From Escherichia coli (lineage in GTDB: Bacteria > Pseudomonadota > Gammaproteobacteria > Enterobacterales > Enterobacteriaceae), in assembly GCF_024502345.1 (NCBI RefSeq), contig NZ_JALDNN010000001.1: a stretch of DNA of 64,000 nucleotides; one strand, written 5' to 3'. Positions within the stretch are counted from its first letter, which is position 1; every line of letters starts with the position of its first letter. Made by a program: the position numbers and the translations under genes. Below the pieces are notes generated by a model. The model was not told where the DNA came from. It did not search any database and worked only from the letters and a program-made list of their open reading frames with translations. This document shows, one piece after another, positions 1-64,000 of the stretch.

Positions 1-74
1 ATCTTTCCCCGGTGACAAAGTGCTAATTGGTCTGTAATGTTCAATGTGTGGCAGGCAAGCCGCCGGTGACTTAG

Positions 75-1270
<1,196 letters not shown>

Positions 1271-1439
1271 TTAATATAAAGACACAAGCAGAGACATTTT
1301 TGGCACGATATAAAAACGCTAAGTTAAAAAATCACTATGACGTGTTGGGTATCAAATGTTCACTGGCATAAACCTCTGTTTCTGATGTAAAACAGATTTT
1401 CTGAGGAGGCGTAAAACCTCCTCGTACTGCGAAATTGAT

Positions 1440-1940
1440 TTAGTGATAGCGATCGATCACGCCAACCAGATAGTGGTCGGTTTGCTGCATGTTGATGCCC
1501 GCTTTTTTAGCGCTGCGGACTTCATCCAGAATGATTTGCAACAGCGTCCCGTCCACGATTTCCTCTTTTCTGTATCGCTTCAGGAAGTTAATCGCTGACT
1601 TATCGTTTGCTGCCTGGGCGTCTTCCGTCAAAGAGGTCAGCGCATTAATGCGCTTCTGGTAATCGCTTACCGTCTGCTCAAACAGATCTTCCAGCGTGGA
1701 AAATTCACCGCACCGGGCGTGTTGCTCCTGTAACACCGGCGTGGCGCCGCTCTGTTTGATGTATTCGTACATGCGCATCATTTGCGTCACCGTATTTTGC
1801 GCCTGATGACGCAAAAATAGTGCGGTGCCATTAAGGCTATTCTCGCTGCACCTCTGGCTGAGCTGAAGATACAAATTTGAGGTATAAAACTCCTGATTCA
1901 TTTGCGCATTCAGTTTTTGAACTATTCCGCTAGCGATCAT
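1440..1940 (-). CDS. ferritin-like protein (bacterial non-heme ferritin family, FtnB-like), 166 aa
   Basis: 166-aa ORF with ferritin-like sequence pattern (N-terminal NQEFYTSNLYLQ, C-terminal LLQIILDEVRSAKKAG); isolated between the IS5-like element and IS26. Confidence 0.7.
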   Translation of the reverse strand: MIASGIVQKLNAQMNQEFYTSNLYLQLSQRCSENSLNGTALFLRHQAQNTVTQMMRMYEYIKQSGATPVLQEQHARCGEFSTLEDLFEQTVSDYQKRINALTSLTEDAQAANDKSAINFLKRYRKEEIVDGTLLQIILDEVRSAKKAGINMQQTDHYLVGVIDRYH

Positions 1941-2358
1941 AGGACTTCCTTATTTCTTGTCATCTCAGAAAACGGTCACTCTTCGAAAAAATAACCAGAA
2001 TAAAAGCGATTCTTTCGCTTTTTTTATTGCGCCTGGTTACGCAGTCATATTCATTTTAAGTCGGGATGCTCCTTATTTAAATATCCAACCCTACTATCGC
2101 ATTTCTATCTGGCATTATTCTGTGATGGTGTTTCGATATTCACACTCCCTGTGCCAATCCTTTCTTATCGACAGTAGGAAACTTCCTCCGGCTATTCTGC
2201 TGAACACGATTAGGGGCACTGTTGCAAAGTTAGCGATGAGGCAGCGTTTTGTCTTATTCAAAGGCCTTACATTTCAAAAACTCTGCTTACCAGGCGCATT
2301 TCGGGTGATGCTGCCAACTTACTGATTTAGTGTATGATGGTGTTTTTGAGGTGCTCCA

Positions 2359-2634
2359 GTGGCTTCTGTTTCTATCAGCTGTCCCTCCTGTTCAGCTACT
2401 GACGGGGTGGTGCGTAACGGCAAAAGCACCGCCGGACATCAGCGCTATCTCTGCTCTCACTGCCGTAAAACATGGCAACTGCAGTTCACTTACACCGCTT
2501 CTCAACCCGGTACGCACCAGAAAATCATTGATATGGCCATGAATGGCGTTGGATGCCGGGCAACCGCCCGCATTATGGGCGTTGGCCTCAACACGATTTT
2601 CCGCCATTTAAAAAACTCAGGCCGCAGTCGGTAA
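2359..2634 (+). CDS. insA: IS1 InsA (91 aa)
   Basis: Protein [43 protein letters not shown] matches IS1 InsA with its zinc-finger-like Cys pattern. Confidence 0.95.
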
Positions 2635-3056
2635 CCTCGCGCATACAGCCGGGCAGTGACGTCATCGTCTGCGCGGAAATGGACGAACAGTGGGGATACG
2701 TCGGGGCTAAATCGCGCCAGCGCTGGCTGTTTTACGCGTATGACAGGCTCCGGAAGACGGTTGTTGCGCACGTATTCGGTGAACGCACTATGGCGACGCT
2801 GGGGCGTCTTATGAGCCTGCTGTCACCCTTTGACGTGGTGATATGGATGACGGATGGCTGGCCGCTGTATGAATCCCGCCTGAAGGGAAAGCTGCACGTA
2901 ATCAGCAAGCGATATACGCAGCGAATTGAGCGGCATAACCTGAATCTGAGGCAGCACCTGGCACGGCTGGGACGGAAGTCGCTGTCGTTCTCAAAATCGG
3001 TGGAGCTGCATGACAAAGTCATCGGGCATTATCTGAACATAAAACACTATCAATAA
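2553..3056 (+). CDS. insB: IS1 InsB reading frame (InsAB' transposase produced by -1 frameshift)
   Basis: ORF overlapping the insA 3' end in the -1 frame; slippery motif AAAAAAC at 2610-2616; protein matches IS1 InsB. Confidence 0.93.
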
Positions 3057-3066
3057 GTTGGAGTCA

Positions 3067-3765
3067 TTACCGCATTTCGCCCAGGGGATCACCATAATAA
3101 AATGCTGAGGCCTGGCCTTTGCGTAGTGCACACATCACCTCAATACCTTTGATGGTAGCGTAAGCCGTCTTCATGGATTTAAATCCCAGCGTGGCGCCGA
3201 TTATCCGTTTCAGTTTGCCATAATCGCATTCAATCACGTTGTTCCGGTACTTAATCTGTCGGTGTTCAACGTCAGACGGGCACCGGCCTTCGCGTTTGAG
3301 CAGAGCAAGCGCGCGACCATAGGCGGGCGCTTTATCCGTGTTGATGAATCGCGGGATCTGCCACTTCTTCACGTTGTTGAGGATTTTACCCAGAAACCGG
3401 TATGCAGCTTTGCTGTTACGACGGGAGGAGAGATAAAAATCGACAGTGCGGCCCCGGCTGTCGACGGCCCGGTACAGATACGCCCAGCGGCCATTGACCT
3501 TCACGTAGGTTTCATCCATGTGCCACGGGCAAAGATCGGAAGGGTTACGCCAGTACCAGCGCAGCCGTTTTTCCATTTCAGGCGCATAACGCTGAACCCA
3601 GCGGTAAATCGTGGAGTGATCGACATTCACTCCGCGTTCAGCCAGCATCTCCTGCAGCTCACGGTAACTGATGCCGTATTTGCAGTACCAGCGTACGGCC
3701 CACAGAATGATGTCACGCTGAAAATGCCGGCCTTTGAATGGGTTCATGTGCAGCTCCATCAGCAA
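3067..3765 (-). pseudogene. tnpA: IS26 transposase (Tnp26) disrupted by IS1
   Basis: Protein MNPFKGRHFQRDIILWAVRWYCKYGISYRELQ matches IS26 Tnp; likely start codon at 3745-3747. The frame runs into the IS1 end and stops at 3067-3069; the native C-terminal codons (LVSRVFEM) lie on the other side of IS1 at about 2267-2302. Confidence 0.88.
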
Positions 3766-3810
3766 AAGGGGATGATAAGTTTATCACCACCGACTATTTG
3801 CAACAGTGCC

Positions 3811-4053
3811 GAGCAGATTGTCTTTGCCCTGAAGCAGGCTGAGCTGGGTACGCCCGTACCGGAAGTCTGCCGCAAGCTGGGCATCTCCGATGCCACGTTC
3901 TACACCTGGCGCAAAAAGTACGGCGGGATTTCTCCTTCAGAGCTGAAACATATGCGGCAGCTCGAAGAGGAAAACCTTCGCCTGAAGAAGCTGGTTGCCG
4001 ACCTGAGTCTCGACAAGGCCATGCTGCAGGACGTGCTGGCAAAAAAGAGCTGA
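3811..4053 (+). pseudogene. IS3-family orfA fragment (HTH / leucine-zipper part), N-terminus removed by IS26
   Basis: Frame is open from the IS26 boundary: AEQIVFALKQAELGTPVPEVCRKLGISDATFYTWRKKYGG...LAKKS, stop at 4051-4053. The ORF-track entry 3262-4053 is an artefact that reads back across IS26. Confidence 0.75.
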
Positions 4054-4253
4054 CGCTGGCACGCCTGCGCGAGTGGGTCAGGGACTTACAGACCCGCTAC
4101 GGTGCCAGTGAAAGACAGGTCTGCTTTGCGCTGAAGATCAGCCGCAGTTCGTTCCGGTACCGCTCCGTTGCGGCAGACGACAGCGCACTGCGACTGCGCA
4201 TCAGGGAGATAACCGAAACCCGTGTCCACTATGGCTACCGCAGAGTCCACGTC

Positions 4254-4895
4254 ATGCTGAAACGGGAAGGCTGGCGCGATAATCACAAGCGTGTTTACCG
4301 GCTTTACCGCGAGCAGGGATTATCGCTGCGGCTGAAACGCCCCCGCCGCAATAAATCTGCGCTGAAACGTCAGCCACAGCCGCAGGGGCTGTATCCCAAT
4401 CATGTATGGGGGATGGATTTTGTCTCCGATGCGCTGTTTGACGGTCGCCGGCTTCGCCTGCTGACGGTAATCGATCTCTACACGCGCGAATGTCTGGGGA
4501 TCTGCGTGGGCCAGAACCTGCGCTCTTCAGAAGTGGCGGAGATGCTGGACACTATCGCGTTGAGACGCCCATTACCGCAGCTACTGAAGACAGATAATGG
4601 CTCTGAATTTGCAGGGAAAATGCTGGATAAATGGGTGTACGAACGTGATATCCGGATCGATTTCTCACGGCCAGGCACGCCCACGGATAATGCTACGGTG
4701 GAGTCATTCAACGGCAGGCTGCGGCAGGAGTGCCTGAACGAGAACTGGTTTATGTCCAAGGAGGATGCCCGGTGCAAAATCGAGGTCTGGCGCATACACT
4801 ATAACCAGAGTCGTCCCCATTCTGCACTGGGCTGGATGACCCCGTGCGAATTCGCCGAGAAATCTGCCGGTTGCCAGAATAAGCAACCAACCTGA
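4254..4895 (+). CDS. IS3-family orfB (integrase-core domain), probably expressed as an OrfAB fusion
   Basis: The -1 frame relative to orfA is open from about 4047 (KKELTLARLREWVRDLQTRYGASERQVCF); the ORF track starts it at M4254; integrase-core C-terminus (RPHSALGWMTPCEFAE). Confidence 0.8.
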   Translation: MLKREGWRDNHKRVYRLYREQGLSLRLKRPRRNKSALKRQPQPQGLYPNHVWGMDFVSDALFDGRRLRLLTVIDLYTRECLGICVGQNLRSSEVAEMLDTIALRRPLPQLLKTDNGSEFAGKMLDKWVYERDIRIDFSRPGTPTDNATVESFNGRLRQECLNENWFMSKEDARCKIEVWRIHYNQSRPHSALGWMTPCEFAEKSAGCQNKQPT

Positions 4896-4915
4896 AGCCG
4901 GTTATTCCTGATTAT

Positions 4916-4947
4916 AGGCTCCGTTTGGGAAACGGAAAATATTGTAC
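4916..4947. repeat. outer 32 nt of a Tn3-family 38-bp terminal inverted repeat (copy a), split by an IS110-family insertion
   Basis: AGGCTCCGTTTGGGAAACGGAAAATATTGTAC resembles the intact IR at 15751-15788 (GGGGTCCGCTTGGAAAACGGAAATTATCCCAC read from outside); the remaining GTTAAG follows the IS at 6311-6316. Confidence 0.6.
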
Positions 4948-6310
4948 TATAAGGGCTTCCCCGGCATGTCAACGCCGGTTTTATAGTTTCTGTCTGCTCG
5001 TCAGTAAAATAAAGGGGAGAGACTGCGGTACTATAAACGGCCATGATAAATCGTTATCGATTCGGGCCCTGATGAAAGACGCGCGTGAGGTTCTTGTTCG
5101 TTAAGCGGATACGTATATCCTGTACAATAGCCAGATAGGCCTCACGGGGTCTAACCCTTTTTCATCAACGAGTTGCAGGTCAGATGGTTATACTGCTTTG
5201 TGCTTTAGCTGGCTGAGTACAGCCTGAAATCATCACCGTAATGCAACGATGCCCAGCACAGCCTCGCGTTTTTGGCGGCGATGGCTACAACAGCCCGCCA
5301 GTACCCCCTGCGCTCAACCAACTTACAAACCCAACGGCTGAATGAGTCAGTCCTTTTCTCTGCACCAATCAAAACCGAACGGGCCCCCTGAACCAGAAGC
5401 GTTCGCAGATATGAATCGCCCGCTTTCGTTATTCTGCCAAGCTTTGATTTTCCGCCACTGCTGTACTGTGATGGTGTAAGTCCCAGCCAGGCTGCCAGTT
5501 GGCGTCCATTCTTAAAATCATGGGCATTACCGATACTGGCGACCAGCGCACAGGCCGTTGTGGGACCAATCCCTTTCAGTTCCATCAGTCGTTGGCTGCG
5601 GTGATCCGTTTTTGCCATGCGGGACAGGATCCGGTCATATTCAGCGATGTTATCTTCAATGCGATTAATGTGTTCCAGCAGATCATCAACGCATTGCTGA
5701 ACCTGAAGCGGCAAAGAATTCTTCTGTTCAGAAACGATGTGGCGCAGGGCATCTGTACTTTGTGGAGCGATGACGCCGAATTCAGATATCAAACCTCTTA
5801 ATCGGTTATATGTTGCTGTTTTCTCTTCGATAAAACCTTGTCTGGTACGGTGTAGACATTGCATCGCCTGCTGGCTCTCATCCTTCACTGGCACGAACCG
5901 CATATGCGGGCGACGGACAGCCTCACAAATAGCCTGGGCATCAGCTGCATCATTTTTTCCTGATTTACCGGCCATGCGATATGGCGATACGAACTTTGCA
6001 GCCATCAAACGGGGCTCATGGCCATACTGCCGAAACACTCTTGCCCAGTAATGGGCGCCTGAGCACGCCTCCATCCCGATAACACAGGGAGGCAGGCTTG
6101 CAATTAACTCAGGAAGTGCAGCACGCGATACTTTAGGTTTAACCAGAACAGTTTTTCCATTTTGATCAACGCAGTGAACAGCGAACACATTTTTAGCAAG
6201 ATCGATACCGACAGTAGTGATAGTCATAACGAATCCCTCCAGGGCTATGTTTACCCCATGATTGCACAAGAGCTAATCAGGCACATATCCAGGGGAAGTC
6301 CCTTCCATTC
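4948..6310 (-). mobile_element. IS110-family insertion sequence, copy A (IS1111 / IS4321-IS5075-like), 1363 bp
   Basis: Bounded by TATAAGGGCTTCCCC (4948-) and GGGGAAGTCCCTTCCATTC (-6310); contains one IS110-family transposase gene; inserted inside a Tn3-family IR with no target duplication. Confidence 0.85.
5205..6227 (-). CDS. IS110-family transposase (340 aa from MTITTVGIDLAKN)
   Basis: N-terminal VGIDLAKN motif typical of IS110-family transposases; the ORF track begins 14 codons upstream, but copy B starts at the MTITTVGID methionine (6225-6227 here). Confidence 0.88.
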   Translation of the reverse strand: MTITTVGIDLAKNVFAVHCVDQNGKTVLVKPKVSRAALPELIASLPPCVIGMEACSGAHYWARVFRQYGHEPRLMAAKFVSPYRMAGKSGKNDAADAQAICEAVRRPHMRFVPVKDESQQAMQCLHRTRQGFIEEKTATYNRLRGLISEFGVIAPQSTDALRHIVSEQKNSLPLQVQQCVDDLLEHINRIEDNIAEYDRILSRMAKTDHRSQRLMELKGIGPTTACALVASIGNAHDFKNGRQLAAWLGLTPSQYSSGGKSKLGRITKAGDSYLRTLLVQGARSVLIGAEKRTDSFSRWVCKLVERRGYWRAVVAIAAKNARLCWASLHYGDDFRLYSAS

Positions 6311-6350
6311 GTTAAGATCAAATTTTAACCTGTAATACACTGATAAATTA

Positions 6351-6382
6351 GGGGCCCGCTTGGAAAACGGAAAATATCCTAC
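6351..6382. repeat. outer 32 nt of a Tn3-family 38-bp terminal inverted repeat (copy b), split by the second IS110-family insertion
   Basis: GGGGCCCGCTTGGAAAACGGAAAATATCCTAC, then the IS, then GTTAAG at 7746-7751 running directly into the tnpA remnant; together these reconstruct a 38-bp IR closely matching 15751-15788. Confidence 0.75.
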
Positions 6383-7745
6383 TATAAGGGCTTCCCCGAA
6401 CAGTCAACGCCGGTTTTTAATTTCTGTCTGTTCATCAATGAAAGGCAAGGGATAAGACTGCGCTACTATAAACGGTCATGCTGAATCGCTAGTGATTCGG
6501 ACCCTGATGAAAGACGCTCGTGAGATCCTCCTTCGTTAATCGGATAGTGATATCCAGTAGGATATGCAGATACTTCTCACGGGGGTCTAACCCTTTACCA
6601 TCAACAATTTACAGTTCAGTTACTACTCAGTTAAATTTTTCATGTTGTTGAATACAGTCTGAAGTCATCGCCGTAATGTAATGATGCCCAGCACAACCTC
6701 GCATTCTTGGCGGCGATTGCAACGACAGCACGCCAGTATCCCCGCCTACCAATCAACGAGCAGACCCAACGGCTAAACGGGTCCGTTCTATTCTCTGCCC
6801 CTACCATTACAGAACGGGCTCCCTGGACCAGTAGGGTTCGCAGATAGGCATCACCCGCTTTTGTTATCCTGCCAAGCTTTGATTTTCCGCCACTACTGTA
6901 TTGTGATGGCGTTAGCCCCAACCAGGCTGCCAGTTGGCGCCCGTTCTTAAAATCATGGGCATTGCCAATACTGGCGACCAGCGCACTCGCTGTGGTGGGC
7001 CCAACACCTTTCAGTTCCATTAACTGCTGGCTGCGATGATCTGTTTTGGCCACACGAGATAATACCCTGTCATATTCGGCGATTTTCTCTTCAATATTAG
7101 TGACATGTGTCAATAGATCATCAATGCACAGCCTAACCTGTACTGGCAGAGTTTCCTTCTGGTCAGAAACAACATGACGCAGAGCATCAGTGCTTTGTGG
7201 GGCAATAACCCCGAATTCAGATATCAGGCCCCGAAGACGGTTATACGTTGCTGTTCTTTCCTGGATAAATCCCTGTCTTGTCCGATGTAAGCATTGCATT
7301 GCCTGCTGGCTTTCGTCTTTGACTGGTACAAAGCGCATATGCGGCCGCTGCACTGCCTCACAAATAGCTATTGCATCAGCTGCATCATTTTTCCCGGTCT
7401 TACCCGCCATGCGATAGGGTGAGACAAATTTCGGAGCCATCAACCGGACATCATGGCCATACTGCCTGAATAATCTTGCCCAATAGTGGGCACCCGAGCA
7501 GGCTTCCATTCCAATGACACAGGGAGGTAAACCTGCGATGAGTTCAGAAAGTGCTGCACGCGACACCTTGGGTTTAACCAGAACAGCTTTACCATTTTGG
7601 TCAATGCAGTGAACAGCAAACACATTTTTAGCAAGATCGATACCGACAGTGGTGATGGTCATAACGAATCCCTCTGGGTCAATGTTTATCCTATGATTGC
7701 ACGAAAGTTAATCAGGCGCATATCTAGGGGAAGTCCCTTCCATTC
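6383..7745 (-). mobile_element. IS110-family insertion sequence, copy B, 1363 bp
   Basis: Same termini and same length as copy A; the transposase is about 88 percent identical to copy A by eye; inserted at the equivalent position of a second IR copy in the same orientation. Confidence 0.85.
6640..7662 (-). CDS. IS110-family transposase (340 aa)
   Basis: Intact ORF, a paralogue of the copy A transposase. Confidence 0.9.
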   Translation of the reverse strand: MTITTVGIDLAKNVFAVHCIDQNGKAVLVKPKVSRAALSELIAGLPPCVIGMEACSGAHYWARLFRQYGHDVRLMAPKFVSPYRMAGKTGKNDAADAIAICEAVQRPHMRFVPVKDESQQAMQCLHRTRQGFIQERTATYNRLRGLISEFGVIAPQSTDALRHVVSDQKETLPVQVRLCIDDLLTHVTNIEEKIAEYDRVLSRVAKTDHRSQQLMELKGVGPTTASALVASIGNAHDFKNGRQLAAWLGLTPSQYSSGGKSKLGRITKAGDAYLRTLLVQGARSVMVGAENRTDPFSRWVCSLIGRRGYWRAVVAIAAKNARLCWASLHYGDDFRLYSTT

Positions 7746-7746
7746 G

Positions 7747-8088
7747 TTAAGCCTGTTTTTTATACAGACTGCTATCTACTGAGCGTAACGAACGGTATTT
7801 TCCCTGTCCCAGCTTGAGGTTTGTTCGCCAGACGTAATCTCCACTCAAGTTGATGTGTTCCCATCCCAGCGGGGACAGATGAGAAATCAGCTGTTCATTT
7901 AGTGGGATCCCTTTTCGCTTCAGAGAATCTATGGCTCTTTCTATATATACCGTATTCCACAGTGAGATCGCCGCAGTCAGCAATGTCAGCCCGCTGGCCC
8001 GGTAGCTCTGGTTTTCCAGTCCCCGGTCTCTGATTTCCCCCAGCCGGTGCATAAAGACTGCTCGCGCTATAACAGCGCCCCCCCCCAC
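7747..8088 (-). pseudogene. tnpA: Tn3-family transposase TnpA, C-terminal remnant (about 110 codons)
   Basis: [53 protein letters not shown]...LYKKQA parallels the C-terminus of the intact TnpA at 12771-15755; ends next to the split IR; similarity is lost upstream at a poly-C tract near 8078-8086. Confidence 0.8.
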
Positions 8089-8267
8089 GAATCCCTGAAT
8101 AACCTGACACCGGAAGAGTACCGGCTGATGGCTGAAACCCCGGAAATCTCAAAAAGTGCGCGGAACTAAATCGGGTGACATAAAAAATTTCGAATGCTAA
8201 GAGGGCCGGCAGTCACCAGTAAAACCATAATGAGTAACTGCCTGATTAAAGTTGTGGGGATGTATAA

Positions 8268-9044
8268 TTAAAGATTAACGACTTCACCATCTTCAGGGAT
8301 ACTAACCTGGTCAGTAATCTTATTAAGATCTACATACTCATGGATTTCTTTTCGGGTTTGTCCAAAATGATTTACAGATTCCATATGTGTGGAAATAATA
8401 TGTGCTTTTGGAAGTATGTTATGTGTCCTTAGCACATCTTCTTTACCCATGATAATAGGCCCCAGATTTTCCACCTGCGCATATCCCGTATTCAGGATAA
8501 CGATATCAGGCTGATATTTATGCATAACCTGCTCTACATCATTAATCCAGATAGTATCACCAACTATATAGATAGTCTTTTCGCCATCAGACTGGAGAAT
8601 AACCCCCATAGCTTCACCTAATAGCTCTGCCGCAGCGGGGTTGCGGAATGCCTCATCACTACCATGTTGACAGTGAGTTGGAATTAAGCGAATTCCGGCG
8701 TATTCAATTTCATTATCAAGAACTTGTAGGTTAATAAATCCATCGCGGGCCAGTTCGTTTTTGTCTTCAGTATTCTGTACAAAAATAAGCATATCGCGAG
8801 GGATCAGCGCCCGGGCAGCAGCATCCCAGTGGTCATCATGCGTATGAGTAACAATAATAGCATCTACATCAATAACCTCTGATACCGGTAGAGGTAAGTC
8901 AACAAGAGGGTTCCGTAAATGGCGGTTCATCGTCAATGGAAAACCAGGGAATGAACCTTTTGCTGATAACATCGGGTCAATCAGGATTTTTTTTCCTGCA
9001 TAATGAATAATTGCAGTGGCGTTACGGATCTGATGAAATTTCAT
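8268..9044 (-). CDS. MBL-fold metallo-hydrolase (258 aa)
   Basis: Metal-binding motif THTHDDHWD (HxHxDH); no N-terminal signal peptide, so not an obvious secreted class B beta-lactamase. Confidence 0.8.
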   Translation of the reverse strand: MKFHQIRNATAIIHYAGKKILIDPMLSAKGSFPGFPLTMNRHLRNPLVDLPLPVSEVIDVDAIIVTHTHDDHWDAAARALIPRDMLIFVQNTEDKNELARDGFINLQVLDNEIEYAGIRLIPTHCQHGSDEAFRNPAAAELLGEAMGVILQSDGEKTIYIVGDTIWINDVEQVMHKYQPDIVILNTGYAQVENLGPIIMGKEDVLRTHNILPKAHIISTHMESVNHFGQTRKEIHEYVDLNKITDQVSIPEDGEVVNL

Positions 9045-9114
9045 AATAGAACTCCAGTTCTGTATTAACAGAACACAGTAAGAGGATTAATTTACTTTCC
9101 AGCTGGCAGAAGTT

Positions 9115-9896
9115 TTATATCGCTTCTGAACCCCTGAATGTTTTTCGCCATACGGACGGCGATACGCCAAATTTTGCGATAAACTTTTCCCGTAAAGATG
9201 TTGCGGAACTAAAACCAACCAGCTCAGATACCTTCTGTACAGAGTGGGCTGTAGATTCCAGTAATACCTGCGCTTCTCTCAGACGCTCCGTTGTTAACCA
9301 GTCAACCAGTGTCATGCCCGTCGACTGTCGGAAGCGGCGTGTAAAGGTTCGTCGGCTCATGCTAACGACTTCACAAAGTTCATCCAGCGTCCAGCGTCTG
9401 GCCAGGTCCTGGCGCAGCGTTTCAACCAGCAGAATTATCTGGCGATCCTTTGTTGCAGATGGAAAAGGCATCTGAATATACTGAGCCTGTCCCCCGTCCC
9501 GATGAGGCGGGATCACCATTCGCCTTGCTATCTGATTGGCAATATTGCTCCCGTACAACTCCCTGACCAGATACAGACAGCAGTCCATACCCGCACCTGT
9601 ACCGGCAGAAGTAATAATATTATCGTCAGCTACATAGAGCGCATTCATATCCAGGTGGGTATTCGGAAACCGTGACTGAAAATCACTCTCATACAACCAG
9701 TGTGTCGACGCGTTTCTTGCATCCAGTAGTCCTGAATAGGCCAGAGCATAGGCACCAAGGCACAAACCCACAATGGTGGCATTATGCTGTGCAGCTTCCC
9801 GGAGTGCTTCCGTTAACTGTGGCTCCGGTACAATGTCAGGCGATGGCCAGAAAGGAACTATAACCATGTCAGCAGTACGTAACACCGATAAGTCAT
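9115..9896 (-). pseudogene. GlxA-type regulator (DJ-1/PfpI-like domain + AraC-family HTH), C-terminal part of a gene split by the IS2-like element
   Basis: DJ-1-type nucleophile region IVGLCLGAYALA followed by an AraC-type HTH (RRTFTRRFRQSTGMTLVDWL); the frame stays open upstream to the IS boundary at 9896. Confidence 0.8.
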
Positions 9897-9987
9897 TGAT
9901 GTAGCCCCCTGAAACACCGGACAGTAGCTGTATCTCCAGATAAGAGATAGGCTTGAATATATGTCTAACACTAACGCCAATTTTGAG

Positions 9988-10356
9988 ATGACCGGGATCC
10001 TGTTAGGGCAAGAAGTCCGTAAACGTAAAACTCCTCAGGAGAAGATCGCCATTATCCAGCAGACGATGGAGCCGGGTATGAATGTCTCCCATGTCGCCCG
10101 CCTGCATGGTATCCAGCCCAGCCTGCTGTTTAAGTGGAAGAAGCAATATCAGGAAGGCAGCCTCACCGCCGTTGCGGCTGGAGAGGAAGTCGTTCCTGCT
10201 TCTGAGCTTACTGCTGCTCTGAAGCAGGTCCGGGAGCTTCAGCGCCTTCTGGGCAAGAAAACGATGGAAGTTGAGATCCTGAAAGAAGCCGTGGAGTACG
10301 GTCAGTCGCGAAAATGGATAGCGCACGCGCCCTTGTTGCCAAAGGACGGGGAATAG
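9988..10356 (+). CDS. IS2-like orfA (InsC-like)
   Basis: [25 protein letters not shown]...[18 protein letters not shown] parallels IS2 InsC; start taken at the internal ATG 9988 rather than the ORF-track start 9961. Confidence 0.85.
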
Positions 10357-11195
10357 CCATGGTCAGCCGGACCATGGGCGTGTCGCGTGCGCAACTGTCA
10401 CTGCGGATTAACCGTTCTGCCGACTGGCAGGACAGGCGCTGTAACCGGCGTAATGAAGAAGCAGACGCAGAAATACTGTCGGCTATCCTCAACATTATCA
10501 GCGATATGCCGAGTTATGGTTATCGACGCGTGTGGGGCATCCTGCGCAAGCAACGTCGCACAGAGGGACAGCCACCTGTGAATGCCAAACGGCTTTACAG
10601 GATAATGAGCGAGCATAACCTGTTGTTGTTGCATCACAAACCAGAGCGACCGAAGCGTGAACATAAGGGCAAGATAGCGGTGGCAGAAAGCGATATGCGC
10701 TGGTGTTCAGATGGCTTCGAGTTCGGCTGCGACAACGGCGAAAAACTGCGGGTAACGTTCGCGCTGGACTGCTGCGACCGTGAGGCCATAGACTGGGCAG
10801 CAAGCACGGGAGGCTATGACAGTTCGACCGTGCAGGATGTGATGCTGAGGTCGGTGGAAAAGCGCTTCGGCGACAGGTTGCCCGACACAGCGGTGCAGTG
10901 GCTGACGGATAACGGTTCAGCGTATACCGCGTATGAAACGCGGAGGTTCGCGAGAGAGCTGAATCTGGAGCCCTGCACAACAGCGGTGAGCAGCCCGCAG
11001 AGTAATGGCATGGCCGAACGGTTCGTGAAAACGATGAAAGAAGACTATATCGCGTTCATGCCAAAACCGGATGTGAGAACAGCACTGCGAAACCTTGCAG
11101 TAGCGTTCACGCATTACAATGAAAACCACCCGCACAGCGCGCTGGGATATCACTCCCCGAGGGAATACCGGCGGCAGCGGACATCGTTAACTTAA
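10314..11195 (+). CDS. IS2-like orfB (InsD-like, integrase-core domain)
   Basis: MDSARAL...[26 protein letters not shown]...WLTDNGS...[13 protein letters not shown] parallels IS2 InsD. Confidence 0.88.
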
Positions 11196-11232
11196 GATAC
11201 AAAAGCTGTTCGGAGATGGAGGGTCAAGATCA

Positions 11233-11419
11233 ACACCGATAAGTCATATTCCGGTGTAATATGCATACCATGTGAGGTTTTTATAGTCTTTCCCTGCACG
11301 GAGCATAAAACAACGTTAAATAATGAATGGTCCGGGATAATATCTGCAAAAATTGCCAGGGGTACGGAGAGATGAAATGCACTGATATCATCGGTTATCA
11401 AAATGGCTATCTTTTTCAT
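11233..11419 (-). pseudogene. GlxA-type regulator, N-terminal 61 codons (MKKIAILITDDISAFHLSVPLAIF)
   Basis: Start codon at 11417-11419 with a GGAGAG ribosome-binding site; the frame ends inside the IS2-like element; the sequence continues in 9115-9896 after a 15-16 bp direct repeat. Confidence 0.75.
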
Positions 11420-11438
11420 TTCATACTCTCCTGTAAGA

Positions 11439-11843
11439 TTAACTAATCTGACGTACGATATCGTTATAATCAAAGTGCGCACGTTTTTCCTTAATTTTAC
11501 CGCCTTCAATAGTCAGCAGCATCATCAGAGAAATACGTACTTTTTTCCCGGTTGGTTTATATCCGTGCATTTCATTATTGTGGATACCTTCAAAAACAAC
11601 ATAAGCTACGACTTTATCCGCTTCACTGATAAGAACTTCAGGCTTCATGCTGAAGCCCCGGAATCCATCAAGTGTGGCAGTTTCAGATGCGATAAAACCG
11701 TCAACTCCATGAATGGGGTTATCTATCTGTGAATAGAAAACAAAGTCACTGGAGCAAAGTGATTTAAGGGTTAAAAAATCATAACCTTCAAGAGCCTGAT
11801 AAAAATCATGTACAAGTTTTTCATTTGAGTTTTTCATGGTCAT
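11439..11843 (-). CDS. SnoaL-like / NTF2-fold protein (134 aa)
   Basis: Small ORF 19 bp upstream of the regulator gene on the same strand; sequence pattern resembles SnoaL/ketosteroid-isomerase-like proteins (family call is tentative). Confidence 0.6.
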   Translation of the reverse strand: MTMKNSNEKLVHDFYQALEGYDFLTLKSLCSSDFVFYSQIDNPIHGVDGFIASETATLDGFRGFSMKPEVLISEADKVVAYVVFEGIHNNEMHGYKPTGKKVRISLMMLLTIEGGKIKEKRAHFDYNDIVRQIS

Positions 11844-12035
11844 TCACCTTTTTGTCTGGAGTAAGGACATTCTACGTGGTGTACACAAGTGAGTGCGAGT
11901 GACCAAAAAGACATTAATCAACATGATTGGGCCATTGTTATGAGAAAAAGGCTCCCCCCGCTGGGTTTCAACATCTGCCTGTGTTAAGCCCGCTCATAGC
12001 ACATAGCATAACGTCCAGCTGAGAACTCACGGTCA

Positions 12036-12611
12036 TTACTGTCCTGCCTTTACCCTGAGTATGGTTTGCCGGGTTGTATTAAACTCCCGAGCAATGGCGC
12101 TGATACTGGCCCCGGCCTTAATACGTGCAATCACAGAAAGTTTCTGTTCTTCATTCAGTGTTGAAGGACGGCCAAACCGCTTTCCGGCAGCTTTCGCTCT
12201 CGCAATACCAGAGTGCGTACGCTCAAGAAGCAAATCCCTTTCAAATTCTGCCACAGCAGAGATGACCTGCATGGTCATTTTTCCTGCCGGGCTTGTCAAA
12301 TCAACTCCGCCCAGCGCGAGGCAGTGAACGCGAATATCTGAAGCAGCCAGTTGTTCAACCGTTTTTCTGATATCCATCGCATTGCGCCCCAGTCGGTCGA
12401 GTTTAGTAACAATCAGCACATCACCATTTTCCATGCGATCAAGCAGCCGGATAAATCCGGGGCGTTCGCTGGCAGCAACCGAACCACTGATATGCTCCTC
12501 AATCAGTCGCTGGGGTCTGATGGCAAAACCCGCCGTTTCAATTTCACGCCGCTGATTTTCTGTAGTCTGTTCCAGAGTGGAGACCCGGCAATAAGCAAAA
12601 ACTCGTGACAT
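12036..12611 (-). CDS. tnpR: serine recombinase / resolvase TnpR (191 aa from [15 protein letters not shown])
   Basis: N-terminal catalytic serine motif (YCRVST) and C-terminal HTH; divergent from tnpA; start taken at the internal ATG 12609-12611 rather than the ORF-track start. Confidence 0.88.
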
Positions 12612-12770
12612 AGGAAACTTTCCGTACGTAAAGGATGTCCGAATTATAGCGTGTGTACGAAATAAATTTCGCTTACTTTCGGACATACTGTCAGCTTAGT
12701 GTACGAAACCGACCGGTTTCGGTCACAGCGAACAAATAACAGATGAAAACTATACGCGAGGGAGGCATTT

Positions 12771-15755
12771 ATGCCACGGCGACAGATACTGAGCAGCGAA
12801 GAGCAGGAACGCTTACTGGTTATACCAGATGATGAAATTATTCTGACCCGAATGTGTTTTCTGAACGAACCGGATATTGCGCTCATTAATAAGCACCGAA
12901 GGCCAGCGAATCGCCTGGGCTTTGCTGTATTACTCTGTTATCTGCGTGGACCTGGATTTATTCCGGACAAAAGCAGTGCTCCTCACAATGGCGTTGTATC
13001 CAGGGTTGCTTCCCGACTGAAACTTCAGCCTGATTTATGGCCGGAATATGCATCCAGAGAGCAAACCCGCTGGGAACATCTGACCGAACTTTATCGCTAC
13101 CTGGAACTATCCCCGTTCAGCCGGTCAATGCAAAAAGACTGTATCCGTCATCTGCACCCCTATGCCATGCGAACTGACAAAGGATTTATGCTGGCGGAAG
13201 AAATGCTCAGCTGGCTACATAACAATAATGTTATTTTCCCTTCTGTTGAAGTGATCGAACGGACGCTTGCCGAAGTCGTCACGCTCGCTAACAGATCGGT
13301 ATTTTCGACACTTACCGCGCAACTGGAAAAGCAGCATAAATCAGCACTCGACAGCCTGCTCATATCAGAGGGTGAACAACCTTCCCGTCTGGCATGGCTG
13401 CTACAGCCTCCGGGTAAAATAAACGGTAAAAATGTGCTGCAACATATCGACCGGCTTAATTCCATCGCTGCGCTGGGGTTGCCTGATGGTATTGCACTTT
13501 CCGTTCACCAGAACAGGTTGCTTAAACTGGCGCGTGAGGGCCGGAAAATGAGCAGCAGGGACCTGGCAAAATTCACCGATGTCAGACGTTACGCTACGCT
13601 GGTTTGTATAATAACAGAGGCCAGGGCCACCCTGACTGACGAAGTGATTGATCTGCACGAGCGTATCCTGGGTAGTCTGTTCAGCAGGGCAAAACGCACG
13701 CAGGCCGAACGGCTCCAGCAAACGGGAAAGCTTATTCAGAGCAAGCTGAAGCAGTACGTTACCGTCGGGCAGGCGTTACTTAACGCCAGAGAATCCGGGG
13801 AAGATCCCTGGACTGCAATAGAAGATGTCCTTCCCTGGCAGGAATTCATCAACAGCGTGGAAGAAACGCGGTTTCTTTCCCGTAAGGGCAATTTCGACGC
13901 GCTTCATCTGATCACCGAAAAATACAGTACGTTGCGTAAATATGCCCCGCGTATGCTGTCAGCATTGCAGTTCATGGCGACACCTGCGGCGCAGGCGCTC
14001 AGCGATGCGCTGGACACCATAACGGAAATGTACCGTAAACAACTTCGTAAAGTGCCGCCATCAGCGCCAACAGGGTTTATCCCTGAAAGCTGGCGAAAAC
14101 TGGTGCTCACGCCTTCAGGCATCGACCGCAAGTACTACGAGTTTTGCGTACTGAATGAACTCAAGGGTGCATTACGTTCCGGTGATATCTGGGTAAAAGG
14201 ATCGCGCCGCTACAAAAATTTTGATGATTATCTCATCCCGACTGCTGAGTTTGAGAAATCCCGACATAATGACCAGTTACAGTTGGCCGTTCAGACCGAT
14301 AGCCAGGCATACCTTCAGGCCCGTATGACTCTTCTTGCATCTCGGCTGGAAGAAGTTAACGCGATGGCGCTTGCCGGTGATTTGCCCGATGTAGATATCT
14401 CAGATAAAGGCGTAAAAATCACTCCACTGGAGAACAGCGTTCCTTCAGGTGTTTCGCCCTTTGCAGATTTGGTCTATGGCATGCTTCCCCATCCGAAAAT
14501 TACGGAGATACTGGAAGAAGTTGATAGCTGGACGGGATTTACGCGTCACTTCGCGCACCTCAAAAATAATAACGTCAGACCAAAAGACGGAAGACTGTTG
14601 CTGACCACCATTCTGGCTGACGGCATCAACCTTGGGCTGACAAAAATGGCGGAATCCTGCCCTGGGGCCACAAGATCGTCACTCGAAGGTATTCAGACAT
14701 GGTACATCAGGGATGAAACTTATTCAGCGGCACTGGCCGAGCTGGTCAACGCACAGAAAGAGCGGCCTCTGGCCGCATTCTGGGGCGACGGGACAACATC
14801 GTCGTCAGACGGGCAGAACTTTCGGGTAGGCAGTCACGGACGTTATGCCGGTCAGGTCAATCTTAAATATGGTCAGGAGCCGGGCGTGCAGATTTATACG
14901 CATATCTCAGACCAATACAGCCCGTTCTACGCCAAAGTGATCAGCCGGGTGCGCGACTCAACCCACGTGCTTGATGGCCTGCTGTACCATGAAAGCGATC
15001 TGGAAATTACCGAGCATTACACCGATACCGCAGGCTTCACTGAACATGTTTTCGCCCTGATGCACCTGCTGGGATTCGCTTTTGCGCCAAGGATCCGTGA
15101 TCTTCATGACAAGCGGCTGTTTATTCATGGAAAGGCCGAGCGCTATCCGGGGCTTCAGTCTGTCATATCAACAACCTGCCTGAATATCAAAGACATTGAG
15201 TCGCACTGGGATGAGGTATTGCGCCTGGCAACCTCGATTAAGCAGGGGACAGTCACCGCATCACTGATGATGAAAAAGTTAGCCAGTTACCCAAAACAGA
15301 ATGGACTTGCCAAAGCGCTGAGAGAGATTGGCCGCATCGAACGGACACTATTTATGCTGGACTGGTTCCGTGATCCCGGTCTGCGCCGACGCGTGCAGGC
15401 GGGGCTGAATAAGGGTGAGGCCCGTAATGCCCTTGCGCGAGCGGTCTTTTTGCACCGTCTGGGTGAAATAAGGGATCGTGGGCTGGAGAATCAGAGTTAT
15501 CGCGCCAGCGGGCTGACATTACTGACAGCAGCGATCACGTTGTGGAACACGGTATATATAGAAAGAGCTATTGAGTCACTAAAACGAAAGGGTATCCCGA
15601 TAAATGAGCAACTGGTCTCTCATCTTTCTCCCCTGGGCTGGGAACATATCAATCTGAGTGGAGATTACGTCTGGCGTAATAATCTTAAGCTGGGATCCGG
15701 AAAATACCGCTCATTACGTACAGTCGATACCGCTTTGTACAAAAAACAGTCTTAG
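12771..15755 (+). CDS. tnpA: Tn3-family transposase TnpA (994 aa)
   Basis: Size and sequence pattern typical of Tn3-family TnpA (about 1000 aa); the stop codon lies inside the terminal IR. Confidence 0.93.
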   Translation: MPRRQILSSEEQERLLVIPDDEIILTRMCFLNEPDIALINKHRRPANRLGFAVLLCYLRGPGFIPDKSSAPHNGVVSRVASRLKLQPDLWPEYASREQTRWEHLTELYRYLELSPFSRSMQKDCIRHLHPYAMRTDKGFMLAEEMLSWLHNNNVIFPSVEVIERTLAEVVTLANRSVFSTLTAQLEKQHKSALDSLLISEGEQPSRLAWLLQPPGKINGKNVLQHIDRLNSIAALGLPDGIALSVHQNRLLKLAREGRKMSSRDLAKFTDVRRYATLVCIITEARATLTDEVIDLHERILGSLFSRAKRTQAERLQQTGKLIQSKLKQYVTVGQALLNARESGEDPWTAIEDVLPWQEFINSVEETRFLSRKGNFDALHLITEKYSTLRKYAPRMLSALQFMATPAAQALSDALDTITEMYRKQLRKVPPSAPTGFIPESWRKLVLTPSGIDRKYYEFCVLNELKGALRSGDIWVKGSRRYKNFDDYLIPTAEFEKSRHNDQLQLAVQTDSQAYLQARMTLLASRLEEVNAMALAGDLPDVDISDKGVKITPLENSVPSGVSPFADLVYGMLPHPKITEILEEVDSWTGFTRHFAHLKNNNVRPKDGRLLLTTILADGINLGLTKMAESCPGATRSSLEGIQTWYIRDETYSAALAELVNAQKERPLAAFWGDGTTSSSDGQNFRVGSHGRYAGQVNLKYGQEPGVQIYTHISDQYSPFYAKVISRVRDSTHVLDGLLYHESDLEITEHYTDTAGFTEHVFALMHLLGFAFAPRIRDLHDKRLFIHGKAERYPGLQSVISTTCLNIKDIESHWDEVLRLATSIKQGTVTASLMMKKLASYPKQNGLAKALREIGRIERTLFMLDWFRDPGLRRRVQAGLNKGEARNALARAVFLHRLGEIRDRGLENQSYRASGLTLLTAAITLWNTVYIERAIESLKRKGIPINEQLVSHLSPLGWEHINLSGDYVWRNNLKLGSGKYRSLRTVDTALYKKQS

Positions 15756-15788
15756 CGTGGGATAATTTCCGTTTTCCAAGCGGACCCC
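15751..15788. repeat. Tn3-family 38-bp terminal inverted repeat (tnpA-proximal end)
   Basis: Reverse complement reads GGGGTCCGCTTGGAAAACGGAAATTATCCCACGCTAAG; starts with GGGG and ends TAAG, as in Tn3-family IRs. Confidence 0.85.
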
Positions 15789-15858
15789 AGGGAGAGCTGA
15801 GAACATTAAATTTTAATATAAACAAAGAATTACCTTCTTAGCGTACGTTACCGTCCCA

Positions 15859-16092
15859 TTGGCCCTCAAACCCCTCAACACCCTGATGGAACGTTTTTTT
15901 AGAAGTCTGAAAACAGAATGGGTGCCGGATAATGGATACGCTAATTTTAGCGAAGCCAGCACAGCGATAACGAATTACATAACGGGATATTACAGCCAGC
16001 TCAGACCTCATCAATATAACGGTAGTTTGACGCGGAATGAATCAGAACGATTGCTCTGGAAAAACTCTAAAGCCGTGGCCAACTATTGTTGA
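15859..16092 (+). pseudogene. IS3-family orfB C-terminal fragment
   Basis: MERFFRSLKTEWVP...YYSQLRPHQYNGSLTRNESERLLW is the typical C-terminus of an IS3-family OrfB; only about 75-90 codons remain (frame open from about 15817), directly to the right of the Tn3-family IR. Confidence 0.7.
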
Positions 16093-16103
16093 CCACTACA
16101 CAT

Positions 16104-16571
16104 CTATTTTATAGGTAACCCCTTAAAAGATTTAATCTCCTTGATACTGAAACTGGTATTCATCTCCTTTATATTCCCAATTTTTCGTATCCTTATCATT
16201 GATACGTTGTGAAAATCATCCATATCTTTTACTACAAGATGCAGAAGATAGTCGTATCTTCCGGAGATATTATGACAGGCAATTACATTATCAATCTTCA
16301 TTATTTCTGCCTCAAAATATTGCATGCACTCCTCGGAATGAAGATCTAATGTAATATTCATGAATGCATAAAAATTGTATCCAAGGCTTTTCGGTTCGAT
16401 AAAAGCCCGATAGTTTTTTATCACTTCCTGCTCTAAAAACTTTAGCCGTTTCCAGCAGGCTGGAGGGGAAAGAAAAACACGCTTGGCAATCTCAGCGTTG
16501 TTCAGCCTGCCATCTTCCTGCAAGAAATTTAAAATCTGCATATCAACTTTGTCAAGCTTTACCATGTTCAA
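16104..16571 (-). CDS. Lrp/AsnC-family transcriptional regulator (155 aa)
   Basis: N-terminal HTH (DKVDMQILNFLQEDGRLNNAEIAKRV) and C-terminal RAM-like region; divergently arranged to the transporter gene across an AT-rich 200-bp spacer. Confidence 0.85.
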   Translation of the reverse strand: MNMVKLDKVDMQILNFLQEDGRLNNAEIAKRVFLSPPACWKRLKFLEQEVIKNYRAFIEPKSLGYNFYAFMNITLDLHSEECMQYFEAEIMKIDNVIACHNISGRYDYLLHLVVKDMDDFHNVSMIRIRKIGNIKEMNTSFSIKEIKSFKGLPIK

Positions 16572-16773
16572 CCTCCTGTGATAGCAATCATATTCGTAAT
16601 TTTATGAAATAAAATTAACCAAATCAATAAAAACAAGAAATAAGATAAGCCATAAATTGTAAAAATAGTTAATTTTAAAAAGATAATTAATATACTTACC
16701 GGGTAGAATCATTTATGAAGTGCAAACCTCTGTAAATAATTACCATAAAATATCCTCACACAGGAATATACCT

Positions 16774-18081
16774 ATGACCATATTGGAACAGAACATCGAC
16801 AGGGCCTCATTATCGCCAGAAGAGTGGAAAAAACTAACCCGATTTGACAGTACAGATGTAGGATGGATTATCATAAGCATAGGTATGGCTATCGGCGCCG
16901 GGATTGTGTTTTTACCGGTCCAGGTGGGGCTTATTGGATTGTGGGTATTCCTGCTTTCTTCCATCATTGGTTATCCGGCCATGTACCTGTTTCAAAGATT
17001 GTTTATCAATACGCTGGCAGATTCACGAGAGTGTAAAGACTATCCCGGTGTCATCGAGGGCTATCTGGGAAAAAACTGGGGAATGCTCCTCGGTCTGCTC
17101 TACTTTCTCATGCTGGTCATCTGGATATTCGCCTACCCTACGGCGTTGACTAACGATACAGCGTCGTATTTACACACGTTTGGCTTAACTGAGGGTCTTT
17201 TATCAGAGAACCCTTTCTATGGCCTAATTCTTATTACATTTCTTGTGCTTATTGCTTCACGTAGTGAAGAGCTCTTGTTCAGGATTTCCTCTTTCATGGT
17301 GTTATCAAAACTGGTGGTAGTGCTTATCCTGGGGTTGATGATGGTCAGCATGTGGGACCTCTCCAAAAACATCGGTTCATTCCCTTCTTTTAGTATTTTA
17401 ATCAAAAACGCCATTATCACCTTGCCATTTACGTTGACATCAATCCTGTTTATTCAGTCTTTGAGTCCGATGGTAATTTCATATCGTGCAAAAAACAAAT
17501 CTATAGAAGTGGCAAGATATAAAGCGCTAAGAGCAATGAATATCGCTTTTGGTACACTATTCATCGTTGTTTTCTTTTATGCATTATCATTCACTTTCGC
17601 CCTCGGTCACGATGAAGCTGTCAAAGCCTACGAGCAAAATATTTCAGCACTGGCTATTGCCGCACAGTTTATTGAAGGAGATGCAGCAAAGTATGTGACG
17701 CCAGTTGGTGTTGCATTGAATATCTTTGCCCTGATGACTGCCTTCTTCGGCGTTTACCTCGGGTTCAAAGAGGCTGTACAGGGACTGGCGATGAACGCAT
17801 TGACCCGTTTTATACCTTCAGAGAAAATCAATAAAAAAACGCTTAATGTTGGTATTGTCATTTTCACTATTGCCATCGCCTGGGGGGCAATCGTTCTGAA
17901 CCTGCCGGTTCTGCTATTCACCTCAATCTGCAGCCCCATTTTCGGCATTGTTGGTTGCTTAATCCCTGCTTATCTGGTTTACAAGGTACCCTCCCTTCAC
18001 CGATATAAAGGGTTTTCTCTGTATCTGATCATCTTTACTGGCATCCTGCTCTGTATTTCTCCGTTCCTGAAATTCATTTAA
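16774..18081 (+). CDS. HAAAP-family amino acid transporter (TdcC/SdaC/TyrP-like), about 435 aa
   Basis: Multi-span membrane protein with N-terminal W...IGAG..FLP motif; start taken at ATG 16774 (AGGA ribosome-binding site upstream) rather than the GTG at 16720. Confidence 0.82.
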   Translation: MTILEQNIDRASLSPEEWKKLTRFDSTDVGWIIISIGMAIGAGIVFLPVQVGLIGLWVFLLSSIIGYPAMYLFQRLFINTLADSRECKDYPGVIEGYLGKNWGMLLGLLYFLMLVIWIFAYPTALTNDTASYLHTFGLTEGLLSENPFYGLILITFLVLIASRSEELLFRISSFMVLSKLVVVLILGLMMVSMWDLSKNIGSFPSFSILIKNAIITLPFTLTSILFIQSLSPMVISYRAKNKSIEVARYKALRAMNIAFGTLFIVVFFYALSFTFALGHDEAVKAYEQNISALAIAAQFIEGDAAKYVTPVGVALNIFALMTAFFGVYLGFKEAVQGLAMNALTRFIPSEKINKKTLNVGIVIFTIAIAWGAIVLNLPVLLFTSICSPIFGIVGCLIPAYLVYKVPSLHRYKGFSLYLIIFTGILLCISPFLKFI

Positions 18082-18112
18082 ACAAACATATATGTCCAAA
18101 GAAGGTTAAATT

Positions 18113-19318
18113 ATGAAGTACAATTTTGATGAAATTATCAACAGAAAAAATACTGATGCCCTGAACTACGATGGGTGGAGACAATATATATTCAAGGCCG
18201 ACAAGAGTGCCCGCTTTGACTTTAAGGACGATGAATTTGTCAGAATGTGGGTCGCTGATATGGATTTTGCGACACCTCCGGAAATCCTTGCAGCGATTCA
18301 GGAGAGGCTTGATAAAAAAATACTCGGTTACACAAAAGTTTACGATGATGAGTACTATCATATTTTCCACAACTGGTGCCAGAGACGCTATGACTGGAAT
18401 ATAGATACCACAGAGATCGTGCTTTCACCGGGCATTATTCCTGCACTTAACCGTCTGGTACCGTTACTGACACAACAGGATGAAAGTGTGTTGATCAATA
18501 CACCATCCTATACGCCGTTTAAGCAGGCTGGAGACTATAGCTATCGTCGAGTGATCTGTTCTGATTTGCTGAAACAGGACAATGAATACATTATTGACTT
18601 CAACGATATGGAGAAAAAACTAACCGATCCTTCTCTAAATATTAAGCTGTTCATTTTATCCAATCCGCAAAATCCAACCGGGATGGTCTGGTCAGAACAA
18701 GAATTAATGAGAATGGGGCAGTTGTGCCTTAAAAACAATGTCTGGATCATTTCAGACGAAATACATTGTGATTTACTGAGAAATGGGATCAATCATATCC
18801 CGATGGCAAAACTGTTCCCAGACACTGATAAGATCATCACCTGTATGGCACCAAGCAAAACCTTTAATCTTGCCGGAAATCTGATGTCCCATATTTTTAT
18901 TAAAAATGAAAAGGTCAGAAAAGAATGGTTACGTCTTTATGATGAGTTTCTTTCACCACTGAGTCTGGCTGCGACCAAAGCGGCCTGGTCCCGGTGCGAC
19001 GAGTGGCTGGAACAATTAAAACACTATCTTGATGATAACTTCAGACTGGTAGAAAAATTTACCCAGGAACACTTTCCTGACGCAAACTTTAAAATTCCCG
19101 ATGCAACTTATCTGGCATGGATAAATATTGAGAAATACCTGCCACCGCAGGTAGACAGACAACAGCTTTCTCTCTATTTCGCCAACCAGACGGGAATACT
19201 GCTTGAAGGCGGGAACATGTTTGTAAGCAATGGAGAGGGTTACATACGGATTAATCTTGCCTGTCCACGCGCCGTGATACAAGAAGGATTAGAGAGAATA
19301 AGAAAAGCACTGAAATAG
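18113..19318 (+). CDS. PLP-dependent C-S lyase, MalY/PatB family (401 aa)
   Basis: Shares motif pattern with MalY as recalled (DMDFATPP, SNPQNPTG, ISDEIH, SKTFNLAG with the putative PLP lysine); a GAAGG ribosome-binding site precedes the ATG. Confidence 0.82.
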   Translation: MKYNFDEIINRKNTDALNYDGWRQYIFKADKSARFDFKDDEFVRMWVADMDFATPPEILAAIQERLDKKILGYTKVYDDEYYHIFHNWCQRRYDWNIDTTEIVLSPGIIPALNRLVPLLTQQDESVLINTPSYTPFKQAGDYSYRRVICSDLLKQDNEYIIDFNDMEKKLTDPSLNIKLFILSNPQNPTGMVWSEQELMRMGQLCLKNNVWIISDEIHCDLLRNGINHIPMAKLFPDTDKIITCMAPSKTFNLAGNLMSHIFIKNEKVRKEWLRLYDEFLSPLSLAATKAAWSRCDEWLEQLKHYLDDNFRLVEKFTQEHFPDANFKIPDATYLAWINIEKYLPPQVDRQQLSLYFANQTGILLEGGNMFVSNGEGYIRINLACPRAVIQEGLERIRKALK

Positions 19319-19352
19319 TAAATCCCTGAAAATTTCAGCCTGATCGTCCAAA

Positions 19353-19380
19353 AGGTCGCAGTTTAAACAATGCGACCTTT
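19353..19380 (+). terminator. putative intrinsic terminator after the C-S lyase gene
   Basis: Perfect 8-bp stem AGGTCGCA / TGCGACCT with a 10-nt loop, followed by TT and an A/T-rich tail. Confidence 0.45.
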
Positions 19381-19507
19381 ATACCGGATAATTTAGCATG
19401 TTGAACCGATTTTCGGAGACTCTCTATCGCGCTGGACGGCTCTGCATGTACATTGTCGCCTGAAAAATAATATCAGGGATATAAATAGCCTGTTAATACC
19501 TCGTTTC

Positions 19508-20565
19508 GGCTTTGTTGAATAAATCAGATTTCGGGTAAGTCTCCCCCGTAGCGGGTTGTGTTTTCAGGCAATACGCACGCTTTCAGGCATACCTGCTTTC
19601 GTCATTTTGTTCAGCGCTCGTACCAGGGCCATAGCCTCTGCAACCTGACCATCGTAGTCACGCAGTGTCAGTGAACCCCCGAACAGCTGTTTTACCCGGT
19701 ACATCGCCGTTTCCGCTATCGAGCGACGGTTGTAATCTGTTGTCCATTTCCACCGCGCATTACTCCCGGTCATTCGCTGATTAGCCACTGCACGGTTACG
19801 GTCTGCATATTCACCGGGCCAGTAACCCGCACCTTTTCGGGGAGGGATAAGCGCGCTGATTTTCTTACGCCGCAGTTCATCGTGACATAGCCGGGTATCG
19901 TAAGCGCCATCGGCGGCGGCTGACCTGATTTTCCGGTGGGTTTGCCGGATTAACCCGGGGAAGGCCTCTGAGTCCGTAACGTTGTTCAGCGACAGGTCAG
20001 CGCAGATGATTTCATGTGTTTTACTGTCAACGGCGAGATGCAGCTTACGCCAGATACGGCGGCGTTCCTGGCCATGCTTTTTGACTTTCCACTCGCCTTC
20101 ACCGAAGACCTTCAGCCCGGTGGAATCAATTACCAGGTGTGCGATTTCACCCCGGGTGGGCGTTTTGAAACTGACATTAACCGACTTTGCCCGCCTGCTG
20201 ACACAGCTGTAATCCGGGCAGCGTAGCGGAACGTTCATCAGAGAAAAAATGGAATCAATAAAGCCCTGCGCAGCGCGCAGGGTCAGCCTGAATACGCGTT
20301 TAATGACCAAGCACAGTCGTGATGGCAAGGTCAGAATAGCGCTGAGGTCTGCCTCGTGAAGAAGGTGTTGCTGACTCATACCAGGCCTGAATAGCTTCAT
20401 CATCCAGCCAGAAAGTTATGGAGCCACGGTTGATGAGGGCTTTATTGTAGGTGGGCCAGTTGGTGATTTTGAACTTTTGCTTTGCCACGGAACGGTCTGC
20501 GTTGTCGGGAAGATACGTGATCTGATCCTTCAACTCAGCAAAAGTTCGATTTATTCAACAAAGCC
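19508..20565 (-). mobile_element. IS903-like element, copy 1 (1058 bp), flanked by a 9-bp target duplication
   Basis: IRs GGCTTTGTTGAATAAATC at 19508- and inverted ending 20565; direct repeats CCTCGTTTC at 19499-19507 and 20566-20574. Confidence 0.93.
19564..20533 (-). pseudogene. IS903 transposase, frameshifted
   Basis: Split into two ORFs (20300-20533 and 19564-20403); relative to copy 2 there is a 1-nt insertion near 20309-20310 (accaagcac versus accagcac). Confidence 0.9.
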
Positions 20566-20598
20566 CCTCGTTTCCTCTCTTCATGACACCCTGACTCA

Positions 20599-21135
20599 TT
20601 AATATAGTGTCACAGCATTGTGAGGGCACTGGACAACGCATTCGCCACAACCATCACAGCGTTCGTTGTCAGCCGACATCCGTCCAGACTCATTAATAAA
20701 GCAAGCCTGTCGTGGGCATACATCCACGCACTGTTTACACTGTCTGACAGGATTCACACAGGCAGAGTTACAGAACACCGGGCGCAGTCCGGTATCAAAA
20801 CGAGACTGCACGCGTAGCGCGTCACTCGAACATGCTGCGATACACAAACCACAGCCATCACAACTGGCATATTCAATCATCAGTTGCGGGTAACCGTCTT
20901 CATGTCTGGACAGGACTCCCATTGGGCAGACATCAATGCACTGACTACATTGGGTACACTGGGTTATGAACTCCGCATCAGGAACCGCCCCTGGCGGCAA
21001 CGAATGTCCCAGCCGGGTAGACAGTACTTCTGGCGTTGTGTGCTTTGCCGCGCTGACAAACGCACGAAACAGTCCGCGCCGACTGACGTGCCGGTGAGCC
21101 ATCAATTCATGATAATATTTCTCTGATTTGTTCAT
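20599..21135 (-). CDS. NapF-like ferredoxin-type protein (polyferredoxin, 178 aa)
   Basis: Four Cys-cluster motifs (CxxCxxCxxxCP-like) and an N-terminal RRGLF motif; start overlaps the stop of the DmsD-like gene by 4 nt. Confidence 0.72.
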   Translation of the reverse strand: MNKSEKYYHELMAHRHVSRRGLFRAFVSAAKHTTPEVLSTRLGHSLPPGAVPDAEFITQCTQCSQCIDVCPMGVLSRHEDGYPQLMIEYASCDGCGLCIAACSSDALRVQSRFDTGLRPVFCNSACVNPVRQCKQCVDVCPRQACFINESGRMSADNERCDGCGECVVQCPHNAVTLY

Positions 21136-21728
21136 CCGAAATACAGCCGCTTCACCGCAGGTTGCAACGCCCGTTGCTGTTGCAAATCCTGCAAATAGCG
21201 CGTGGTCACGGCGGCAAGGCGAGCATAGAACGGACTCACCCTGTTGCCCTGCAGACGTTCAAGATAGCGATATCCCCACGGTAACAAATAAACCTCTAAC
21301 AGCTGATTAACTGCCGCATCTTTTCCAGCATCAAGTATCGCACTGCAGGCTAACAACATCAGCCCAAACTGATCTTCCGGCTCATTTTGACCCGAATTAA
21401 AAGTCATTCCCTGAGACTGCAGAAACGCCCGGTACTTAGCGGTGGTATTGCCCATTAGCAGGTTATCGCGTTCCAGCCAGACAGATCCCCAGGGTGGCAC
21501 GGGCATCTCGCCCTGCCCTTCAAACAGCACGGAGAATTGCCATGCCAGTTCGTCATTATCGGGAAACGGCCAGTCTGCGCACAGTGAAGCTGTTCCCGCA
21601 GGGTCGCTCCATGGGTACAGCTCCGACAGAGTGGGCAGACAATCGAAAAGTGCTTTCACCTCTGGTCGTTCCGGAGAGTAGTAAAACAGTGCACCGAGGA
21701 TCCTCGGTAATACAATATTGGGGGACAT
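21132..21728 (-). CDS. TorD/DmsD-family redox-enzyme maturation chaperone (198 aa)
   Basis: Motifs ILGALFYY.PE, PWGSVWL and NEPEDQFG parallel E. coli DmsD as recalled, at roughly 35-40 percent identity. Confidence 0.8.
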   Translation of the reverse strand: MSPNIVLPRILGALFYYSPERPEVKALFDCLPTLSELYPWSDPAGTASLCADWPFPDNDELAWQFSVLFEGQGEMPVPPWGSVWLERDNLLMGNTTAKYRAFLQSQGMTFNSGQNEPEDQFGLMLLACSAILDAGKDAAVNQLLEVYLLPWGYRYLERLQGNRVSPFYARLAAVTTRYLQDLQQQRALQPAVKRLYFG

Positions 21729-21771
21729 CCTGAGTTCTCCTGAAAACAGAGCGGCTACAGCCGCTCACAGA

Positions 21772-22557
21772 TTACATCGGCAACGTCCACAGGTTGTAGA
21801 ATGCGATCCTACCCACCAGTTCCGCAGCGATAACCACCAGTGACGTGGTCGCCAGAACGGCCACATTAGTTTTGAGTCGTACCCAGGCCACCACACCGAC
21901 AATGCCGACAGCTAGCAGTACAACCTGAGCAGTGAACCAACTGGATTGAGCCGCAGTTAGCACCCCATCAGCATCCATAAGCGTCAAAATATAGCCTGGA
22001 CGCAGGCAGAAGCTGACCAGAATCGCCAGCACACTCACCAGCAACCCCAGGCGCAGACCAAACAGTCCGGCCAGAATGCCACCTCCGATCATCGGAGTCA
22101 GTACCATCATCACCGTAGTGTAAGATGTCCGCCAGGTGACCACCGTCGGCAACTGATAGATTTGCGGGATGGCGAAGATAAAAACCACCCCCACCGCGGC
22201 CGCCAGCCACACCAGTCCTTTACATAACGAAGCCGCTCCACGATTGAGAAGCAACCCCAGTGCGCCCAGCCCGCCAAGTGTCGCAAACACTGCCGATAAC
22301 ACGATTTCGTTGCTCATCGGTGAATGGCCCACTCGCAGCAACATATTCAATGCTCGTAAAGGCTGGCCTACATGGAAAATGCCCAGCAACACCCCAACGC
22401 CAAACAGACACATCGCGGAGAAAAGACCAACGGCCATACGCTGCCTGTCAATCTGCCCCAGGGTGCCGCCAATCAGCAACAGAATAAACGCGCCAACTGC
22501 GCTCTGAGTAAAGACGGTAAAAAAGACCAGAGGTAACTCATGCATTGCGCACCTCAC
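21772..22557 (-). CDS. DmsC-like membrane anchor subunit
   Basis: Hydrophobic multi-span protein (HELPLVFFTVFTQSAVGAF) resembling DmsC/YnfH; follows the Fe-S subunit gene with overlap. Confidence 0.8.
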   Translation of the reverse strand: MRCAMHELPLVFFTVFTQSAVGAFILLLIGGTLGQIDRQRMAVGLFSAMCLFGVGVLLGIFHVGQPLRALNMLLRVGHSPMSNEIVLSAVFATLGGLGALGLLLNRGAASLCKGLVWLAAAVGVVFIFAIPQIYQLPTVVTWRTSYTTVMMVLTPMIGGGILAGLFGLRLGLLVSVLAILVSFCLRPGYILTLMDADGVLTAAQSSWFTAQVVLLAVGIVGVVAWVRLKTNVAVLATTSLVVIAAELVGRIAFYNLWTLPM

Positions 22558-23164
22558 TCATGTTCATGATGGCCCCTTCCTTGTCTCCCGTCGGGCGGGC
22601 CTTCGGATGGGGTTTAATAATAAGGTTAGGATGAGTAAACGACGCGGCGGGCAGCGGCGCGATTTCATTCTCAGTGCCATACTTCTTCCGTAACTCATCG
22701 ATCGGCCCGAAATCCAGCGCGCGCTGTGGACAAGAGTCCACGCAAATTGGTCGCAGATTTTTCTCCAGTCGATCAAGGCAACCATCGCACTTACGCATCA
22801 CTTTGGCCTGAGCATCAAATTGTGGCGCGCCATACGGGCAGCGCATTTCGCAATAACGGCATCCGACACAAATATTGTCATCGACCAGCACCAGTCCGTC
22901 CTCTTCACGTTTGTGCATCGCTCCGGTAGGACATCCGGAGACACAAACCGGTTCATCACAGTGGTTACAGGCAATAGAGAGGTAGTAGGTAAAAGTGTCG
23001 TTGTGCCAGCTTTCTCCTTCTTTCGCCCAACTTCCGCCACCATATTCATATACCCGACGGAATTTCGGGCCCACGTCCAGATCTTTATTATCCTTGCAAC
23101 TGACCTGGCAGGTTTTGCAGCCTGAGCAACGCGAGGAGTCAACATAAAAGCCATACTGTTTCAT
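22538..23164 (-). CDS. DmsB-like Fe-S subunit (four-cluster ferredoxin, 208 aa)
   Basis: MKQYGFYVDSSRCSGCKTCQVSCKD...CNHCDEP.C...CVGCRYCEMRCPYGAPQ parallels E. coli DmsB/YnfG. Confidence 0.88.
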   Translation of the reverse strand: MKQYGFYVDSSRCSGCKTCQVSCKDNKDLDVGPKFRRVYEYGGGSWAKEGESWHNDTFTYYLSIACNHCDEPVCVSGCPTGAMHKREEDGLVLVDDNICVGCRYCEMRCPYGAPQFDAQAKVMRKCDGCLDRLEKNLRPICVDSCPQRALDFGPIDELRKKYGTENEIAPLPAASFTHPNLIIKPHPKARPTGDKEGAIMNMSEVRNA

Positions 23165-23177
23165 TGCGGATCACTCC

Positions 23178-25361
23178 CTAAGCGCGTTTGATTTCAACCA
23201 GGTTGGTATGTTGCGGGTTCCCTTTCGCCAGCGGCGACGGCAGGTGGCTGGTCAATGTGTTAATACATCCACCCACGTCCACACCGTTGCTGTCCAGTCG
23301 GGTCCACGCGCCTTGCGGCATTGCCACCACGCCCGGCAGGATGCGCTGTGTCACCTTGCAGGGGATCTCCACCACACCGCGATCGTTGAATACATGGACC
23401 ATATCGCCTGATTTCAACTGACGCACGCTGGCGTCTATCGGGTTGATCCAGACTTCATCCGGTACCGCTTCATGCAGCATCAGCACACTGGCATATGTTG
23501 AGTGCGTGTGACCTTTGGTGTGAAAACCGCTCATCTGTAGCGGATACTTTGCTGTCAGACTCTTGTTCAGATGGGACTCTGTCACTATACAAAATTCAGG
23601 AACAGCCGGAATGCGATCTCCTTCCGGTAGTGTCCAGGCTTTAGCCAGTTCCGCCAGAGTGTGCGAGTAAATCTCAATCTTCCCGGAAGGTGTCGTCAGT
23701 GGACTGGCAACCGGATCATGGCGGAAATCAGCAAGGATAATACTGTCCTCATCACGAGTACCTTGCTGATCGATAACCCCCATATTCATTGCAACTTCCC
23801 ATTCAGGCAGATATGATCGCTTCTCTTTAACTTGTCCGTAATGCTTCGCCATCCACTCTGCCTGAGTACGCCCCTCAGTAAAACGCTCTCTTACCCCAAG
23901 ATGCCCCGCAATATCTGCACAGATATCATAGGTACTGCGTACTTCCCACATCGGTGTGATCGTTTTTTGCATTGCAATCATGTAATGGTGAGAACCGGCT
24001 GCATAGGAACTGTCCACCAGATCCTCGGCTTCTAAGTAGCTAGTTTCTGGAAGAAGGATATCGGCAAAGCGGGCACTGGCAGTCATATGATTATCAATAA
24101 CCACGATAGTTTCGCACAGGCTGTCATCTTCAAGTATTTTGCGTGTACGATTGATATTTCCATGTTGATTCAGAAGTGCATTCCCGGCCTGGTTGAAGAA
24201 CAGTTTAATACCGGTTTTCAGTTTATCCGCGCCTTTAACCCCCATAGTGGTGGCTGTCATTTTTTCCGGACTTTGAATCGCATCTGTCCACAGATAGCAG
24301 GGGATTGACACCTTAACGGGATTTTCACCAATCGGCAGAGCAGGAACACCATAAGGTGTTCCGTATGTCCAGTTCCCATTGTTGGTTCCTGGCAATCCAA
24401 AATGACCCGTCAGGGCAGGAAGTATCTGAACCGCTCTGGAAGTCTGTTCACCATTTGCATGACGCTGTGGCCCCCATCCCTGGGCAATGAAACAGGCCCG
24501 AGCTTCGGCCATTTCACGTGCCAACTGGCGAATACGAATAGCCGGGATGCCACAGATATCTGCCGCCCATTCAGGTGTTTTTTCGACGCCGTCATCACCG
24601 TTACCCAGAACATAGTCTTTATAACTGGCATTTGGTTTCGCCGTTTCCGGAAGGGTGCTACGATCATAACCGACACAATAAGTATTGACTCGTTCTTCGT
24701 CGATCAGATTTTCTTTTATCAACGTGTGTGCAATAGCTGCTACCAGTGCAGCATCGGTTGTAGGGCGAATTGGTAACCATTCAGCATGTTCTGTAACAAC
24801 AGAGTCTGTATAGCGCGGATCGATGATAATCACCCGGGCGCCTGATATTTCCAGCGCACGGCGCAGTTCTTCAACTTGCCCACCACCGGACATCCGAGTC
24901 TCAGATAAATTCAGACCAAAAAAAACCACAAGATCAGAATGCGCAATCTGGCTAAAATGACTGGCAAACTGTACTCCTGTAGCACCATACGTGTAAGATG
25001 TGGCGGTAAAGTTTTGAGCGTTTGAGTAATTATTGTAATACTGCAGAAAACCGCCATTCAGGTTCAATAACCTTTTCCATGCGGGTGTTCCTTGGTTATG
25101 ATAATACGCGCCAGATTGATAATTAAAATAGATTGCTTCATTTCCATATTTTTCAGAAACGCGCTTTAATTCAGCGGCAATAAAGGCTGTGGCCTCATCC
25201 CATGAAATACGTTTAAATTTCCCTTCTCCGCGTTTACCAACACGTTTCATCGGATATTTAATCCGGTCAGGGCTGTAAACTCGCCAGCGGCTGGAACGAC
25301 CTCGCAGACAGGGACGGATTTGGTGTTCACCGAATACCGAATCATCCTTAGCATCTTCCGG
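23178..25361 (-). pseudogene. DmsA-like molybdopterin oxidoreductase catalytic subunit, 5'-truncated by IS903 copy 2
   Basis: Frame stays open to the IS903 boundary (PEDAKDDSVFGEHQIRPCLRGRSSRWRVYSPDRIKYPMKRVG) and matches DmsA from about residue 85; the Tat signal and N-terminal Cys-cluster region are missing. Confidence 0.88.
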
Positions 25362-26418
25362 GGCTTTGTTGAATAAATCGAACTTTTGCTGAGTTGAAGG
25401 ATCAGATCACGTATCTTCCCGACAACGCAGACCGTTCCGTGGCAAAGCAAAAGTTCAAAATCACCAACTGGCCCACCTACAATAAAGCCCTCATCAACCG
25501 TGGCTCCATAACTTTCTGGCTGGATGATGAAGCTATTCAGGCCTGGTATGAGTCAGCAACACCTTCTTCACGAGGCAGACCTCAGCGCTATTCTGACCTT
25601 GCCATCACGACTGTGCTGGTCATTAAACGCGTATTCAGGCTGACCCTGCGCGCTGCGCAGGGCTTTATTGATTCCATTTTTTCTCTGATGAACGTTCCGC
25701 TACGCTGCCCGGATTACAGCTGTGTCAGCAGGCGGGCAAAGTCGGTTAATGTCAGTTTCAAAACGCCCACCCGGGGTGAAATCGCACACCTGGTAATTGA
25801 TTCCACCGGGCTGAAGGTCTTCGGTGAAGGCGAGTGGAAAGTCAAAAAGCATGGCCAGGAACGCCGCCGTATCTGGCGTAAGCTGCATCTCGCCGTTGAC
25901 AGTAAAACACATGAAATCATCTGCGCTGACCTGTCGCTGAACAACGTTACGGACTCAGAGGCCTTCCCCGGGTTAATCCGGCAAACCCACCGGAAAATCA
26001 GGTCAGCCGCCGCCGATGGCGCTTACGATACCCGGCTATGTCACGATGAACTGCGGCGTAAGAAAATCAGCGCGCTTATCCCTCCCCGAAAAGGTGCGGG
26101 TTACTGGCCCGGTGAATATGCAGACCGTAACCGTGCAGTGGCTAATCAGCGAATGACCGGGAGTAATGCGCGGTGGAAATGGACAACAGATTACAACCGT
26201 CGCTCGATAGCGGAAACGGCGATGTACCGGGTAAAACAGCTGTTCGGGGGTTCACTGACACTGCGTGACTACGATGGTCAGGTTGCAGAGGCTATGGCCC
26301 TGGTACGAGCGCTGAACAAAATGACGAAAGCAGGTATGCCTGAAAGCGTGCGTATTGCCTGAAAACACAACCCGCTACGGGGGAGACTTACCCGAAATCT
26401 GATTTATTCAACAAAGCC
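25362..26418 (+). mobile_element. IS903-like element, copy 2 (1057 bp), without target duplication
   Basis: IRs GGCTTTGTTGAATAAATCG at 25362- and inverted ending 26418; flanks ATCTTCCGG and CCGGTTGAA are not a direct repeat. Confidence 0.93.
25394..26362 (+). CDS. IS903 transposase (intact; likely 307 aa from the GTG at 25439)
   Basis: Matches IS903/IS102-type transposase as recalled (KQKFKITNWPTYNKALINRGS...MPESVRIA); the ORF track extends it upstream to a TTG. Confidence 0.92.
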   Translation: MKDQITYLPDNADRSVAKQKFKITNWPTYNKALINRGSITFWLDDEAIQAWYESATPSSRGRPQRYSDLAITTVLVIKRVFRLTLRAAQGFIDSIFSLMNVPLRCPDYSCVSRRAKSVNVSFKTPTRGEIAHLVIDSTGLKVFGEGEWKVKKHGQERRRIWRKLHLAVDSKTHEIICADLSLNNVTDSEAFPGLIRQTHRKIRSAAADGAYDTRLCHDELRRKKISALIPPRKGAGYWPGEYADRNRAVANQRMTGSNARWKWTTDYNRRSIAETAMYRVKQLFGGSLTLRDYDGQVAEAMALVRALNKMTKAGMPESVRIA

Positions 26419-28326
26419 CCGGTTGAATTTGGTCGCTTCAATGGCGGGGTAATTGATGCAAAGATCAAACGCTTCAACGCTGATGATAGCAAGGTGAAAT
26501 TGGGTTATCGCACTACGCGTTCGGACTGGTTAACATCGCATATCGATGAGAATAACAAGAGCGCATTTAATCAAGGCTCTTCAGGAAGTACTTATTACTC
26601 CCCAGATTTTAAAAAGAACTTTTATACCTTGTCGTTTAATCAGGAACTCGCTGATAACTTCGGCGTTACCGCCGTTTTATCGCGCCGCCAGTCTGATATC
26701 ACCCGCGCGGATTATGTTTCGAATGACGGCATTGTCGCCGGTCGGGCACAGTATAAAAACGTTATCGATACTGCATTGAGCAAATTTACCTGGTTTGCCA
26801 GCGACCGCTTTACCCACGATTTAACCTTAAAATATACCGGCTCCAGCCGTGATTATAATACCAGCACCTTCCCGCAGTCTGATCGCGAAATGGGTAATAA
26901 ATCCTACGGTCTGGCATGGGATATGGATACGCAGCTCGCATGGGCCAAACTGCGTACCACCGTTGGTTGGGATCATATTAGTGATTATACCCGTCACGAT
27001 CATGACATCTGGTACACCGAACTTTCATGTACATATGGTGATATTACAGGGCGTTGCACCCGTGGCGGATTAGGACACATTTCCCAGGCTGTAGATAATT
27101 ACACCTTCAAAACACGCCTGGACTGGCAAAAATTCGCCGTGGGTAATGTTTCGCATCAACCCTACTTCGGCGCGGAATACATCTATTCTGATGCGTGGAC
27201 TGAACGCCATAACCAGTCTGAATCCTATGTGATTAATGCTGCCGGAAAGAAAACTAACCATACCATTTACCATAAAGGTAAAGGCAGCCAGGGAATTGAC
27301 AACTACACGCTGTATATGGCGGATCGCATTAGCTGGCGTAATGTGTCATTAATGCCCGGCGTGCGGTATGACTATGACAACTATCTGTCAAACCACAATA
27401 TCTCCCCGCGCTTTATGACGGAATGGGATATTTTTGCTGATCAAACCTCAATGATTACAGCAGGTTATAACCGTTACTATGGCGGGAATATTCTTGATAT
27501 GGGATTACGTGATATCCGCAATAGCTGGACGGAATCGGTATCAGGCAATAAAACCCTGACGCGTTATCAGGATTTGAAAACGCCTTATAACGATGAACTG
27601 GCAATGGGATTGCAGCAGAAAATCGGTAAGAACGTTATTGCGCGCGCAAACTATGTTTACCGTGAAGCGCATGATCAAATCAGCAAAAGCAGTCGTACCG
27701 ACAGCGCGACTAAAACCACCATTACTGAATATAACAACGACGGCAAAACAAAAACGCATTCGTTCAACCTCAGTTTTGAACTGGCCGAACCCCTGCATAT
27801 CAGCCAGGTAGATATTAACCCGCAAATTGTCTTTAGCTATATCAAGAGCAAGGGCAACTTGTCGTTAAACAATGGTTATGAGGAGAGCAATACCGGTGAT
27901 AACCAGGTGGTTTATAACGGCAATCTGGTTTCTTACGATAGCGTTCCAGTGGCGGATTTTAATAACCCATTAAAGATCTCCTTAAACATGGATTTCACGC
28001 ATCAACCGAGCGGGTTGGTGTGGGCGAATACGCTGGCCTGGCAAGAAGCGCGTAAAGCTCGCATTATCCTGGGTAAGACGAATGCGCAATACATCAGCGA
28101 ATATTCAGATTACAAGCAGTATGTTGACGAAAAACTGGATAGCAGCCTGACCTGGGACACCCGCTTGTCCTGGACGCCACAATTTCTGAAACAACAAAAC
28201 CTGACGATCAGTGCCGATATTCTCAATGTACTGGATAGCAAAACCGCGGTTGATACAACGAATACCGGTGTGGCGACCTACGCCAGTGGCCGTACTTTCT
28301 GGCTTGATGTCAGCATGAAATTTTAA
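26419..28326 (+). pseudogene. yddB: TonB-dependent outer-membrane receptor YddB, 5'-truncated (C-terminal ~635 codons)
   Basis: Frame is open from the IS903 boundary with no start or signal peptide; C-terminal beta-barrel ending in F; position upstream of pqqL as in K-12. Confidence 0.85.
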
Positions 28327-28343
28327 TAGTTCGGATTTTACTT

Positions 28344-28367
28344 AACCGGGTAAATTCGCCCGGTTTT
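28344..28367 (+). terminator. putative terminator hairpin after yddB
   Basis: Stem AACCGGG / CCCGGTT with an 8-nt loop, followed by TTTT. Confidence 0.5.
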
Positions 28368-28370
28368 CGC

Positions 28371-31166
28371 ATGGAGATAATTATGAGAAACCTCTGTTTC
28401 TTACTGACGTTAGTGGCAACTCTGTTGCTCCCCGGGCGGCTGATTGCCGCCGCCTTACTGCAGGATGAAAAGTTAATTACCGGACAACTGGACAATGGCT
28501 TGCGATATATGATTTATCCGCATGCTCAACCAAAGGATCAGGTAAATTTATGGCTGCAAATTCATACCGGTTCATTGCAGGAAGAAGACAATGAGTGCGG
28601 CGTGGCTCATTTTGTAGAACATATGATGTTTAACGGCACAAAAACATGGCCGGGTAATAAAGTCATCGAAACATTTGAGTCAATGGGCCTGCGTTTTGGT
28701 CGCGATGTTAATGCCTATACCAGCTATGACGAAACGGTGTATCAGGTGAGTTTGCCAACTACGCAGAAACAAAATCTGCAACAAGTGATGGCAATCTTCA
28801 GTGAATGGAGTAATGCCGCAACCTTTGAAAAACTCGAAGTAGACGCTGAACGCGGCGTAATTACTGAGGAATGGCGTGCCCATCAGGATGCGAAATGGCG
28901 CACCTCTCAGGCGCGCCGCCCTTTCCTGCTGGCAAATACCCGTAATTTAGACCGTGAACCTATCGGCCTGATGGATACTGTCGCCACGGTCACACCGGCA
29001 CAATTGCGCCAATTTTATCAACGCTGGTATCAACCAAATAATATGACCTTTATCGTGGTTGGCGATATCGACAGTAAAGAAGCGCTGGCGCTGATAAAGG
29101 ATAATTTAAGTAAGCTTCCGGCTAACAAAGCAGCTGAAAATCGCGTCTGGCCGACAAAAGCCGAAAACCACCTGCGCTTTAATATCATTAATGATAAAGA
29201 AAACCGGGTGAACGGCATCGCACTCTATTATCGCCTGCCAATGGTACAAGTGAACGATGAGCAAAGCTTTATCGAACAGGCTGAATGGAGCATGTTAGTT
29301 CAGCTGTTCAATCAACGTCTGCAGGAACGTATACAGTCGGGCGAGTTGAAGACTATTTCTGGCGGCACTGCGCGCAGCGTTAAAATTGCACCCGATTATC
29401 AGTCGCTGTTTTTCCGTGTAAATGCACGAGACGATAATATGCAGGATGCTGCGAATGCATTAATGGCAGAGTTGGCAACCATTGATCAGCATGGTTTTTC
29501 TGCTGAAGAACTCGATGATGTCAAATCTACCCGCCTCACCTGGCTGAAAAATGCGGTTGATCAGCAAGCTGAACGTGATTTACGTATGCTGACCAGTCGC
29601 CTGGCATCAAGCTCATTAAATAATACGCCGTTCTTGTCGCCGGAAGAGACATATCAACTTTCGAAACGTCTGTGGCAGCAAATTACCGTGCAAAGTCTGG
29701 CGGAAAAATGGCAGCAGTTAAGAAAGAACCAGGACGCATTTTGGGAGCAAATGGTAAACAATGAGCTTGCCGCCAAAAAAGCATTGTCTCCTGCGGCTAT
29801 CCTGGCGCTGGAAAAAGAGTACGCCAACAAAAAGCTGGCGGCTTACATCTTCCCAGGCAGAAATTTATCGTTAACAGTAGACGCTGACCCACAGGCGGAA
29901 ATTAGCAGCAAAGAAACGCTGGCTGAGAATCTGACATCATTAACACTTTCCAATGGTGCCAGGGTTATTCTGGCAAAATCCGCGGGTGAAGAGCAAAAGC
30001 TACAAATTATTGCCATATCGAATAAAGGCGATTTAAGTTTCCCTGCGCAGCAAAAATCACTTATCGCGCTGGCAAATAAAGCAGTTAGCGGAAGCGGCGT
30101 TGGCGAACTCTCCTCTTCCAGCCTGAAACGCTGGAGTGCGGAAAACTCGGTAACCATGAGCAGTAAAGTCAGTGGCATGAATACGTTGTTCTCCGTTAGC
30201 GCGCGGACTAATAACCCTGAACCTGGTTTCCAGTTGATTAACCAGCGAATCACCCACAGCACGATTAACGACAATATTTGGGCATCGCTACAAAATGCTC
30301 AAATTCAGGCGTTGAAAACGCTCGACCAGCGTCCAGCGGAGAAATTCGCCCAGCAGATGTATGAGACGCGCTATGCTGATGACCGCACGAAATTACTGCA
30401 AGAAAATCAGATTGCACAGTTTACTGCCGCGGATGCGCTGGCTGCCGATCGCCAGTTGTTTTCATCTCCAGCGGATATCACGTTTGTCATTGTCGGTAAT
30501 GTCGCAGAAGACAAACTCGTGGCGTTAATTACGCGTTACTTAGGATCAATCAAACACTCTGATTCGCCATTAGCCGCAGGTAAACCATTAACTCGCGCGA
30601 CGGACAACGCATCGGTTACTGTAAAAGAACAAAATGAACCTGTGGCACAGGTTTCACAGTGGAAGCGTTATGATTCCCGGACACCTGTTAATCTGGCGAC
30701 GCGTATGGCGCTCGATGCTTTTAACGTCGCACTGGCAAAAGATCTACGCGTTAATATTCGTGAACAGGCATCTGGGGCATACAGCGTTTCTTCTCGCCTC
30801 TCGGTTGATCCTCAGGCCAAAGATATCAGTCATTTGCTGGCTTTTACTTGTCAACCAGAACGACATGATGAACTGTTAACGTTAGCGAATGAAGTGATGG
30901 TTAAGCGTCTGGCTAAAGGGATCAGTGAGCAAGAACTGAATGAATACCAGCAAAACGTTCAGCGCAGCCTCGATATCCAACAGCGTAGCGTTCAACAATT
31001 AGCGAACACCATTGTAAATAGTCTTATTCAATATGACGATCCTGTAGCATGGACTGAGCAGGAGCAATTGTTGAAACAAATGACGGTAGAGAATGTTAAC
31101 ACTGCCGTTAAACAATATCTTTCTCATCCGGTAAATACTTATACCGGAGTAGTATTGCCAAAATAA
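28371..31166 (+). CDS. pqqL: periplasmic zinc metallopeptidase PqqL (M16 family), 931 aa
   Basis: Signal peptide plus the inverted zinc-binding motif HFVEH; length and neighbours match K-12 pqqL. Confidence 0.92.
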   Translation: MEIIMRNLCFLLTLVATLLLPGRLIAAALLQDEKLITGQLDNGLRYMIYPHAQPKDQVNLWLQIHTGSLQEEDNECGVAHFVEHMMFNGTKTWPGNKVIETFESMGLRFGRDVNAYTSYDETVYQVSLPTTQKQNLQQVMAIFSEWSNAATFEKLEVDAERGVITEEWRAHQDAKWRTSQARRPFLLANTRNLDREPIGLMDTVATVTPAQLRQFYQRWYQPNNMTFIVVGDIDSKEALALIKDNLSKLPANKAAENRVWPTKAENHLRFNIINDKENRVNGIALYYRLPMVQVNDEQSFIEQAEWSMLVQLFNQRLQERIQSGELKTISGGTARSVKIAPDYQSLFFRVNARDDNMQDAANALMAELATIDQHGFSAEELDDVKSTRLTWLKNAVDQQAERDLRMLTSRLASSSLNNTPFLSPEETYQLSKRLWQQITVQSLAEKWQQLRKNQDAFWEQMVNNELAAKKALSPAAILALEKEYANKKLAAYIFPGRNLSLTVDADPQAEISSKETLAENLTSLTLSNGARVILAKSAGEEQKLQIIAISNKGDLSFPAQQKSLIALANKAVSGSGVGELSSSSLKRWSAENSVTMSSKVSGMNTLFSVSARTNNPEPGFQLINQRITHSTINDNIWASLQNAQIQALKTLDQRPAEKFAQQMYETRYADDRTKLLQENQIAQFTAADALAADRQLFSSPADITFVIVGNVAEDKLVALITRYLGSIKHSDSPLAAGKPLTRATDNASVTVKEQNEPVAQVSQWKRYDSRTPVNLATRMALDAFNVALAKDLRVNIREQASGAYSVSSRLSVDPQAKDISHLLAFTCQPERHDELLTLANEVMVKRLAKGISEQELNEYQQNVQRSLDIQQRSVQQLANTIVNSLIQYDDPVAWTEQEQLLKQMTVENVNTAVKQYLSHPVNTYTGVVLPK

Positions 31167-31173
31167 TAACAGC

Positions 31174-31202
31174 CCCGTCAACACATCGTTGGCGGGAATT
31201 TT
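31174..31202 (+). terminator. putative intrinsic terminator after pqqL
   Basis: 8-bp stem CCCGTCAA / TTGGCGGG (one G-U pair) with a 7-nt loop, followed by AATTTTA. Confidence 0.4.
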
Positions 31203-31428
31203 AGCAATATTCGCCATTTTTATGTAATAATTTTATAAATTCGTTCAAAATAATAACAAAGTACTAATAGTGATATTTTAAGGTCTGATTTTTACGTGAT
31301 AATTCAGGAGGCACAGAAAGCGCATAAAAATAACAACATAAAACACCTTTTCACCACCCAAGAATTCTCTATTGCATTGTTTTTTAATGAAAAAATATTA
31401 TTCCAATAATATCTCACGATAAATAACA

Positions 31429-31448
31429 TTAGGATTTTGTTATTTAAA
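31429..31448 (+). promoter_or_regulatory. GAD box (GadE / GadX-W binding site) in the gadB promoter
   Basis: Exact match to the 20-bp GAD box consensus TTAGGATTTTGTTATTTAAA, about 80 bp upstream of the gadB ATG. Confidence 0.75.
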
Positions 31449-31527
31449 CCAGAGTCCTTTGCACTTGCTTACTTTATCGATAAATCCTACTTTTTTAATG
31501 CGATCCAATCATTTTAAGGAGTTTAAA

Positions 31528-32928
31528 ATGGATAAGAAGCAAGTAACGGATTTAAGGTCGGAACTACTCGATTCACGTTTTGGTGCGAAGTCTATTTCCA
31601 CTATCGCAGAATCAAAACGTTTTCCGCTGCACGAAATGCGCGACGATGTCGCATTTCAGATTATCAATGATGAATTATATCTTGATGGCAACGCTCGTCA
31701 GAACCTGGCCACTTTCTGCCAGACCTGGGACGACGAAAACGTCCACAAGTTGATGGATTTATCCATTAACAAAAACTGGATCGACAAAGAAGAATATCCG
31801 CAATCCGCAGCCATCGACCTGCGTTGCGTAAATATGGTTGCCGATCTGTGGCATGCGCCTGCGCCGAAAAATGGTCAGGCCGTTGGCACCAACACCATTG
31901 GTTCTTCCGAGGCCTGTATGCTCGGCGGGATGGCGATGAAATGGCGTTGGCGCAAGCGTATGGAAGCTGCAGGCAAACCAACGGATAAACCAAACCTGGT
32001 GTGCGGTCCGGTGCAAATCTGCTGGCATAAATTCGCCCGCTACTGGGATGTGGAGCTGCGTGAGATCCCTATGCGCCCCGGTCAGTTGTTTATGGATCCG
32101 AAACGCATGATTGAAGCCTGCGACGAAAATACCATCGGCGTGGTGCCGACTTTCGGCGTGACCTACACCGGTAACTATGAGTTCCCGCAACCGCTGCACG
32201 ATGCGCTGGATAAATTCCAGGCCGACACCGGTATCGACATCGACATGCACATCGACGCCGCCAGCGGTGGCTTTCTGGCACCGTTCGTCGCCCCGGATAT
32301 CGTCTGGGACTTCCGCCTGCCGCGTGTGAAATCGATCAGTGCTTCAGGCCATAAATTCGGTCTGGCTCCGCTGGGCTGCGGCTGGGTTATCTGGCGTGAC
32401 GAAGAAGCGCTGCCGCAGGAACTGGTGTTCAACGTTGACTACCTGGGTGGTCAAATTGGTACTTTCGCCATCAACTTCTCCCGCCCGGCGGGTCAGGTAA
32501 TTGCACAGTACTATGAATTCCTGCGCCTCGGTCGTGAAGGCTACACCAAAGTACAGAACGCCTCTTACCAGGTTGCCGCTTATCTGGCGGATGAAATCGC
32601 CAAACTGGGGCCGTATGAGTTCATCTGTACGGGTCGCCCGGACGAAGGCATCCCGGCGGTTTGCTTCAAACTGAAAGATGGTGAAGATCCGGGATACACC
32701 CTGTACGACCTCTCTGAACGTCTGCGTCTGCGCGGCTGGCAGGTTCCGGCCTTCACTCTCGGCGGTGAAGCCACCGACATCGTGGTGATGCGCATTATGT
32801 GTCGTCGCGGCTTCGAAATGGACTTTGCTGAACTGTTGCTGGAAGACTACAAAGCCTCCCTGAAATATCTCAGCGATCACCCGAAACTGCAGGGTATTGC
32901 CCAGCAGAACAGCTTTAAACATACCTGA
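31528..32928 (+). CDS. gadB: glutamate decarboxylase beta (466 aa)
   Basis: [40 protein letters not shown]..., PLP enzyme; adjacent to gadC; start at ATG 31528, not the upstream ORF-track start. Confidence 0.97.
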
Positions 32929-32948
32929 TAACGTTTAACGGTAACGGT

Positions 32949-32974
32949 GTCCCGAAACGAACCCGTTTCGGGAC
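32949..32974 (+). terminator. strong hairpin in the gadB-gadC intergenic region (possible partial terminator)
   Basis: 11-bp stem GTCCCGAAACG / CGTTTCGGGAC with a 4-nt loop; only a weak T-rich tail follows. Confidence 0.5.
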
Positions 32975-33083
32975 AATTTCCAAAGTCTGTTCACTGGCAT
33001 TAGCAACGGAAAATATTGTTCTGAATACGCTTCAGAACAAAACAGGTGCGGTTCCGACAGGAATACCGTTTTAGGGGGATAAT

Positions 33084-34619
33084 ATGGCTACATCAGTACA
33101 GACAGGTAAAGCTAAGCAGCTCACATTACTCGGATTCTTTGCCATAACGGCATCGATGGTAATGGCTGTTTATGAATACCCTACCTTCGCAACATCGGGC
33201 TTTTCATTAGTCTTCTTCCTGCTATTAGGCGGGATTTTATGGTTTATTCCCGTGGGACTTTGTGCTGCGGAAATGGCCACCGTCGACGGCTGGGAAGAAG
33301 GTGGTGTCTTCGCCTGGGTATCAAATACTCTGGGGCCGAGATGGGGATTTGCAGCGATCTCATTTGGCTATCTGCAAATCGCCATTGGTTTTATTCCGAT
33401 GCTCTATTTCGTGTTAGGGGCACTCTCCTACATCCTGAAATGGCCAGCGCTGAATGAAGACCCCATTACCAAAACTATTGCAGCACTCATCATTCTTTGG
33501 GCGCTGGCATTAACGCAGTTTGGTGGCACGAAATACACGGCGCGAATTGCTAAAGTTGGCTTCTTCGCCGGTATCCTGTTACCTGCATTTATTTTGATCG
33601 CATTAGCGGCTATTTATCTGCACTCCGGTGCCCCCGTTGCTATCGAAATGGATTCGAAGACCTTCTTCCCTGACTTCTCTAAAGTGGGCACCCTGGTTGT
33701 ATTTGTTGCCTTCATTTTGAGTTATATGGGCGTAGAAGCTTCCGCAACCCACGTCAATGAAATGAGTAACCCAGGGCGCGACTATCCACTGGCTATGTTA
33801 CTGCTGATGGTGGCGGCAATCTGCTTAAGCTCTGTTGGTGGTTTGTCTATTGCGATGGTCATTCCGGGTAATGAAATCAACCTCTCCGCAGGGGTAATGC
33901 AAACCTTTACCGTTCTGATGTCCCATGTGGCACCGGAAATTGAGTGGACGGTTCGCGTGATCTCCGCACTGCTGTTGCTGGGTGTTCTGGCGGAAATCGC
34001 CTCCTGGATTGTTGGTCCTTCTCGCGGGATGTATGTCACAGCGCAGAAAAACCTGCTGCCAGCGGCATTCGCTAAAATGAACAAAAATGGCGTACCGGTA
34101 ACGCTGGTCATTTCGCAGCTGGTGATTACTTCTATCGCGTTGATCATCCTCACCAATACCGGTGGCGGTAACAACATGTCCTTCCTGATCGCTCTGGCGC
34201 TGACGGTGGTGATTTATCTGTGTGCTTATTTCATGCTGTTTATTGGCTACATTGTGTTGGTTCTTAAACATCCTGACTTAAAACGCACATTTAATATCCC
34301 TGGTGGTAAAGGGGTGAAACTGGTCGTGGCAATTGTCGGTCTGCTGACTTCAATTATGGCGTTTATTGTTTCCTTCCTGCCGCCGGATAACATCCAGGGT
34401 GATTCTACCGATATGTATGTTGAATTACTGGTTGTTAGTTTCCTGGTGGTACTTGCCCTGCCCTTTATTCTCTATGCTGTTCATGATCGTAAAGGCAAAG
34501 CGAATACCGGCGTCACTCTGGAGCCAATCAACAGTCAGAACGCACCAAAAGGTCACTTCTTCCTGCACCCGCGTGCACGTTCACCACACTATATTGTGAT
34601 GAATGACAAGAAACACTAA
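33084..34619 (+). CDS. gadC: glutamate:GABA antiporter (511 aa)
   Basis: APC-family transporter immediately downstream of gadB; sequence matches GadC (XasA) as recalled. Confidence 0.97.
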
Positions 34620-34644
34620 CCATGTCTGAATGGTTATAAGACAA

Positions 34645-34672
34645 GGGAGCGATAAGTCATCGCTCCCTTTTT
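34645..34672 (+). terminator. intrinsic terminator after gadC
   Basis: 9-bp stem GGGAGCGAT / ATCGCTCCC with a 5-nt loop, followed by TTTTT. Confidence 0.75.
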
Positions 34673-34749
34673 CGTGCTTGCTGTCGTATTGACTTAACCG
34701 GGATAAGTACGAGAATGAGCGCACATCTGTTTACCGGAAACCAGCACAT

Positions 34750-36069
34750 ATGGATATCTGCTCCCGAAACAAGAAATTAACGATTAGAAGACCAGCGATA
34801 CTAGTTGCACTGGCACTTTTACTGTGTAGTTGTAAAAGCACGCCTCCAGAGTCCATGGTGACACCACCAGCAGGTTCAAAGCCACCAGCCACGACGCAAC
34901 AATCGTCACAACCGATGCGTGGCATCTGGCTGGCCACGGTTTCTCGGCTCGACTGGCCTCCGGTTTCCTCGGTTAACATTAGTAACCCCACCAGCCGGGC
35001 CCGTGTACAACAACAGGCGATGATCGACAAACTGGATCATCTGCAACGTCTCGGCATAAACACGGTCTTTTTCCAGGTCAAGCCGGACGGTACCGCCCTG
35101 TGGCCATCGAAAATTTTGCCGTGGTCCGATCTTATGACCGGTAAGATTGGTGAAAATCCGGGTTACGATCCGCTGCAATTTATGCTCGACGAAGCCCACA
35201 AGCGTGGGATGAAAGTACACGCCTGGTTTAACCCCTATCGCGTATCGGTTAATACGAAGCCCGGTACTATCAGGGAACTGAATAGCACTCTGCCTCAACA
35301 ACCGGCGAGCGTCTATGTGCAACACCGCGACTGGATCAGAACGTCTGGCGATCGCTTTGTCCTCGACCCGGGCATCCCTGAGGTTCAGGACTGGATCACA
35401 TCAATAGTCGCAGAAGTGGTTTCCCGCTATCCCGTAGATGGCGTGCAGTTTGACGACTATTTCTATACGGAGTCACCGGGTTCACGGCTAAATGATAACG
35501 AAACGTACCGTAAATACGGAGGCGCATTTGCGTCAAAAGCAGACTGGCGGCGCAACAATACTCAGCAGTTAATTGCAAAGGTATCGCACACCATTAAAAG
35601 CATTAAGCCGGGAGTCGAATTTGGTGTTAGCCCGGCAGGCGTGTGGCGTAACCGATCACACGATCCGCTCGGTTCCGATACCCGAGGCGCGGCAGCCTAT
35701 GACGAATCCTACGCTGACACCCGTCGATGGGTGGAACAAGGATTGCTGGATTACATTGCTCCCCAAATTTACTGGCCGTTCTCACGGAGTGCCGCGCGTT
35801 ATGACGTGTTGGCAAAATGGTGGGCGGATGTCGTTAAACCGACCAGGACCCGCCTGTATATCGGTATCGCCTTCTATAAAGTGGGTGAACCTTCAAAGAT
35901 AGAGCCAGACTGGATGATTAACGGCGGCGTACCGGAACTGAAAAAGCAGCTCGATCTTAACGATGCGGTACCAGAAATTAGCGGCACCATCTTGTTCCGT
36001 GAGGACTATCTGAATAAACCGCAGACTCAACAAGCGGTCAGCTATCTGCAAAGTCGTTGGGGCAGTTAA
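34750..36069 (+). CDS. yddW: lipoprotein YddW (glycoside-hydrolase-like), 439 aa
   Basis: Lipobox LLCSC in the signal peptide; position between gadC and dosC as in K-12. Confidence 0.9.
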   Translation: MDICSRNKKLTIRRPAILVALALLLCSCKSTPPESMVTPPAGSKPPATTQQSSQPMRGIWLATVSRLDWPPVSSVNISNPTSRARVQQQAMIDKLDHLQRLGINTVFFQVKPDGTALWPSKILPWSDLMTGKIGENPGYDPLQFMLDEAHKRGMKVHAWFNPYRVSVNTKPGTIRELNSTLPQQPASVYVQHRDWIRTSGDRFVLDPGIPEVQDWITSIVAEVVSRYPVDGVQFDDYFYTESPGSRLNDNETYRKYGGAFASKADWRRNNTQQLIAKVSHTIKSIKPGVEFGVSPAGVWRNRSHDPLGSDTRGAAAYDESYADTRRWVEQGLLDYIAPQIYWPFSRSAARYDVLAKWWADVVKPTRTRLYIGIAFYKVGEPSKIEPDWMINGGVPELKKQLDLNDAVPEISGTILFREDYLNKPQTQQAVSYLQSRWGS

Positions 36070-36440
36070 ACTCCCATTCTTACTTTGTAACAAGCCGGTG
36101 CTTTACCCACTGGCTTGTTACCCTCTTGAACTATCCCACCAGCAATCATGCTTACTAAAGTCAAATTAACCACGCAATTAACGACACTTAGTTAAATAGC
36201 CATAATCCCCCTAATAAAAATGTATGAATATGAAAAACCATACGATATTCGCAGTCACCGAAAAATAATTACGATGGGCTATACTCTTCTGAAGAACAGT
36301 AGCGTAGATTGAAACTGTCCTAAGTCGCTTATTTCTTTTCAGTATATCTTCATATTTCAGGAGAATATGGTGCAGTTAGTCGATCTCGCACGTTGCGTTT
36401 TGATTCCGTCTGATTTCCCAGCCTTATAAAGGTGTGAATT

Positions 36441-37823
36441 ATGGAGATGTATTTTAAAAGAATGAAAGATGAGTGGACCGGACTTGTCGAACAGGCAGAT
36501 CCGCCCATTCGTGCTAAAGCCGCGGAAATTGCCGTTGCGCATGCTCATTATCTGAGTATTGAGTTTTATCGAATTGTCCGCATCGACCCGCATGCCGAAG
36601 AATTCTTGAGTAATGAACAAGTTGAGCGGCAGTTGAAAAGTGCGATGGAACGCTGGATTATTAACGTGCTTTCTGCCCAGGTTGACGATGTCGAAAGGCT
36701 AATACAAATCCAGCATACCGTCGCGGAAGTGCATGCCCGCATAGGAATTCCGGTAGAAATTGTCGAGATGGGGTTTCGGGTGCTGAAAAAGATCCTCTAT
36801 CCGGTAATCTTCTCTTCGGATTATTCTGCCGCAGAAAAACTTCAGGTCTACCATTTCTCGATTAACAGTATTGATATCGCTATGGAAGTGATGACCCGCG
36901 CGTTTACCTTTAGTGACAGTAGTGCCTCAAAAGAAGATGAAAACTATCGTATCTTCTCGTTACTGGAAAACGCCGAAGAAGAAAAAGAACGGCAAATAGC
37001 CTCAATACTTTCATGGGAAATAGATATCATCTATAAAATCCTGCTGGATTCTGATTTAGGCAGTAGTTTGCCTTTAAGCCAGGCTGATTTTGGCCTGTGG
37101 TTTAACCATAAAGGTCGACATTATTTTAGCGGCATTGCCGAAGTAGGCCATATCTCCCGTCTGATTCAGGATTTCGACGGTATTTTCAATCAAACCATGC
37201 GTAACACCAGGAATTTGAATAACAGAAGTTTGCGGGTGAAATTTTTATTACAGATAAGAAATACTGTATCGCAAATTATTACCTTGCTGCGTGAATTGTT
37301 TGAAGAAGTATCGCGCCACGAAGTCGGTATGGATGTACTGACGAAATTACTTAACCGCCGTTTCCTGCCGACTATCTTCAAACGCGAAATTGCCCATGCC
37401 AACCGGACCGGTACACCGCTGTCAGTGCTGATTATTGACGTTGATAAATTCAAAGAGATCAACGATACGTGGGGCCATAACACTGGCGATGAAATTCTGC
37501 GTAAAGTCTCTCAGGCCTTTTATGACAACGTCCGCAGTAGTGATTATGTTTTCCGCTACGGGGGCGATGAATTTATCATTGTTTTGACTGAAGCTTCTGA
37601 AAACGAAACGTTACGTACCGCAGAACGTATTCGCAGTCGGGTGGAGAAAACCAAACTGAAAGCCGCAAACGGCGAAGATATTGCCCTCTCACTTTCCATC
37701 GGTGCCGCCATGTTTAATGGTCATCCTGACTATGAGCGCCTCATTCAAATAGCCGATGAAGCTCTGTATATCGCCAAAAGACGAGGTAGAAACCGTGTTG
37801 AACTCTGGAAAGCCAGTCTTTAG
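36441..37823 (+). CDS. dosC: diguanylate cyclase DosC (globin-coupled sensor, GGDEF), 460 aa
   Basis: C-terminal GGDEF domain (RYGGDEF); its stop abuts the dosP upstream region. Confidence 0.95.
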   Translation: MEMYFKRMKDEWTGLVEQADPPIRAKAAEIAVAHAHYLSIEFYRIVRIDPHAEEFLSNEQVERQLKSAMERWIINVLSAQVDDVERLIQIQHTVAEVHARIGIPVEIVEMGFRVLKKILYPVIFSSDYSAAEKLQVYHFSINSIDIAMEVMTRAFTFSDSSASKEDENYRIFSLLENAEEEKERQIASILSWEIDIIYKILLDSDLGSSLPLSQADFGLWFNHKGRHYFSGIAEVGHISRLIQDFDGIFNQTMRNTRNLNNRSLRVKFLLQIRNTVSQIITLLRELFEEVSRHEVGMDVLTKLLNRRFLPTIFKREIAHANRTGTPLSVLIIDVDKFKEINDTWGHNTGDEILRKVSQAFYDNVRSSDYVFRYGGDEFIIVLTEASENETLRTAERIRSRVEKTKLKAANGEDIALSLSIGAAMFNGHPDYERLIQIADEALYIAKRRGRNRVELWKASL

Positions 37824-37847
37824 ATGCGCCAGGATGCAGAGGTAATC

Positions 37848-40247
37848 ATGAAGCTAACCGATGCGGATAATGCCGCTGATGGCATTTTTTTCCCCGCCCT
37901 TGAGCAAAATATGATGGGTGCGGTGTTAATTAACGAAAATGATGAAGTGATGTTTTTCAACCCCGCCGCAGAGAAGCTCTGGGGATACAAACGTGAAGAA
38001 GTCATTGGCAATAACATTGATATGCTGATTCCGCGGGATTTGCGTCCTGCGCATCCTGAATACATTCGTCACAACCGTGAAGGCGGTAAAGCGCGCGTCG
38101 AGGGGATGAGTCGGGAGCTGCAGCTGGAGAAAAAAGACGGCAGTAAAATCTGGACCCGTTTTGCGCTATCGAAAGTGAGCGCCGAGGGGAAAGTTTATTA
38201 CCTGGCGCTGGTACGGGATGCCAGCGTAGAAATGGCGCAAAAAGAACAGACCCGACAATTGATTATTGCCGTTGACCATCTCGACCGACCGGTGATTGTC
38301 CTCGATCCGGAACGCCATATTGTGCAGTGCAATCGCGCATTTACCGAAATGTTTGGTTACTGCATTAGCGAAGCCAGCGGTATGCAGCCCGATACACTCC
38401 TGAACATTCCTAAATTCCCTGCCGATAACCGCATTCGTTTACAACAGTTGCTATGGAAAACCGCCCGCGATCAGGACGAATTTCTGCTGCTGACGCGCAC
38501 CGGTGAAAAAATCTGGATTAAAGCCTCTATCAGCCCGGTTTATGACGTGCTCGCGCATCTGCAGAACCTGGTAATGACTTTCTCGGATATCACCGAAGAA
38601 CGGCAGATCCGCCAGCTTGAAGGCAATATTCTCGCCGCCATGTGCAGCAGCCCGCCATTTCATGAAATGGGGGAAATCATTTGTCGTAACATCGAATCTG
38701 TTCTCAACGAATCGCATGTTTCGCTGTTCGCACTGCGCAACGGGATGCCGATACACTGGGCGTCATCTTCCCACGGTGCAGAAGTTCAAAATGCGCAAAG
38801 CTGGTCAGCGACCATTCGTCAGCGTGATGGCGCGCCTGCGGGGATCCTGCAAATTAAAACCTCGTCAGGAGCAGAAACCAGCGCCTTTATCGAACGCGTG
38901 GCAGATATCAGCCAGCATATGGCCGCGCTGGCGCTGGAACAGGAAAAAAGCCGTCAGCATATTGAACAACTCATCCAATTTGATCCGATGACCGGTCTGC
39001 CAAATCGCAATAACCTGCACAATTACCTCGATGACCTTGTCGACAAAGCCGTCTCTCCGGTGGTGTATCTCATCGGTGTTGACCATATTCAGGATGTGAT
39101 TGATAGCCTTGGCTATGCGTGGGCCGATCAGGCATTGCTGGAAGTGGTCAATCGCTTTCGTGAAAAACTCAAACCGGATCAGTATCTCTGTCGTATCGAA
39201 GGTACGCAGTTTGTCCTCGTGAGCCTGGAAAACGACGTCAGTAACATTACCCAAATCGCCGATGAGCTACGGAATGTGGTCAGCAAGCCGATAATGATTG
39301 ACGATAAACCCTTCCCGCTTACCTTGAGTATTGGCATCAGCTACGACGTGGGTAAAAACCGCGATTACCTGCTCTCTACTGCTCACAATGCAATGGATTA
39401 TATTCGCAAGAATGGCGGTAACGGCTGGCAGTTCTTCAGCCCGGCGATGAACGAAATGGTAAAAGAGCGTTTGGTTTTAGGCGCAGCGCTGAAAGAAGCG
39501 ATTAGCAATAACCAACTGAAACTGGTTTACCAGCCGCAAATCTTCGCAGAAACGGGTGAACTGTACGGCATCGAAGCCCTTGCTCGCTGGCACGATCCCC
39601 AGCATGGTCATGTGCCCCCTTCACGGTTTATTCCTCTCGCAGAAGAGATTGGTGAAATCGAAAATATTGGGCGCTGGGTCATCGCGGAAGCTTGCCGTCA
39701 GTTAGCAGAATGGCGTAGCCAGAATATTCATATCCCGGCGCTTTCCGTTAACTTGTCGGCACTGCACTTTCGCAGTAATCAACTGCCTAATCAGGTGTCT
39801 GATGCAATGCAAGCCTGGGGTATTGACGGCCACCAGCTGACGGTGGAAATCACGGAAAGCATGATGATGGAACACGATACCGAAATCTTTAAGCGCATTC
39901 AGATCCTGCGTGATATGGGCGTGGGTTTATCGGTAGATGATTTTGGCACGGGCTTTTCCGGATTATCCCGCTTAGTCAGTCTTCCGGTAACGGAAATCAA
40001 AATTGACAAAAGTTTTGTCGATCGTTGTCTGACGGAAAAACGCATCCTTGCCTTACTTGAAGCCATTACCAGCATTGGGCAAAGCCTCAATTTAACCGTC
40101 GTGGCGGAAGGCGTCGAAACCAAAGAGCAATTTGAGATGCTACGCAAGATCCACTGTCGCGTTATTCAGGGATATTTCTTTTCCCGCCCCCTACCCGCCG
40201 AAGAAATTCCAGGCTGGATGAGCAGCGTGTTACCGCTGAAAATCTGA
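37848..40247 (+). CDS. dosP: c-di-GMP phosphodiesterase DosP (heme-PAS, EAL), 799 aa
   Basis: MKLTDADNAADGIFFPALEQ start; PAS, GGDEF-like and EAL regions; start taken at ATG 37848 rather than 37824. Confidence 0.95.
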   Translation: MKLTDADNAADGIFFPALEQNMMGAVLINENDEVMFFNPAAEKLWGYKREEVIGNNIDMLIPRDLRPAHPEYIRHNREGGKARVEGMSRELQLEKKDGSKIWTRFALSKVSAEGKVYYLALVRDASVEMAQKEQTRQLIIAVDHLDRPVIVLDPERHIVQCNRAFTEMFGYCISEASGMQPDTLLNIPKFPADNRIRLQQLLWKTARDQDEFLLLTRTGEKIWIKASISPVYDVLAHLQNLVMTFSDITEERQIRQLEGNILAAMCSSPPFHEMGEIICRNIESVLNESHVSLFALRNGMPIHWASSSHGAEVQNAQSWSATIRQRDGAPAGILQIKTSSGAETSAFIERVADISQHMAALALEQEKSRQHIEQLIQFDPMTGLPNRNNLHNYLDDLVDKAVSPVVYLIGVDHIQDVIDSLGYAWADQALLEVVNRFREKLKPDQYLCRIEGTQFVLVSLENDVSNITQIADELRNVVSKPIMIDDKPFPLTLSIGISYDVGKNRDYLLSTAHNAMDYIRKNGGNGWQFFSPAMNEMVKERLVLGAALKEAISNNQLKLVYQPQIFAETGELYGIEALARWHDPQHGHVPPSRFIPLAEEIGEIENIGRWVIAEACRQLAEWRSQNIHIPALSVNLSALHFRSNQLPNQVSDAMQAWGIDGHQLTVEITESMMMEHDTEIFKRIQILRDMGVGLSVDDFGTGFSGLSRLVSLPVTEIKIDKSFVDRCLTEKRILALLEAITSIGQSLNLTVVAEGVETKEQFEMLRKIHCRVIQGYFFSRPLPAEEIPGWMSSVLPLKI

Positions 40248-40504
40248 CAAATTCCTCTCGCCCGCACTCGCGGGTTTTCATTTAACGTGACACTGTCACT
40301 TAAATACTGTGATTTCAGCTACGATTCCGGGAGATTCCTTCCTTAACTTCCCCTCTTGCACCAAAACTGCACTACGCTGCACAAATGTTGATCAAAAGTT
40401 AAAAAATATAACTTTAAGCTAGCATTCTGGCGCTTATCCCGGCATGGCATGAGATCTGCATAAGCGGAAAGCGCAGCAAATTTTGTCTTATACAGGAACC
40501 GTTT

Positions 40505-41086
40505 ATGTCGGATACCACCGAACTGGTTGATTTAGCCGTGATCTTCCCTGATCTGGAGATCGAATTGAAATACGCCTGCGCTGATAACATCACAGGTAAA
40601 GCTATTTATCAGCAAGCGCGTTGTCTGTTACACAAGGATGCGATTACCGCGCTGGCGAAAAGTATCAGTATCGCCCAGCTCTCAGGCTTACAACTGGTGA
40701 TTTACGATGCGTACCGCCCACAACAAGCACAGGCGATGTTGTGGCAAGCCTGCCCAGACCCGCAATATGTTGTTGATGTGACGGTCGGTTCTAATCACAG
40801 CCGTGGCACGGCGATCGACCTGACGCTTCGTGATGAGCACGGGAACATCCTCGATATGGGCGCAGGGTTCGATGAAATGCACGAGCGCTCCCATGCTTAC
40901 CATCCTTCCGTCCCGCCCGCCGCTCAGCGCAATCGCCTGTTGCTGAATGCGATAATGACTGGTGGCGGTTTTGTCGGTATCTCCAGCGAATGGTGGCACT
41001 TCGAATTACCCCAGGCAGCGAGTTACCCTCTGCTCGCTGATCAATTCTCTTGTTTTATATCCCCTGGCACGCAGCACGTCAGTTAA
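40505..41086 (+). CDS. ddpX: D-Ala-D-Ala dipeptidase (VanX-like), 193 aa
   Basis: Sequence and position at the head of the ddp operon. Confidence 0.95.
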   Translation: MSDTTELVDLAVIFPDLEIELKYACADNITGKAIYQQARCLLHKDAITALAKSISIAQLSGLQLVIYDAYRPQQAQAMLWQACPDPQYVVDVTVGSNHSRGTAIDLTLRDEHGNILDMGAGFDEMHERSHAYHPSVPPAAQRNRLLLNAIMTGGGFVGISSEWWHFELPQAASYPLLADQFSCFISPGTQHVS

Positions 41087-41099
41087 TCAGGAAACTGTC

Positions 41100-42650
41100 A
41101 TGAAGAGATCGATATCGTTTCGTCCAACATTGCTCGCGCTCGTCCTTGCCACAACTTTCCCGGTTGCGCACGCCGCCGTACCGAAAGATATGCTGGTGAT
41201 TGGTAAGGCCGCCGATCCACAAAACCTCGACCCGGCGGTAACAATAGATAATAACGACTGGACAGTGACCTACCCGTCTTATCAGCGGCTGGTTCAGTAC
41301 AAAACGGACGGTGATAAAGGCTCAACCGACGTTGAAGGCGATCTGGCAAGTAGCTGGAAAGCGTCTGACGAACAAAAAGACTGGACGTTCACCCTGAAGG
41401 ACAATGCTAAATTTGCCGATGGCACACCTGTCACTGCCGAAGCAGTAAAACTCTCTTTTGAGCGGTTACTAAAAATCGGCCAGGGGCCAGCAGAAGCATT
41501 TCCCAAAGATTTAAAGATTGATGCTCCCGACGAACATACGGTGAAGTTTACCCTTAGCCAACCATTCGCACCGTTCCTCTACACGCTGGCGAATGACGGT
41601 GCATCCATTATCAATCCGGCGGTCTTAAAGGAACATGCAGCGGATGATGCTCGCGGCTTCCTCGCGCAAAATACCGCCGGTTCCGGACCATTTATGCTGA
41701 AAAGCTGGCAAAAAGGTCAGCAATTAGTTCTGGTGCCAAATCCGCATTACCCCGGCAATAAACCGAACTTTAAGCGAGTATCGGTAAAAATTATCGGTGA
41801 AAGTGCCTCCCGTCGCCTGCAGCTCTCCCGTGGCGACATTGACATTGCCGATGCGCTGCCGGTGGATCAACTCAACGCCCTGAAGCAGGAAAATAAAGTC
41901 AATGTGGCAGAGTATCCGTCACTGCGCGTCACCTATCTGTATCTGAATAACAGCAAAGCGCCACTTAATCAGGCGGATCTGCGTCGGGCCATTTCCTGGT
42001 CTACGGATTATCAGGGAATGGTTAACGGCATTCTGAGTGGTAACGGAAAACAGATGCGCGGCCCGATTCCGGAAGGCATGTGGGGCTACGATGCGACGGC
42101 AATGCAATACAACCATGACGAAACGAAAGCCAAAGCCGAATGGGATAAAGTGAAGAGCAAACCCACCAGCCTGACGTTTCTCTACTCCGATAACGATCCG
42201 AACTGGGAGCCTATTGCTCTGGCGACACAATCCAGTCTCAACAAGCTGGGCATCAATGTGAAGCTGGAAAAGCTGGCGAACGCCACCATGCGCGACAGAG
42301 TGGGTAAAGGTGATTACGACATTGCGATTGGCAACTGGAGTCCGGATTTTGCCGACCCGTATATGTTTATGAATTACTGGTTTGAGTCAGATAAAAAAGG
42401 TCTGCCGGGTAACCGCTCGTTCTATGAAAACAGTGAGGTCGATAAGTTACTGCGCAATGCGCTTGCGACCACCGACCAGACGCAGCGTACCCGAGACTAC
42501 CAGCAGGCACAGAAAATCGTCATTGATGACGCTGCTTATGTGTACCTGTTCCAGAAAAACTACCAACTGGCGATGAACAAAGAGGTGAAAGGCTTTGTAT
42601 TCAATCCCATGCTGGAACAGGTCTTCAATATCAATACCATGAGTAAATAA
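41100..42650 (+). CDS. ddpA: dipeptide ABC transporter periplasmic binding protein (516 aa)
   Basis: Signal peptide MKRSISFRPTLLALVLATTFPVAHA; start at ATG 41100 (the ORF track begins further upstream inside ddpX). Confidence 0.95.
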   Translation: MKRSISFRPTLLALVLATTFPVAHAAVPKDMLVIGKAADPQNLDPAVTIDNNDWTVTYPSYQRLVQYKTDGDKGSTDVEGDLASSWKASDEQKDWTFTLKDNAKFADGTPVTAEAVKLSFERLLKIGQGPAEAFPKDLKIDAPDEHTVKFTLSQPFAPFLYTLANDGASIINPAVLKEHAADDARGFLAQNTAGSGPFMLKSWQKGQQLVLVPNPHYPGNKPNFKRVSVKIIGESASRRLQLSRGDIDIADALPVDQLNALKQENKVNVAEYPSLRVTYLYLNNSKAPLNQADLRRAISWSTDYQGMVNGILSGNGKQMRGPIPEGMWGYDATAMQYNHDETKAKAEWDKVKSKPTSLTFLYSDNDPNWEPIALATQSSLNKLGINVKLEKLANATMRDRVGKGDYDIAIGNWSPDFADPYMFMNYWFESDKKGLPGNRSFYENSEVDKLLRNALATTDQTQRTRDYQQAQKIVIDDAAYVYLFQKNYQLAMNKEVKGFVFNPMLEQVFNINTMSK

Positions 42651-42651
42651 C

Positions 42652-43674
42652 GTGACCTTCTGGAGTATTTTACGCCAACGCTGCTGGGGGCTGGTGCTCG
42701 TGATGGCGGGGGTCTGTGTGATTACGTTTATTATCTCGCATCTGATCCCCGGCGATCCGGCGCGGTTATTGGCAGGTGACCGCGCCAGCGATGCTATCGT
42801 GGAAAATATTCGCCAGCAACTGGGACTGGACCAGCCACTGTATGTACAGTTTTACCGCTACGTCAGCGACCTGTTTCATGGTGACCTGGGAACATCCATT
42901 CGTACTGGGCGTCCGGTGTTGGAAGAGTTGCGTATATTTTTCCCGGCAACGCTGGAGCTGGCTTTTTGTGCCCTGCTGCTGGCACTCTTGATTGGCATCC
43001 CGCTGGGCATACTCTCTGCAGTCTGGCGAAATCGCTGGCTGGATCATCTGGTGCGAATAATGGCCATTACCGGAATCTCCACACCTGCGTTCTGGCTTGG
43101 GCTGGGCGTCATTGTGCTGTTTTATGGTCATCTGCAAATTCTTCCCGGCGGCGGAAGGCTTGATGACTGGCTGGATCCACCAACGCACGTTACCGGCTTT
43201 TATCTGCTCGATGCGCTGCTTGAAGGTAACGGTGAAGTCTTCTTCAATGCGCTGCAACATCTCATCTTACCGGCATTAACGCTGGCGTTCGTTCACCTGG
43301 GAATTGTCGCTCGCCAGATCCGCTCAGCGATGCTGGAACAATTGAGTGAAGACTACATTCGTACCGCCCGGGCCAGCGGCTTGCCTGGCTGGTATATCGT
43401 TTTATGTTATGCGCTACCCAATGCGTTGATCCCATCGATTACCGTATTAGGTCTGGCGCTGGGCGATTTGTTGTATGGCGCAGTGCTCACCGAAACCGTT
43501 TTTGCCTGGCCCGGAATGGGGGCATGGGTAGTAACATCAATACAGGCGCTCGACTTCCCGGCAGTGATGGGCTTTGCCGTCGTGGTTTCATTTGCTTATG
43601 TGCTGGTCAACCTGGTGGTGGATTTGCTCTATTTGTGGATTGATCCGCGTATCGGACGTCGAGGTGGTGAATGA
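42652..43674 (+). CDS. ddpB: dipeptide ABC transporter permease
   Basis: ABC permease with the EAA-loop region; operon position. Confidence 0.95.
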   Translation: MTFWSILRQRCWGLVLVMAGVCVITFIISHLIPGDPARLLAGDRASDAIVENIRQQLGLDQPLYVQFYRYVSDLFHGDLGTSIRTGRPVLEELRIFFPATLELAFCALLLALLIGIPLGILSAVWRNRWLDHLVRIMAITGISTPAFWLGLGVIVLFYGHLQILPGGGRLDDWLDPPTHVTGFYLLDALLEGNGEVFFNALQHLILPALTLAFVHLGIVARQIRSAMLEQLSEDYIRTARASGLPGWYIVLCYALPNALIPSITVLGLALGDLLYGAVLTETVFAWPGMGAWVVTSIQALDFPAVMGFAVVVSFAYVLVNLVVDLLYLWIDPRIGRRGGE

Positions 43675-44567
43675 TGCTAAGCGAGGAAACGTCCGCCGTA
43701 CGCCCACAAAAACAAACGCGATTTAACGGTGCAAAACTGGTATGGATGCTGAAAGGCAGTCCGCTCACCGTGACCGGCGCAGTCATCATTGTATTAATGC
43801 TACTGATGATGATTTTTTCACCGTGGTTGGCGACGCATGATCCCAACGCCATTGATTTATCCGCCCGCCTTTTGCCGCCTTCTGCGGCGCACTGGTTTGG
43901 CACCGATGAAGTGGGACGCGATCTGTTTAGCCGCGTACTGGTCGGCAGTCAGCAATCAATTCTCGCCGGATTAGTCGTGGTTGCCATTGCGGGTATGATT
44001 GGTTCGCTACTCGGATGTCTATCCGGTGTGCTTGGCGGACGCGCAGACGCCATCATCATGCGCATCATGGACATTATGCTGTCGATTCCTTCGTTGGTAC
44101 TGACAATGGCACTGGCTGCCGCTCTCGGGCCGAGTTTGTTTAACGCCATGCTGGCTATTGCTATTGTGCGAATTCCCTTTTATGTGCGCCTGGCGCGGGG
44201 GCAAGCATTAGTTGTACGCCAGTATACCTATGTTCAGGCGGCGAAAACCTTTGGCGCGTCTCGTTGGCATCTGATCAACTGGCATATTTTACGTAACTCC
44301 CTACCGCCGCTGATCGTGCAGGCATCGCTGGATATCGGTAGCGCGATTTTAATGGCCGCCACGTTGGGATTTATTGGCCTGGGTGCTCAACAACCGAGTG
44401 CTGAATGGGGCGCGATGGTAGCAAATGGTCGCAACTATGTACTCGATCAGTGGTGGTATTGCGCATTTCCGGGGGCAGCGATTTTGCTTACCGCCGTCGG
44501 GTTTAATCTCTTTGGTGATGGTATTCGCGATCTGCTTGACCCGAAATCAGGAGGAAAGCAGTCATGA
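43671..44567 (+). CDS. ddpC: dipeptide ABC transporter permease
   Basis: ABC permease; overlaps neighbouring genes by 4 nt on each side. Confidence 0.95.
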   Translation: MMLSEETSAVRPQKQTRFNGAKLVWMLKGSPLTVTGAVIIVLMLLMMIFSPWLATHDPNAIDLSARLLPPSAAHWFGTDEVGRDLFSRVLVGSQQSILAGLVVVAIAGMIGSLLGCLSGVLGGRADAIIMRIMDIMLSIPSLVLTMALAAALGPSLFNAMLAIAIVRIPFYVRLARGQALVVRQYTYVQAAKTFGASRWHLINWHILRNSLPPLIVQASLDIGSAILMAATLGFIGLGAQQPSAEWGAMVANGRNYVLDQWWYCAFPGAAILLTAVGFNLFGDGIRDLLDPKSGGKQS

Positions 44568-45550
44568 CCCAACCCGTTCTGGACATTCAACAGCTGCATT
44601 TGAGTTTCCCCGGTTTTAACGGTGATGTTCACGCGCTCAACAATGTGTCCTTGCAGATTAACCGCAGTGAAATTGTCGGTCTGGTGGGAGAATCCGGCTC
44701 AGGTAAATCAGTCACCGCAATGCTGATTATGCGTCTGCTACCGACGGGCAGTTATTGCGTACATCGGGGGCAGATTTCACTGCTGGGAGAAGATGTTCTT
44801 AACGCTCGGGAAAAACAGCTTCGTCAGTGGCGCGGCGCACGAGTGGCGATGATCTTTCAGGAACCGATGACCGCTCTTAATCCGACACGTCGAATAGGTC
44901 TTCAGATGATGGACGTAATCCGCCATCATCAACCAATAAGTCGTCGGGAAGCCAGAGCTAAAGCGATTGCCCTGCTGGAAGAGATGCAAATCCCGGATGC
45001 CGTGGAAGTTATGTCGCGCTATCCGTTTGAGCTTTCAGGTGGTATGCGCCAGCGGGTTATGATTGCGCTGGCATTTTCCTGCGAGCCGCAATTGATTATT
45101 GCCGACGAACCGACTACGGCGCTGGACGTCACGGTACAGTTGCAGGTACTGCGTTTGCTTAAACATAAAGCCCGCGCCAGTGGAACTGCGGTACTGTTCA
45201 TCAGCCATGATATGGCCGTGGTGTCGCAACTGTGCGATAGCGTTTACGTGATGTATGCCGGAAGCGTAATTGAAAGCGGCGTGACGGCAGACGTTATCCA
45301 TCATCCCCGGCATCCGTATACCATTGGTTTGCTGCAATGCGCACCAGAACATGGAGTACCACGCCAGCCATTACCCGCCATTCCAGGGACGGTACCATAC
45401 CTCACCCATTTGCCTGACGGCTGCGCTTTTCGCGATCGTTGCTATGCGGCAGGTGCACAGTGTGAAAACGTCCCGGCGCTGACAGCGTGTGGTGACAACA
45501 ACCAGCGCTGCGCCTGTTGGTATCCGCAGCAGGAGGTCATAAGTGTCTGA
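44564..45550 (+). CDS. ddpD: dipeptide ABC transporter ATP-binding protein
   Basis: Walker A GESGSGKS and ABC signature LSGGMRQR. Confidence 0.95.
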   Translation: MTQPVLDIQQLHLSFPGFNGDVHALNNVSLQINRSEIVGLVGESGSGKSVTAMLIMRLLPTGSYCVHRGQISLLGEDVLNAREKQLRQWRGARVAMIFQEPMTALNPTRRIGLQMMDVIRHHQPISRREARAKAIALLEEMQIPDAVEVMSRYPFELSGGMRQRVMIALAFSCEPQLIIADEPTTALDVTVQLQVLRLLKHKARASGTAVLFISHDMAVVSQLCDSVYVMYAGSVIESGVTADVIHHPRHPYTIGLLQCAPEHGVPRQPLPAIPGTVPYLTHLPDGCAFRDRCYAAGAQCENVPALTACGDNNQRCACWYPQQEVISV

Positions 45551-46469
45551 CACGTTATTAACGTTACGCGACGTCCATATCAATTTCCCGGCCCGTAAAA
45601 ACTGGCTTGGTAAAACTACGGAACATGTTCATGCCATTAATGGTATTGATTTACAGATCCGCCGTGGTGAAACCTTAGGGATCGTCGGCGAGTCAGGCTG
45701 CGGCAAAAGCACCCTCGCACAGCTTTTAATGGGCATGCTGCAACCGAGCCACGGGCAGTACATCCGTTCAGGCTCACAACGCATTATGCAGATGGTGTTT
45801 CAGGACCCGCTCTCTTCGCTTAATCCGCGCTTACCGGTGTGGCGCATCATCACAGAACCGCTCTGGATAGCTAAGCGTAGTAGTGAACAACAGCGGCGAG
45901 CGTTGGCAGAGGAGCTGGCTGTGCAGGTGGGTATTCGTCCGGAGTATCTCGACCGCCTGCCTCATGCGTTCTCCGGCGGGCAGCGGCAACGCATCGCCAT
46001 TGCCAGAGCACTCTCTTCGCAGCCTGACGTGATTGTGCTTGATGAGCCAACCTCGGCGCTGGATATCTCCGTGCAGGCGCAGATCCTCAATTTACTGGTA
46101 ACGCTACAGGAAAATCACGGGCTGACTTATGTGCTGATTTCACACAATGTCTCGGTGATACGTCATATGAGCGATCGGGTGGCGGTGATGTATCTCGGGC
46201 AGATTGTAGAACTGGGCGACGCGCAACAGGTGCTAACGGCTCCGGCACATCCATACACCCGATTATTGCTGGATTCCCTCCCCGCCATTGATAAACCGCT
46301 GGAGGAAGAATGGGCATTACGTAAAACGGAACTGCCAGGAAACCGCACGTTGCCGCAAGGCTGTTTTTTCTACGAACGTTGCCCTCTGGCAACCCACGGA
46401 TGTGAAGTCCGGCAATCATTAACAATAAGGGAGAACGGACGTGAGATCCGGTGCTGGCGGGCGCTGTAG
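45543..46469 (+). CDS. ddpF: dipeptide ABC transporter ATP-binding protein
   Basis: Walker A GESGCGKST and ABC signature FSGGQRQR. Confidence 0.95.
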   Translation: MSDTLLTLRDVHINFPARKNWLGKTTEHVHAINGIDLQIRRGETLGIVGESGCGKSTLAQLLMGMLQPSHGQYIRSGSQRIMQMVFQDPLSSLNPRLPVWRIITEPLWIAKRSSEQQRRALAEELAVQVGIRPEYLDRLPHAFSGGQRQRIAIARALSSQPDVIVLDEPTSALDISVQAQILNLLVTLQENHGLTYVLISHNVSVIRHMSDRVAVMYLGQIVELGDAQQVLTAPAHPYTRLLLDSLPAIDKPLEEEWALRKTELPGNRTLPQGCFFYERCPLATHGCEVRQSLTIRENGREIRCWRAL

Positions 46470-46483
46470 AGATGCTAACAACG

Positions 46484-46520
46484 CATCAGGCATTCACGCG
46501 CCTGACGCGTCATCCGGCAA
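46484..46520. repeat. REP-like palindromic element between the convergent ddpF and osmC genes
   Basis: CGCATCAGGC ... GCCTGACGCGTCATCCGGCA contains REP-like inverted motifs; probably a bidirectional terminator region. Confidence 0.45.
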
Positions 46521-46524
46521 TGCT

Positions 46525-46956
46525 TTACGATTTCAACTGGTAATCAAGCGTAATTTCCGCTTTCAGTACCTGAGAAACCGGGCATCCTGCTTTTGCTTTC
46601 TGGATGATGCCGTCAAAGGTAGAGGCATCAATACCCGGCACCGCAACTTCACTCTTCAGTGCGATTTTCGTAATCGCAAAACCGGCATCCACTTTATCCA
46701 GCGACACATCGGCGGTGGTATCAATCGATGTTGGCGTAAATCCCGCTTCCCCCAGCATTAATGAAAGCGCCATTGAGAAACATGCGGCATGCGCTGCGCC
46801 AATCAGTTCTTCAGGGTTAGTTCCTTTTTCGCCTTCAAAACGCGTGTTAAATCCATACGGCTGTTGGTTCAGCACGCCACTCTCGGTGGATACTGTTCCC
46901 TTCCCGCGTTTGATATCGCCTTCCCAGTGTGCCTGACCTTTCTTATGGATTGTCAT
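46525..46956 (-). CDS. osmC: osmotically inducible peroxiredoxin OsmC (143 aa)
   Basis: MTIHKKGQAHWEGDIKRGKGTVSTESGVLNQQPYGFNTRFEG matches OsmC as recalled. Confidence 0.96.
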   Translation of the reverse strand: MTIHKKGQAHWEGDIKRGKGTVSTESGVLNQQPYGFNTRFEGEKGTNPEELIGAAHAACFSMALSLMLGEAGFTPTSIDTTADVSLDKVDAGFAITKIALKSEVAVPGIDASTFDGIIQKAKAGCPVSQVLKAEITLDYQLKS

Positions 46957-47067
46957 TGTTGCTCTCCTGTGGGCTTAAAAAGGAAATTATAGACTACGTG
47001 AGAAACAGCACGAGGATAAGCAGGATATTCCGAATAAAAATCCGGCAGAAATATTACTTCTGTACTT

Positions 47068-47103
47068 AAATTAAATTCCCACAATAAATTAAATTCCCAC
47101 AAT
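47068..47103. repeat. perfect 18-bp tandem direct repeat (2 units) in the osmC-bdm intergenic region
   Basis: AAATTAAATTCCCACAAT at 47068-47085 and again at 47086-47103. Confidence 0.9.
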
Positions 47104-47319
47104 AGATTACCGGGAATATATAACCCAAAAGATATTGTATCAATATTAATCGGATCATACCAATCACAATCCCTATGAATATCATGGAGTTAAAATATAA
47201 AAATCATCAACCAGGACTAATCTTAACAACGAAGCGGCAAATATTTGCCATGCTGAATGTGCTTTATAAATCTGCGATCCGTAGCAGACACCATAAATAC
47301 ACAGACACGGAGAATCACT

Positions 47320-47535
47320 ATGTTTACTTATTATCAGGCAGAAAATTCAACAGCAGAACCCGCTCTGGTTAATGCCATTGAGCAAGGCCTTCGGGCACAG
47401 CACGGTGTTGTCACTGAAGATGACATTCTCATGGAGCTGACCAAATGGGTGGAAGCTTCTGATAACGACATCCTCAGTGATATCTACCAGCAAACGATCA
47501 ATTATGTGGTCAGTGGCCAGCACCCTACGCTTTAA
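47320..47535 (+). CDS. bdm: biofilm-dependent modulation protein Bdm (71 aa)
   Basis: MFTYYQAENSTAEPALVNAIEQGLRAQHGVVTEDDILMELTKW; start at ATG 47320 within the longer ORF-track frame. Confidence 0.9.
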   Translation: MFTYYQAENSTAEPALVNAIEQGLRAQHGVVTEDDILMELTKWVEASDNDILSDIYQQTINYVVSGQHPTL

Positions 47536-47636
47536 GGTGCTATGCTTGATCGGCAACCTAATTTAGGGGTTTAGCACGTGTTTCTTCGCTACGGCGATGT
47601 TGTCCTTAAAACTAGCTACAGGATTGAGGAGTTAAA

Positions 47637-47774
47637 ATGAAATCGAACCGTCAGGCACGTCATATTCTTGGACTGGACCATAAAATTTCTAACCAGCGCA
47701 AAATAGTTACCGAAGGTGACAAATCCAGCGTAGTAAATAACCCAACCGGCAGAAAACGCCCCGCTGAAAAGTAA
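47637..47774 (+). CDS. sra: stationary-phase-induced ribosome-associated protein Sra (45 aa)
   Basis: Not in the ORF track (under 60 aa); translates to [45 protein letters not shown] with a GAGGAG ribosome-binding site upstream and a terminator downstream. Confidence 0.9.
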
Positions 47775-47804
47775 TTCATAACCATCAGTCCTCAATGACG
47801 ATTA

Positions 47805-47839
47805 AACACCATTGCCTGCGCAATGGTGTTTTTGTTTTT
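47805..47839 (+). terminator. intrinsic terminator after sra
   Basis: 10-bp stem AACACCATTG / CAATGGTGTT with a 6-nt loop, followed by TTTGTTTTT. Confidence 0.8.
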
Positions 47840-47930
47840 ATCTGCTTTATACTTGGGGCCGACGCCCTGGCGGTAAAGCAAAGACGATAAAAGCCCCCCA
47901 GGGATGGATATTCAAAAAAGAGTGAGTGAC

Positions 47931-49628
47931 ATGGAACCAAAAACAAAAAAACAGCGTTCGCTTTATATCCCTTACGCTGGCCCTGTACTGCTGGAATTTC
48001 CGTTGTTGAATAAAGGCAGTGCCTTCAGCATGGAAGAACGCCGTAACTTCAACCTGCTGGGGTTACTGCCGGAAGTGGTCGAAACCATCGAAGAACAAGC
48101 GGAACGAGCATGGATCCAGTATCAGGGATTCAAAACCGAAATCGACAAACACATCTACCTGCGTAACATCCAGGACACTAACGAAACCCTCTTCTACCGT
48201 CTGGTAAACAATCATCTTGATGAGATGATGCCTGTTATTTATACCCCAACCGTCGGCGCAGCCTGTGAGCGTTTTTCTGAGATCTACCGCCGTTCACGCG
48301 GCGTGTTTATCTCTTACCAGAACCGGCACAATATGGACGATATTCTGCAAAACGTGCCGAACCATAATATTAAAGTGATTGTGGTGACTGACGGTGAACG
48401 TATTCTGGGGCTTGGTGACCAGGGCATCGGTGGGATGGGCATTCCAATCGGTAAACTGTCGCTCTATACCGCCTGTGGCGGCATCAGCCCGGCGTATACC
48501 CTTCCGGTGGTGCTGGATGTCGGGACCAACAACCAGCAGCTGCTTAACGATCCGCTGTATATGGGCTGGCGTAATCCACGTATCACTGACGATGAATACT
48601 ATGAATTCGTTGATGAATTTATCCAGGCTGTGAAACAACGCTGGCCGGACGTGCTGTTGCAGTTTGAAGACTTTGCTCAAAAAAATGCGATGCCGTTACT
48701 TAACCGCTATCGCAATGAAATTTGTTCTTTTAACGATGACATTCAGGGCACTGCGGCGGTAACAGTCGGCACACTGATCGCAGCCAGCCGCGCGGCAGGT
48801 GGTCAGTTAAGCGAGAAAAAAATCGTCTTCCTTGGCGCAGGTTCAGCGGGATGCGGCATTGCCGAAATGATCATCGCCCAGACCCAGCGCGAAGGATTAA
48901 GCGAGGAAGCAGCGCGGCAGAAAGTCTTTATGGTCGATCGCTTTGGCTTGCTGACTGACAAGATGCCGAACCTGCTGCCTTTCCAGACCAAACTGGTGCA
49001 GAAACGCGAAAACCTCAGTGACTGGGATACCGACAGCGATGTGCTGTCACTGCTGGATGTGGTGCGCAATGTAAAACCAGATATTCTGATTGGCGTCTCA
49101 GGACAGACCGGGCTGTTTACGGAAGAGATCATCCGTGAGATGCATAAACACTGTCCGCGTCCGATCGTGATGCCGCTGTCTAACCCGACGTCACGCGTGG
49201 AAGCCACACCGCAGGACATTATCGCCTGGACCGAAGGTAACGCGCTGGTCGCCACTGGCAGCCCGTTTAATCCAGTGGTATGGAAAGATAAAATCTACCC
49301 TATCGCCCAGTGTAACAACGCCTTTATTTTCCCTGGCATCGGGCTGGGTGTTATTGCTTCCGGCGCGTCACGTATCACCGATGAGATGCTGATGTCAGCA
49401 AGTGAAACGCTTGCTCAGTATTCGCCGCTGGTGCTGAACGGCGAAGGTCTGGTACTACCGGAACTGAAAGATATTCAGAAAGTCTCCCGCGCAATTGCGT
49501 TTGCGGTTGGCAAAATGGCGCAGCAGCAAGGCGTGGCGGTGAAAACGTCTGCTGAAGCTTTGCAACAAGCCATTGACGATAATTTCTGGCAAGCCGAATA
49601 CCGCGACTACCGCCGTACCTCCATCTAA
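47931..49628 (+). CDS. maeA: NAD-dependent malic enzyme (565 aa)
   Basis: [32 protein letters not shown] start; start at ATG 47931 rather than the ORF-track start 47904. Confidence 0.96.
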
Positions 49629-49761
49629 GCCTGCGCCCGGTAGTGAAGGCTACCGGGCTATTTCCCTCTCCCTTTTTCAGATCTCATCCATACTGGGTAG
49701 TGGCGAATAAATCTCATTTGCCTCACCTGCTATGCAGAACATCATCCGAAAAGGAGGAACT

Positions 49762-50772
49762 ATGAAGGCTGCAGTTGTTACGAAGGATCATCATGTTGAC
49801 GTTACGGATAAAACACTGCGCTCACTGAAACATGGCGAAGCCCTGCTGAAAATGGAGTGTTGTGGTGTATGTCATACCGATCTTCATGTTAAGAATGGCG
49901 ATTTTGGTGACAAAACCGGCGTAATTCTGGGCCATGAAGGCATCGGTGTGGTGGCAGAAGTTGGCCCAGGTGTCACCTCATTAAAACCAGGCGATCGTGC
50001 CAGCGTGGCGTGGTTTTACGAAGGATGCGGTCATTGCGAATACTGTAACAGTGGTAACGAAACGCTCTGCCGTTCAGTTAAAAATGCCGGATACAGCGTT
50101 GATGGCGGGATGGCGGAAGAGTGCATCGTGGTCGCCGATTACGCGGTAAAAGTGCCAGATGGTCTGGACTCAGCGGCGGCCAGCAGCATTACCTGTGCGG
50201 GCGTCACCACCTACAAAGCCGTTAAACTGTCAAAAATTCGTCCCGGTCAGTGGATTGCTATCTACGGTCTTGGCGGTCTGGGTAACCTCGCCCTGCAATA
50301 CGCGAAGAATGTCTTTAACGCGAAAGTGATCGCCATTGATGTCAATGATGAGCAGTTAAAACTGGCAACCGAAATGGGTGCAGATTTAGCGATTAACTCA
50401 CGCACCGAAGACGCCGCCAAAATTGTGCAGGAGAAAACCGGTGGCGCTCACGCTGCGGTGGTAACAGCAGTTGCTAAAGCTGCGTTTAACTCGGCAGTTG
50501 ATGCTGTCCGTGCAGGCGGTCGTGTTGTGGCTGTCGGTCTGCCGCCGGAGTCTATGAGCCTGGATATCCCACGTCTTGTGCTGGATGGTATTGAAGTGGT
50601 CGGTTCGCTGGTCGGCACGCGCCAGGATTTAACTGAAGCCTTCCAGTTTGCCGCCGAAGGCAAAGTGGTGCCGAAAGTCGCCCTGCGTCCGTTAGCGGAC
50701 ATCAACACCATCTTTACCGAGATGGAAGAAGGCAAAATCCGTGGCCGTATGGTGATTGATTTCCGCCGCTAA
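49762..50772 (+). CDS. adhP: alcohol dehydrogenase, propanol-preferring (336 aa)
   Basis: Zinc-ADH motifs ([15 protein letters not shown]); start at ATG 49762 preceded by AAGGAGG. Confidence 0.96.
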
Positions 50773-50917
50773 GAGGCCTTTGCTGCGACTGCCATGTTCG
50801 GGTCGCAGCATCGCACACTCTCCAACATGAAATGGCTAAATGGATTATTGTTGCGTAGGAAGGAACAATAATGATAGTGTTCCCAGAGAAGGAACGCTAC
50901 TGAGAGTAAAGACACTA

Positions 50918-51202
50918 ATGAAAATGGCCAATCATCCCCGCCCGGGGGACATTATTCAGGAATCACTGGACGAACTTAATGTCAGCCTGCGCGAGTTTGC
51001 CAGAGCAATGGAAATTGCTCCCTCAACGGCAAGCCGATTGCTGACAGGAAAAGCAGCTTTGACGCCAGAAATGGCAATTAAACTTTCCGTGGTGATCGGC
51101 AGTTCGCCGCAAATGTGGCTGAATCTGCAAAACGCCTGGAGTCTGGCAGAGGCAGAAAAAACGGTGGATGTGTCGCGATTACGCCGTCTGGTTACGCAAT
51201 AA
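50918..51202 (+). CDS. yddM: HigA-family HTH protein YddM (94 aa)
   Basis: XRE-type HTH ([37 protein letters not shown]); start at the internal ATG 50918. Confidence 0.85.
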
Positions 51203-51254
51203 AAAAATGGCACCTTATAAAGCGCCATTTGAAACTGATGACAAATGCAACATT

Positions 51255-51352
51255 GCCCGATGCGCTACGCTTATCAGGCCTACACGTTCACTGCAATCTA
51301 TTGGATTTGAACGGTTTGTAGGCCGGATAAGGCGTTCACGCCGCATCCGGCA
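51255..51352. repeat. REP / BIME repetitive extragenic palindromes (two inverted REP units)
   Basis: GCCCGATGCGCTACGCTTATCAGGCCTAC and GTAGGCCGGATAAGGCGTTCACGCCGCATCCGGCA match the REP consensus pattern. Confidence 0.8.
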
Positions 51353-51430
51353 TGAACAAAGCCTACGTTGTCTACAATATGAAAATGACGCCTTTTACAG
51401 CGCCATTTTCAGCTTAAAGTTCAAAAGAGA

Positions 51431-64000: not shown

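Follow-up and report, generated by a model that had tools for sequence, protein, structure and literature searches.

The DNA analysed here is a stretch of 64,000 nucleotides from Escherichia coli (hereafter the window; contig NZ_JALDNN010000001.1 of assembly GCF_024502345.1). Near its beginning lies the coding sequence of an FtnB-type non-heme ferritin-like protein on the minus strand (1440-1940), which the ORF list gives as a complete reading frame from ATG to stop codon; its product of 166 amino acids (L001) is WP_001752509.1, without a single amino acid difference. The gene is part of a 944-bp segment (1271-2214, minus strand), consisting of 169 bp of downstream DNA, the coding sequence and 274 bp of upstream DNA, which appears to be the remnant of a foreign chromosomal ftnB locus. 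An earlier note, made from the letters of the DNA, had described a ferritin ORF standing alone between an IS5-like element and IS26; the gene is indeed the sole one in the 944 bp that separate the two insertion sequences.

The downstream boundary of the segment is formed by ISKpn26 (75-1270, plus strand, 1196 bp), whose transposase ORF (143-1123, plus strand, 326 aa) matches the NCBIfam IS5 family model with 367 bits. The terminal repeats, GGAAGGTGCGAACAAG and CTTATTCGCACCTTCC, are 16 bp long and agree in 15 of 16 positions; the equivalent IS5-family element is named ISKpn26 in the annotation of homologous plasmids. The 4-mers beside the element, TTAG (71-74) and TTAA (1271-1274), do not constitute a matching 4-bp target duplication. 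As read from the sequence, this implies a later rearrangement at ISKpn26: since the two flanks differ, the higBA side and the ftnB side would stem from different molecules. The TTAA that abuts the element is native to the downstream sequence of donor-type ftnB, and the 74 bp left of ISKpn26 are covered by matches to plasmids that carry a toxin-antitoxin pair in this place.

The upstream boundary is an IS26 copy on the minus strand (2215-3810), with its ends GGCACTGTTGCAAA at 2215 and TTTGCAACAGTGCC ending at 3810. The interval measures 1596 bp, the sum of 820, 768 and 8 bp, because IS26 is split by an IS1 of 768 bp (2294-3061, plus strand) that is flanked by the 8-bp duplication gcatttcg (2286-2293 and 3062-3069). 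This interruption had been overlooked in the earlier note. The IS26 transposase is recognized by an IS6 family model (269 bits); tnp26 is deprived of its last ~8 codons by the IS1 insertion, which may have disabled this copy of IS26. In the window, IS26 delimits the segment on one side and ISKpn26 on the other; in pCFR-9161, copies of IS26 are present on both sides of the segment, and ISKpn26 comes after the second of them.

Family of the protein and its ferroxidase positions

The Pfam Ferritin family (PF00210) matches residues 8-141 of the ORF protein (E=4.6e-22; 78.9 bits, cutoff 24.5). Among the more specific models, the NCBIfam FtnB equivalog NF011597 is passed with 209.9 bits (cutoff 154; E=2e-62), the match spanning residues 1-163 of the 167-position model, whereas the FtnA model NF007638 remains below its cutoff (97.8 versus 178 bits). 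The protein shares 51% of its amino acids with E. coli FtnB and 32% with FtnA; the range across the FtnB proteins of E. coli, Salmonella and Citrobacter is 51-54%. A dN/dS ratio of ~0.08 against the nearest relatives shows that the ORF evolves as a coding sequence. By these measures the ORF is a real and intact FtnB-type gene, predicted to encode a four-helix-bundle ferritin-like protein, and its earlier characterization as FtnB-like, but diverged, holds. E. coli and Salmonella FtnB (YecI; NF011597/PRK15022) have the same ferritin-like domain and 167 residues, compared to 166 here.

The best solved relative in the PDB is E. coli FtnA (1EUM; E=2e-23, residues 4-155), a member of the same four-helix-bundle family, and this shared ferritin fold could suggest a protein with a functional di-iron ferroxidase centre, either a bacterioferritin or a classical FtnA-type iron-storage ferritin. 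Such an assignment is highly improbable: besides the FtnA model score below the cutoff, the 57 PDB matches with E <=1e-3 all bear the name of a ferritin or ferritin chimera, never that of a bacterioferritin, and a Bfr-specific match is absent for the ORF protein in Pfam and NCBIfam. The residues of the ferroxidase site itself, for which we take the FtnA numbering and the site assignments of 1EUM to apply, point in the same direction. In the alignment to FtnA, the residues E17, Y24 and E126 are kept, which is the one further point in favour of an FtnA-like protein, whereas the ligands E50, H53 and E94 are replaced by T, Q and Y, respectively. Q127 is changed to E and E130 to D, so that of the di-iron set E17, E50, H53, E94, Q127 and E130 only E17 is left, and the site C residues E49 and E129 are N and V here.

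Loss of these ligands is not peculiar to the ORF. In 100 full-length members of the FtnB family, the columns corresponding to E49, E50, H53 and E94 are occupied by S/N/G, N/S/T, Q/H/L and Y/H/N, respectively, and E. coli and Salmonella FtnB show the same replacement of E50, H53 and E94. Because the whole family has lost the same ligands, the missing canonical di-iron site is best read as the norm of the FtnB family and not as decay of the mobile copy. Velayudhan et al. (2007) reportedly proposed FtnB as a facile Fe2+ reservoir, since it is without a ferroxidase domain. The earlier note had called the gene an iron-storage paralogue, leaving the integrity of its ferroxidase site to an alignment: the extra paralogue stands, as a copy of FtnB type, but the canonical ferroxidase centre is missing (E50T, H53Q, E94Y, as in every FtnB), so that the term cannot denote a classical, ferroxidase-driven ferritin.

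Two other positions set the mobile allele apart from its family. It has Arg at residue 30 (codon at 1851-1853, minus strand) and Tyr at residue 58 (1767-1769, minus strand), where 94 of 100 full-length relatives have Trp and Phe, as does FtnA; in these residues it also departs from E. coli and Salmonella FtnB. Within this set, Arg30 and Tyr58 are confined to variants of the mobile allele. Folding or assembly of the protein could suffer from the two exchanges.

Host chromosome, relatives and origin of the segment

The right end of IS26 cuts the orfA of an IS3-family element (3811-4053). In another E. coli chromosome (NZ_LR536431.1) this IS3 element is uncut, and the interval 3811-25000 of the window is found there as an island at 99% identity; hence, the DNA that carries the ferritin gene would have joined a pre-existing island via IS26. 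The island, from 3811 to ~25000, holds IS110-family elements, a Tn3-family unit with genes for an MBL-fold hydrolase, a GlxA regulator and an ester cyclase, and genes for Lrp, an amino-acid transporter and MalY as well as a DMSO/selenate reductase operon. A dmsA/ynfE-family reductase gene on the minus strand (in the window interval 23178-26419) is without approximately its first 110 codons, and it is followed by an IS903-like element of the IS5 family (~25363-26419), after which the E. coli core begins on the pqqL/yddB side. From ~26,419 onwards, the window is E. coli chromosome at 97.7-98.7% identity (pqqL, yddB, dosP and gadBC region).

E. coli has its own ftnB, which is matched in 5,410 of 5,426 complete E. 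coli genomes, and a gene displaced from its native position by IS activity would be core sequence rather than cargo. The segment has the family assignment in common with such a displaced gene and nothing else. Near-identity to native ftnB, which the earlier note had named as the outcome that would speak for displacement, was looked for: the proteins are 51% identical, and at the DNA level native E. coli ftnB aligns to the 944-bp segment at ~70% over just 160 bp. Furthermore, the flanking chromosome is that of E. coli, and the segment is identical to plasmid copies from 9 genera. A displaced core gene was rejected on these grounds, and its probability is practically nil. An E. coli chromosome whose own ftnB has so little in common with the segment indicates that the ferritin gene is imported cargo, additional to the ftnB of the host. 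The extra, horizontally delivered copy that had been suspected is likewise borne out by the occurrence of the 944 bp, at >=99% identity, in 298 plasmids.

For the donor, 100,044 species-representative genomes, one per species, were scanned, which gave just four relatives with 72-79% amino acid identity to the mobile protein: Atlantibacter sp. RC6 (79%), 'C. freundii' M-21 (75%; NCBI names this protein Atlantibacter sp.), A. subterranea (73%) and A. hermannii (72%). The closest full-length homologue, with 84% identity, was found in a large protein database among Logan assemblies (P0004); the next gene after it, as in Atlantibacter, belongs to the DcuA/DcuB family. These chromosomal genes share with the mobile copy the length of 166 residues and the C-terminal motif of the protein, and their loci have a homologous upstream block, Shine-Dalgarno sequence, terminator hairpin and downstream spacer. 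Both non-coding flanks of the mobile gene align to the Atlantibacter and Logan ftnB loci up to the IS boundaries, TTAA included. Unlike the mobile copy, the Atlantibacter-type ftnB genes reside on chromosomes, with araFGH on one side and a DcuA/DcuB-family transporter gene on the other.

In Atlantibacter sp. RC6 (L005), ftnB is divergent from araF and araG, the same position as that of ftnB in E. coli; AraF and AraG of this genome are 95% and 87% identical, respectively, to those of E. coli K-12 (L004). This araFG-adjacent place marks the Atlantibacter-type genes as true ftnB orthologues. None of these neighbours remains with the mobile copy, which is placed between insertion sequences and not, like E. 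coli ftnB, beside araFGH; its orthology is judged from the relative RC6 and from the homologous flanks. FtnB evolves much faster than AraF and AraG, Atlantibacter-type FtnB being ~51% identical to E. coli FtnB, a figure measured on the mobile allele.

Against its relatives, the mobile allele has a dN/dS ratio of 0.07-0.13, which does not differ from that among the chromosomal genes (near 0.1 within the Atlantibacter clade), at a dS of ~1 or higher. Such values indicate that the divergence accumulated under purifying selection in a distinct species and not after the capture. With dS ~1 or higher to the mobile allele, none of the Atlantibacter and Logan copies is the donor. In 10 genomic contexts of WP_001752509.1 that were inspected, additional donor DNA was never retained, and the 80-95% identity range was empty among plasmids in a more sensitive search. 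The capture itself appears to have been a single event: a 944-bp ftnB slice, comprising the coding sequence with its terminator hairpin as well as the 274 bp on the upstream side, would have been taken up once from an enterobacterial relative of Atlantibacter that is as yet unsampled.

Non-coding features and expression

The hairpin that had been noticed downstream of the ORF is a GC-rich structure (GAGGAGG...CCTCCTC; 1403-1423, minus strand) with an 8-bp stem, 17 nt past the stop codon. Directly after it, a second stem-loop, TCTGTTTT...AAAACAGA (1375-1396, minus strand), is predicted, which is partly conserved in the relatives. A 68-nt fold over both stem-loops, at -20.8 kcal/mol (z=-5.15), is more stable than any of 200 shuffles; the stem of the first hairpin is kept in five relatives. 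This hairpin was not called by a strict terminator scan and has a weak U-tract; it is likely a transcription terminator.

On the other side of the gene, the Shine-Dalgarno region AAGGAAG (1945-1951, minus strand) contains the sole GGA motif near the start codon and is invariant in the relatives. E. coli ftnB likewise has a GGA-containing Shine-Dalgarno sequence, which is a binding site of CsrA, a protein that represses translation at GGA motifs (PMC6686035). By analogy, CsrA might also act on the GGA in the Shine-Dalgarno sequence of the mobile copy.

Further upstream, 50-100 nt 5' of the ATG, a nested palindrome is followed by a T-run (1990-2040, minus strand; z=-3.5). The palindrome, whose sequence is not kept in the relatives, is terminator-like on both strands; on that of the gene, it resembles a terminator or an attenuator and could attenuate or block read-through from IS26. 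The only base by which the segment differs from the common plasmid allele and pCFR-9161, position 1992, is located in the outer stem of this palindrome, where it turns a G-U pair into an A-U pair. About -150 to -200 from the ATG lies a block, AATATCGAAACACCATCACAGAATA...AATGCGATAGT (2089-2140, minus strand), with columns that are invariant in all Atlantibacter-type ftnB loci. The block, a candidate regulatory site, matches none of the consensus sequences of Fur, FNR and CRP.

As had been suggested in the earlier note, a Fur box was searched for in 1941-2214: the best match to the 19-bp consensus is 11/19, a score that 84% of shuffles reach, in a scan that is insensitive, as its positive control, the upstream region of ftnA, did not exceed chance either. 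The mobile copy resembles Salmonella ftnB in this respect, which has no recognizable Fur motif and is subject to direct control by Fnr and to indirect control via H-NS; the literature is at odds over whether Fur controls ftnB (PMC3212961). A perfect FNR box lies at -270 in E. coli ftnB and is missing in the mobile copy; FNR boxes of 8/10 or better were found neither in the mobile copy nor in the relatives, except for two marginal matches. The search for CRP sites gave one half-match (8/10), judged to be due to chance. IS26 truncates the locus 274 bp 5' of the ATG, and given the position of the FNR box in E. coli, distal regulatory DNA may have been lost through this cut.

A sigma-70 scan yielded two weak sites, no commoner than in shuffles, one of which overlaps the start codon. 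The sole match able to serve the gene is weak (9/12) and has the terminator-like palindrome between itself and the ATG. Since the promoter match is weak and no commoner than in shuffles, expression of the mobile copy is unproven. A hybrid promoter at the IS26 end was rejected as well: judged by eye, TTGCAA of the terminal repeat is without an acceptable -10 element 16-18 nt downstream. An Rfam scan of 1100-2400 gave no match at E values up to 1.

These observations bear on whether the gene is a dead or impaired remnant, from which no working protein is made owing to W30R and the loss of distal promoter elements. Such a state would agree with the confinement of Arg30 and Tyr58 to variants of the mobile allele among 100 relatives (position 30 being Trp also in FtnA), with the IS26 cut at -274 and with a promoter search that gave nothing convincing. 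However, the reading frame is complete, the Shine-Dalgarno sequence is strong, the conserved upstream block is kept and dN/dS is as low as among chromosomal genes; W30R may even have arisen, and been tolerated, in the donor lineage. On balance, a dead or impaired gene is considered unlikely.

Spread, function and significance of the module

Plasmids carry the 944-bp segment at >=99% identity in 298 records from 9 genera, most of all Citrobacter (126) and Klebsiella (104), but also Enterobacter, Escherichia, Raoultella and others. The exact protein WP_001752509.1 occurs in 9,349 blocks of public assemblies, more than 100 of them with megabase contigs. In all ten contexts that were read, the order is IS26, ferritin gene and ISKpn26, usually followed by an HTH/Gp49 pair of HigA/HigB type. 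In the literature, the accession WP_001752509 was found nowhere, and the module is mentioned in one paper alone, that on pSIM-1-BJ01, which notes a higA, higB module with a ferritin gene (PMC6657655). The segment, the protein WP_001752509.1 and the flanking insertion sequences of the window are those of this higBA/ISKpn26/ferritin/IS26 module, as present in pSIM-1-BJ01 and in IncF, IncHI, IncP and other plasmids. Unlike in the plasmids, the module is joined here to an island of the E. coli chromosome, it has an IS26 that is interrupted by IS1 and borders on the truncated IS3-family element, and one base differs (1992). The gene is a near-clonal passenger of a widespread IS26/ISKpn26/higBA module, which is already known and not peculiar to this genome.

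The entire set of observations is accounted for best, with a probability of roughly 0.85, by a mobile copy of a chromosomal ftnB that encodes an FtnB-like protein, is a passenger in the IS26/ISKpn26/higBA module and has spread by hitch-hiking. The captured slice would travel between IS26 and ISKpn26 as their only passenger, beside a higBA-type toxin-antitoxin pair. IS26-mediated rearrangements would be the most likely means by which the module as a whole moves among the plasmids and chromosomes found in Enterobacterales; in the present strain it sits in an IS-rich island of the E. coli chromosome, in addition to the ftnB of the host.

If the gene is expressed, its product may be expected, by analogy to its family, to be an FtnB-like shell protein holding easily released iron for Fe-S cluster repair or stress rather than a fast ferroxidase store. 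FtnB is a contributor to the iron content of E. coli cells (PMC6686035). Salmonella ftnB mutants are attenuated in mice according to a passage of PMC8264917 that cites Velayudhan 2007, and the title of the latter study, as cited there, names a role of ferritin B in Fe-S cluster repair.

Persistence of the gene might then be due to selection for it, as accessory cargo that would, for instance, add to Fe-S repair or buffer iron in hosts under oxidative, nitrosative or iron stress. Most copies by far have an intact ORF, and several independently trimmed versions of the segment (143-944, 168-944, 170-860 and 1-730) all keep it (170-670 in segment coordinates); the conserved upstream block and the terminator are also retained, and the attenuation of Salmonella ftnB mutants, as referred to in the passage of PMC8264917, would be in line with a benefit. 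However, the copies represent one near-clonal allele (>=99% identity), so that intactness reflects recency and not selection, and truncated ORFs do occur (H134 and H135; proteins P0015, P0018 and P0019). In addition, no phenotype is reported in the literature, and most enterobacterial hosts would have a chromosomal ftnB anyway, as 5,410 of the 5,426 complete E. coli genomes do. Selection for the cargo is thus a rather improbable cause of its persistence; hitch-hiking on resistance plasmids with IS26, ISKpn26 and higBA explains the spread best, rather than any demonstrated selection for the gene. Still less likely is a specifically adaptive accessory gene, in which Arg30 would alter assembly or iron release, mobilizable iron or Fe-S repair would help the hosts of multidrug-resistance plasmids in hospital, wastewater and host niches, and the block at -150 to -200 would be the site of an unnamed regulator.

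With a module already annotated in hundreds of enterobacterial plasmids, the presence of an extra FtnB-type gene at this locus is a correct, but ordinary finding. The gene is useful as a marker of the higBA/ISKpn26/ftnB/IS26 module, by which plasmid-derived mosaics can be traced into chromosomes. If it were expressed and beneficial, it would represent a rare function in iron homeostasis or Fe-S repair riding on resistance plasmids.

Follow-up and report, generated by a model that had tools for sequence, protein, structure and literature searches.

An IS1 within IS26 beside an IS3-family remnant: a probable multi-step history of ordinary transposition in Escherichia coli

IS26, as described by Harmer and Hall, is an 820-bp element with perfect 14-bp terminal repeats and a transposase of the IS6/DDE_Tnp_IS240 type; the repeats of its family are 14 bp long, start with GG and carry a G at base 7 (PMC6807381). 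Its action always yields cointegrates, and its copy-in reaction causes adjacent deletions, the target duplication being split between the two products (PMC9602291). The typical footprint of copy-in or deletion is a single IS26 without target duplication, lying against a truncated neighbor. Even when its transposase gene is dead, an IS26 is still usable as a target by another IS26, at a 30-fold lower frequency (PMC4196232). IS1 normally duplicates 8 or 9 bp of its target (PMC12065110), and IS110-family elements of the IS4321/IS5075 type habitually target 38-bp terminal repeats of the Tn21 type (PMC6052338).

Such elements adjoin one another in the window, by which we mean the whole 64-kb stretch of E. 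coli DNA that was analyzed. The locus is an ordinary insertion-sequence pile-up that records local rearrangement and is nothing new in kind. We consider it probable that a series of ordinary transpositions has left its layers here, in an accessory region with many insertion sequences. Its IS26 and the adjoining sequences are laid out as follows.

1440-1940, minus strand: gene for a non-heme ferritin-like protein (NCBIfam NF011597, 209.9 bits, cutoff 154), the left neighbor of IS26
2207-2214, plus strand: tnp-distal IS26 flank CGATTAGG, absent at the opposite IS26 end
2215-3810 (1596 bp), tnp on the minus strand: interrupted IS26, delimited by 14-bp terminal repeats and comparison with other copies
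2215-2303, minus strand: IS26 nt 1-89 from the tnp-distal end, with the terminal repeat at 2215-2228 and displaced tnp26 codons
2267-2293, minus strand: the displaced last 8 tnp26 codons and stop (LVSRVFEM, stop)
3067-3747, minus strand: truncated tnp26 coding sequence, 226 aa, its TAA stop contributed by the IS1 end
3072-3810, minus strand: IS26 nt 82-820, with the truncated tnp26 and the tnp-proximal terminal repeat at 3797-3810
3811-3818: tnp-proximal IS26 flank GAGCAGAT, the first IS3-family bases

The 64-kb window contains just two copies of the 14-bp repeat GGCACTGTTGCAAA, which begins with GG and bears G at base 7: one at 2215-2228 (plus) and one at 3797-3810 (minus), against 0.05 expected by chance. 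The 1596 bp from 2215 to 3810 resolve into 820 bp of IS26, 768 bp of IS1 and 8 bp of one repeat copy, and the 820 bp left on removing IS1 and that copy show 3-5 differences from 12 other IS26 copies. The window copy shares its length, perfect repeats and transposase type with the described IS26, as well as the single-copy footprint against a truncated neighbor, and departs from it in having an IS1 at nt 89 from the tnp-distal end, a 226-aa transposase and the substitutions H176Y and R206C. Its flanks, CGATTAGG and GAGCAGAT, match at 0 of 8 positions, whether read directly or as reverse complement; the check for a duplication on exact alignment was negative, in agreement with the initial annotation, which had described IS26 as lacking a flanking 8-bp repeat. 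This lack is the expected outcome of a deletion, a cointegrate or a recombination, and we caution that a missing target duplication beside IS26 does not by itself prove an adjacent deletion. The 64-kb window holds no second IS26 and no reverse-complement flank that would mark an inversion partner, and an Rfam scan of positions 1-9000 returned nothing at gathering score.

The sequence that interrupts IS26 comprises the following.

2304-3071, plus strand: complete IS1, 768 bp, with both terminal repeats, insA, the A6C run and an open insB' frame
2359-2634: insA, within IS1
2610-2616: A6C slippery run of IS1
up to 3056: open insB' frame
2296-2303 (left) and 3072-3079 (right), plus strand: IS1 target duplication GCATTTCG

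This IS1 has imperfect terminal repeats of ~23 bp (GGTGATGCTGCC... and GGTAATGACTCC...), with its ends found once each in the 64-kb window (2304-2326, plus; 3049-3071, minus; 0 expected by chance), and the insA, A6C frameshift site and insB' that specify the InsAB' transposase; the encoded domains match Pfam Zn_ribbon_InsA, HTH_Tnp_IS1 and DDE_Tnp_IS1 and NCBIfam IS1. With a copy annotated as IS1B family in another record (L006) it shares 99.9% identity, and in length, terminal repeats, insA, slippery site, insB' and duplication size there is no notable difference from known IS1B-like isoforms, the target merely happening to be another insertion sequence. GCATTTCG, which stands on both sides of IS1, is single-copy in intact IS26 by comparison with L003, and its 8 bp fall within the 8-9 bp usual for IS1. 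A C is present both before the left repeat and as the last base of IS1, so that the sequence could formally be read as a 767-bp IS1 flanked by a 9-bp repeat; we favor the 8-bp duplication because canonical IS1 measures 768 bp. IS1 is a simple insertion into IS26 with target duplication, and it has left the last transposase codons on its far side, both as initially annotated.

The same IS26 copy bears three private substitutions, which lie beyond what the initial annotation had covered.

3132 (R206C), 3157 (silent, A197) and 3222 (H176Y): private G>A changes in IS26, C>T on the coding strand

These changes were not found in the PLSDB copies, the best of which reach 99.0-99.1% identity. The truncated tnp26 product still matches NCBIfam IS6 at 269.5 bits (cutoff 125) and Pfam DDE_Tnp_IS240. 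In the family signature E-DH---K, the window copy has a tyrosine in place of the histidine (ECDYGKLK); His176 is reported to be completely conserved across the IS26 family (PMC6807381) and is present in 24 of the 25 other sequences of our alignment. The element is a mutated member of the IS6/IS26 group, not of another family. From the loss of eight codons and the replacement of the signature histidine, we predict that this IS26 is probably dead. The earlier statement that IS1 inactivated it is an inference: IS1 removes eight C-terminal residues, none of them covered by the NCBIfam IS6 model or the Pfam DDE domain, and leaves the two ends of IS26 unbroken. An exact-protein look-up had no record of the mutated 226-aa Tnp26; the only entries for the unmutated 226-aa form are products ended by contig ends or scaffold gaps. 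In annotation, the window IS26 should be flagged as interrupted and probably non-autonomous.

On its left, this IS26 belongs to a widespread module composed of an ISKpn26-like IS5-family element, the ferritin-like gene and IS26. The same ferritin-like protein with an adjoining IS26 occurs in many plasmids and chromosomes, and the assembly collection lists the identical protein in 9349 of its blocks. The ferritin-side junction, CGATTAGG against the IS26 end, does not vary among the loci compared that have this flank, whereas on the far side every other copy examined has a different flank: the 11 intact ferritin-adjacent IS26 copies display nine different far-side junctions, none with a duplication. 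The ferritin-side junction is old and widespread, and its invariance, set against the variable far-side flanks, indicates that IS26 was resident beside the ferritin-like gene first and that the junction with the IS3-family element came later. This changes the opening of the earlier order of events, in which the IS3-family element preceded IS26. Its final step fares better: the arrival of IS1 is likely to be the last event, after the IS26/IS3-family junction, though no more than likely because a transposase-dead IS26 can still be targeted by another IS26.

On the right, IS26 adjoins the following.

3811-4915, plus strand: IS3-family remnant, nt 105-1209 of 1237, without the first 104 bp and the last 28 bp
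3811-4053, plus strand: orfA', from codon 9 (MKKSRFTE/EQIV...) by comparison with intact copies
4041-4047: A6G slippery run of the IS3-family remnant
ending at 4895: IS3-family orfB, in the -1 frame (NCBIfam IS3, 251.4 bits, cutoff 160)
absent from the whole window: left part of the IS3-family element, ...TTTACCGAAGAGCAGAT

The remnant was aligned to intact or partial copies in nine records (L001, L002, L009-L011 and L022-L025); P0151 is 100% identical. It shares with the IS3 family an orfA with an HTH_Tnp_1 domain, the A6G run, a -1 frameshift and an orfB with an rve DDE domain. Intact relatives end in TG...CA terminal repeats, whereas both ends are missing in the window, which makes this a remnant of nt 105-1209 and not a complete element. 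The ends are kept in relatives: L022 and L025 have the left repeat TGACCCTGACCC, and L009 has the right repeat ...GGGGTCAGGGTCA. One intact relative (L002) is flanked by a 4-bp duplication, TATG, which is the sole hint of the IS407 group suggested initially. The first IS3-family base, 3811, lies directly at the tnp-proximal IS26 end and falls in codon 9, so that the mid-frame start of orfA exactly at the IS26 end, reported initially, is confirmed. The truncation reported there is likewise real, but a second cut, at the right end (4915), had been overlooked: exact comparison places the right boundary at 4915/4916, the next 38 bp being a Tn3-type terminal repeat. This cut is common to L022 and L025 and is therefore older than the IS26 junction. 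The closest relatives have a 2-nt shorter A-run and hence are not the direct parent of the remnant.

The junction at 3811 was at first attributed to an adjacent deletion within one molecule, by which all DNA between the resident IS26 and nt 105 of a downstream IS3-family element would have been removed. This fits a junction lying exactly at the IS26 terminal base without a duplication, is a known outcome of IS26 activity (PMC9602291), and agrees with the absence from the 64-kb window of both the left end of the IS3-family element and its upstream genes, as seen to its left in L024 and L025. However, no record has both modules linked on one molecule, and a pre-deletion parent with ferritin-IS26 upstream of an intact IS3-family element was not found: L024 and L025, in which the left end is intact, carry other genes there and no ferritin-IS26 module within the 8-10 kb covered on that side. 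Moreover, two other routes lead to an identical junction. We regard the adjacent deletion as a serious candidate, if somewhat short of an even chance. One apparent parent, L003, was rejected: the partial IS3-family gene that lies there, 3.3 kb past the same IS26, is unrelated to the window element.

The sequence beyond the remnant bears on one of these other routes.

4916-4947 and 6311-6316: first 38-bp Tn3-family-type terminal repeat, which cuts off the IS3-family right end and is split by an IS110-family element
4948-6310, transposase on the minus strand (~5205-6227): first IS110-family element, 1363 bp (NCBIfam IS110, 360 bits)
6351-6382 and 7746-7751: second 38-bp repeat, split at the same position as the first
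6383-7745, transposase on the minus strand (6640-7662): second IS110-family element, 1363 bp (NCBIfam IS110, 357 bits)

The two IS110-family elements are ~80% identical to each other and sit at the same insertion point (..TAC^GTTAAG), in the same orientation, within 38-bp repeats of the GGGG...TAAG type. With a DEDD transposase, no terminal repeats of their own and site-specific insertion into 38-bp Tn21-type repeats at a fixed position and orientation, they are of the IS4321/IS5075 type. Those two elements measure ~1.33 kb; the window elements are longer, at 1363 bp, and the repeats into which they have inserted differ from those of Tn21 itself. Both sites are empty in L025, to which the intervening stretches of the window (3811-4947, 6310-6382 and 7745-8581) are 99.8-100% identical. 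This right-side backbone occurs without the ferritin-IS26 module in L024 (E. coli, a contig of 2.9 Mb) and L025, and the module itself is found on many plasmids and chromosomes with a different partner each time, as might be expected if the IS26 of a ferritin-bearing replicon had attacked GAGCAGAT on another replicon and fused the two. Such an intermolecular copy-in accords with the cointegrates that IS26 action always yields (PMC9602291). Against it, the 60 kb that follow the junction on the right contain no second IS26; the window contains a single IS26 with only 2.2 kb to its left, so that the second copy of the cointegrate may lie outside it, or may later have been lost. We hold this route to be possible but on balance unlikely.

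Over the 588 bp adjoining the IS3-family junction, the window copy does not differ from ordinary IS26, and for this reason neither recombination with another IS26 nor an assembly misjoin would be visible there. Two pre-existing IS26 copies, one on the ferritin side and the other inserted in the IS3-family element, might have exchanged by homologous recombination or by the targeted conservative reaction, with an invisible crossover in this segment; as inactivity of the transposase gene lowers the use of an IS26 as a target 30-fold without abolishing it (PMC4196232), the exchange could even postdate IS1. However, it requires one event more than copy-in, and no record in PLSDB or among the representative genomes has an IS26 at that site of the IS3-family element, which makes it rather improbable. 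A misjoin of two different genomic IS26 copies through their shared sequence is conceivable for a repeat sequence, but very improbable: IS1 insertion with an exact duplication cannot come from mis-assembly, each flank is separately colinear with independent records, and the length of the contig, 64 kb across many insertion sequences, points to long reads or a finished assembly. Neither the IS26/IS3-family junction (in PLSDB and GTDB species-representative genomes) nor the four-element region (in complete E. coli genomes) was found elsewhere. Likewise, the nested IS26::IS1 gave no single-piece match in PLSDB (both IS26/IS1 junctions), GTDB representative genomes or metagenome contigs, nor the whole composite in complete E. 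coli genomes. Multi-piece matches of 100% coverage (H140-H147) are actually a complete IS26 beside an IS1B. The exact base-level history of the region could serve as a lineage marker.

Taking the layered record of ordinary transposition as the preferred reading, we propose the following course. IS26 already stood beside the ferritin-like gene, its tnp-distal end against CGATTAGG, as comparison with many records shows, and separately a 1237-bp IS3-family element had lost its last 28 bp to a Tn3-family-type end, as L022 and L025 attest. In a replicative copy-in attack, the IS26 transposase may then have used GAGCAGAT, the 8 bp at nt 105-112 of the IS3-family element, as its target and joined the tnp-proximal IS26 end there, separating off the first 104 bp of that element and all beyond. 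The attack could have been intramolecular, an adjacent deletion releasing a circle with the lost DNA, or intermolecular, giving a cointegrate; the junction geometry fits both, so the sequence reads alike for either. IS1 entered IS26 at a point 89 bp from its tnp-distal end and duplicated GCATTTCG, presumably at this stage; it cut eight codons from tnp26 and moved the tnp-distal end 776 bp from the rest. The three C>T coding-strand changes, including H176Y, may reflect decay of the disabled IS26. The two IS110-family elements later entered the two 38-bp repeats, as the empty sites of L025 show.

The position of IS1 near the tnp-distal IS26 end has parallels in other loci. IS1 abuts ferritin-adjacent IS26 at nt 10 (L008), 21 (L006), 89 (the window) and 100 (L007), in one shared orientation, and at least three distinct IS1 variants, of 91-97% mutual identity, are involved. 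That the ~100 bp at this end form a preferred IS1 landing site or deletion endpoint strikes us as doubtful. The ends of IS26 and IS1 have a GGnnnTG motif in common, and given this shared motif the ends of IS26 might attract the IS1 transposase.

The nested insertion reported in the initial annotation is confirmed exactly to the base, whereas the history proposed for it is only partly supported. Exactly two copies of the IS26 terminal repeat, GGCACTGTTGCAAA, are present in the 64-kb window (2215-2228, plus strand; 3797-3810, minus strand), where chance predicts 0.05, and each IS1 end has a single occurrence (2304-2326 for one, 3049-3071 for the other), delimiting an IS1 of 768 bp. Directly outside each IS1 end lies the duplicated octamer GCATTTCG (2296-2303 and 3072-3079). 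The 1596 bp from 2215 to 3810 are the sum of 820, 768 and 8 bp, and the 820-bp IS26 that remains on removing IS1 and one repeat copy shows three to five differences from other IS26 copies. Given that the base preceding the left IS1 repeat and the last IS1 base are both C, the duplication could formally be 9 bp long and IS1 767 bp; target duplications of 8 and 9 bp are both usual for IS1 (PMC12065110). The truncated IS26 transposase (Tnp26) ends in ...GDPLGEMR, followed by a TAA contributed by the IS1 end; the codons severed from it (LVSRVFEM plus the stop) are found beyond IS1 at 2267-2293. IS26 lacks a flanking 8-bp repeat, with CGATTAGG on the side of the ferritin-like gene and GAGCAGAT on the IS3 side having no position in common, and the adjoining IS3-family orfA begins mid-frame, base 3811 being the first base of codon 9 relative to intact copies. 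The IS1 itself looks intact: its two ends, insA and the A6C slippery run are all present and the insB' frame is open. It shares 99.9% identity with a copy that carries an IS1B-family annotation. The encoded proteins were assigned by HMM tests, each family match scoring above its curated cutoff.

Protein family assignments in and around the nested elements
1440-1940: left neighbour, a non-heme ferritin-like protein
3067-3747, minus strand: truncated Tnp26; NCBIfam IS6, 269.5 bits (cutoff 125), and Pfam DDE_Tnp_IS240
within IS1, 2304-3071: InsA and InsB'; IS1 models
within the IS3-family remnant, 3811-4915: OrfA'; HTH_Tnp_1
within the IS3-family remnant, 3811-4915: OrfB; NCBIfam IS3, 251.4 bits (cutoff 160), and Pfam rve and rve_3
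within 4948-6310 and 6383-7745: two downstream transposases; NCBIfam IS110, 357-360 bits

In the assembly collection, 9349 blocks index a ferritin-like protein identical to the window's, and IS26 stands at the same spacing from its gene in eight of the ten places shown. The 8 bp adjoining IS26 are CGATTAGG in every fetched locus with a ferritin-side flank; the 11 intact IS26 copies display nine distinct far-side junctions (e.g. ATTTTTTT, CCTGCAGG, TCCTCCTG and TTTTGGCC), and none repeats CGATTAGG at the far side. This comparison shows that the ferritin-side junction is old and the opposite side variable: IS26 resided beside the ferritin-like gene first, its transposase-proximal end has repeatedly switched partners, and GAGCAGAT with the IS3-family remnant is one further such partner. 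An IS26 insertion into the IS3-family element followed by deletion, the order initially proposed, is therefore replaced by one in which a resident IS26 gained the junction. The stretch 71-2214, comprising an ISKpn26-like IS5-family element, the ferritin-like gene and IS26, belongs to a very widespread Enterobacterales module found on plasmids and chromosomes, which is preceded in most other places shown by a Gp49-family and helix-turn-helix (toxin-antitoxin-like) gene pair.

The partner itself can be reconstructed from its relatives. A full-length protein of 368 aa, P0151, matches OrfB at 100% identity; its contigs, from an E. coli assembly (L022/L024) and a Logan assembly (L023/L025), match window positions 3811-4947, 6310-6382 and 7745-8581 at 99.8-100%. 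They keep the intact left end of the IS3-family element, 104 bp (TGACCCTGACCC...ACCGAA) that are missing from the window, and the genes to the left of it are unrelated, none being present in the window. On the right, plasmids of Klebsiella and Raoultella (L009-L011; compared at about 5150-5185 in L009) carry a remnant of 99.4% identity that retains the end ...GATTAT|GCATGGATCATATTCGGGGTCAGGGTCA, so the window remnant lacks the last 28 bp, right inverted repeat included; the full element is thus 104 + 1105 + 28 = 1237 bp. A 38-bp Tn3-family-type repeat, AGGCTCCGTTTGGGAAACGGAAAATATTGTACGTTAAG, cuts this right end at one base (4915/4916) in the window, L022 and L025, and is followed by a 33-bp spacer, a second such repeat and a Tn3-family tnpA; being common to all three, the cut predates the IS26/IS3 junction. 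Both repeats are uninterrupted in L025 (9161-9310), which presents the empty sites, and each window copy holds a 1363-bp IS110-family element (4948-6310 and 6383-7745). These two elements are ~80% identical to each other and sit at the identical point, ..TAC^GTTAAG (window 4916-7751), matching the known habit of IS4321/IS5075-type elements of inserting into such repeats (PMC6052338). The A6G slippery run is normal in the window (4041-4047) and two A's shorter in the otherwise 99.8% identical copies of L022 and L025, joining orfA and orfB into the single 368-aa frame of P0151, which is either a natural transposase variant or a homopolymer error.

IS26 moves solely via cointegrates, and its intramolecular copy-in produces an adjacent deletion, with the 8-bp duplication split between the retained molecule and the excised circle (PMC9602291). 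The geometry of the IS26/IS3 junction matches such a deletion, as the initial annotation held, but two other routes account for it equally well, and we regard the deletion as a possibility somewhat short of even. Intermolecular copy-in, whereby IS26 has its former flank at one end and the new target at the other, yields an identical junction, and copy-in by Tnp26 in either form is the likely origin. The third route, exchange with a second IS26 previously inserted in the IS3-family element, seems unlikely. Over the 588 bp of IS26 adjoining the junction the sequence does not differ from ordinary IS26, so that a crossover in that stretch would go unseen. The 64-kb window holds no second IS26. A search for a parent molecule linking the ferritin-IS26 and IS3-family modules found none. 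Mis-assembly of the junction is highly improbable.

IS1 removes only residues 227-234 of Tnp26, leaving the IS6 model match (residues 4-210), the DDE domain (residues 75-212) and both IS26 ends untouched. Since lengths of about 221 to 254 aa occur among IS26-family transposases (PMC6807381) and the severed tail coincides in part with a GExRxVxxxF pattern that is loosely conserved in the alignment, inactivation by truncation alone is plausible but unproven. Three private changes, C>T on the coding strand (G>A in the window), cluster within 91 bp beside IS1, at 3132 (R206C), 3157 (silent, A197) and 3222 (H176Y), and occur in no copy in the PLSDB plasmid collection. His176, the histidine of E-DH---K, is reported to be a completely conserved family signature (PMC6807381) and is present in 24 of the 25 other sequences aligned, so the window Tnp26 is probably dead now. 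Two of the changes are amino-acid substitutions, which fits decay after disruption, though three changes are too few for a test. Placing IS1 last, as initially proposed, follows from the need for an active IS26 in making the IS26/IS3 junction; this reasoning loses force because a frameshift in the transposase gene still leaves IS26 usable as a target, with the frequency lowered 30-fold (PMC4196232), and because homologous recombination is transposase-independent. Many short-read public assemblies break within IS26 at one base (...GAAATGCGCC; L028-L033), and the 226-aa "truncated Tnp26" products that mimic the window's truncation there were rejected as contig-end or scaffold-gap artefacts.

Neither IS1/IS26 junction has a single-piece match in PLSDB, and no complete E. 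coli genome has one for the four-element region or the nested composite; apparent composite matches in E. coli plasmids proved to be IS26 adjoining IS1B, not nested. The left IS26/IS1 junction has no exact match in the GTDB species-representative genomes or metagenome contigs searched, the IS26/IS3 junction is absent from PLSDB and the representative genomes searched, and an exact-protein look-up returned no record of the mutated Tnp26. The elements and mechanisms are all well known, and this is a single local instance, not new in kind; the configuration is of use as a lineage marker and for accurate annotation.

In other loci, IS1 meets the same ferritin-adjacent IS26 end at nt 10 (L008, 5916-5925), nt 21 (L006) and nt 100 (L007), as compared with nt 89 in the window. 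These copies share one orientation with the window IS1, to which they are 96.9%, 99.9% and 91.1% identical, respectively, and at least three IS1 variants are represented at this end. In L017, a Tn3-type repeat cuts the same IS26 at nt 44. We give an IS1 hotspot at this end low probability, because the choice of query biased the sample and three further IS1 copies in the vicinity (L034-L036) lie outside IS26. Further along the window, 19508-20567 and 25360-26418 form a perfect inverted repeat of ~1.06 kb (802 + 258 nt arms, 100% complementary) bracketing ~4.8 kb; its match to IS903B-like sequence of L009 and L010 (about 97.5-97.7%) points to a probable pair of IS copies arranged like a composite transposon.

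What the first reader, a model, noticed from the sequence alone, without database searches (positions are those of the whole stretch)
4916..7751. Two diverged IS110-family elements, each inserted at the same position and orientation inside a Tn3-family terminal inverted repeat, in tandem
Each 1363-bp element is preceded by the outer 32 nt of a Tn3-family 38-bp IR and followed by the remaining GTTAAG, with no target duplication. This is the behaviour described for IR-targeting IS110-family members of the IS4321/IS5075 type. Here two paralogous copies (transposases roughly 88 percent identical by eye) occupy two slightly different IR copies only about 70 bp apart. The second IR belongs to a truncated tnpA remnant; the first appears to be a solo IR. 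Tandem IR-targeted insertions of two distinct relatives suggest repeated targeting of this locus or a nested history of Tn3-family ends.
Basis: partly seen in the sequence, partly recalled or inferred. Interest (0 to 1): 0.6.

Follow-up and report, generated by a model that had tools for sequence, protein, structure and literature searches.

The report
Two RNA-guided IS in transposon ends
Two known, related insertion sequences (IS5708 and a close cousin) each sit at the same spot inside the end-repeat of a Tn3-family transposon, and each carries a small guide RNA matching its own repeat variant. This is a tidy example of known biology, not a new kind of element.

Summary
Window 4948-6310 and 6383-7745 are two intact 1363-bp IS1111-group (IS110-family) elements on the minus strand, 80% identical in DNA and 88% in transposase.

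Each splits a 38-bp Tn3-family terminal inverted repeat (IR) between positions 32 and 33, with no target duplication. Copy 2 is 100% identical to IS5708. Copy 1 is 100% identical to many unnamed copies and falls in the IS1618/ISSm1/ISEc76 group.

Both empty sites exist elsewhere. E. coli plasmid pSLy4 has IR-A, the same 34-bp spacer and IR-B, all uninterrupted. Plasmid pAA-ST131 has the parent transposon with IR-B intact and a 5-bp duplication. So this is two separate insertions into a pre-existing double IR, not a tandem duplication.

Each element's 3' non-coding region encodes a seekRNA/bridge-RNA-like fold whose guide matches its own IR variant: UAUUGUAC for IR-A and AUAUCCUAC for IR-B. The same covariation holds across 24 insertions in other genomes.

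Their transposase is 38% identical to that of IS5075, and IS5075 inserts 10 bp further out, at positions 22|23.

Verdict: real, well explained and already known in kind. Interest is low.

The parts
4916..4947 (+). IR-A, outer 32 nt of a 38-bp Tn3-family terminal inverted repeat (AGGCTCCGTTTGGGAAACGGAAAATATTGTAC)
   Evidence: Read directly. The uninterrupted 38-mer is in pSLy4, L044 6001-6038. The same IR type, starting GGGC, holds clade members in L024, L028 and L029.
4948..6310 (-). IS copy 1: a 1363-bp IS1111-group element of the IS1618/ISSm1/ISEc76 group; exact ISfinder name not retrievable here
   Evidence: 100% identical over 1363 bp to copies in more than 10 E. coli and Enterobacter plasmids. 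Its exact transposase is seen on 490 contigs. The ends are GAATGGA+AGGGACTTCCCC and GGGGAAGCCCTT+ATA. Its 87.65% identity to the IS5708 transposase equals the value tabulated for IS1618.
5205..6227 (-). Transposase gene of copy 1 (340 aa, DEDD/RuvC-like plus Transposase_20)
   Evidence: PF01548 and PF02371. NF033542 'IS110 family RNA-guided transposase', 360 bits against a cut-off of 140.
5069..5168 (-). Predicted seekRNA/bridge-RNA target-binding domain of copy 1. Guide 1 is UAUUGUAC (5122-5129), the inner hairpin is 5107-5120, and guide 2 is CUUAACG (5099-5105).
   Evidence: Guide matches. Consensus fold. 97.4% of cells paired and 8 compensatory pairs, reached by 0/500 shuffles. Coordinates.
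5028..5036 (-). Third matching segment, UUAUAGUAC, equal to the IS right end plus its flank (TTATA|GTAC). It is probably the donor-flank recognition part of the long RNA.
   Evidence: It differs by one base between the two classes, GUAC versus GUAG, in step with the flank. Its role is inferred.
6311..6316 (+). IR-A, inner 6 nt (GTTAAG)
6317..6350 (+). 34-bp spacer between the two IRs, the only remaining interior of the element that owned IR-A
   Evidence: Identical in L001/L045 and in pSLy4.
6351..6382 (+). IR-B, outer 32 nt (GGGGCCCGCTTGGAAAACGGAAAATATCCTAC)
   Evidence: The uninterrupted, identical 38-mer is in pAA-ST131 (L002).
6383..7745 (-). IS copy 2 = IS5708 (1363 bp)
   Evidence: 100% identical to many copies that PGAP labels IS5708. 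Its exact transposase is on at least 1000 contigs.
6640..7662 (-). Transposase gene of IS5708 (340 aa)
   Evidence: NF033542, 357 bits. 88% identical to the copy 1 transposase.
6504..6604 (-). Predicted seekRNA target-binding domain of IS5708. Guide 1 is AUAUCCUAC (6557-6565), the inner hairpin is 6542-6555, and guide 2 is UUAACG (6534-6539).
7746..7751 (+). IR-B, inner 6 nt (GTTAAG)
7747..8088 (-). C-terminal remnant (113 aa) of a Tn3-family tnpA, ending inside IR-B
   Evidence: NF033527, positions 873-954 of 954.
15751..15788 (-). Intact right IR (GGGGTCCGCTTGGAAAACGGAAATTATCCCACGCTAAG) of the same Tn3-family transposon; IR-B is its left end
   Evidence: Window 7745-15789 is 99.9% identical to the unit in pAA-ST131, which is flanked there by the 5-bp repeat ATATT. 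It matches both guides poorly and is unoccupied.

Best explanation
These are two intact, separately acquired IS1111-group (IS110-family) insertion sequences: IS5708 and a relative from the IS1618/ISSm1 group.

Each encodes a DEDD transposase. Downstream of that gene, each encodes a structured RNA (seekRNA/bridge RNA). An internal loop of this RNA carries two short guides. The 5' guide pairs with the top strand to the right of the insertion point. The 3' guide pairs with the bottom strand to the left of it.

The transposase-RNA complex inserts the circularised IS, in one orientation and without a duplication, between positions 32 and 33 of a 38-bp Tn3-family terminal repeat. The target here was a pre-existing pair of directly repeated IRs 34 bp apart. 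The pair is left over from one Tn3-family element lying 34 bp inside the end of another.

The two IRs differ at IR positions 28-29 (TG versus CC), and each IS carries the matching guide, so each IR attracted its own cognate IS.

Shown here: element identities, boundaries, empty sites, the conserved RNA fold and the guide-target covariation. Inferred from published work on relatives (PMC11187229, PMC11208160): that the RNA is made, binds the transposase and directs insertion. Also inferred: circularisation creates a promoter at the joined ends, TTGACA-17 nt-TAGAAT in copy 1 and TTGACT-17 nt-TAGAAT in copy 2. Splitting the IR probably disables that transposon end.
For: - **Element identity.** 100% DNA matches for each copy. 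Pfam and NCBIfam domains.
- **IS1111 end rule.** A 6-7-bp left extension, 12-13-bp subterminal repeats, a 3-bp right extension and a 257-nt 3' non-coding region, as described in PMC11187229.
- **Empty sites.** pAA-ST131 for IR-B; pSLy4 for IR-A + 34 bp + IR-B.
- **Guides.** Copy 1 has UAUUGUAC against a flank of GTACAATA. IS5708 has AUAUCCUAC against GTAGGATAT. Both have (C)UUAACG against CTTAAC|G. The top-strand guide lies 5' of the bottom-strand guide and the two overlap at the insertion point, as reported for ISEc11, ISPa11 and ISKpn4.
- **Covariation in other genomes.** Across 24 insertions there are three guide classes, each found with its own IR class. The mean is 8.33/9 complementary positions against 6.87 when flanks are shuffled, reached by 0 of 20000 shuffles.
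- **Specificity within the window.** Of four Tn3-type IRs, each IS sits in the one it matches best (8/9 and 9/9). The two unoccupied IRs match at 5-7/9.
- **RNA fold.** 97.4% of cells paired and 8 pairs with compensatory changes, reached by 0/500 shuffles. Sliding the partners drops pairing to 34-49%.
- **Independent targeting.** An E. coli chromosome (L045) has 100% identical flanks, but an IS only 87.6% identical in IR-A. All 170 differences lie inside the IS, between 4980 and 6289.
- **Junction promoter sequence.**
Against: - There is no expression or activity data for these copies. Rfam 15 has no family for this RNA, so the RNA is predicted only.
- Guide 2 of IS5708 matches the left flank at 5/6 positions.
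- Several relatives sit in sites with one or two guide mismatches (L005, L009, L019, L021, L039). Pairing is therefore tolerant, or some copies are decayed.
- The shuffle test ignores shared ancestry among the IS copies.
- Sequence alone cannot show that either insertion happened at this locus rather than being inherited with the IR.
- The role of the third matching segment is inference.
Confidence: 0.88

Rival explanations
1. Assembly by inheritance or recombination rather than by transposition at this locus. One or both IS-interrupted IRs arrived already interrupted, for example the Tn3-family transposon came with IS5708 already in its left IR. This concerns history only and is compatible with the RNA-guided mechanism.
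For: IR-B interrupted by IS5708 is widespread: many plasmids match from the first base of IR-B into IS5708 at 97.6-99% (H78-H90). The syntenic E. coli island L045 has the same IS5708 in the same IR. In the window the transposon has no flanking 5-bp duplication (AATTA versus AGGGA), so rearrangement has occurred.
Against: Uninterrupted versions of both IRs exist. IR-A holds two different IS (87.6% identical) in two genomes with 100% identical flanks, which needs at least one separate insertion or precise replacement at this very site.
Confidence: 0.3
2. Protein-only site recognition. The transposase itself recognises the Tn3-family IR, by sequence or shape, and the matching segments in the non-coding region are incidental.
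For: All clade members share the CTTA(A/G/C)C|GTA core context, which a protein could read. No RNA has been shown for these particular elements.
Against: The variable part of the target (positions +4 to +9) covaries with guide 1 across three classes, while the transposases stay 86-90% identical. The guides sit in a conserved, covariation-supported internal loop. For related IS1111 members the RNA is essential and reprogrammable (PMC11187229).
Confidence: 0.04
3. Simple tandem duplication of one IS-plus-IR segment, followed by divergence.
For: The two units have the same length, orientation and architecture.
Against: The two IS are only 80% identical, yet each is 100% identical to many copies elsewhere. 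The two IRs differ. The IR-A + 34 bp + IR-B arrangement exists without either IS in pSLy4.
Confidence: 0.01

Closest known systems
IS5708 (ISfinder; IS110 family, IS1111 group)
   Same: Copy 2 is 100% identical over 1363 bp to copies annotated as IS5708. Durrant et al. list IS5708 with a bridge RNA predicted in the right end (PMC11208160 supplement).
   Different: Nothing detectable. The ISfinder reference entry itself could not be consulted.
IS1618 / ISSm1 / ISEc76 / ISCfr26 / ISLad6 (ISfinder members that share more than 70% transposase identity with IS5708)
   Same: The copy 1 transposase is 87.65% identical to that of IS5708, numerically the value tabulated for IS1618 (PMC11187229 supplement). 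Its sequence closely resembles the ISSm1 representative printed in the PMC11208160 supplement.
   Different: The exact name is unresolved, and PGAP labels it only 'IS110 family'. Its guide 1 is UAUUGUAC rather than IS5708's AUAUCCUAC.
IS4321 / IS5075 (Partridge and Hall 2003, J Bacteriol 185:6371; cited from reference lists, paper not held)
   Same: They are IS1111-group elements that insert orientation-specifically, without a duplication, into the 38-bp IR of Tn21/Tn3-family transposons. They have the same RNA architecture: for IS5075 in L001, the 5' guide is AAAACGGAAA, then a hairpin, then the 3' guide AUAUUUUC.
   Different: The transposase is only 38% identical. The elements are 1327 bp rather than 1363 bp. 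They insert at IR position 22|23 rather than 32|33. The two types can therefore share one IR, as in L001, L005 and L018.
ISEc11 / ISXne4 seekRNA system (Siddiquee et al. 2024, PMC11187229) and the IS621 bridge RNA (Durrant et al. 2024, PMC11208160)
   Same: A DEDD transposase plus a non-coding RNA with two guides flanking an inner hairpin. The top-strand guide lies 5' of the bottom-strand guide, as in IS1111 members. Close relatives are naturally re-targeted by guide changes. A promoter forms at the circle junction.
   Different: The target here is another mobile element's terminal repeat. The RNA of these two elements has not been shown experimentally.

Membership tests
IS110 family, IS1111 group | DEDD (RuvC-like) N-terminal domain plus IS110-type C-terminal domain, about 330-350 aa | tested here: met
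   PF01548 (E 2.7e-18) and PF02371 (E 1.3e-27) in copy 1. NF033542 scores 360 and 357 bits against a cut-off of 140 for the two copies. Both proteins are 340 aa.
IS110 family, IS1111 group | Subterminal inverted repeats of 11-13 bp, with a 6-7-bp left and a 3-bp right terminal extension | tested here: met
   Left end GAATGG(A)+AAGGGACTTCCCC; right end GGGGAAGCCCTT+ATA, in both copies. The rule is stated in PMC11187229.
IS110 family, IS1111 group | Long non-coding region downstream of the transposase gene | tested here: met
   257 nt after the stop codon in both copies; only 83 nt lie upstream of the ATG.
IS110 family, IS1111 group | Insertion at one position and in one orientation of a specific target, with no target-site duplication | tested here: met
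   Empty sites in L002 and L044. The same junction occurs at about two dozen insertions.
IS110 family, IS1111 group | seekRNA/bridge RNA in the 3' non-coding region, with a top-strand guide 5' of a bottom-strand guide | tested here: met
   Met in silico only: guides, covariation with the target, and a conserved fold with compensatory pairs. RNA production and transposase binding cannot be tested with these tools.
IS110 family, IS1111 group | Circular intermediate with a promoter assembled at the joined ends | not testable with these tools
   The joined ends would read TTGACA-17 nt-TAGAAT in copy 1 and TTGACT-17 nt-TAGAAT in copy 2. Circle formation itself needs PCR.
   125/326 = 38% identity to the IS5075 transposase of L001. 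37.99% in the PMC11187229 supplement.
   IS5075 lies between IR positions 22 and 23; the IS5708 clade lies between 32 and 33. Both occur in one IR in L001.
Tn3-family terminal inverted repeat (the target) | A 38-bp repeat of the form GGGG...ACG(C/T)TAAG at the transposon terminus, overlapping the end of tnpA, with a 5-bp target duplication on transposition | tested here: met
   IR-B: the reconstructed 38-mer is identical to the intact IR in L002, whose transposon is flanked by ATATT, and the tnpA remnant ends inside it. IR-A: a 38-mer starting AGGC (GGGC in L024, L028 and L029). The segment shared between the window and pSLy4 starts exactly at its outer end. No tnpA lies next to IR-A here.

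The most novel reading that the evidence does not exclude
The IS5708 clade may be a radiation of RNA-guided 'hyperparasites' of Tn3-family transposons. On this reading it has diversified by re-programming one guide to follow IR sequence variants, giving at least three specificity classes: GTAGGATAT, GTACAATA and GTACGTTTT. The unrelated IS4321/IS5075 lineage has converged on the same 38-bp repeat in a register 10 bp away, so the two can stack in one IR. Nested Tn3 ends would then become multi-IS arrays, such as this one and the triple array in E. coli VREC0864. I could not find this described explicitly in the held literature. ISfinder, TnCentral or Partridge and Hall 2003 may already cover it.
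Probability: 0.5. Interest if true: 0.35.

Novelty: already known. Interest (0 to 1): 0.2.

Why it matters
This is a clean natural illustration of guide-RNA-programmed target choice. Two 88%-identical transposases sit 72 bp apart, each in the IR variant that its own guide matches. It also shows how insertion sequences disable and pile up in the ends of Tn3-family transposons in enterobacterial islands and plasmids, which is useful for annotation and for reconstructing the history of such regions. It does not open a new question. The elements, their IR targeting and the RNA mechanism are all published.

Tried and rejected
- **Rfam.** A permissive scan of 4000-9000 gave no match, so the RNA had to be defined from scratch.
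- **Exact junction.** Searches for the copy1-spacer-copy2 junction in PLSDB and in complete E. coli genomes found no identical arrangement. The closest is the syntenic triple array in NZ_LR536431.1.
- **Partridge and Hall 2003** (PMC219399) is not in the library, so the published IS4321/IS5075 insertion point was re-derived from L001 and L003.
- **Naming copy 1.** PGAP and the cluster look-up give only 'IS110 family'. Literature searches for IS1618, ISEc76, ISCfr26, ISLad6 and ISSm1 gave no target information. The IS1618 assignment rests only on an equal percentage in a published matrix.
- **A 5-bp duplication around the Tn3-family transposon in the window.** None was found (AATTA versus AGGGA).
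- **Truncation of IR-A by the upstream IS3-family element.** Rejected, because pSLy4 has the same AGGC start in a different flank.
- **Tandem duplication and misassembly.** Considered and rejected, because the copies are only 80% identical.
The alignment fold was used instead.
Full report
**1. What is in the sequence**

- Unit 1: 4916-4947 is AGGCTCCGTTTGGGAAACGGAAAATATTGTAC, 4948-6310 is a 1363-bp element, and 6311-6316 is GTTAAG.
- Then come 34 bp (6317-6350).
- Unit 2: 6351-6382 is GGGGCCCGCTTGGAAAACGGAAAATATCCTAC, 6383-7745 is a second 1363-bp element, and 7746-7751 is GTTAAG.

Both elements carry a 340-aa ORF on the minus strand, at 5205-6227 and 6640-7662. The elements are 80.1% identical in DNA. 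Their proteins are 298/340 = 88% identical.

The proteins have the DEDD_Tnp_IS110 and Transposase_20 domains. They score 360 and 357 bits on NCBIfam NF033542, 'IS110 family RNA-guided transposase', against a cut-off of 140.

In the elements' own orientation the ends are GAATGG(A)-AAGGGACTTCCCC ... GGGGAAGCCCTT-ATA, and a 257-nt non-coding region follows the gene. These are the defining features of the IS1111 group: subterminal repeats, a 6-7-bp left and a 3-bp right extension, and a 3' non-coding region (PMC11187229).

**2. Which elements they are**

Copy 2 is 100% identical over its full length to many copies annotated IS5708. Its exact protein is on at least 1000 contigs.

Copy 1 is 100% identical to copies in more than ten E. 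coli and Enterobacter plasmids, labelled only 'IS110 family'. Its exact protein is on 490 contigs. Published tables place IS1618, ISSm1, ISEc76, ISCfr26 and ISLad6 at 85-88% transposase identity to IS5708. The value for IS1618, 87.65%, equals 298/340. The ISSm1 representative printed by Durrant et al. closely resembles copy 1. I could not consult ISfinder, so the name of copy 1 remains probable rather than shown.

**3. The empty sites exist**

Deleting the IS in silico gives two 38-mers.

The IR-B 38-mer is present, uninterrupted and identical, in plasmid pAA-ST131 (NZ_KY706108.1, L002). There it is the left end of the same Tn3-family transposon: window 7745-15789 matches at 99.9%, apart from an IS2-like insertion present only in the window. 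That transposon is flanked there by the 5-bp repeat ATATT.

A search with both IS removed found E. coli plasmid pSLy4 (NZ_CP015916.1, L044). It carries IR-A, the same 34-bp spacer, IR-B and the start of the tnpA remnant, all uninterrupted. In pSLy4 the first base of IR-B is A rather than G.

So neither insertion made a target duplication, both are at IR position 32|33 (with a 1-nt ambiguity), and the double IR predates both IS.

The segment shared with pSLy4 starts exactly at the outer end of IR-A. This supports IR-A being a genuine transposon terminus, of which only 34 bp of interior remain.

IR-B is more than a remnant's IR. Together with the intact right IR at 15751-15788, a resolvase gene and a 994-aa tnpA, it bounds a complete transposon. 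The 113-aa tnpA fragment next to IR-B matches positions 873-954 of 954 of NF033527.

**4. Not a duplication; repeated targeting**

Each copy is identical to copies elsewhere, yet only 80% identical to its neighbour. Tandem duplication is therefore excluded.

An E. coli chromosome (NZ_LR536431.1; L001, L045) carries the same island. Its flanks are 100% identical on the left and 99.85-99.97% identical through the transposon and beyond. But the IS in its IR-A is only 87.6% identical to copy 1. All 170 differences lie between 4980 and 6289, inside the IS.

In that genome IR-B holds both IS5075 and IS5708, and the right IR holds another IS5075. The same site has therefore been hit independently by different relatives.

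Similar pile-ups occur in an E. hormaechei plasmid (L003) and a C. freundii plasmid (L047).

**5. Why each IR holds its own IS**

Read in the sense of the transposase gene, the non-coding region of copy 1 contains ...UAUUGUAC-[GGAUAUACGUAUCC hairpin]-GCUUAACG.... That of IS5708 contains ...AUAUCCUAC-[GGAUAUCACUAUCC hairpin]-GAUUAACG....

The first segment is complementary to the top strand just right of the insertion point: GTACAATA in IR-A and GTAGGATAT in IR-B. The second equals the top strand to the left plus one base (CTTAAC|G). The two segments overlap at the insertion point, and the top-strand guide lies 5' of the bottom-strand guide. This is the arrangement reported for IS1111-group seekRNAs (PMC11187229).

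A scan of one genome per species returned 40 loci encoding relatives. Nearly every copy with readable flanks sits at ...CTTA(A/G/C)C|IS|GTA... inside a Tn3-family IR.

Across 24 insertions there are three guide classes, each paired with its own IR class:
- AUAUCCUAC with GTAGGATA(T/A);
- UAUUGUAC with GTACAATA;
- AAAACGUAC with the Tn1000-like GTACGTTTT.

Mean complementarity is 8.33/9 positions against 6.87 after shuffling flanks, reached by 0 of 20000 shuffles. This test ignores shared ancestry among the copies.

Within the window, each IS matches its own IR best: 8/9 and 9/9, against 6/9 and 7/9 for the swapped pairings. The two unoccupied IRs, 15751-15788 and 15837-15874, match at 5-7/9.

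**6. The RNA fold**

A 17-sequence alignment of this region folds into an outer stem, a long stem, an internal loop carrying the two guides around the inner hairpin, and a second hairpin domain. Of all cells, 97.4% are paired. Eight pairs show compensatory changes, a count reached by 0 of 500 shuffles. Sliding the partners drops pairing to 34-49%.

A third segment, UUAUAGUAC in copy 1 and UUAUAGUAG in IS5708, equals the right IS end plus its flank and differs between the two classes in step with the flank. This fits the published need for the correct target sequence flanking the donor. Its role here is inference.

Rfam has no family for this RNA.

**7. Relation to IS4321/IS5075**

The IS5075 transposase is 38% identical to that of IS5708. 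IS5075 (1327 bp) lies between IR positions 22 and 23, ten base pairs outward. Its RNA has the same architecture, with guides AAAACGGAAA and AUAUUUUC in that other register. This explains how the two types share one IR in E. coli (L001), Rahnella bruchi (L005) and Edaphovirga cremea (L018).

**8. Mechanism, and what remains inferred**

Joining the ends of either element gives TTGACA (or TTGACT)-17 nt-TAGAAT. This is the kind of junction promoter described for IS1111 members.

The following rest on experiments with relatives, not on these copies:
- that circles form;
- that the RNA is made and binds the transposase;
- that splitting the IR at 32|33 disables that transposon end.

Sequence cannot tell whether IS5708 entered IR-B at this locus or arrived with the transposon. 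Interrupted IR-B is common in plasmids.

**9. Context**

Window 26-50 kb is E. coli core chromosome at 97.5-98.6% identity. This is therefore a chromosomal island rich in mobile elements: ISKpn26, IS1, IS26, an IS3-family element, an IS2-like element and an IS903-like element.

**10. Verdict**

Both elements, IR targeting by IS1111-group members and the guide-RNA mechanism are already published. The particular arrangement is absent from the collections searched, but it is one of many similar pile-ups. Interest is low (0.2).

The most novel reading still open is that the IS5708 clade has diversified by guide re-programming to track IR variants. A second, unrelated lineage would have converged on the same repeat in another register. 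That would be a modest, descriptive addition.

Noticed in passing
window 15837-15874 (minus strand) and 15875-16100: A fourth Tn3-family IR (GGGGTTTGAGGGCCAATGGGACGGTAACGTACGCTAAG, Tn1000-like) lies 48 bp outside the right IR 15751-15788. It is followed by the C-terminal remnant of an IS3-family orfB. The right side of the transposon therefore also has a double IR, mirroring the left side.
   Followed up: partly
window about 9897-11231: An IS2-like element (ORFs 9961-10356 and 10314-11195) splits the GlxA/AraC-type regulator gene of the Tn3-family transposon. The gene is intact in pAA-ST131 (L002) and in the E. coli chromosome (L045).
   Followed up: partly
window about 19508-20565: An IS903-like (IS5-family) insertion relative to L045. 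The flanking alignments overlap by 9 bp, consistent with a 9-bp target duplication.
   Followed up: no
window 6346-6350 versus 15789-15793: The Tn3-family transposon has no 5-bp direct repeat at its two ends in the window (AATTA versus AGGGA). The same unit in pAA-ST131 is flanked by ATATT. Its present position was therefore reached by rearrangement or nested insertion, not by a simple single transposition.
   Followed up: partly
L001 2701-4060; L005 around 5280; L018 around 5284: IS5075/IS4321-type and IS5708-type elements occupy the same 38-bp IR, 10 bp apart (positions 22|23 and 32|33). This is seen in E. coli, Rahnella bruchi and Edaphovirga cremea.
   Followed up: yes
L032 3892-5340 (betaproteobacterial MAG); L009 204-1575 (Xenorhabdus bovienii): A 61%-identical relative sits in a site that is not a Tn3 IR and carries different guide sequences. 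The Xenorhabdus copy sits in a non-IR site that matches its guide except for two bases. Both look like natural re-targeting or off-target insertion.
   Followed up: partly
L013, L014, L026, L041: Elements 87-90% identical in protein to IS5708 (about 98% identical in DNA to copy 1 in L014) appear on short contigs of assemblies labelled Brevibacterium, Chryseobacterium and Geodermatophilus. The Chryseobacterium sp. 18061 element (L014) has the same length, flanks and identity scores as the one in Citrobacter sp. 18056 (L015). This is probably cross-contamination of those assemblies.
   Followed up: no
L047 (C. freundii plasmid NZ_CP114565.1) 1797-5680: Three IS5708-clade elements lie within 5 kb. 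Two of them are in nested Tn3-family ends about 470 bp apart, one of which truncates the tnpA of the other transposon. This is the same pile-up pattern as in the window.
   Followed up: partly
window 26000-50000: E. coli core chromosomal genes (pqqL, yddB, dosP, gadC, maeA and others) at 97.5-98.6% identity. The mobile-element island containing the finding is therefore chromosomal, as in E. coli VREC0864.
   Followed up: partly
L023 160-211: A short partial duplication of the IS right end: the sequence GGGGAAGCCCTTATA occurs twice, 26 bp apart, next to a GTAGGATG-type IR in Erwinia oleae. It is unexplained.
   Followed up: no

Follow-up and report, generated by a model that had tools for sequence, protein, structure and literature searches.

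The nine-C homopolymer analysed here lies within a deletion scar in a mosaic Tn3-family transposon, where a truncated IS3-family remnant has very probably been fused to a truncated Tn3-family tnpA. The scar was examined in a 64-kb stretch of Escherichia coli DNA (64,000 nucleotides, referred to below as the window), using comparisons with intact relatives of both mobile-element genes and with other genomes that carry the same junction. The features of the scar are as follows.

7747..8067, minus strand: 3' remnant of a Tn3-family tnpA, comprising the last 106 codons and the stop, with the intact-gene frame ending at the breakpoint
8067..8068, no strand: breakpoint of the two remnants, read as a blunt join with zero shared bases
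8068..8177, plus strand: right-end remnant of an IS3-family (IS1400-like) element, made up of the last 33 orfB codons with their stop (8068-8169) and, after them, some of the right terminal repeat
8078..8086, plus strand: nine-C homopolymer, standing where the conserved E-R-P-H motif has its Glu-Arg-Pro codons, with a length that varies between assemblies
8047..8169, plus strand: mechanical 40-codon ORF spanning the junction from a GTG start, with no promoter-like site upstream and not taken to be a gene

RefSeq already annotates the tnpA and IS3 remnants as incomplete pseudogenes.

Two truncated transposase genes

The minus-strand tnpA remnant recognised in an earlier note on this DNA is indeed present. 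Its stop codon lies at 7747, and it shares 97.5% DNA identity with the intact tnpA of the K. quasipneumoniae plasmid p13294-1NR (NZ_MT570100, L002). The remnant corresponds to the end of two profile models, matching positions 312-389 of 389 in Pfam DDE_Tnp_Tn3 (E 1.8e-23) and positions 874-954 of 954 in NCBIfam transpos_Tn3, and the large DDE transposase of the Tn3 family is represented in full by a 994-codon tnpA at 12771-15755.

The same note had described a 27-codon frame that continues from the tract to a stop and resembles the tail of a DDE transposase. This frame was found, running from CAC (8086) to TAA (8169) as CAC GAA TCC ... AAC TAA, and TBLASTN of its 27 residues against 72,556 plasmids returned IS3-family matches with E values of 1e-9 to 1e-5, in which up to 26 of the 27 residues (96%) match the C-termini of annotated IS3-family transposases. 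The transposase-derived frame starts at 8068, not after the tract, and comprises 33 codons and the stop. The peptide is the genuine C-terminal end of a transposase of the IS3 family (IS1400-like).

At the DNA level, the IS3 remnant is 92.7% identical to positions 1090-1199 of a 1207-bp intact relative on K. pneumoniae pGZKP13-2 (L001 1393-2599), the ends of which were set by the IS903B copy that the element interrupts. The right end of the relatives reads ...GGGTGCGCTTACA and that of the window ...GGGTGACA, the right terminal repeat of the window having five of its last eight bases missing or replaced; the remnant may extend to 8180 (ACA). Family assignment was made through homology to OrfB and its gene, since the 33-residue window piece alone is too short for profiles and matched nothing in Pfam or NCBIfam. 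The OrfB of an intact relative (L014, 294 residues) scores 235.8 bits against the NCBIfam IS3 equivalog NF033516, with a cutoff of 160, and contains HTH_21, rve and rve_3 domains, while the corresponding OrfA contains an HTH_Tnp_1 domain.

Compared with intact IS1400-like elements (L001 1393-2599, L014 and L012), the window shares the last 110 bases of an approximately 1.2-kb element, covering the end of the rve_3 integrase core and part of the right terminal repeat. It retains 9% of the element, lacks orfA, the catalytic DDE residues and the left end, and has extra C residues replacing the E-R-P codons. None of the marks of a functional IS3 element was found in the remnant: there is no rve core, no frameshifted orfA and orfB pair and no pair of terminal repeats ending in ...CA with a target duplication (the left end is absent), and the window has no other part of the element. 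No IS-free empty site was found beside the MBL-hydrolase gene that follows the remnant, each plasmid copy having either the remnant or a cut made by another element. The name IS1400-like is a lead, taken from the depositor's gene name trp1400A in a relative on a Serratia plasmid together with the listing of IS1400 in the IS3 family (PMC10434048).

In E. coli CFSAN061762 (L004), an intact IS3-family element stands immediately left of the tnpA remnant; it was considered as the parent and rejected, as it is unrelated at the DNA level. In other plasmids, the remnant or its flank has been cut again by rearrangements at the equivalents of 8121, 8197, 8201 and 8210, and in K. pneumoniae pKP13f (L003) IS26 directly follows 8201. 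The region of the remnant has been reworked repeatedly.

A derived poly-C tract in the IS3-family remnant

The tract consists of exactly nine C residues on the plus strand at 8078-8086, just as the earlier note had it, and sits within the IS3-family remnant. It is the sole C or G run of seven or more across the 64-kb window; from base composition, the expected number of runs of at least nine is about 0.18 for C and 0.14 for G. At the tract the window reads TAT AAC AGC GCC CCC CCC CAC GAA, and intact relatives read TAT AAC AGC/GGC GAG CGN CCN CAY GAA, which encodes Tyr-Asn-Ser/Gly-Glu-Arg-Pro-His-Glu close to where the rve_3 integrase-core domain ends. The relatives follow the pattern AGCGAGCG(N)CC(N)CA(Y), typically with AGC GAG CGC CCC CAY (S-E-R-P-H) at the tract site, and their C run is five or shorter in more than 100 copies from about 80 species.

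The species survey used a conserved 20-mer just 3' of the tract, with one genome per species across 100,044 species, and yielded 120 stretches, mostly from Enterobacterales. Among 122 copies and remnants drawn from GTDB species representatives and plasmid relatives, the longest C run at the site is five, and all read N-G/A-Y GAG CGN CCN CAY without exception. Runs of 7 to 13 C are confined to sequences with the tnpA/IS3 junction, all of which read AGCG + Cn + AC. Because only the junction lineage has the long run, the run would have arisen in the dead remnant; by comparison with the relatives it is a derived state, and neither a trait of the IS family nor filler at the join.

No intact IS with exactly the sequence of the remnant was found; the nearest intact relatives match 85 of 89 bases over 8089-8177, so that the ancestral sequence of the tract is reconstructed from relatives. 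We propose that a native C5, belonging to the Arg-Pro-His codons of the IS3 transposase gene, was lengthened after the death of the gene. The most economical route would begin with deletion of a single AGCG unit of the AGCGAGCG tandem and continue with expansion of the C run, in which case the parent IS would be expected to read AGCGAGCGCCCCCAC at the E-R-P-H codons.

Tract length varies among assemblies

The full junction was found in 53 of 5,426 complete E. coli genomes (chromosomes and plasmids), and also on Klebsiella and Enterobacter plasmids. Tract lengths in the 53 genomes were assigned from match length.

7 C: 1 genome
8 C: 5 genomes
9 C: 34 genomes (the mode)
10 C: 6 genomes
11 C: 4 genomes
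12 C: 2 genomes
13 C: 1 genome

One example of each length from 7 to 13 C was checked by sequence, and the differences were confined to the C run. As a control, a T8 run at 8987, about 900 bases away, was unchanged in length in 55 of 56 assemblies, a set that includes assemblies with 8, 10, 11, 12 and 13 C. This comparison supports instability specific to the tract. The suggestion that the tract is slippage-prone thus survives in part: its variation among deposited assemblies fits slippage, at the level of assemblies rather than of reads, the lengths being those of finished assemblies made with mixed and unknown technologies.

Were the tract of one fixed natural length, the spread would consist of homopolymer errors in sequencing or assembly only. 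Several sequencing platforms are known to handle long G/C homopolymers poorly, and three almost identical chromosomes from one hospital, CH458, CH425 and CH423, show 11, 10 and 13 C, a spread that fits assembly noise as well as rapid slippage. However, the T8 run has its expected length in all but one of the same assemblies, and other near-identical pairs agree, with 11 C in both Res13 strains and a fit to 9 C in both 2018-11-3CC and TBU0218_11-3CC. The early complete sequence pSE11-2 has 7 C, against a modal class of 9, and G/C runs of this length (7-13) are known to be unstable in enterobacteria. We consider a single fixed length doubtful, though still a serious contender, and regard the length differences as probably biological rather than sequencing error.

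The variation has practical consequences for annotation. The RefSeq label of the IS remnant changes with the C run: among the copies checked (L004-L010), it is "integrase" at 7, 8, 11 and 13 C and "IS3 family transposase" at 10 C, and no feature is given at 9 or 12 C. The tract result explains these genome-to-genome differences in the labels of annotation pipelines. Assemblies are also likely to miscall the homopolymer here, and the C run could be a minor typing marker for the transposon unit.

The junction lies ten bases from the tract

The breakpoint was mapped by setting the window against an intact tnpA and an intact IS in a three-way comparison. Homology to tnpA in the window ends with ...GACTGCTCGCGC at 8067, after which the intact gene continues with AAGGGC and the window with TATAAC, ten bases to the left of the C run. 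Bases 8068-8086, the tract included, align to intact IS3-family elements. Neither parent overlaps the other, and microhomology across 8067/8068 amounts to zero bases. Since no base is common to both parents across the break, the alignments identify 8067/8068 as an illegitimate, blunt join of two mobile-element genes, both truncated. An identical junction is found in the 53 complete E. coli genomes and in several plasmids.

The earlier note had let similarity to the intact TnpA run up to the C tract and had taken the tract as a possible mark of illegitimate recombination. The alignment to L002 stops ten bases short of it, which corrects the first statement; as to the second, an illegitimate junction does exist, but the tract neither is nor marks it. 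For the poly-C itself to be the junction, it would have to have formed by slippage or template switching at the homopolymer, or as untemplated filler during joining. The tract is merely ten bases from the true break, and within the first 20 bases of the remnant every difference from intact IS copies clusters at the tract, as would fit error-prone synthesis during joining. However, 9 or 10 of the ten bases between break and tract, TATAACAGCG, are shared with intact IS copies, and the register is kept after the tract, which together place the tract inside one parent. The native IS sequence already has C5 at this point, and the tnpA parent has no C or G run at the matching point. An origin of the tract in the joining event itself is therefore improbable and, on these alignments, appears largely refuted.

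We also asked where other right-end remnants of such elements are broken, mapping 44 internal remnants from the 20-mer scan of 100,044 species. A site-specific, recurrent internal breakpoint was rejected, as breakpoints near the right end scatter across positions 1059-1111 without any one hot spot; L013 and L015, two further independent right-end remnants, break within 10 bases of the break in the window. The IS1400-like right-end remnants are skewed to very short pieces without a common site, 11 of the 44 internal left breakpoints falling in the last 53 mappable bases, with 2.1 expected under a uniform distribution (KS p ~1e-8). Progressive erosion, selection against longer pieces, or BLAST matches that end early may account for this excess. 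Many draft-genome contigs start 28-30 bases before the 20-mer (L038, L048-L050, L059, L064, L068, L070 and L091, and further L094-L096, L118 and L131-L136). This apparent sharp truncation is an artefact: each match comprises exactly 127 bases from the IS end, and the contigs start there because of the k-mer overlap of the assembler at a repeat in short-read drafts, not because of biological truncation.

No detectable function of the tract

No promoter-like or terminator-like sites were found within about 280 bases of the tract, and Rfam gave no match in 4800-9200. The nearest real gene, encoding the MBL hydrolase, ends 180 bases from the tract and points toward it. The tract thus has no detectable function and controls nothing, with no gene, promoter, terminator or RNA family depending on it.

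Like the phase-variable poly-G/C loci of Neisseria, Haemophilus and Campylobacter, the tract is a G/C homopolymer of 7-13 residues with a length that differs between isolates, here as read from assemblies and with the T8 control stable. Unlike those contingency loci, it arose by the decay of a dead gene, and it lies in neither an expressed coding sequence nor a promoter, being overlapped by two dead fragments and mechanical ORFs. As it is outside any intact coding sequence or promoter, no phenotype can switch.

A phase switch in which a minus-strand GTG (8088-8086) opens onto the G run, so that length toggles a truncated TnpA, is far-fetched: 9 or 12 G would be in frame with the 106-codon TnpA C-terminal fragment, a 113-codon ORF (8088..7747) exists at 9 C, AGGGA stands just upstream of the GTG and 36 of the 53 genomes have a frame-keeping length, but no promoter-like site was found nearby, the fragment covers the last 78 positions of the DDE domain without the catalytic core or the DNA-binding N-terminus, an in-frame ATG (8052-8050, minus strand) could start a shorter form whatever the tract length, and the excess of 9 C is what a common ancestor would give. 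It is just as implausible that a hypermutable tract, spread with the transposon, gates this 113-residue TnpA C-terminal fragment and thereby modulates transposition of the element; a weaker version would leave the tract as a fast-evolving marker for tracing the transposon. We regard the locus as an ordinary scar that matters little.

The mosaic Tn3-family transposon around the scar

Judged from gene order and terminal repeats, the scar sits in a mosaic Tn3-family transposon of about 6.7 kb. Its order is terminal repeat (IR), tnpA remnant, IS3 remnant, MBL hydrolase, GlxA regulator, ester cyclase, tnpR, tnpA and IR, with the following parts beyond the scar.

6351..6382, plus strand: outer 32 bases of a 38-bp terminal repeat that goes with the tnpA remnant
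7746-7751: inner 6 bases of the same repeat, split from the outer part by an IS110-family insertion
8268-9044, minus strand: MBL-fold hydrolase gene
9115-9885 and 11192-11509, minus strand: pieces of a GlxA-family regulator gene, split by an IS2-like element
11439-11843: ester cyclase gene
12036-12686, minus strand: tnpR
12771-15755, plus strand: intact tnpA of 994 codons, 82% identical to that of the L002 transposon
15751-15788: 38-bp terminal repeat at the right end of the unit

The repeats have the form expected of the Tn3 family (about 38 bp, GGGG...TAAG), 6351-6388 pairing with 15751-15788 at 87% complementarity. The split repeat was compared with its uninterrupted form in L004 and L137, and L137 has both repeats intact. 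Identity between the two tnpA 3' ends is 81-82%, and between the terminal repeats 87%, which indicates that another Tn3-family transposon was the source of the left end. On an E. coli ST131 plasmid, a 6.7-kb copy without interruptions (L137 1470-8192) is 99.9% identical to the unit in the window and has the 5-bp sequence ATATT on both sides, as expected for Tn3-family transposition. The unit in the window has no 5-bp duplication (AATTA vs AGGGA), and neither does that in pSE11-2. With the duplication seen in L137 only, a single clean example supports movement of the whole unit.

In the proposed sequence of events, an IS3 (IS1400-like) element would have adjoined the block of MBL-hydrolase, GlxA-regulator and ester-cyclase genes. 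The join at 8067/8068 would then have fused the last 321 bases of a foreign tnpA to the last ~110 bases of this element, the tnpA piece bringing with it a usable 38-bp terminal repeat. The scar belongs to a mobile unit whose cargo is an MBL-fold hydrolase, a GlxA-type regulator and an ester cyclase, and at least 53 complete E. coli genomes have this unit.

The unit resembles Tn3-family transposons with 38-bp repeats that are targeted by IS110-family elements of the IS4321/IS5075 type. Its remnant has a tnpA 3' end and a GGGG...TAAG repeat, and the unit further shares tnpA, tnpR, inverted 38-bp ends, the 5-bp duplication (in one copy) and IS110-family elements at one fixed position of the repeat. 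It differs from them in that the left end is foreign to the resident tnpA and meets the cargo at a blunt deletion scar instead of a res site.

In many E. coli chromosomes the unit adjoins the mrk (type 3 fimbriae) region (L004). A term search of a paper on mobile mrk cassettes gave no passage on the tnpA/IS3 junction.

Within the window, the GlxA-family regulator gene, which is intact in L004 and L137, is split by an IS2-like element at approximately 9890-11220 (orfA 9961-10356, orfB 10314-11195). Two tandem IS110-family elements are located at 4948-6310 and 6383-7745. Their transposases, of 340 and 354 codons, match the NCBIfam model 'IS110 family RNA-guided transposase' at about 357-360 bits, and both elements occupy the same position (…CCTAC / GTAC | …| CGTTAAG) in two adjacent Tn3-type 38-bp repeats. 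In other plasmids, IS4321, IS5075 and IS5708 adjoin the same terminal repeat, which points to repeated and independent targeting of the repeat by members of the IS110 family.

Follow-up and report, generated by a model that had tools for sequence, protein, structure and literature searches.

Gene content of the locus

The window, the whole 64-kb stretch of Escherichia coli DNA analysed here, harbors three genes on the minus strand that encode a SnoaL-fold protein, a DJ-1/PfpI-AraC regulator, and an MBL-fold hydrolase. The features of this cassette are as follows.

8268-9044, minus: MBL-fold hydrolase, 258 aa, a predicted isothiocyanate (ITC) hydrolase, SaxA-like
9057-9074, minus: hairpin-forming inverted repeat GTTCTGT-TAAT-ACAGAAC, from an alignment of three spacer sequences (weak)
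9115-9896, minus: 3′ part of the regulator gene, codons ~58-317, 99.8% identical in nucleotide sequence to allele L001, which is intact
9897-11232, plus: IS3-family IS2-like element, 1,336 bp, with orfA at 9961-10356 and orfB at 10314-11195
11233-11419, minus: 5′ portion of the regulator (codons 1-63), starting with the ATG at 11419, by comparison with the intact allele
11439-11843, minus: SnoaL-fold (NTF2-like) protein, 134 aa as the longest ORF, matching Pfam SnoaL
11891-11940, minus: conserved “sax box”, located with a position-weight matrix, and next to it a candidate activator-dependent promoter

An earlier note, made from the letters of this DNA, had reported three same-strand genes and named their families. 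All of these elements are present, and Pfam matches to all three proteins agree with the assignments; HMM classification places the hydrolase in Lactamase_B_2 (E = 6e-13) and the SnoaL-fold protein in SnoaL (PF07366, E = 1.1e-24), while RefSeq gives the cassette proteins only generic product names.

The gene order is SnoaL, regulator, hydrolase, with spacers of 19 bp and then 70 bp in the intact allele, and the same order is kept in copies in which the hydrolase has diverged to 88% and 76%. Uninterrupted operons of the three genes occur elsewhere. The presence of a single conserved box, ahead of the SnoaL gene, favors regulation of the three genes as one operon; together with the short spacers and the conserved order, it bears out the operon that had been proposed. 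A scan of positions 7600-12800 for consensus sigma-70 promoters and terminators gave no informative site around the operon, and shuffled sequence yielded more sites than the real one. The hairpin at 9057-9074 lies in the spacer between regulator and hydrolase, just upstream of the hydrolase ribosome-binding site. Its stem is preserved in L004, the closest copy outside a transposon, by a two-sided change (GTCCTG...CAGGAC) and is missing in L006.

The SaxA-like hydrolase

The hydrolase aligns over its full length with the SaxA of solved structure (PDB 6BRM; E = 6.7e-79, residues 1-256 against 1-257), to which its global identity is 47.5%. A family alignment of 21 sequences shows no variation at H67-x-H69-x-D71-H72, H127, D163, and H220, and these residues align with those of SaxA. 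By these comparisons of sequence, the enzyme belongs to the SaxA subfamily along its entire length and keeps every metal ligand. The NCBIfam models for UPF0173/PRK00685 (70 bits, cut-off 144) and for the UlaG lactonase (20 bits, cut-off 306) were tried and rejected.

ITC hydrolase activity has been described for the SaxA proteins of Pseudomonas syringae and Pectobacterium, as well as for a fungal homologue with only 20% identity (PMC7303113), and saxA genes on insect-gut plasmids give E. coli the ability to degrade PEITC (PMC12710311). Plants use ITCs, among them sulforaphane, allyl-ITC, and phenylethyl-ITC, as toxins in their defence. Because the hydrolase belongs to the SaxA subfamily, the module resembles a unit of the sax type for detoxifying plant toxins more than one for the catabolism of amides or quaternary amines. 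An ITC can be proposed as the probable substrate on the basis of subfamily membership, a step beyond the earlier note, which had left the substrate unknown.

The substrate of the hydrolase could differ from that of SaxA at 47.5% identity. The SaxA family is also common among marine bacteria, nitrifiers, and other bacteria not associated with plants, with no obvious exposure to plant ITCs, such that its native substrate range may be wider than these compounds. In addition, the third gene of the neighbourhood varies (isochorismatase, SAM methyltransferase, or SnoaL), and the RefSeq names are only generic, which lends some support to another chemistry. The enzyme would then have a substrate that is not an ITC, for instance a lactone, ester, or other heterocumulene or electrophile, working with the SnoaL-fold “ester cyclase”, and its likeness to SaxA would reflect no more than subfamily ancestry. 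Against this stand four observations: the sole functionally named relatives are ITC hydrolases, the fungal enzyme remains one at 20% identity, the UlaG and UPF0173 scores fall far under their cut-offs, and polyketide or lactone pathway genes are absent from the contexts examined. A substrate other than an ITC is accordingly considered unlikely, and ITC hydrolysis is the preferred reading.

The DJ-1/PfpI-AraC regulator

The intact regulator allele (L001:9016-9969) encodes 317 aa with DJ-1_PfpI and HTH_18/HTH_AraC domains. Its domain architecture, its length, and a nucleophile-elbow cysteine are shared with the GlxA, FtrA, and GbdR regulators. However, it differs from FtrA and GbdR in scoring under their equivalog cut-offs, in having an ITC-hydrolase-like partner gene, and, in the window, in being broken by an IS. 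FtrA (NF006902) was rejected as an equivalog, with the intact allele reaching 309.8 bits (286.7 bits for the 3′ part of the window gene) against a cut-off of 425, so that the protein is FtrA-like only.

Of 83 loci with a saxA homologue, 64 have a full-length homologue of the regulator (42-51% identity) within 1.5 kb of it, among them Pectobacterium L033 and L036. As judged from these neighbourhoods, the regulator is of a DJ-1/PfpI-AraC type that adjoins saxA homologues across Gamma- and Betaproteobacteria. The saxCAB cluster includes a regulator gene, saxC (PMC6922522, PMC12903958). On this positional comparison across the 83 loci, the regulator is labelled SaxC-like.

The pairing with a SaxA-like hydrolase also bears on whether the cassette might be a GlxA/GbdR-like unit for amine or amide catabolism, along the lines of the earlier note, in which the regulator answers a nitrogenous nutrient and both enzymes feed metabolism. 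RefSeq names the protein “GlxA family transcriptional regulator”, and GbdR is its second-best NCBIfam match (126.7 bits). Yet that score is far under the 480-bit cut-off, the conserved partner of the regulator is the SaxA-like hydrolase, and the cassette carries no transporter, dehydrogenase, or oxidase gene in any lineage examined. Such a catabolic role is highly improbable.

Cys103, at the nucleophile elbow of the DJ-1-like domain, is kept in 63 of 65 sequences, and the best solved matches of this domain are isonitrile hydratases. Conservation of the cysteine is probably general to the regulator class and is not specific evidence of ITC sensing. DJ-1/AraC regulators of the GbdR class are activators, and by analogy with the behaviour of this family the regulator is inferred to activate rather than repress.

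The sax box

Upstream of the operon lies a conserved element of ~36 nt, TTGGCCCgAT..ATCG..TTGnCC..GGCCA, in which two TTGGCCC-like half sites are 21 nt apart. In the window, its core, TGGCCCAAT, occupies positions 11934-11926, and a candidate −10 hexamer, TAGAAT, is found at 11874-11869 with a poor −35; the simple sigma-70 scan detected no consensus promoter in this upstream region. This site is the sole match above 12 bits to the position-weight matrix in the window, with 32.9 bits and a position ~97 nt upstream of the SnoaL start; the sites in Pectobacterium score 37 bits. The distance from the box to the SnoaL gene equals that from the box to saxA elsewhere, and the element is conserved upstream of the SnoaL gene in both L004 and L006.

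Among saxA homologues, 62 of 83 loci have the core upstream, as compared to 0.094 expected, and the 8-mers enriched in these upstream regions occur in 21, 18, and 12 loci versus 0-1 in control regions. The box accompanies the regulator: it is present in 52 of 64 loci with an adjacent regulator homologue but in only 4 of 19 without one (Fisher p = 2.6e-6, a value uncorrected for shared ancestry).

The SnoaL-fold protein

The start of the SnoaL gene is more likely at 11837 than at the first codon of the longest ORF because the ATG there has a better-placed ribosome-binding site; the resulting protein of 132 aa is the same as that in RefSeq. The earlier note had allowed that this ORF might be spurious. 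Its family and fold signals are strong, with the Pfam match given above and an AlphaFold2 model at a pLDDT of 92.5. A Foldseek search of the model returned only generic SnoaL, SnoaL2, and LEH folds, with TM scores of 0.85-0.87 to SnoaL-like structures, and offered no clue to function. TIGR02096 was rejected for the gene (NCBIfam 46 bits, cut-off 97).

The residues invariant in the subfamily are Y15, Y37, D41, E54, Y81, S105, and E119-K-R-A-H123. The SnoaL gene is present in 7 of the 83 saxA loci, and distant homologues with 47-50% identity lie directly downstream of a SaxA-like gene in all four look-ups made. From this distribution, the subfamily is a small one, found almost only beside SaxA-like genes, and the protein is a dedicated partner of the hydrolase. 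In the ~12 contexts examined there are no polyketide genes and the constant neighbour is the SaxA-like hydrolase; the location in polyketide clusters that goes with PF07366 thus does not apply to this protein there.

Relation to known sax loci

The cassette hydrolase is of the same subfamily as those of saxCAB in P. syringae pv. tomato DC3000, of Pectobacterium, and of plasmids from Delia radicum gut bacteria. In these systems, the hydrolase is likewise paired with a transcriptional regulator gene, the Pectobacterium saxA loci have the conserved upstream element in common with the cassette, and saxA is already known on plasmids (PMC12710311). The differences lie in the third gene, the gene order, and the carrier, along with an identity of only 47.5% to the solved SaxA. 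Whereas saxCAB has SaxB as its third gene, the cassette has the SnoaL-fold protein. An isochorismatase gene neighbours the saxA homologue in 9 of 83 loci, including Pseudomonas L059 and L061, which fits with SaxB being an isochorismatase-family protein. In most of the loci examined, the regulator gene either follows saxA in the same orientation (37 loci) or is divergent and upstream of it (20 loci), in contrast to the SnoaL-regulator-hydrolase order of the cassette. The cassette is carried by a Tn3-family transposon, whose enterobacterial hosts are named below.

The Tn3-family carrier

The earlier note found the block consistent with mobile cargo, and it is indeed passenger DNA within one 6.7-kb Tn3-family transposon, whose parts in the window are as follows.

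6351-6382: left inverted repeat, outer 32 nt, split off by the IS110-family element
6383-7745: IS110-family element (NCBIfam IS110, 356.8 bits)
7746-7751: left inverted repeat, inner 6 nt, which forms the left end of the transposon with the tnpA remnant
~7746-8088, minus: tnpA 3′ remnant of a second Tn3-family element, sharing 81% identity with the corresponding end of the resident tnpA
8237-11934, minus: captured passenger DNA, which measures 2,346 bp without the IS, with borders from homology to L004
12036-12611, minus: tnpR, serine resolvase, 191 aa, intact
12771-15755, plus: tnpA, Tn3-family transposase, 994 aa, full length (NF033527, 1,209.9 bits, cut-off 500)
15751-15788: right 38-bp terminal inverted repeat

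The element belongs to the Tn3 family by its transposase, its serine resolvase, and its terminal inverted repeats of ~38 bp. The earlier description of the block as bounded by Tn3-family remnants holds on the left, where a tnpA 3′ remnant and an inverted repeat are found. It does not hold on the right, where the intact resolvase and the full-length transposase indicate that the block lies inside one transposon.

In the copy on plasmid pAA-ST131, the inverted repeats are 38 bp long and the target duplication is 5 bp (ATATT). No such duplication flanks the transposon in the window (AATTA versus AGGGA), where the IS110-family element splits the left repeat. The passenger segment is 89.9% identical at the nucleotide level to L004:4462-6807, with homology ending at both borders, and its G+C content is ~43% as compared to 50.6% for the transposition genes. 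Elsewhere, a backbone with 97% identity carries OsmC, TetR, and AhpD-like cargo instead.

The cassette is found in 75 of 5,426 complete E. coli genomes (~1.4%) and in 37 of 72,556 plasmids. It is hosted by E. coli, Salmonella, Klebsiella, and Enterobacter isolates of animal (chicken and pig), human, and water origin. In the literature covered, which is incomplete, no report connected saxA or ITCs to Tn3 or to any transposon of E. coli, described SaxA in human-gut Enterobacteriaceae, or mentioned the three RefSeq product names together.

The transposon shares with Tn3 and Tn5393 a divergent tnpA/tnpR arrangement with cargo after tnpR. In contrast to Tn3-type elements, its cargo is a predicted plant-toxin detoxification operon rather than an antibiotic-resistance gene, and the tnpA 3′ remnant that makes up its left end derives from another Tn3-family element (81% identity).

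The IS2-like insertion and the state of the cassette

The regulator gene of the window is split at codons 58-63, such that no intact protein is possible; reading through from the 5′ part into the IS would give a truncated product of 75 aa. Comparison with the uninterrupted allele confirms the reported interruption by an IS2-like element as a clean insertion flanked by a 15-bp target duplication, ACACCGATAAGTCAT, at 9882-9896 and 11233-11247.

The element ends in TGAT...ATCA and, like IS2, has two overlapping ORFs with a programmed frameshift and TG...CA ends, the characteristics of the IS2 group of the IS3 family. Unlike IS2, it scores below the IS2 cut-offs of NCBIfam (201 versus 229 and 416 versus 597 bits, the best matches being TnpA and TnpB) and makes target duplications of 15-16 bp, which are seen in the window and in four of five other copies. 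The IS3 family normally makes duplications of 3-5 bp; that of the window, proven against the empty site, is 15 bp and outside this range. A literature search returned no report of IS3-family elements with 15-bp duplications. Other E. coli genomes contain copies at 99.9-100% identity under the annotation “IS3 family transposase, programmed frameshift”. The junction between regulator and IS is found in none of the 5,426 E. coli genomes and in none of the 72,556 plasmids, and in this comparison the insertion is unique to the window.

The IS destroys the regulator and cuts the hydrolase off from its only recognisable regulated promoter. Consequently, the operon is most likely silent or uninducible in the window, while the hydrolase might still be expressed from an unrecognised internal promoter. 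IS insertions into regulators are a common route to constitutive resistance, which lends some weight to a hydrolase that is constitutively active despite the IS, either by derepression, were the regulator a repressor, or from a promoter specific to it, situated within the regulator gene or within the 70-bp spacer, in which the conserved hairpin could be an operator or a processing site. However, the only sax box is upstream of the SnoaL gene, a simple promoter scan of the minus strand at 9045-9960 found no promoter-like site, and the activator character of GbdR and other DJ-1/AraC regulators is at odds with derepression. Furthermore, the IS is antisense to the operon, and thus a promoter firing outward from its right end would be directed away from the hydrolase gene. 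Constitutive expression is therefore rather improbable, and a silent or uninducible cassette is the favored state.

Proposed function

Taken together, the block is probably (roughly 65%) a three-gene ITC detoxification operon, carried as a passenger of the 6.7-kb Tn3-family transposon and most likely silent or uninducible in the window, a reading drawn from sequence comparisons. In intact copies, the regulator would bind the sax box and activate the weak promoter that abuts it. The signal would probably be an electrophile such as an ITC, maybe sensed via Cys103 of the DJ-1-like domain. The resulting SnoaL-regulator-hydrolase transcript would supply the SaxA-like enzyme for the hydrolysis of ITCs (R-N=C=S) to an amine and carbonyl sulfide, with the SnoaL-fold partner carrying out some accessory step.

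A more ambitious proposal, which is doubtful as a whole, assigns a specific role to each component: the SnoaL-fold protein would be a second ITC-detoxifying enzyme, the regulator a covalent ITC sensor, and the Tn3-family transposon the vehicle that spreads inducible resistance. Here, the SnoaL-fold protein might act on a thiocarbamate intermediate or another glucosinolate breakdown product. Cys103 would attack the N=C=S carbon, by analogy with isonitrile hydratases acting on isonitriles, and the sensor would act through a TTGGCCC-N14-TTGnCC operator. If this is true, inducible resistance to dietary and food-preservative ITCs would spread among gut Enterobacteriaceae.

Biological implications

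The ITCs sulforaphane, allyl-ITC, and phenylethyl-ITC are dietary bioactives and also serve in food as antimicrobials against E. coli. In ~1.4% of complete E. coli genomes, a transposon carries a predicted ITC hydrolase that is probably inducible and has so far been annotated only generically. The mechanism of sax gene regulation was called still unknown in a 2023 paper (PMC10098062); the sax box and the cysteine-bearing sensor domain provide a testable model of it, for which the naturally inactivated allele of the window is usable as a negative control. The cassette is a concrete candidate for the conversion of ITCs to amines by gut enterobacteria and for their tolerance of ITC-based food preservation.

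The Cassette Genes and the Hydrolase

The cassette comprises genes for a SnoaL-fold protein, a DJ-1/PfpI-AraC regulator, and an MBL-fold hydrolase. The earlier note had placed these three families on one strand, and the ORF map and Pfam agree, with all three genes on the minus strand.

Features of the cassette and of the element that interrupts it
8268-9044, minus strand: MBL-fold hydrolase gene, 258 aa (ORF map; Pfam Lactamase_B_2, 6e-13)
9115-9896 and 11233-11419, minus strand: regulator gene, in two pieces (ORF map; Pfam DJ-1_PfpI and HTH_18/HTH_AraC on the intact 317-aa allele)
11439-11843, minus strand: SnoaL-like gene (ORF map; Pfam SnoaL, 1.1e-24); the start at 11837 is the better supported one
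9897-11232, plus strand: IS2-like element, 1,336 bp, ends TGAT...ATCA (alignment with the uninterrupted copy on plasmid pLD39-1)
9961-10356, plus strand: orfA of the IS (ORF map)
10314-11195, plus strand: orfB of the IS (ORF map)

In a sequence search of the PDB, the hydrolase matches 6BRM, a “putative metal-dependent isothiocyanate hydrolase SaxA”, over its whole length (E 6.7e-79; 47.5% global identity), followed by the uncharacterized hydrolase 3RPC (6.7e-69); nothing else in that search comes near in score. The residues HxHxDH (67-72), H127, D163, and H220 are invariant in an alignment of 21 family members. SaxA enzymes convert isothiocyanates (ITCs) to amines and carbonyl sulfide, as shown for P. 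syringae, Pectobacterium, gut-bacterial plasmids of the cabbage root fly, and a fungal homologue that is only 20% identical (PMC7303113, PMC12710311). On the basis of the 6BRM match, the conserved residues, and the documented activity of SaxA enzymes, ITC hydrolysis is the best-supported predicted function of the window hydrolase.

The 70-bp spacer between regulator and hydrolase harbors a hairpin, GTTCTGT-TAAT-ACAGAAC (9057-9074). Its stem is maintained by a two-sided change in the diverged three-gene copy L004 and is missing from a second such copy, L006. The hairpin may serve transcript processing or stability, or it may act as an operator.

The Regulator and a Conserved Upstream Element

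SaxA homologues were collected from a one-genome-per-species scan (80 loci) and from earlier look-ups (L004, L006, and the solitary hydrolase locus L008), giving 83 analyzed loci. A full-length regulator homologue (42-51% identity) lies within 1.5 kb of the saxA homologue in 64 of these, including Pectobacterium, so that the regulator is a conserved partner of saxA. In 37 loci it follows saxA on the same strand, and in 20 it is divergent upstream. In the saxCAB cluster, saxC encodes the regulator and saxB is uncharacterized (PMC6922522, PMC12903958). The nucleophile-elbow cysteine of the DJ-1-like domain, C103, is retained in 63 of 65 sequences, C163 in 58, and C164 in 57. The nearest solved relatives of this domain are isonitrile hydratases. 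Together, C103 conservation and this kinship are compatible with covalent electrophile sensing by the regulator but are not proof of it.

Upstream of the saxA homologues at the 83 loci, within 250 nt, three 8-mers are enriched, namely TGGCCCAA (21 loci), TGGCCCGA (18 loci), and TTGACCCG (12 loci), compared with 0-1 occurrences in control regions. The core TG[GA]CCC[AG] occurs at most 300 nt upstream of saxA homologues in 62/83 loci versus 0.094 expected from background. The consensus derived from 56 sites, TTGGCCCgATnncATCGatnaTTGnCctTtnGgCCA (the sax box), contains two similar half sites spaced by 21 nt, a geometry that would be typical for AraC-family dimers. The core is mostly found 92-102 nt before the hydrolase start (range 92-148) where the regulator is downstream and at −196 to −254 where it is divergent. 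The sax box is present in 52 of the 64 loci with an adjacent regulator versus 4 of the 19 without (Fisher p = 2.6e-6, a statistic that ignores shared ancestry).

By position weight matrix, Pectobacterium saxA has a 37-bit match, and in L004 and L006 the sax box precedes the SnoaL gene, scoring 32.5 and 32.9 bits, respectively. Across the whole 64-kb window only one match exceeds 12 bits; it scores 32.9 bits, covers minus-strand positions 11940-11891, and has its core 97 nt upstream of the SnoaL start at 11837. This site abuts a poor −35 element, which stands 17 nt before TAGAAT (11874-11869). We read the arrangement as one candidate activator-dependent promoter driving SnoaL, regulator, and hydrolase. 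The conserved cis-element links the three genes.

A solitary hydrolase (L008/L009, 6001-6777; 67% identical) has neither an adjacent regulator nor a SnoaL gene. The core of the sax box is nevertheless retained, 106 nt before this gene, pointing to regulation in trans or to a relic operator.

The SnoaL-Fold Protein and Other Third Genes

Unbiased clustering of neighbors across the 83 loci yields three recurrent third genes beside saxA: an isochorismatase (9 loci, two of them in Pseudomonas), a putative SAM methyltransferase (9 loci, in nitrifiers), and the SnoaL subfamily (7 loci). The reverse search began with SnoaL homologues of 47-50% identity, most of them of marine metagenomic origin. In 4/4 look-ups the SnoaL gene directly followed a SaxA-like gene, which shares 44-50% identity with the hydrolase of the window, and in 3/4 a DJ-1/AraC regulator was adjacent. 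The SnoaL-fold protein is no hitch-hiker in the cassette. Its subfamily has invariant Y15, Y37, D41, E54, Y81, S105, and E119-K-R-A-H123, and its structure model, which is confident (pLDDT 92.5), has a generic SnoaL/LEH fold. The annotation “ester cyclase / polyketide metabolic process” is unsupported, since no polyketide context was found in the genomic contexts examined.

In nine nitrifier loci (L026, L048, L053, L063, L067, L069, L073, L078, and L080, from Nitrosospira, Nitrosovibrio, Nitrospira, and Nitrosomonas), a gene for a protein of ~264 aa comes after the saxA homologue, and by sequence this protein resembles a SAM-dependent methyltransferase; most of these loci lack the DJ-1/AraC regulator. 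As ITCs are nitrification inhibitors, these loci may represent a separate variant of the sax system.

L006 (Salmonella enterica GCA_038634495.1, 2205-9174) carries a three-gene cassette with a hydrolase 76% identical to that of the window. Its neighbors are a SaxB-like isochorismatase, an OsmC gene, and a second DJ-1/AraC regulator, as well as a CoA-disulfide-reductase/rhodanese fusion and an ArsR-type regulator. This is an electrophile and sulfur-stress neighborhood, with a possible bearing on the carbonyl sulfide or sulfide that ITCs release.

The Transposon Carrier

On plasmid pAA-ST131 (KY706108), the whole unit is a Tn3-family transposon of 6,723 bp. Its inverted repeats are 38 bp long (GGGGCCCGCTTGGAAAACGGAAAATATCCTACGTTAAG), and it has a duplication of 5 bp, ATATT. 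In order, it consists of the left repeat, a tnpA 3′ remnant, hydrolase, regulator, SnoaL, tnpR, res, tnpA, and the right repeat, the remnant being 355 bp long and 81% identical to the end of the resident tnpA.

Parts of the transposon in the window
6351-6382 and 7746-7751: left repeat, split by an IS110-family element
12036-12611: tnpR, intact
12771-15755: tnpA, 994 aa, intact, 1,210 bits
15751-15788: right repeat

The earlier note had bounded the block by Tn3-family remnants; this holds on the left, where the tnpA 3′ remnant lies, but not on the right, where tnpR and tnpA are intact. No target-site duplication is left at the transposon flanks in the window. The captured passenger segment spans 8237-11934, as set by 89.9% identity to the L004 copy, which is outside any transposon, and has ~43% G+C versus 50.6% for the transposition genes.

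A Klebsiella pneumoniae plasmid (L102, NZ_CP043599.1, 1-2070) carries a tnpR-tnpA backbone 97% identical to that of the window. Downstream of tnpR it has OsmC-family, TetR, and carboxymuconolactone-decarboxylase-family (AhpD-like) genes and no sax cassette; therefore, this transposon lineage swaps stress-related cargo at the position after tnpR.

Two IS110-family elements lie in tandem in the region 4916-7751 (~4948-6310 and 6383-7745; 80% mutual nucleotide identity, both minus strand). Each interrupts a 38-bp inverted repeat of the Tn3/Tn21 type at the same point, behind nt 32. The sax transposon has one of these repeats as its left end; the other, 34 bp off in the same orientation, is degenerate (4916-4947 and 6311-6316). 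IS4321 and IS5075 are known to target inverted repeats, a behavior that the window elements fit.

The IS2-Like Insertion and Its Effect

The interruption of the regulator that the earlier note had recognized is borne out, with borders taken from the uninterrupted copy. The top NCBIfam matches of the element are IS2 TnpA and TnpB, both below their cut-offs; “IS2-like” is therefore the accurate name. On either side of it stands a duplication of 15 bp, ACACCGATAAGTCAT, which covers regulator codons 58-63; comparison with the empty site proves this duplication. Of five further E. coli copies of the element, all 100% identical, four have duplications of 15, 16, 15, and 16 bp, and one has none (loci with the element include L090, L092, L093, and L094). 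These duplications exceed the 3-5 bp normal for the IS3 family.

The element lies antisense to the operon in its middle gene and cuts the regulator to 62 native residues. As a result, 1.3 kb of foreign DNA now separates the hydrolase gene from the only recognizable regulated promoter, and no promoter-like site facing the hydrolase was found within 9045-9960. If the regulator were a repressor, or if the hydrolase had an internal promoter, the hydrolase would still be expressed, an outcome that we consider unlikely. Loss of both induction and hydrolase expression is the most likely consequence predicted from sequence.

The junction between IS and regulator was not found in 5,426 complete E. coli genomes or 72,556 PLSDB plasmids; the insertion is therefore a private, recent event. 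In two other records, the cassette is hit by other elements, IS903B and ISKpn26.

Distribution and Relation to Known sax Systems

The window is an E. coli chromosomal island that matches the pqqL-dosP-gadBC region from ~26.4 kb on. Next to this region, the first ~26 kb (1-26400) is an inserted IS-dense mosaic of IS5, IS1, and IS3 remnants, two IS110 elements, the Tn3-family transposon, IS5/IS903-like elements, and a DMSO/selenate-reductase-like gene. Immediately beyond the right end of the transposon, 16104-19318 encodes an Lrp/AsnC-type regulator, a serine/threonine-type transporter, and a PatB-family C-S lyase (360 bits; cut-off 340). Flanked by IS5-family elements, it is another small mobile module of the same island.

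The intact cassette is present in 37 of the 72,556 PLSDB plasmids, with at least 98.4% identity throughout; plasmids with an intact copy include pSE11-2 (NC_011413) and pAA-ST131. Among complete E. coli genomes, 75 of the 5,426 have it, in 57 places on chromosomes and in 20 on plasmids. The isolates come from chickens, pigs, humans, turkey, river water, and seawater. The chromosomal coordinate of the cassette is similar in many other E. coli; in L095, the sole genome examined, it lies near hipBA-ydeP. RefSeq names the products “ester cyclase”, “GlxA family transcriptional regulator”, and “MBL fold metallo-hydrolase”.

Sequence places the cassette among the ITC-detoxification systems known as sax (SaxA plus regulator) in plant pathogens and insect-gut bacteria, and it would work like them. 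It differs from them in its third gene (SnoaL), its gene order, its carrier (a Tn3-family transposon), and its hosts, which are Enterobacteriaceae of animals, humans, and water. No report of such a transposon-borne sax-type cassette in Enterobacteriaceae was found in the literature searched, the coverage of which is incomplete. The window copy is most likely a naturally inactivated allele. The ecological angle is moderately interesting, and the regulatory model is testable.

What the first reader, a model, noticed from the sequence alone, without database searches (positions are those of the whole stretch)
9881..11247. Unusually long 15-16 bp direct repeat flanking the IS2-like element
The sequence ACACCGATAAGTCAT (with a preceding A) occurs at 9881/9882-9896 immediately left of the IS and at 11232/11233-11247 immediately right of it. 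IS3-family elements normally make 3-5 bp target duplications, so a 15-16 bp duplication is atypical. It could mean an aberrant transposition product, or that the repeat was a pre-existing short duplication in the target gene. The repeat encodes the DLSVL segment present in both halves of the split regulator.
Basis: seen in the sequence. Interest (0 to 1): 0.45.

Follow-up and report, generated by a model that had tools for sequence, protein, structure and literature searches.

The report
ISEcl1's normal 15-bp target duplication
The 15-bp repeat is real, but it is the usual footprint of this insertion sequence (ISEcl1), whose lineage duplicates 15-16 bp of target instead of the 5 bp made by its relative IS2.

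Summary
ACACCGATAAGTCAT occurs exactly twice in the window, directly abutting a 1336-bp IS at 9897-11232. The "16th" base, A at 11232, is the IS's own last base.

- Intact alleles of the interrupted GlxA-family regulator gene carry the 15-mer once, so it was not pre-existing. These alleles are in 35 plasmids and about 69 E. coli records.
- The event is not aberrant. Other copies of the same element, very probably ISEcl1 (IS3 family, IS2 group), show the same footprint.

Across 78 distinct flank pairs of ISEcl1-like copies:
- 23 have a 15-bp duplication.
- 14 have a 16-bp duplication.
- 2 have a 5-bp duplication.
- 39 have none (rearranged or decayed copies).

In the sister IS2-like clade (74 flank pairs), 48 have 5 bp, 3 have 4 bp, and none is longer.

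The long class averages 15.4 bp, about 10.4 bp (one DNA helical turn) more than 5 bp. Discrete classes spaced this way are published for IS481, IS1202 and IS481EU. The same paper describes IS3-family duplication lengths as conserved. I found one paper that mentions "14-bp DRs" around an ISEcl1 copy.

The locus itself is ordinary. The lineage-wide pattern is a modest, apparently under-reported extension of a known phenomenon.

The parts
9882..9896 (.). Left copy of the 15-bp target-site duplication (ACACCGATAAGTCAT)
   Evidence: Exact match. It abuts the first base of the IS.
9897..11232 (+). Complete 1336-bp insertion sequence, very probably ISEcl1 (IS3 family, IS2 group). Its ends are TGATGTAG... 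and ...CAAGATCA, with imperfect terminal inverted repeats.
   Evidence: 100% identical full-length copies in many replicons start and end exactly here. It is the only copy in the window. ISEcl1 is listed as 1336 bp, IS3 family, in PMC5001619 Table 2. Database names for the two proteins point to ISEcl1.
9961..10356 (+). orfA (131 aa), the IS2-type TnpA / DNA-binding part of the transposase
   Evidence: ORF list. The best NCBIfam match is IS2 repressor TnpA, E 5e-60, below the curated cut-off.
10314..11195 (+). orfB (293 aa), the DDE catalytic part, in the -1 frame relative to orfA. Identical copies are annotated as one 402-aa product made by programmed frameshift.
   Evidence: ORF list. NF033516 transpos_IS3 scores 199 bits against a cut-off of 160, and IS2 TnpB gives E 7e-125. 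RefSeq annotates identical copies as a joined CDS with 'programmed frameshift'. Invariant D133, D199, E235 and K242 in the alignment.
11233..11247 (.). Right copy of the 15-bp target-site duplication
   Evidence: Exact match. It follows the last base of the IS.
9115..9896 (-). 3' part (nt 173-954) of the interrupted GlxA/FtrA-like AraC-family regulator gene
   Evidence: ORF list. NCBIfam FtrA-like match, E 2e-85. RefSeq annotates the intact gene as a GlxA family transcriptional regulator. The gene restored by removing the IS encodes 317 aa identical to WP_000716854.1.
11233..11419 (-). 5' part (nt 1-187) of the same regulator gene. It then runs into the IS.

Best explanation
The repeat is the ordinary target-site duplication left when a copy of ISEcl1 (IS3 family, IS2 group) inserted into codons 58-63 of a GlxA-family regulator gene and inactivated it.

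Shown:
- The uninterrupted allele has the 15-mer once.
- The IS boundaries are exact.
- This lineage typically leaves 15 or 16 bp duplications and occasionally 5 bp. The sister IS2 lineage leaves 5 bp.

Inferred from family knowledge:
- The element moves by copy-out-paste-in through a circular intermediate.
- The OrfAB transposase joins the two 3' ends of the IS to the two target strands at staggered positions.
- Repair of the single-stranded gaps duplicates the bases in between.

Inferred from the numbers:
- In this lineage the two joining positions are usually 15-16 bp apart rather than 5 bp.
- That is one helical turn further along the same face of the target DNA.
- The transposase is otherwise collinear with IS2-type transposases.
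For: - **Exact repeat.** A 15-mer sits directly at both IS ends, with 0 expected by chance.
- **Single copy in intact alleles.** The 533-nt restored query matches in one colinear piece at 99.6-99.8% in 35 plasmids and 69 E. coli records. pSE11-2 has one 15-mer with identical flanks. The restored protein is identical to WP_000716854.1.
- **First survey of copies.** Among twelve 100% identical copies and one 99.8% copy, 10 at 9 distinct sites had 15 or 16 bp, one had 5 bp, and two had none.
- **Pooled survey.** After genome, metagenome and viral scans, ISEcl1-like copies gave 15 bp x23, 16 bp x14, 5 bp x2 and none x39. IS2-like copies gave 5 bp x48, 4 bp x3, none x23 and nothing longer.
- **A divergent relative.** An element with OrfB 77% identical to the window's also has a 16-bp duplication.
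- **The 5-bp case is genuine.** The restored target equals intact ISEcp1 at 100% over 195 nt in more than 3000 plasmids.
- **Helical spacing.** The long class averages 15.38 bp, which is 10.4 bp above 5.
- **Precedent.** Discrete classes of about 4-6, 15-17 and 24-29 bp, about 10 bp apart, are described for IS481, IS1202 and IS481EU (PMC10045372).
- **Prior mention.** One ISEcl1 insertion was reported with '14-bp DRs' (PMC10913469).
Against: - Half of the ISEcl1-like flank pairs (39 of 78) have no duplication. Most of these are decayed copies in a Sodalis endosymbiont genome or rearranged plasmid contexts, so they say nothing about length.
- All lengths come from database copies, not from observed transposition events.
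- I could not compare the element with the ISfinder reference (AF342826). The name ISEcl1 rests on size, family and group, and database protein names.
- The helical-turn geometry is an inference. The OrfB alignment shows only 2-aa and 1-aa indels between the two clades, so no determinant was identified.
Confidence: 0.93

Rival explanations
1. The target gene already contained a short tandem duplication of the 15-mer, and the IS inserted between the two copies with a short or absent duplication of its own.
For: None was found.
Against: Intact alleles in 35 plasmids and 69 E. coli records align colinearly to a query containing one copy. pSE11-2 has exactly one 15-mer. The one-copy reconstruction encodes a protein identical to WP_000716854.1.
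Confidence: 0.01
2. This was a one-off aberrant transposition event, with a mis-spaced strand transfer by an element that normally makes a 5-bp duplication.
For: The IS2 group is tabulated with 5-bp repeats (PMC10425158 Table 8; PMC10045372). Two copies of this same element do have 5-bp duplications.
Against: 37 of the 39 ISEcl1-like copies that keep a duplication have 15 or 16 bp, at unrelated sites in many hosts. The long class is therefore the norm and the 5-bp class the exception.
Confidence: 0.03
3. Two independent insertions of the IS about 10 bp apart in sister molecules, each with a 5-bp duplication, recombined through the IS. The hybrid would carry the left flank of one and the right flank of the other, giving an apparent 15-bp repeat.
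For: Recombination between IS copies does occur. Many copies lack matching flanks.
Against: It would require the same 10-11 bp offset, in the same orientation, at 37 unrelated sites. No other insertion of this IS in this gene was found in the plasmid or E. coli collections or in any fetched locus.
Confidence: 0.01
4. The IS boundaries are misplaced and the 15-mer is part of the element.
For: None.
Against: The flanking repeat has a different sequence at every insertion site, while the 1336-bp core is constant. BLAST matches of 100% identical copies end exactly at 9897 and 11232.
Confidence: 0.005

Closest known systems
ISEcl1 (ISfinder; IS3 family, IS2 group; first described in Enterobacter cloacae, accession AF342826)
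   Same: Length is 1336 bp, and the family and group match. The element has two overlapping ORFs with a programmed frameshift. Its hosts are Enterobacter, Klebsiella and E. coli plasmids. The exact OrfA sequence carries the UniRef name 'Transposase of ISCel1', and a member of the OrfB cluster is named 'IS3-like element ISEcl1 family transposase' by NCBI. One published ISEcl1 insertion is flanked by '14-bp DRs'.
   Different: Nothing was found to differ. I could not align the element to the ISfinder reference. A published table gives ISEcl1 the generic IS2-group repeat length of 5 bp, which does not match what its copies show.
IS2 (type member of the IS2 group of the IS3 family)
   Same: The orfA/orfB layout is the same, and the OrfB proteins are collinear at 61-69% identity with the same DDE residues. 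The ends are positionally homologous, each with 8 nt before a CCCC(C) run on the left and GGG.CAA..CA on the right. The overall size is similar, at 1331-1336 bp.
   Different: IS2-like copies leave 5 bp (48 of 51 that keep a duplication, the other three 4 bp) and never more. ISEcl1-like copies leave 15-16 bp. The IS2 left end starts TA, while both ISEcl1 ends are TG...CA. ISEcl1 OrfA has an N-terminal extension of about 10 aa.
IS481 family, IS1202 group and eukaryotic IS481EU: elements with discrete duplication-length classes
   Same: They also show classes of about 4-6, about 15-17 and about 24-29 bp, roughly one helical turn apart. A single family (IS481EU-7_TV) gives several classes (PMC10045372). 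ISEcl1 shows 5 and 15/16 bp from identical copies. The transposases are related: the IS481 model gives E 6e-27 on OrfB.
   Different: Those elements encode a single-ORF transposase without a frameshift and typically start TGT. ISEcl1 scores below the IS481 cut-off (95 against 224 bits) and above the IS3 cut-off. No 24-29 bp class was seen for ISEcl1. The same paper states that IS3-family duplication lengths are conserved, with the IS2 subgroup at 5 bp.

Membership tests
IS3 family | DDE transposase matching the family model above its curated threshold | tested here: met
   NF033516 transpos_IS3 scores 199 bits on OrfB against a cut-off of 160. D133, D199, E235 and K242 are invariant in the alignment.
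IS3 family | Two overlapping ORFs (orfA, with orfB in the -1 frame) fused by programmed frameshift | tested here: met
   orfA is 9961-10356 and orfB is 10314-11195, in the -1 frame. Identical copies are annotated in RefSeq as a joined CDS with 'programmed frameshift'. The frameshifting itself was not tested.
IS3 family | Terminal 5'-TG...CA-3' and imperfect terminal inverted repeats | tested here: met
   The ends are TGATGTAG... and ...CAAGATCA. The two ends compared share TGAT and scattered further matches.
IS3 family | Target duplication of 3-5 bp | tested here: not met
   The window has 15 bp. The lineage has 15 bp x23, 16 bp x14 and 5 bp x2. This is a descriptive trait of the family rather than a criterion of homology.
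IS2 group of the IS3 family | Closest similarity of both proteins to IS2 TnpA and TnpB | tested here: inconclusive
   The best NCBIfam hits are IS2 TnpA (201 bits, cut-off 229) and IS2 TnpB (416 bits, cut-off 597). They are the top matches but fall below the subfamily cut-offs. The literature places ISEcl1 in the IS2 group.
IS2 group of the IS3 family | 5-bp target duplication | tested here: not met
   Only 2 of the 39 ISEcl1-like copies that keep a duplication have 5 bp. Of the IS2-like copies that keep one, 48 of 51 have 5 bp.
ISEcl1 (the named element) | At least 95% nucleotide identity to the ISfinder reference (AF342826) | not testable with these tools
   The reference is not in any collection I could reach. 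Indirect support comes from the exact length of 1336 bp and the database protein names.
IS481 / IS1202 (elements with discrete long duplication classes) | Single-ORF DDE transposase matching the IS481 model above threshold | tested here: not met
   The IS481 model scores 94.8 bits against a cut-off of 224, and the element has two ORFs with a frameshift. It behaves like these elements in duplication length but is not a member.

The most novel reading that the evidence does not exclude
The ISEcl1 lineage may be the first recognised IS3-family lineage that uses the 'one helical turn longer' mode of target joining: 15-16 bp, with occasional 5 bp from the very same element. Its well-studied relative IS2 (61-69% identical, collinear transposase) uses only the 5-bp mode. 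If so, an E. coli-tractable pair of transposases exists in which chimeras could map what sets the duplication-length class. The authors who described the discrete classes in IS481, IS1202 and IS481EU left that question open.
Probability: 0.4. Interest if true: 0.55.

Novelty: new member of a known kind. Interest (0 to 1): 0.38.

Why it matters
For this window it matters little. It is a routine IS knockout of a regulator gene, carrying the footprint normal for that IS.

The wider point has practical and mechanistic value:
- **Annotation.** Tools and published tables assume 3-5 bp duplications for IS3-family elements; one table lists 5 bp for ISEcl1. With that assumption they will miss or misjudge ISEcl1 footprints. 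ISEcl1 is common on Klebsiella and Enterobacter resistance plasmids and sits next to mcr-8.2.
- **Mechanism.** Two close, collinear transposases (ISEcl1 and IS2) differ by one helical turn in strand-transfer spacing. ISEcl1 can also use both spacings. This gives a direct experimental handle on how DDE transposase complexes set duplication length.

Tried and rejected
- **End-finding heuristic.** A first automatic method (TG/CA ends plus inverted-repeat score plus duplication) was too noisy for diverged copies. I replaced it with fuzzy matching to clade-specific end motifs.
- **Literature.** Searches linking ISEcl1 to '15-bp', '15 bp' or '16 bp' found nothing. A broader search was swamped by unrelated papers. 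Among the papers I opened that mention both ISEcl1 and direct repeats, only PMC10913469 gave a number for a specific insertion (14 bp); PMC10425158 lists only the generic group value of 5 bp.
- **Confirming the name from published plasmids.** CP079783 is not in the collections. The coordinates given in the pGA45 paper do not match the deposited record. I used database protein names instead.
- **Same insertion elsewhere.** No record in the plasmid or E. coli collections covers 80% or more of a query spanning both junctions. No fetched locus has either junction.
- **Target preference.** Base counts over 25 restored targets showed no clear consensus. AT content was only mildly raised, at 0.57-0.62.
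- **Protein determinant.** The OrfB alignment shows only a 2-aa insertion and a 1-aa deletion in the ISEcl1 clade. No conclusion was drawn.

Full report
**1. The observation**

- The window reads ...GTACGTA-ACACCGATAAGTCAT|TGATGTAGCCCCC... on the left and ...GGGTCAAGATCA|ACACCGATAAGTCAT-ATTCCGG... on the right.
- The 15-mer occurs exactly twice in 64 kb even with one mismatch allowed. None is expected from shuffles.
- The repeat finder gives a 16-mer at 9881-9896 and 11232-11247.
- Between the copies lies a 1336-bp element with orfA (9961-10356) and orfB (10314-11195, -1 frame).

**2. Boundaries of the element**

- A search of complete E. coli genomes found 285 records with matches. Of these, 17 are 100% identical over the whole query 9897-11232.
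- With a longer query, those matches still begin at 9897 and end at 11232, give or take a few chance bases.
- In 13 fetched copies the core TGATGTAG...CAAGATCA is constant while the flanks differ.
- The A at 11232 therefore belongs to the IS, and the duplication in the window is 15 bp.

**3. One copy or two in the intact gene?**

- I removed the IS and one repeat copy and searched with the resulting 533-nt sequence. It matches as a single colinear piece at 99.6-99.8% identity in 35 plasmids and 69 E. coli records. There the gene is annotated as a GlxA family transcriptional regulator, next to an ester cyclase.
- Plasmid pSE11-2 (NC_011413.1) has the 15-mer once, with 40 identical bases on each side.
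- The restored CDS encodes 317 aa identical to WP_000716854.1. The duplicated bases are nt 173-187.
- The repeat was therefore created by the insertion. No record in either collection carries this particular insertion, and no other fetched locus does.

**4. Is the length aberrant?**

No. Among the first 13 copies (12 identical, one 99.8%), six sites had 15 bp and three had 16 bp. One had 5 bp, and two copies sharing a left flank had none.

I widened the sample with three scans:
- A genome scan with OrfB.
- A metagenome scan with the left end of the IS. It also showed 49 different left flanks, so the element has inserted at many distinct sites.
- A viral-contig scan.

Flank pairs were counted once each:

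| Clade | Distinct flank pairs | 15 bp | 16 bp | 5 bp | 4 bp | 0-3 bp (none) | Longer than 5 bp |
|---|---|---|---|---|---|---|---|
| ISEcl1-like (ends TGAT...CAAGATCA) | 78 | 23 | 14 | 2 | 0 | 39 | 37 |
| IS2-like (ends TAGAYTGGCCCC...CAAATCCA; OrfB 61-71% identical) | 74 | 0 | 0 | 48 | 3 | 23 | 0 |

- Most ISEcl1-like copies without a duplication are decayed copies in Candidatus Sodalis endolongispinus or sit in rearranged plasmid contexts.
- For copies with exactly the window's end sequences, the counts are 15 bp x20, 16 bp x11, 5 bp x2 and none x11.
- A more distant relative (L180; OrfB 77% identical, DNA 78%) has a 16-bp duplication.
- One of the 5-bp cases was checked. The copy sits inside ISEcp1, and the restored target with a single TCAGA is 100% identical over 195 nt to intact ISEcp1 in more than 3000 plasmids. 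The same element can therefore make either class.
- Restored targets show no clear sequence preference.

**5. What the element is**

- OrfB passes the IS3-family model (199 bits against a cut-off of 160). Both proteins are closest to the IS2 TnpA and TnpB subfamily models but fall below their cut-offs.
- ISEcl1 is listed as a 1336-bp IS3-family element (PMC5001619) of the IS2 group.
- The exact OrfA sequence is named 'Transposase of ISCel1' in UniRef. A member of the OrfB cluster is named 'IS3-like element ISEcl1 family transposase' by NCBI.
- I could not align to the ISfinder reference, so the name is very probable rather than proven.

**6. How it most likely works**

- *Shown:* the duplication, its single-copy origin, and its typical length for this lineage.
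- *From established knowledge of the IS3 family:* movement is by copy-out-paste-in through a circle. The two 3' ends of the IS are joined to staggered positions on the two target strands. Gap repair then duplicates the bases between them.
- *Inferred:* the stagger is usually 15-16 nt in ISEcl1. The long class averages 15.38 bp, which is 10.4 bp more than the 5 bp of IS2 and of ISEcl1's own minor class. That difference equals one turn of B-DNA. The two joining positions would therefore lie on the same face of the helix, one turn further apart.
- *Not identified:* the determinant. The OrfB proteins of the two clades are collinear apart from a 2-aa and a 1-aa indel.
- *Other differences, of unknown relevance:* ISEcl1 has TG...CA at both ends, whereas the IS2 left end starts TA. 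ISEcl1 OrfA has an N-terminal extension of about 10 aa.

**7. Comparison with what is known**

- Kojima (PMC10045372) reports discrete duplication classes of about 4-6, 15-17 and 24-29 bp in IS481, IS1202 and IS481EU, about 10 bp apart. Sometimes several classes occur within one family. The mechanism is left open.
- The same paper contrasts this with 'relatively conserved' lengths in the IS3 family, giving 5 bp for the IS2 subgroup.
- A table compiled from ISfinder gives ISEcl1 a repeat length of 5 bp, apparently the generic group value.
- One plasmid paper notes in passing an ISEcl1 insertion 'flanked by two 14-bp DRs' (PMC10913469).
- No paper in the searchable library links ISEcl1 with 15 or 16 bp.
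- ISEcl1 therefore behaves like the IS481/IS1202 elements in this one respect. By protein model and ORF structure it is an IS3-family element, not an IS481 member.

**8. Verdict**

The feature at 9881-11247 is real, and for this element it is ordinary. It is neither an aberrant event nor a pre-existing repeat. What is mildly new is the generalisation: a whole lineage inside the IS2 group makes 15-16 bp duplications, with rare 5 bp, while its sister lineage makes 5 bp.

This extends a published phenomenon to the IS3 family and offers a convenient experimental pair. It may already be recorded in ISfinder, which I could not consult. I score interest at 0.38.

Noticed in passing
L163:3584-4942 (IMGVR_UViG_2788500177_000005): An ISEcl1 copy (98% identical to the window's) carries a tandem duplication of its last 23 bp (CCGGAAATGGCGGGTCAAGATCA x2). 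Counted from the outer copy, the element is 1359 bp and is flanked by a 5-bp duplication, GATAC.
   Followed up: partly
E. coli records H1, H20, H22, H24 and metagenome locus L113: Several ISEcl1 copies span 2502 bp instead of 1336 bp. An IS110-family transposase gene is annotated under the E. coli matches, so a second IS of about 1166 bp appears to have inserted into ISEcl1. Whether the insertion point is the same in all of them was not checked.
   Followed up: no
L020-L058 and L074 (Candidatus Sodalis endolongispinus, NZ_JAFJYC010000001.1): This endosymbiont genome holds at least 40 copies of an ISEcl1-like element (OrfB 88-93% identical). Many have internal deletions or stop codons and no matching flanks. 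A few keep 15-16 bp duplications, some with 1-2 mismatches.
   Followed up: partly
L110, L154, L156 (metagenome contigs) and 7 of the left flanks listed: A recurrent context in which the ISEcl1 left end directly follows ...GAAGTGGATTTGCC. This looks like the first 10 bases of an IS2-type terminus (TGGATTTGCC). No matching duplication is present on the right side.
   Followed up: no
window 8268-9044, 11439-11843 and 12036-12686 (all - strand): The interrupted regulator gene sits between an MBL-fold hydrolase gene and an ester cyclase gene. The same trio is found on pSE11-2 and on many plasmids and E. coli chromosomes. A 216-aa ORF at 12036-12686 looked by eye like a serine recombinase/resolvase but was not searched. 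Its presence nearby would suggest a mobile module.
   Followed up: partly
E. coli record NZ_CP061754.1 (H5/H111): One bovine E. coli O18ac:H14 chromosome carries 15 places matching this IS. The median among genomes that have any match is 1, which suggests a recent burst of transposition in that strain.
   Followed up: no
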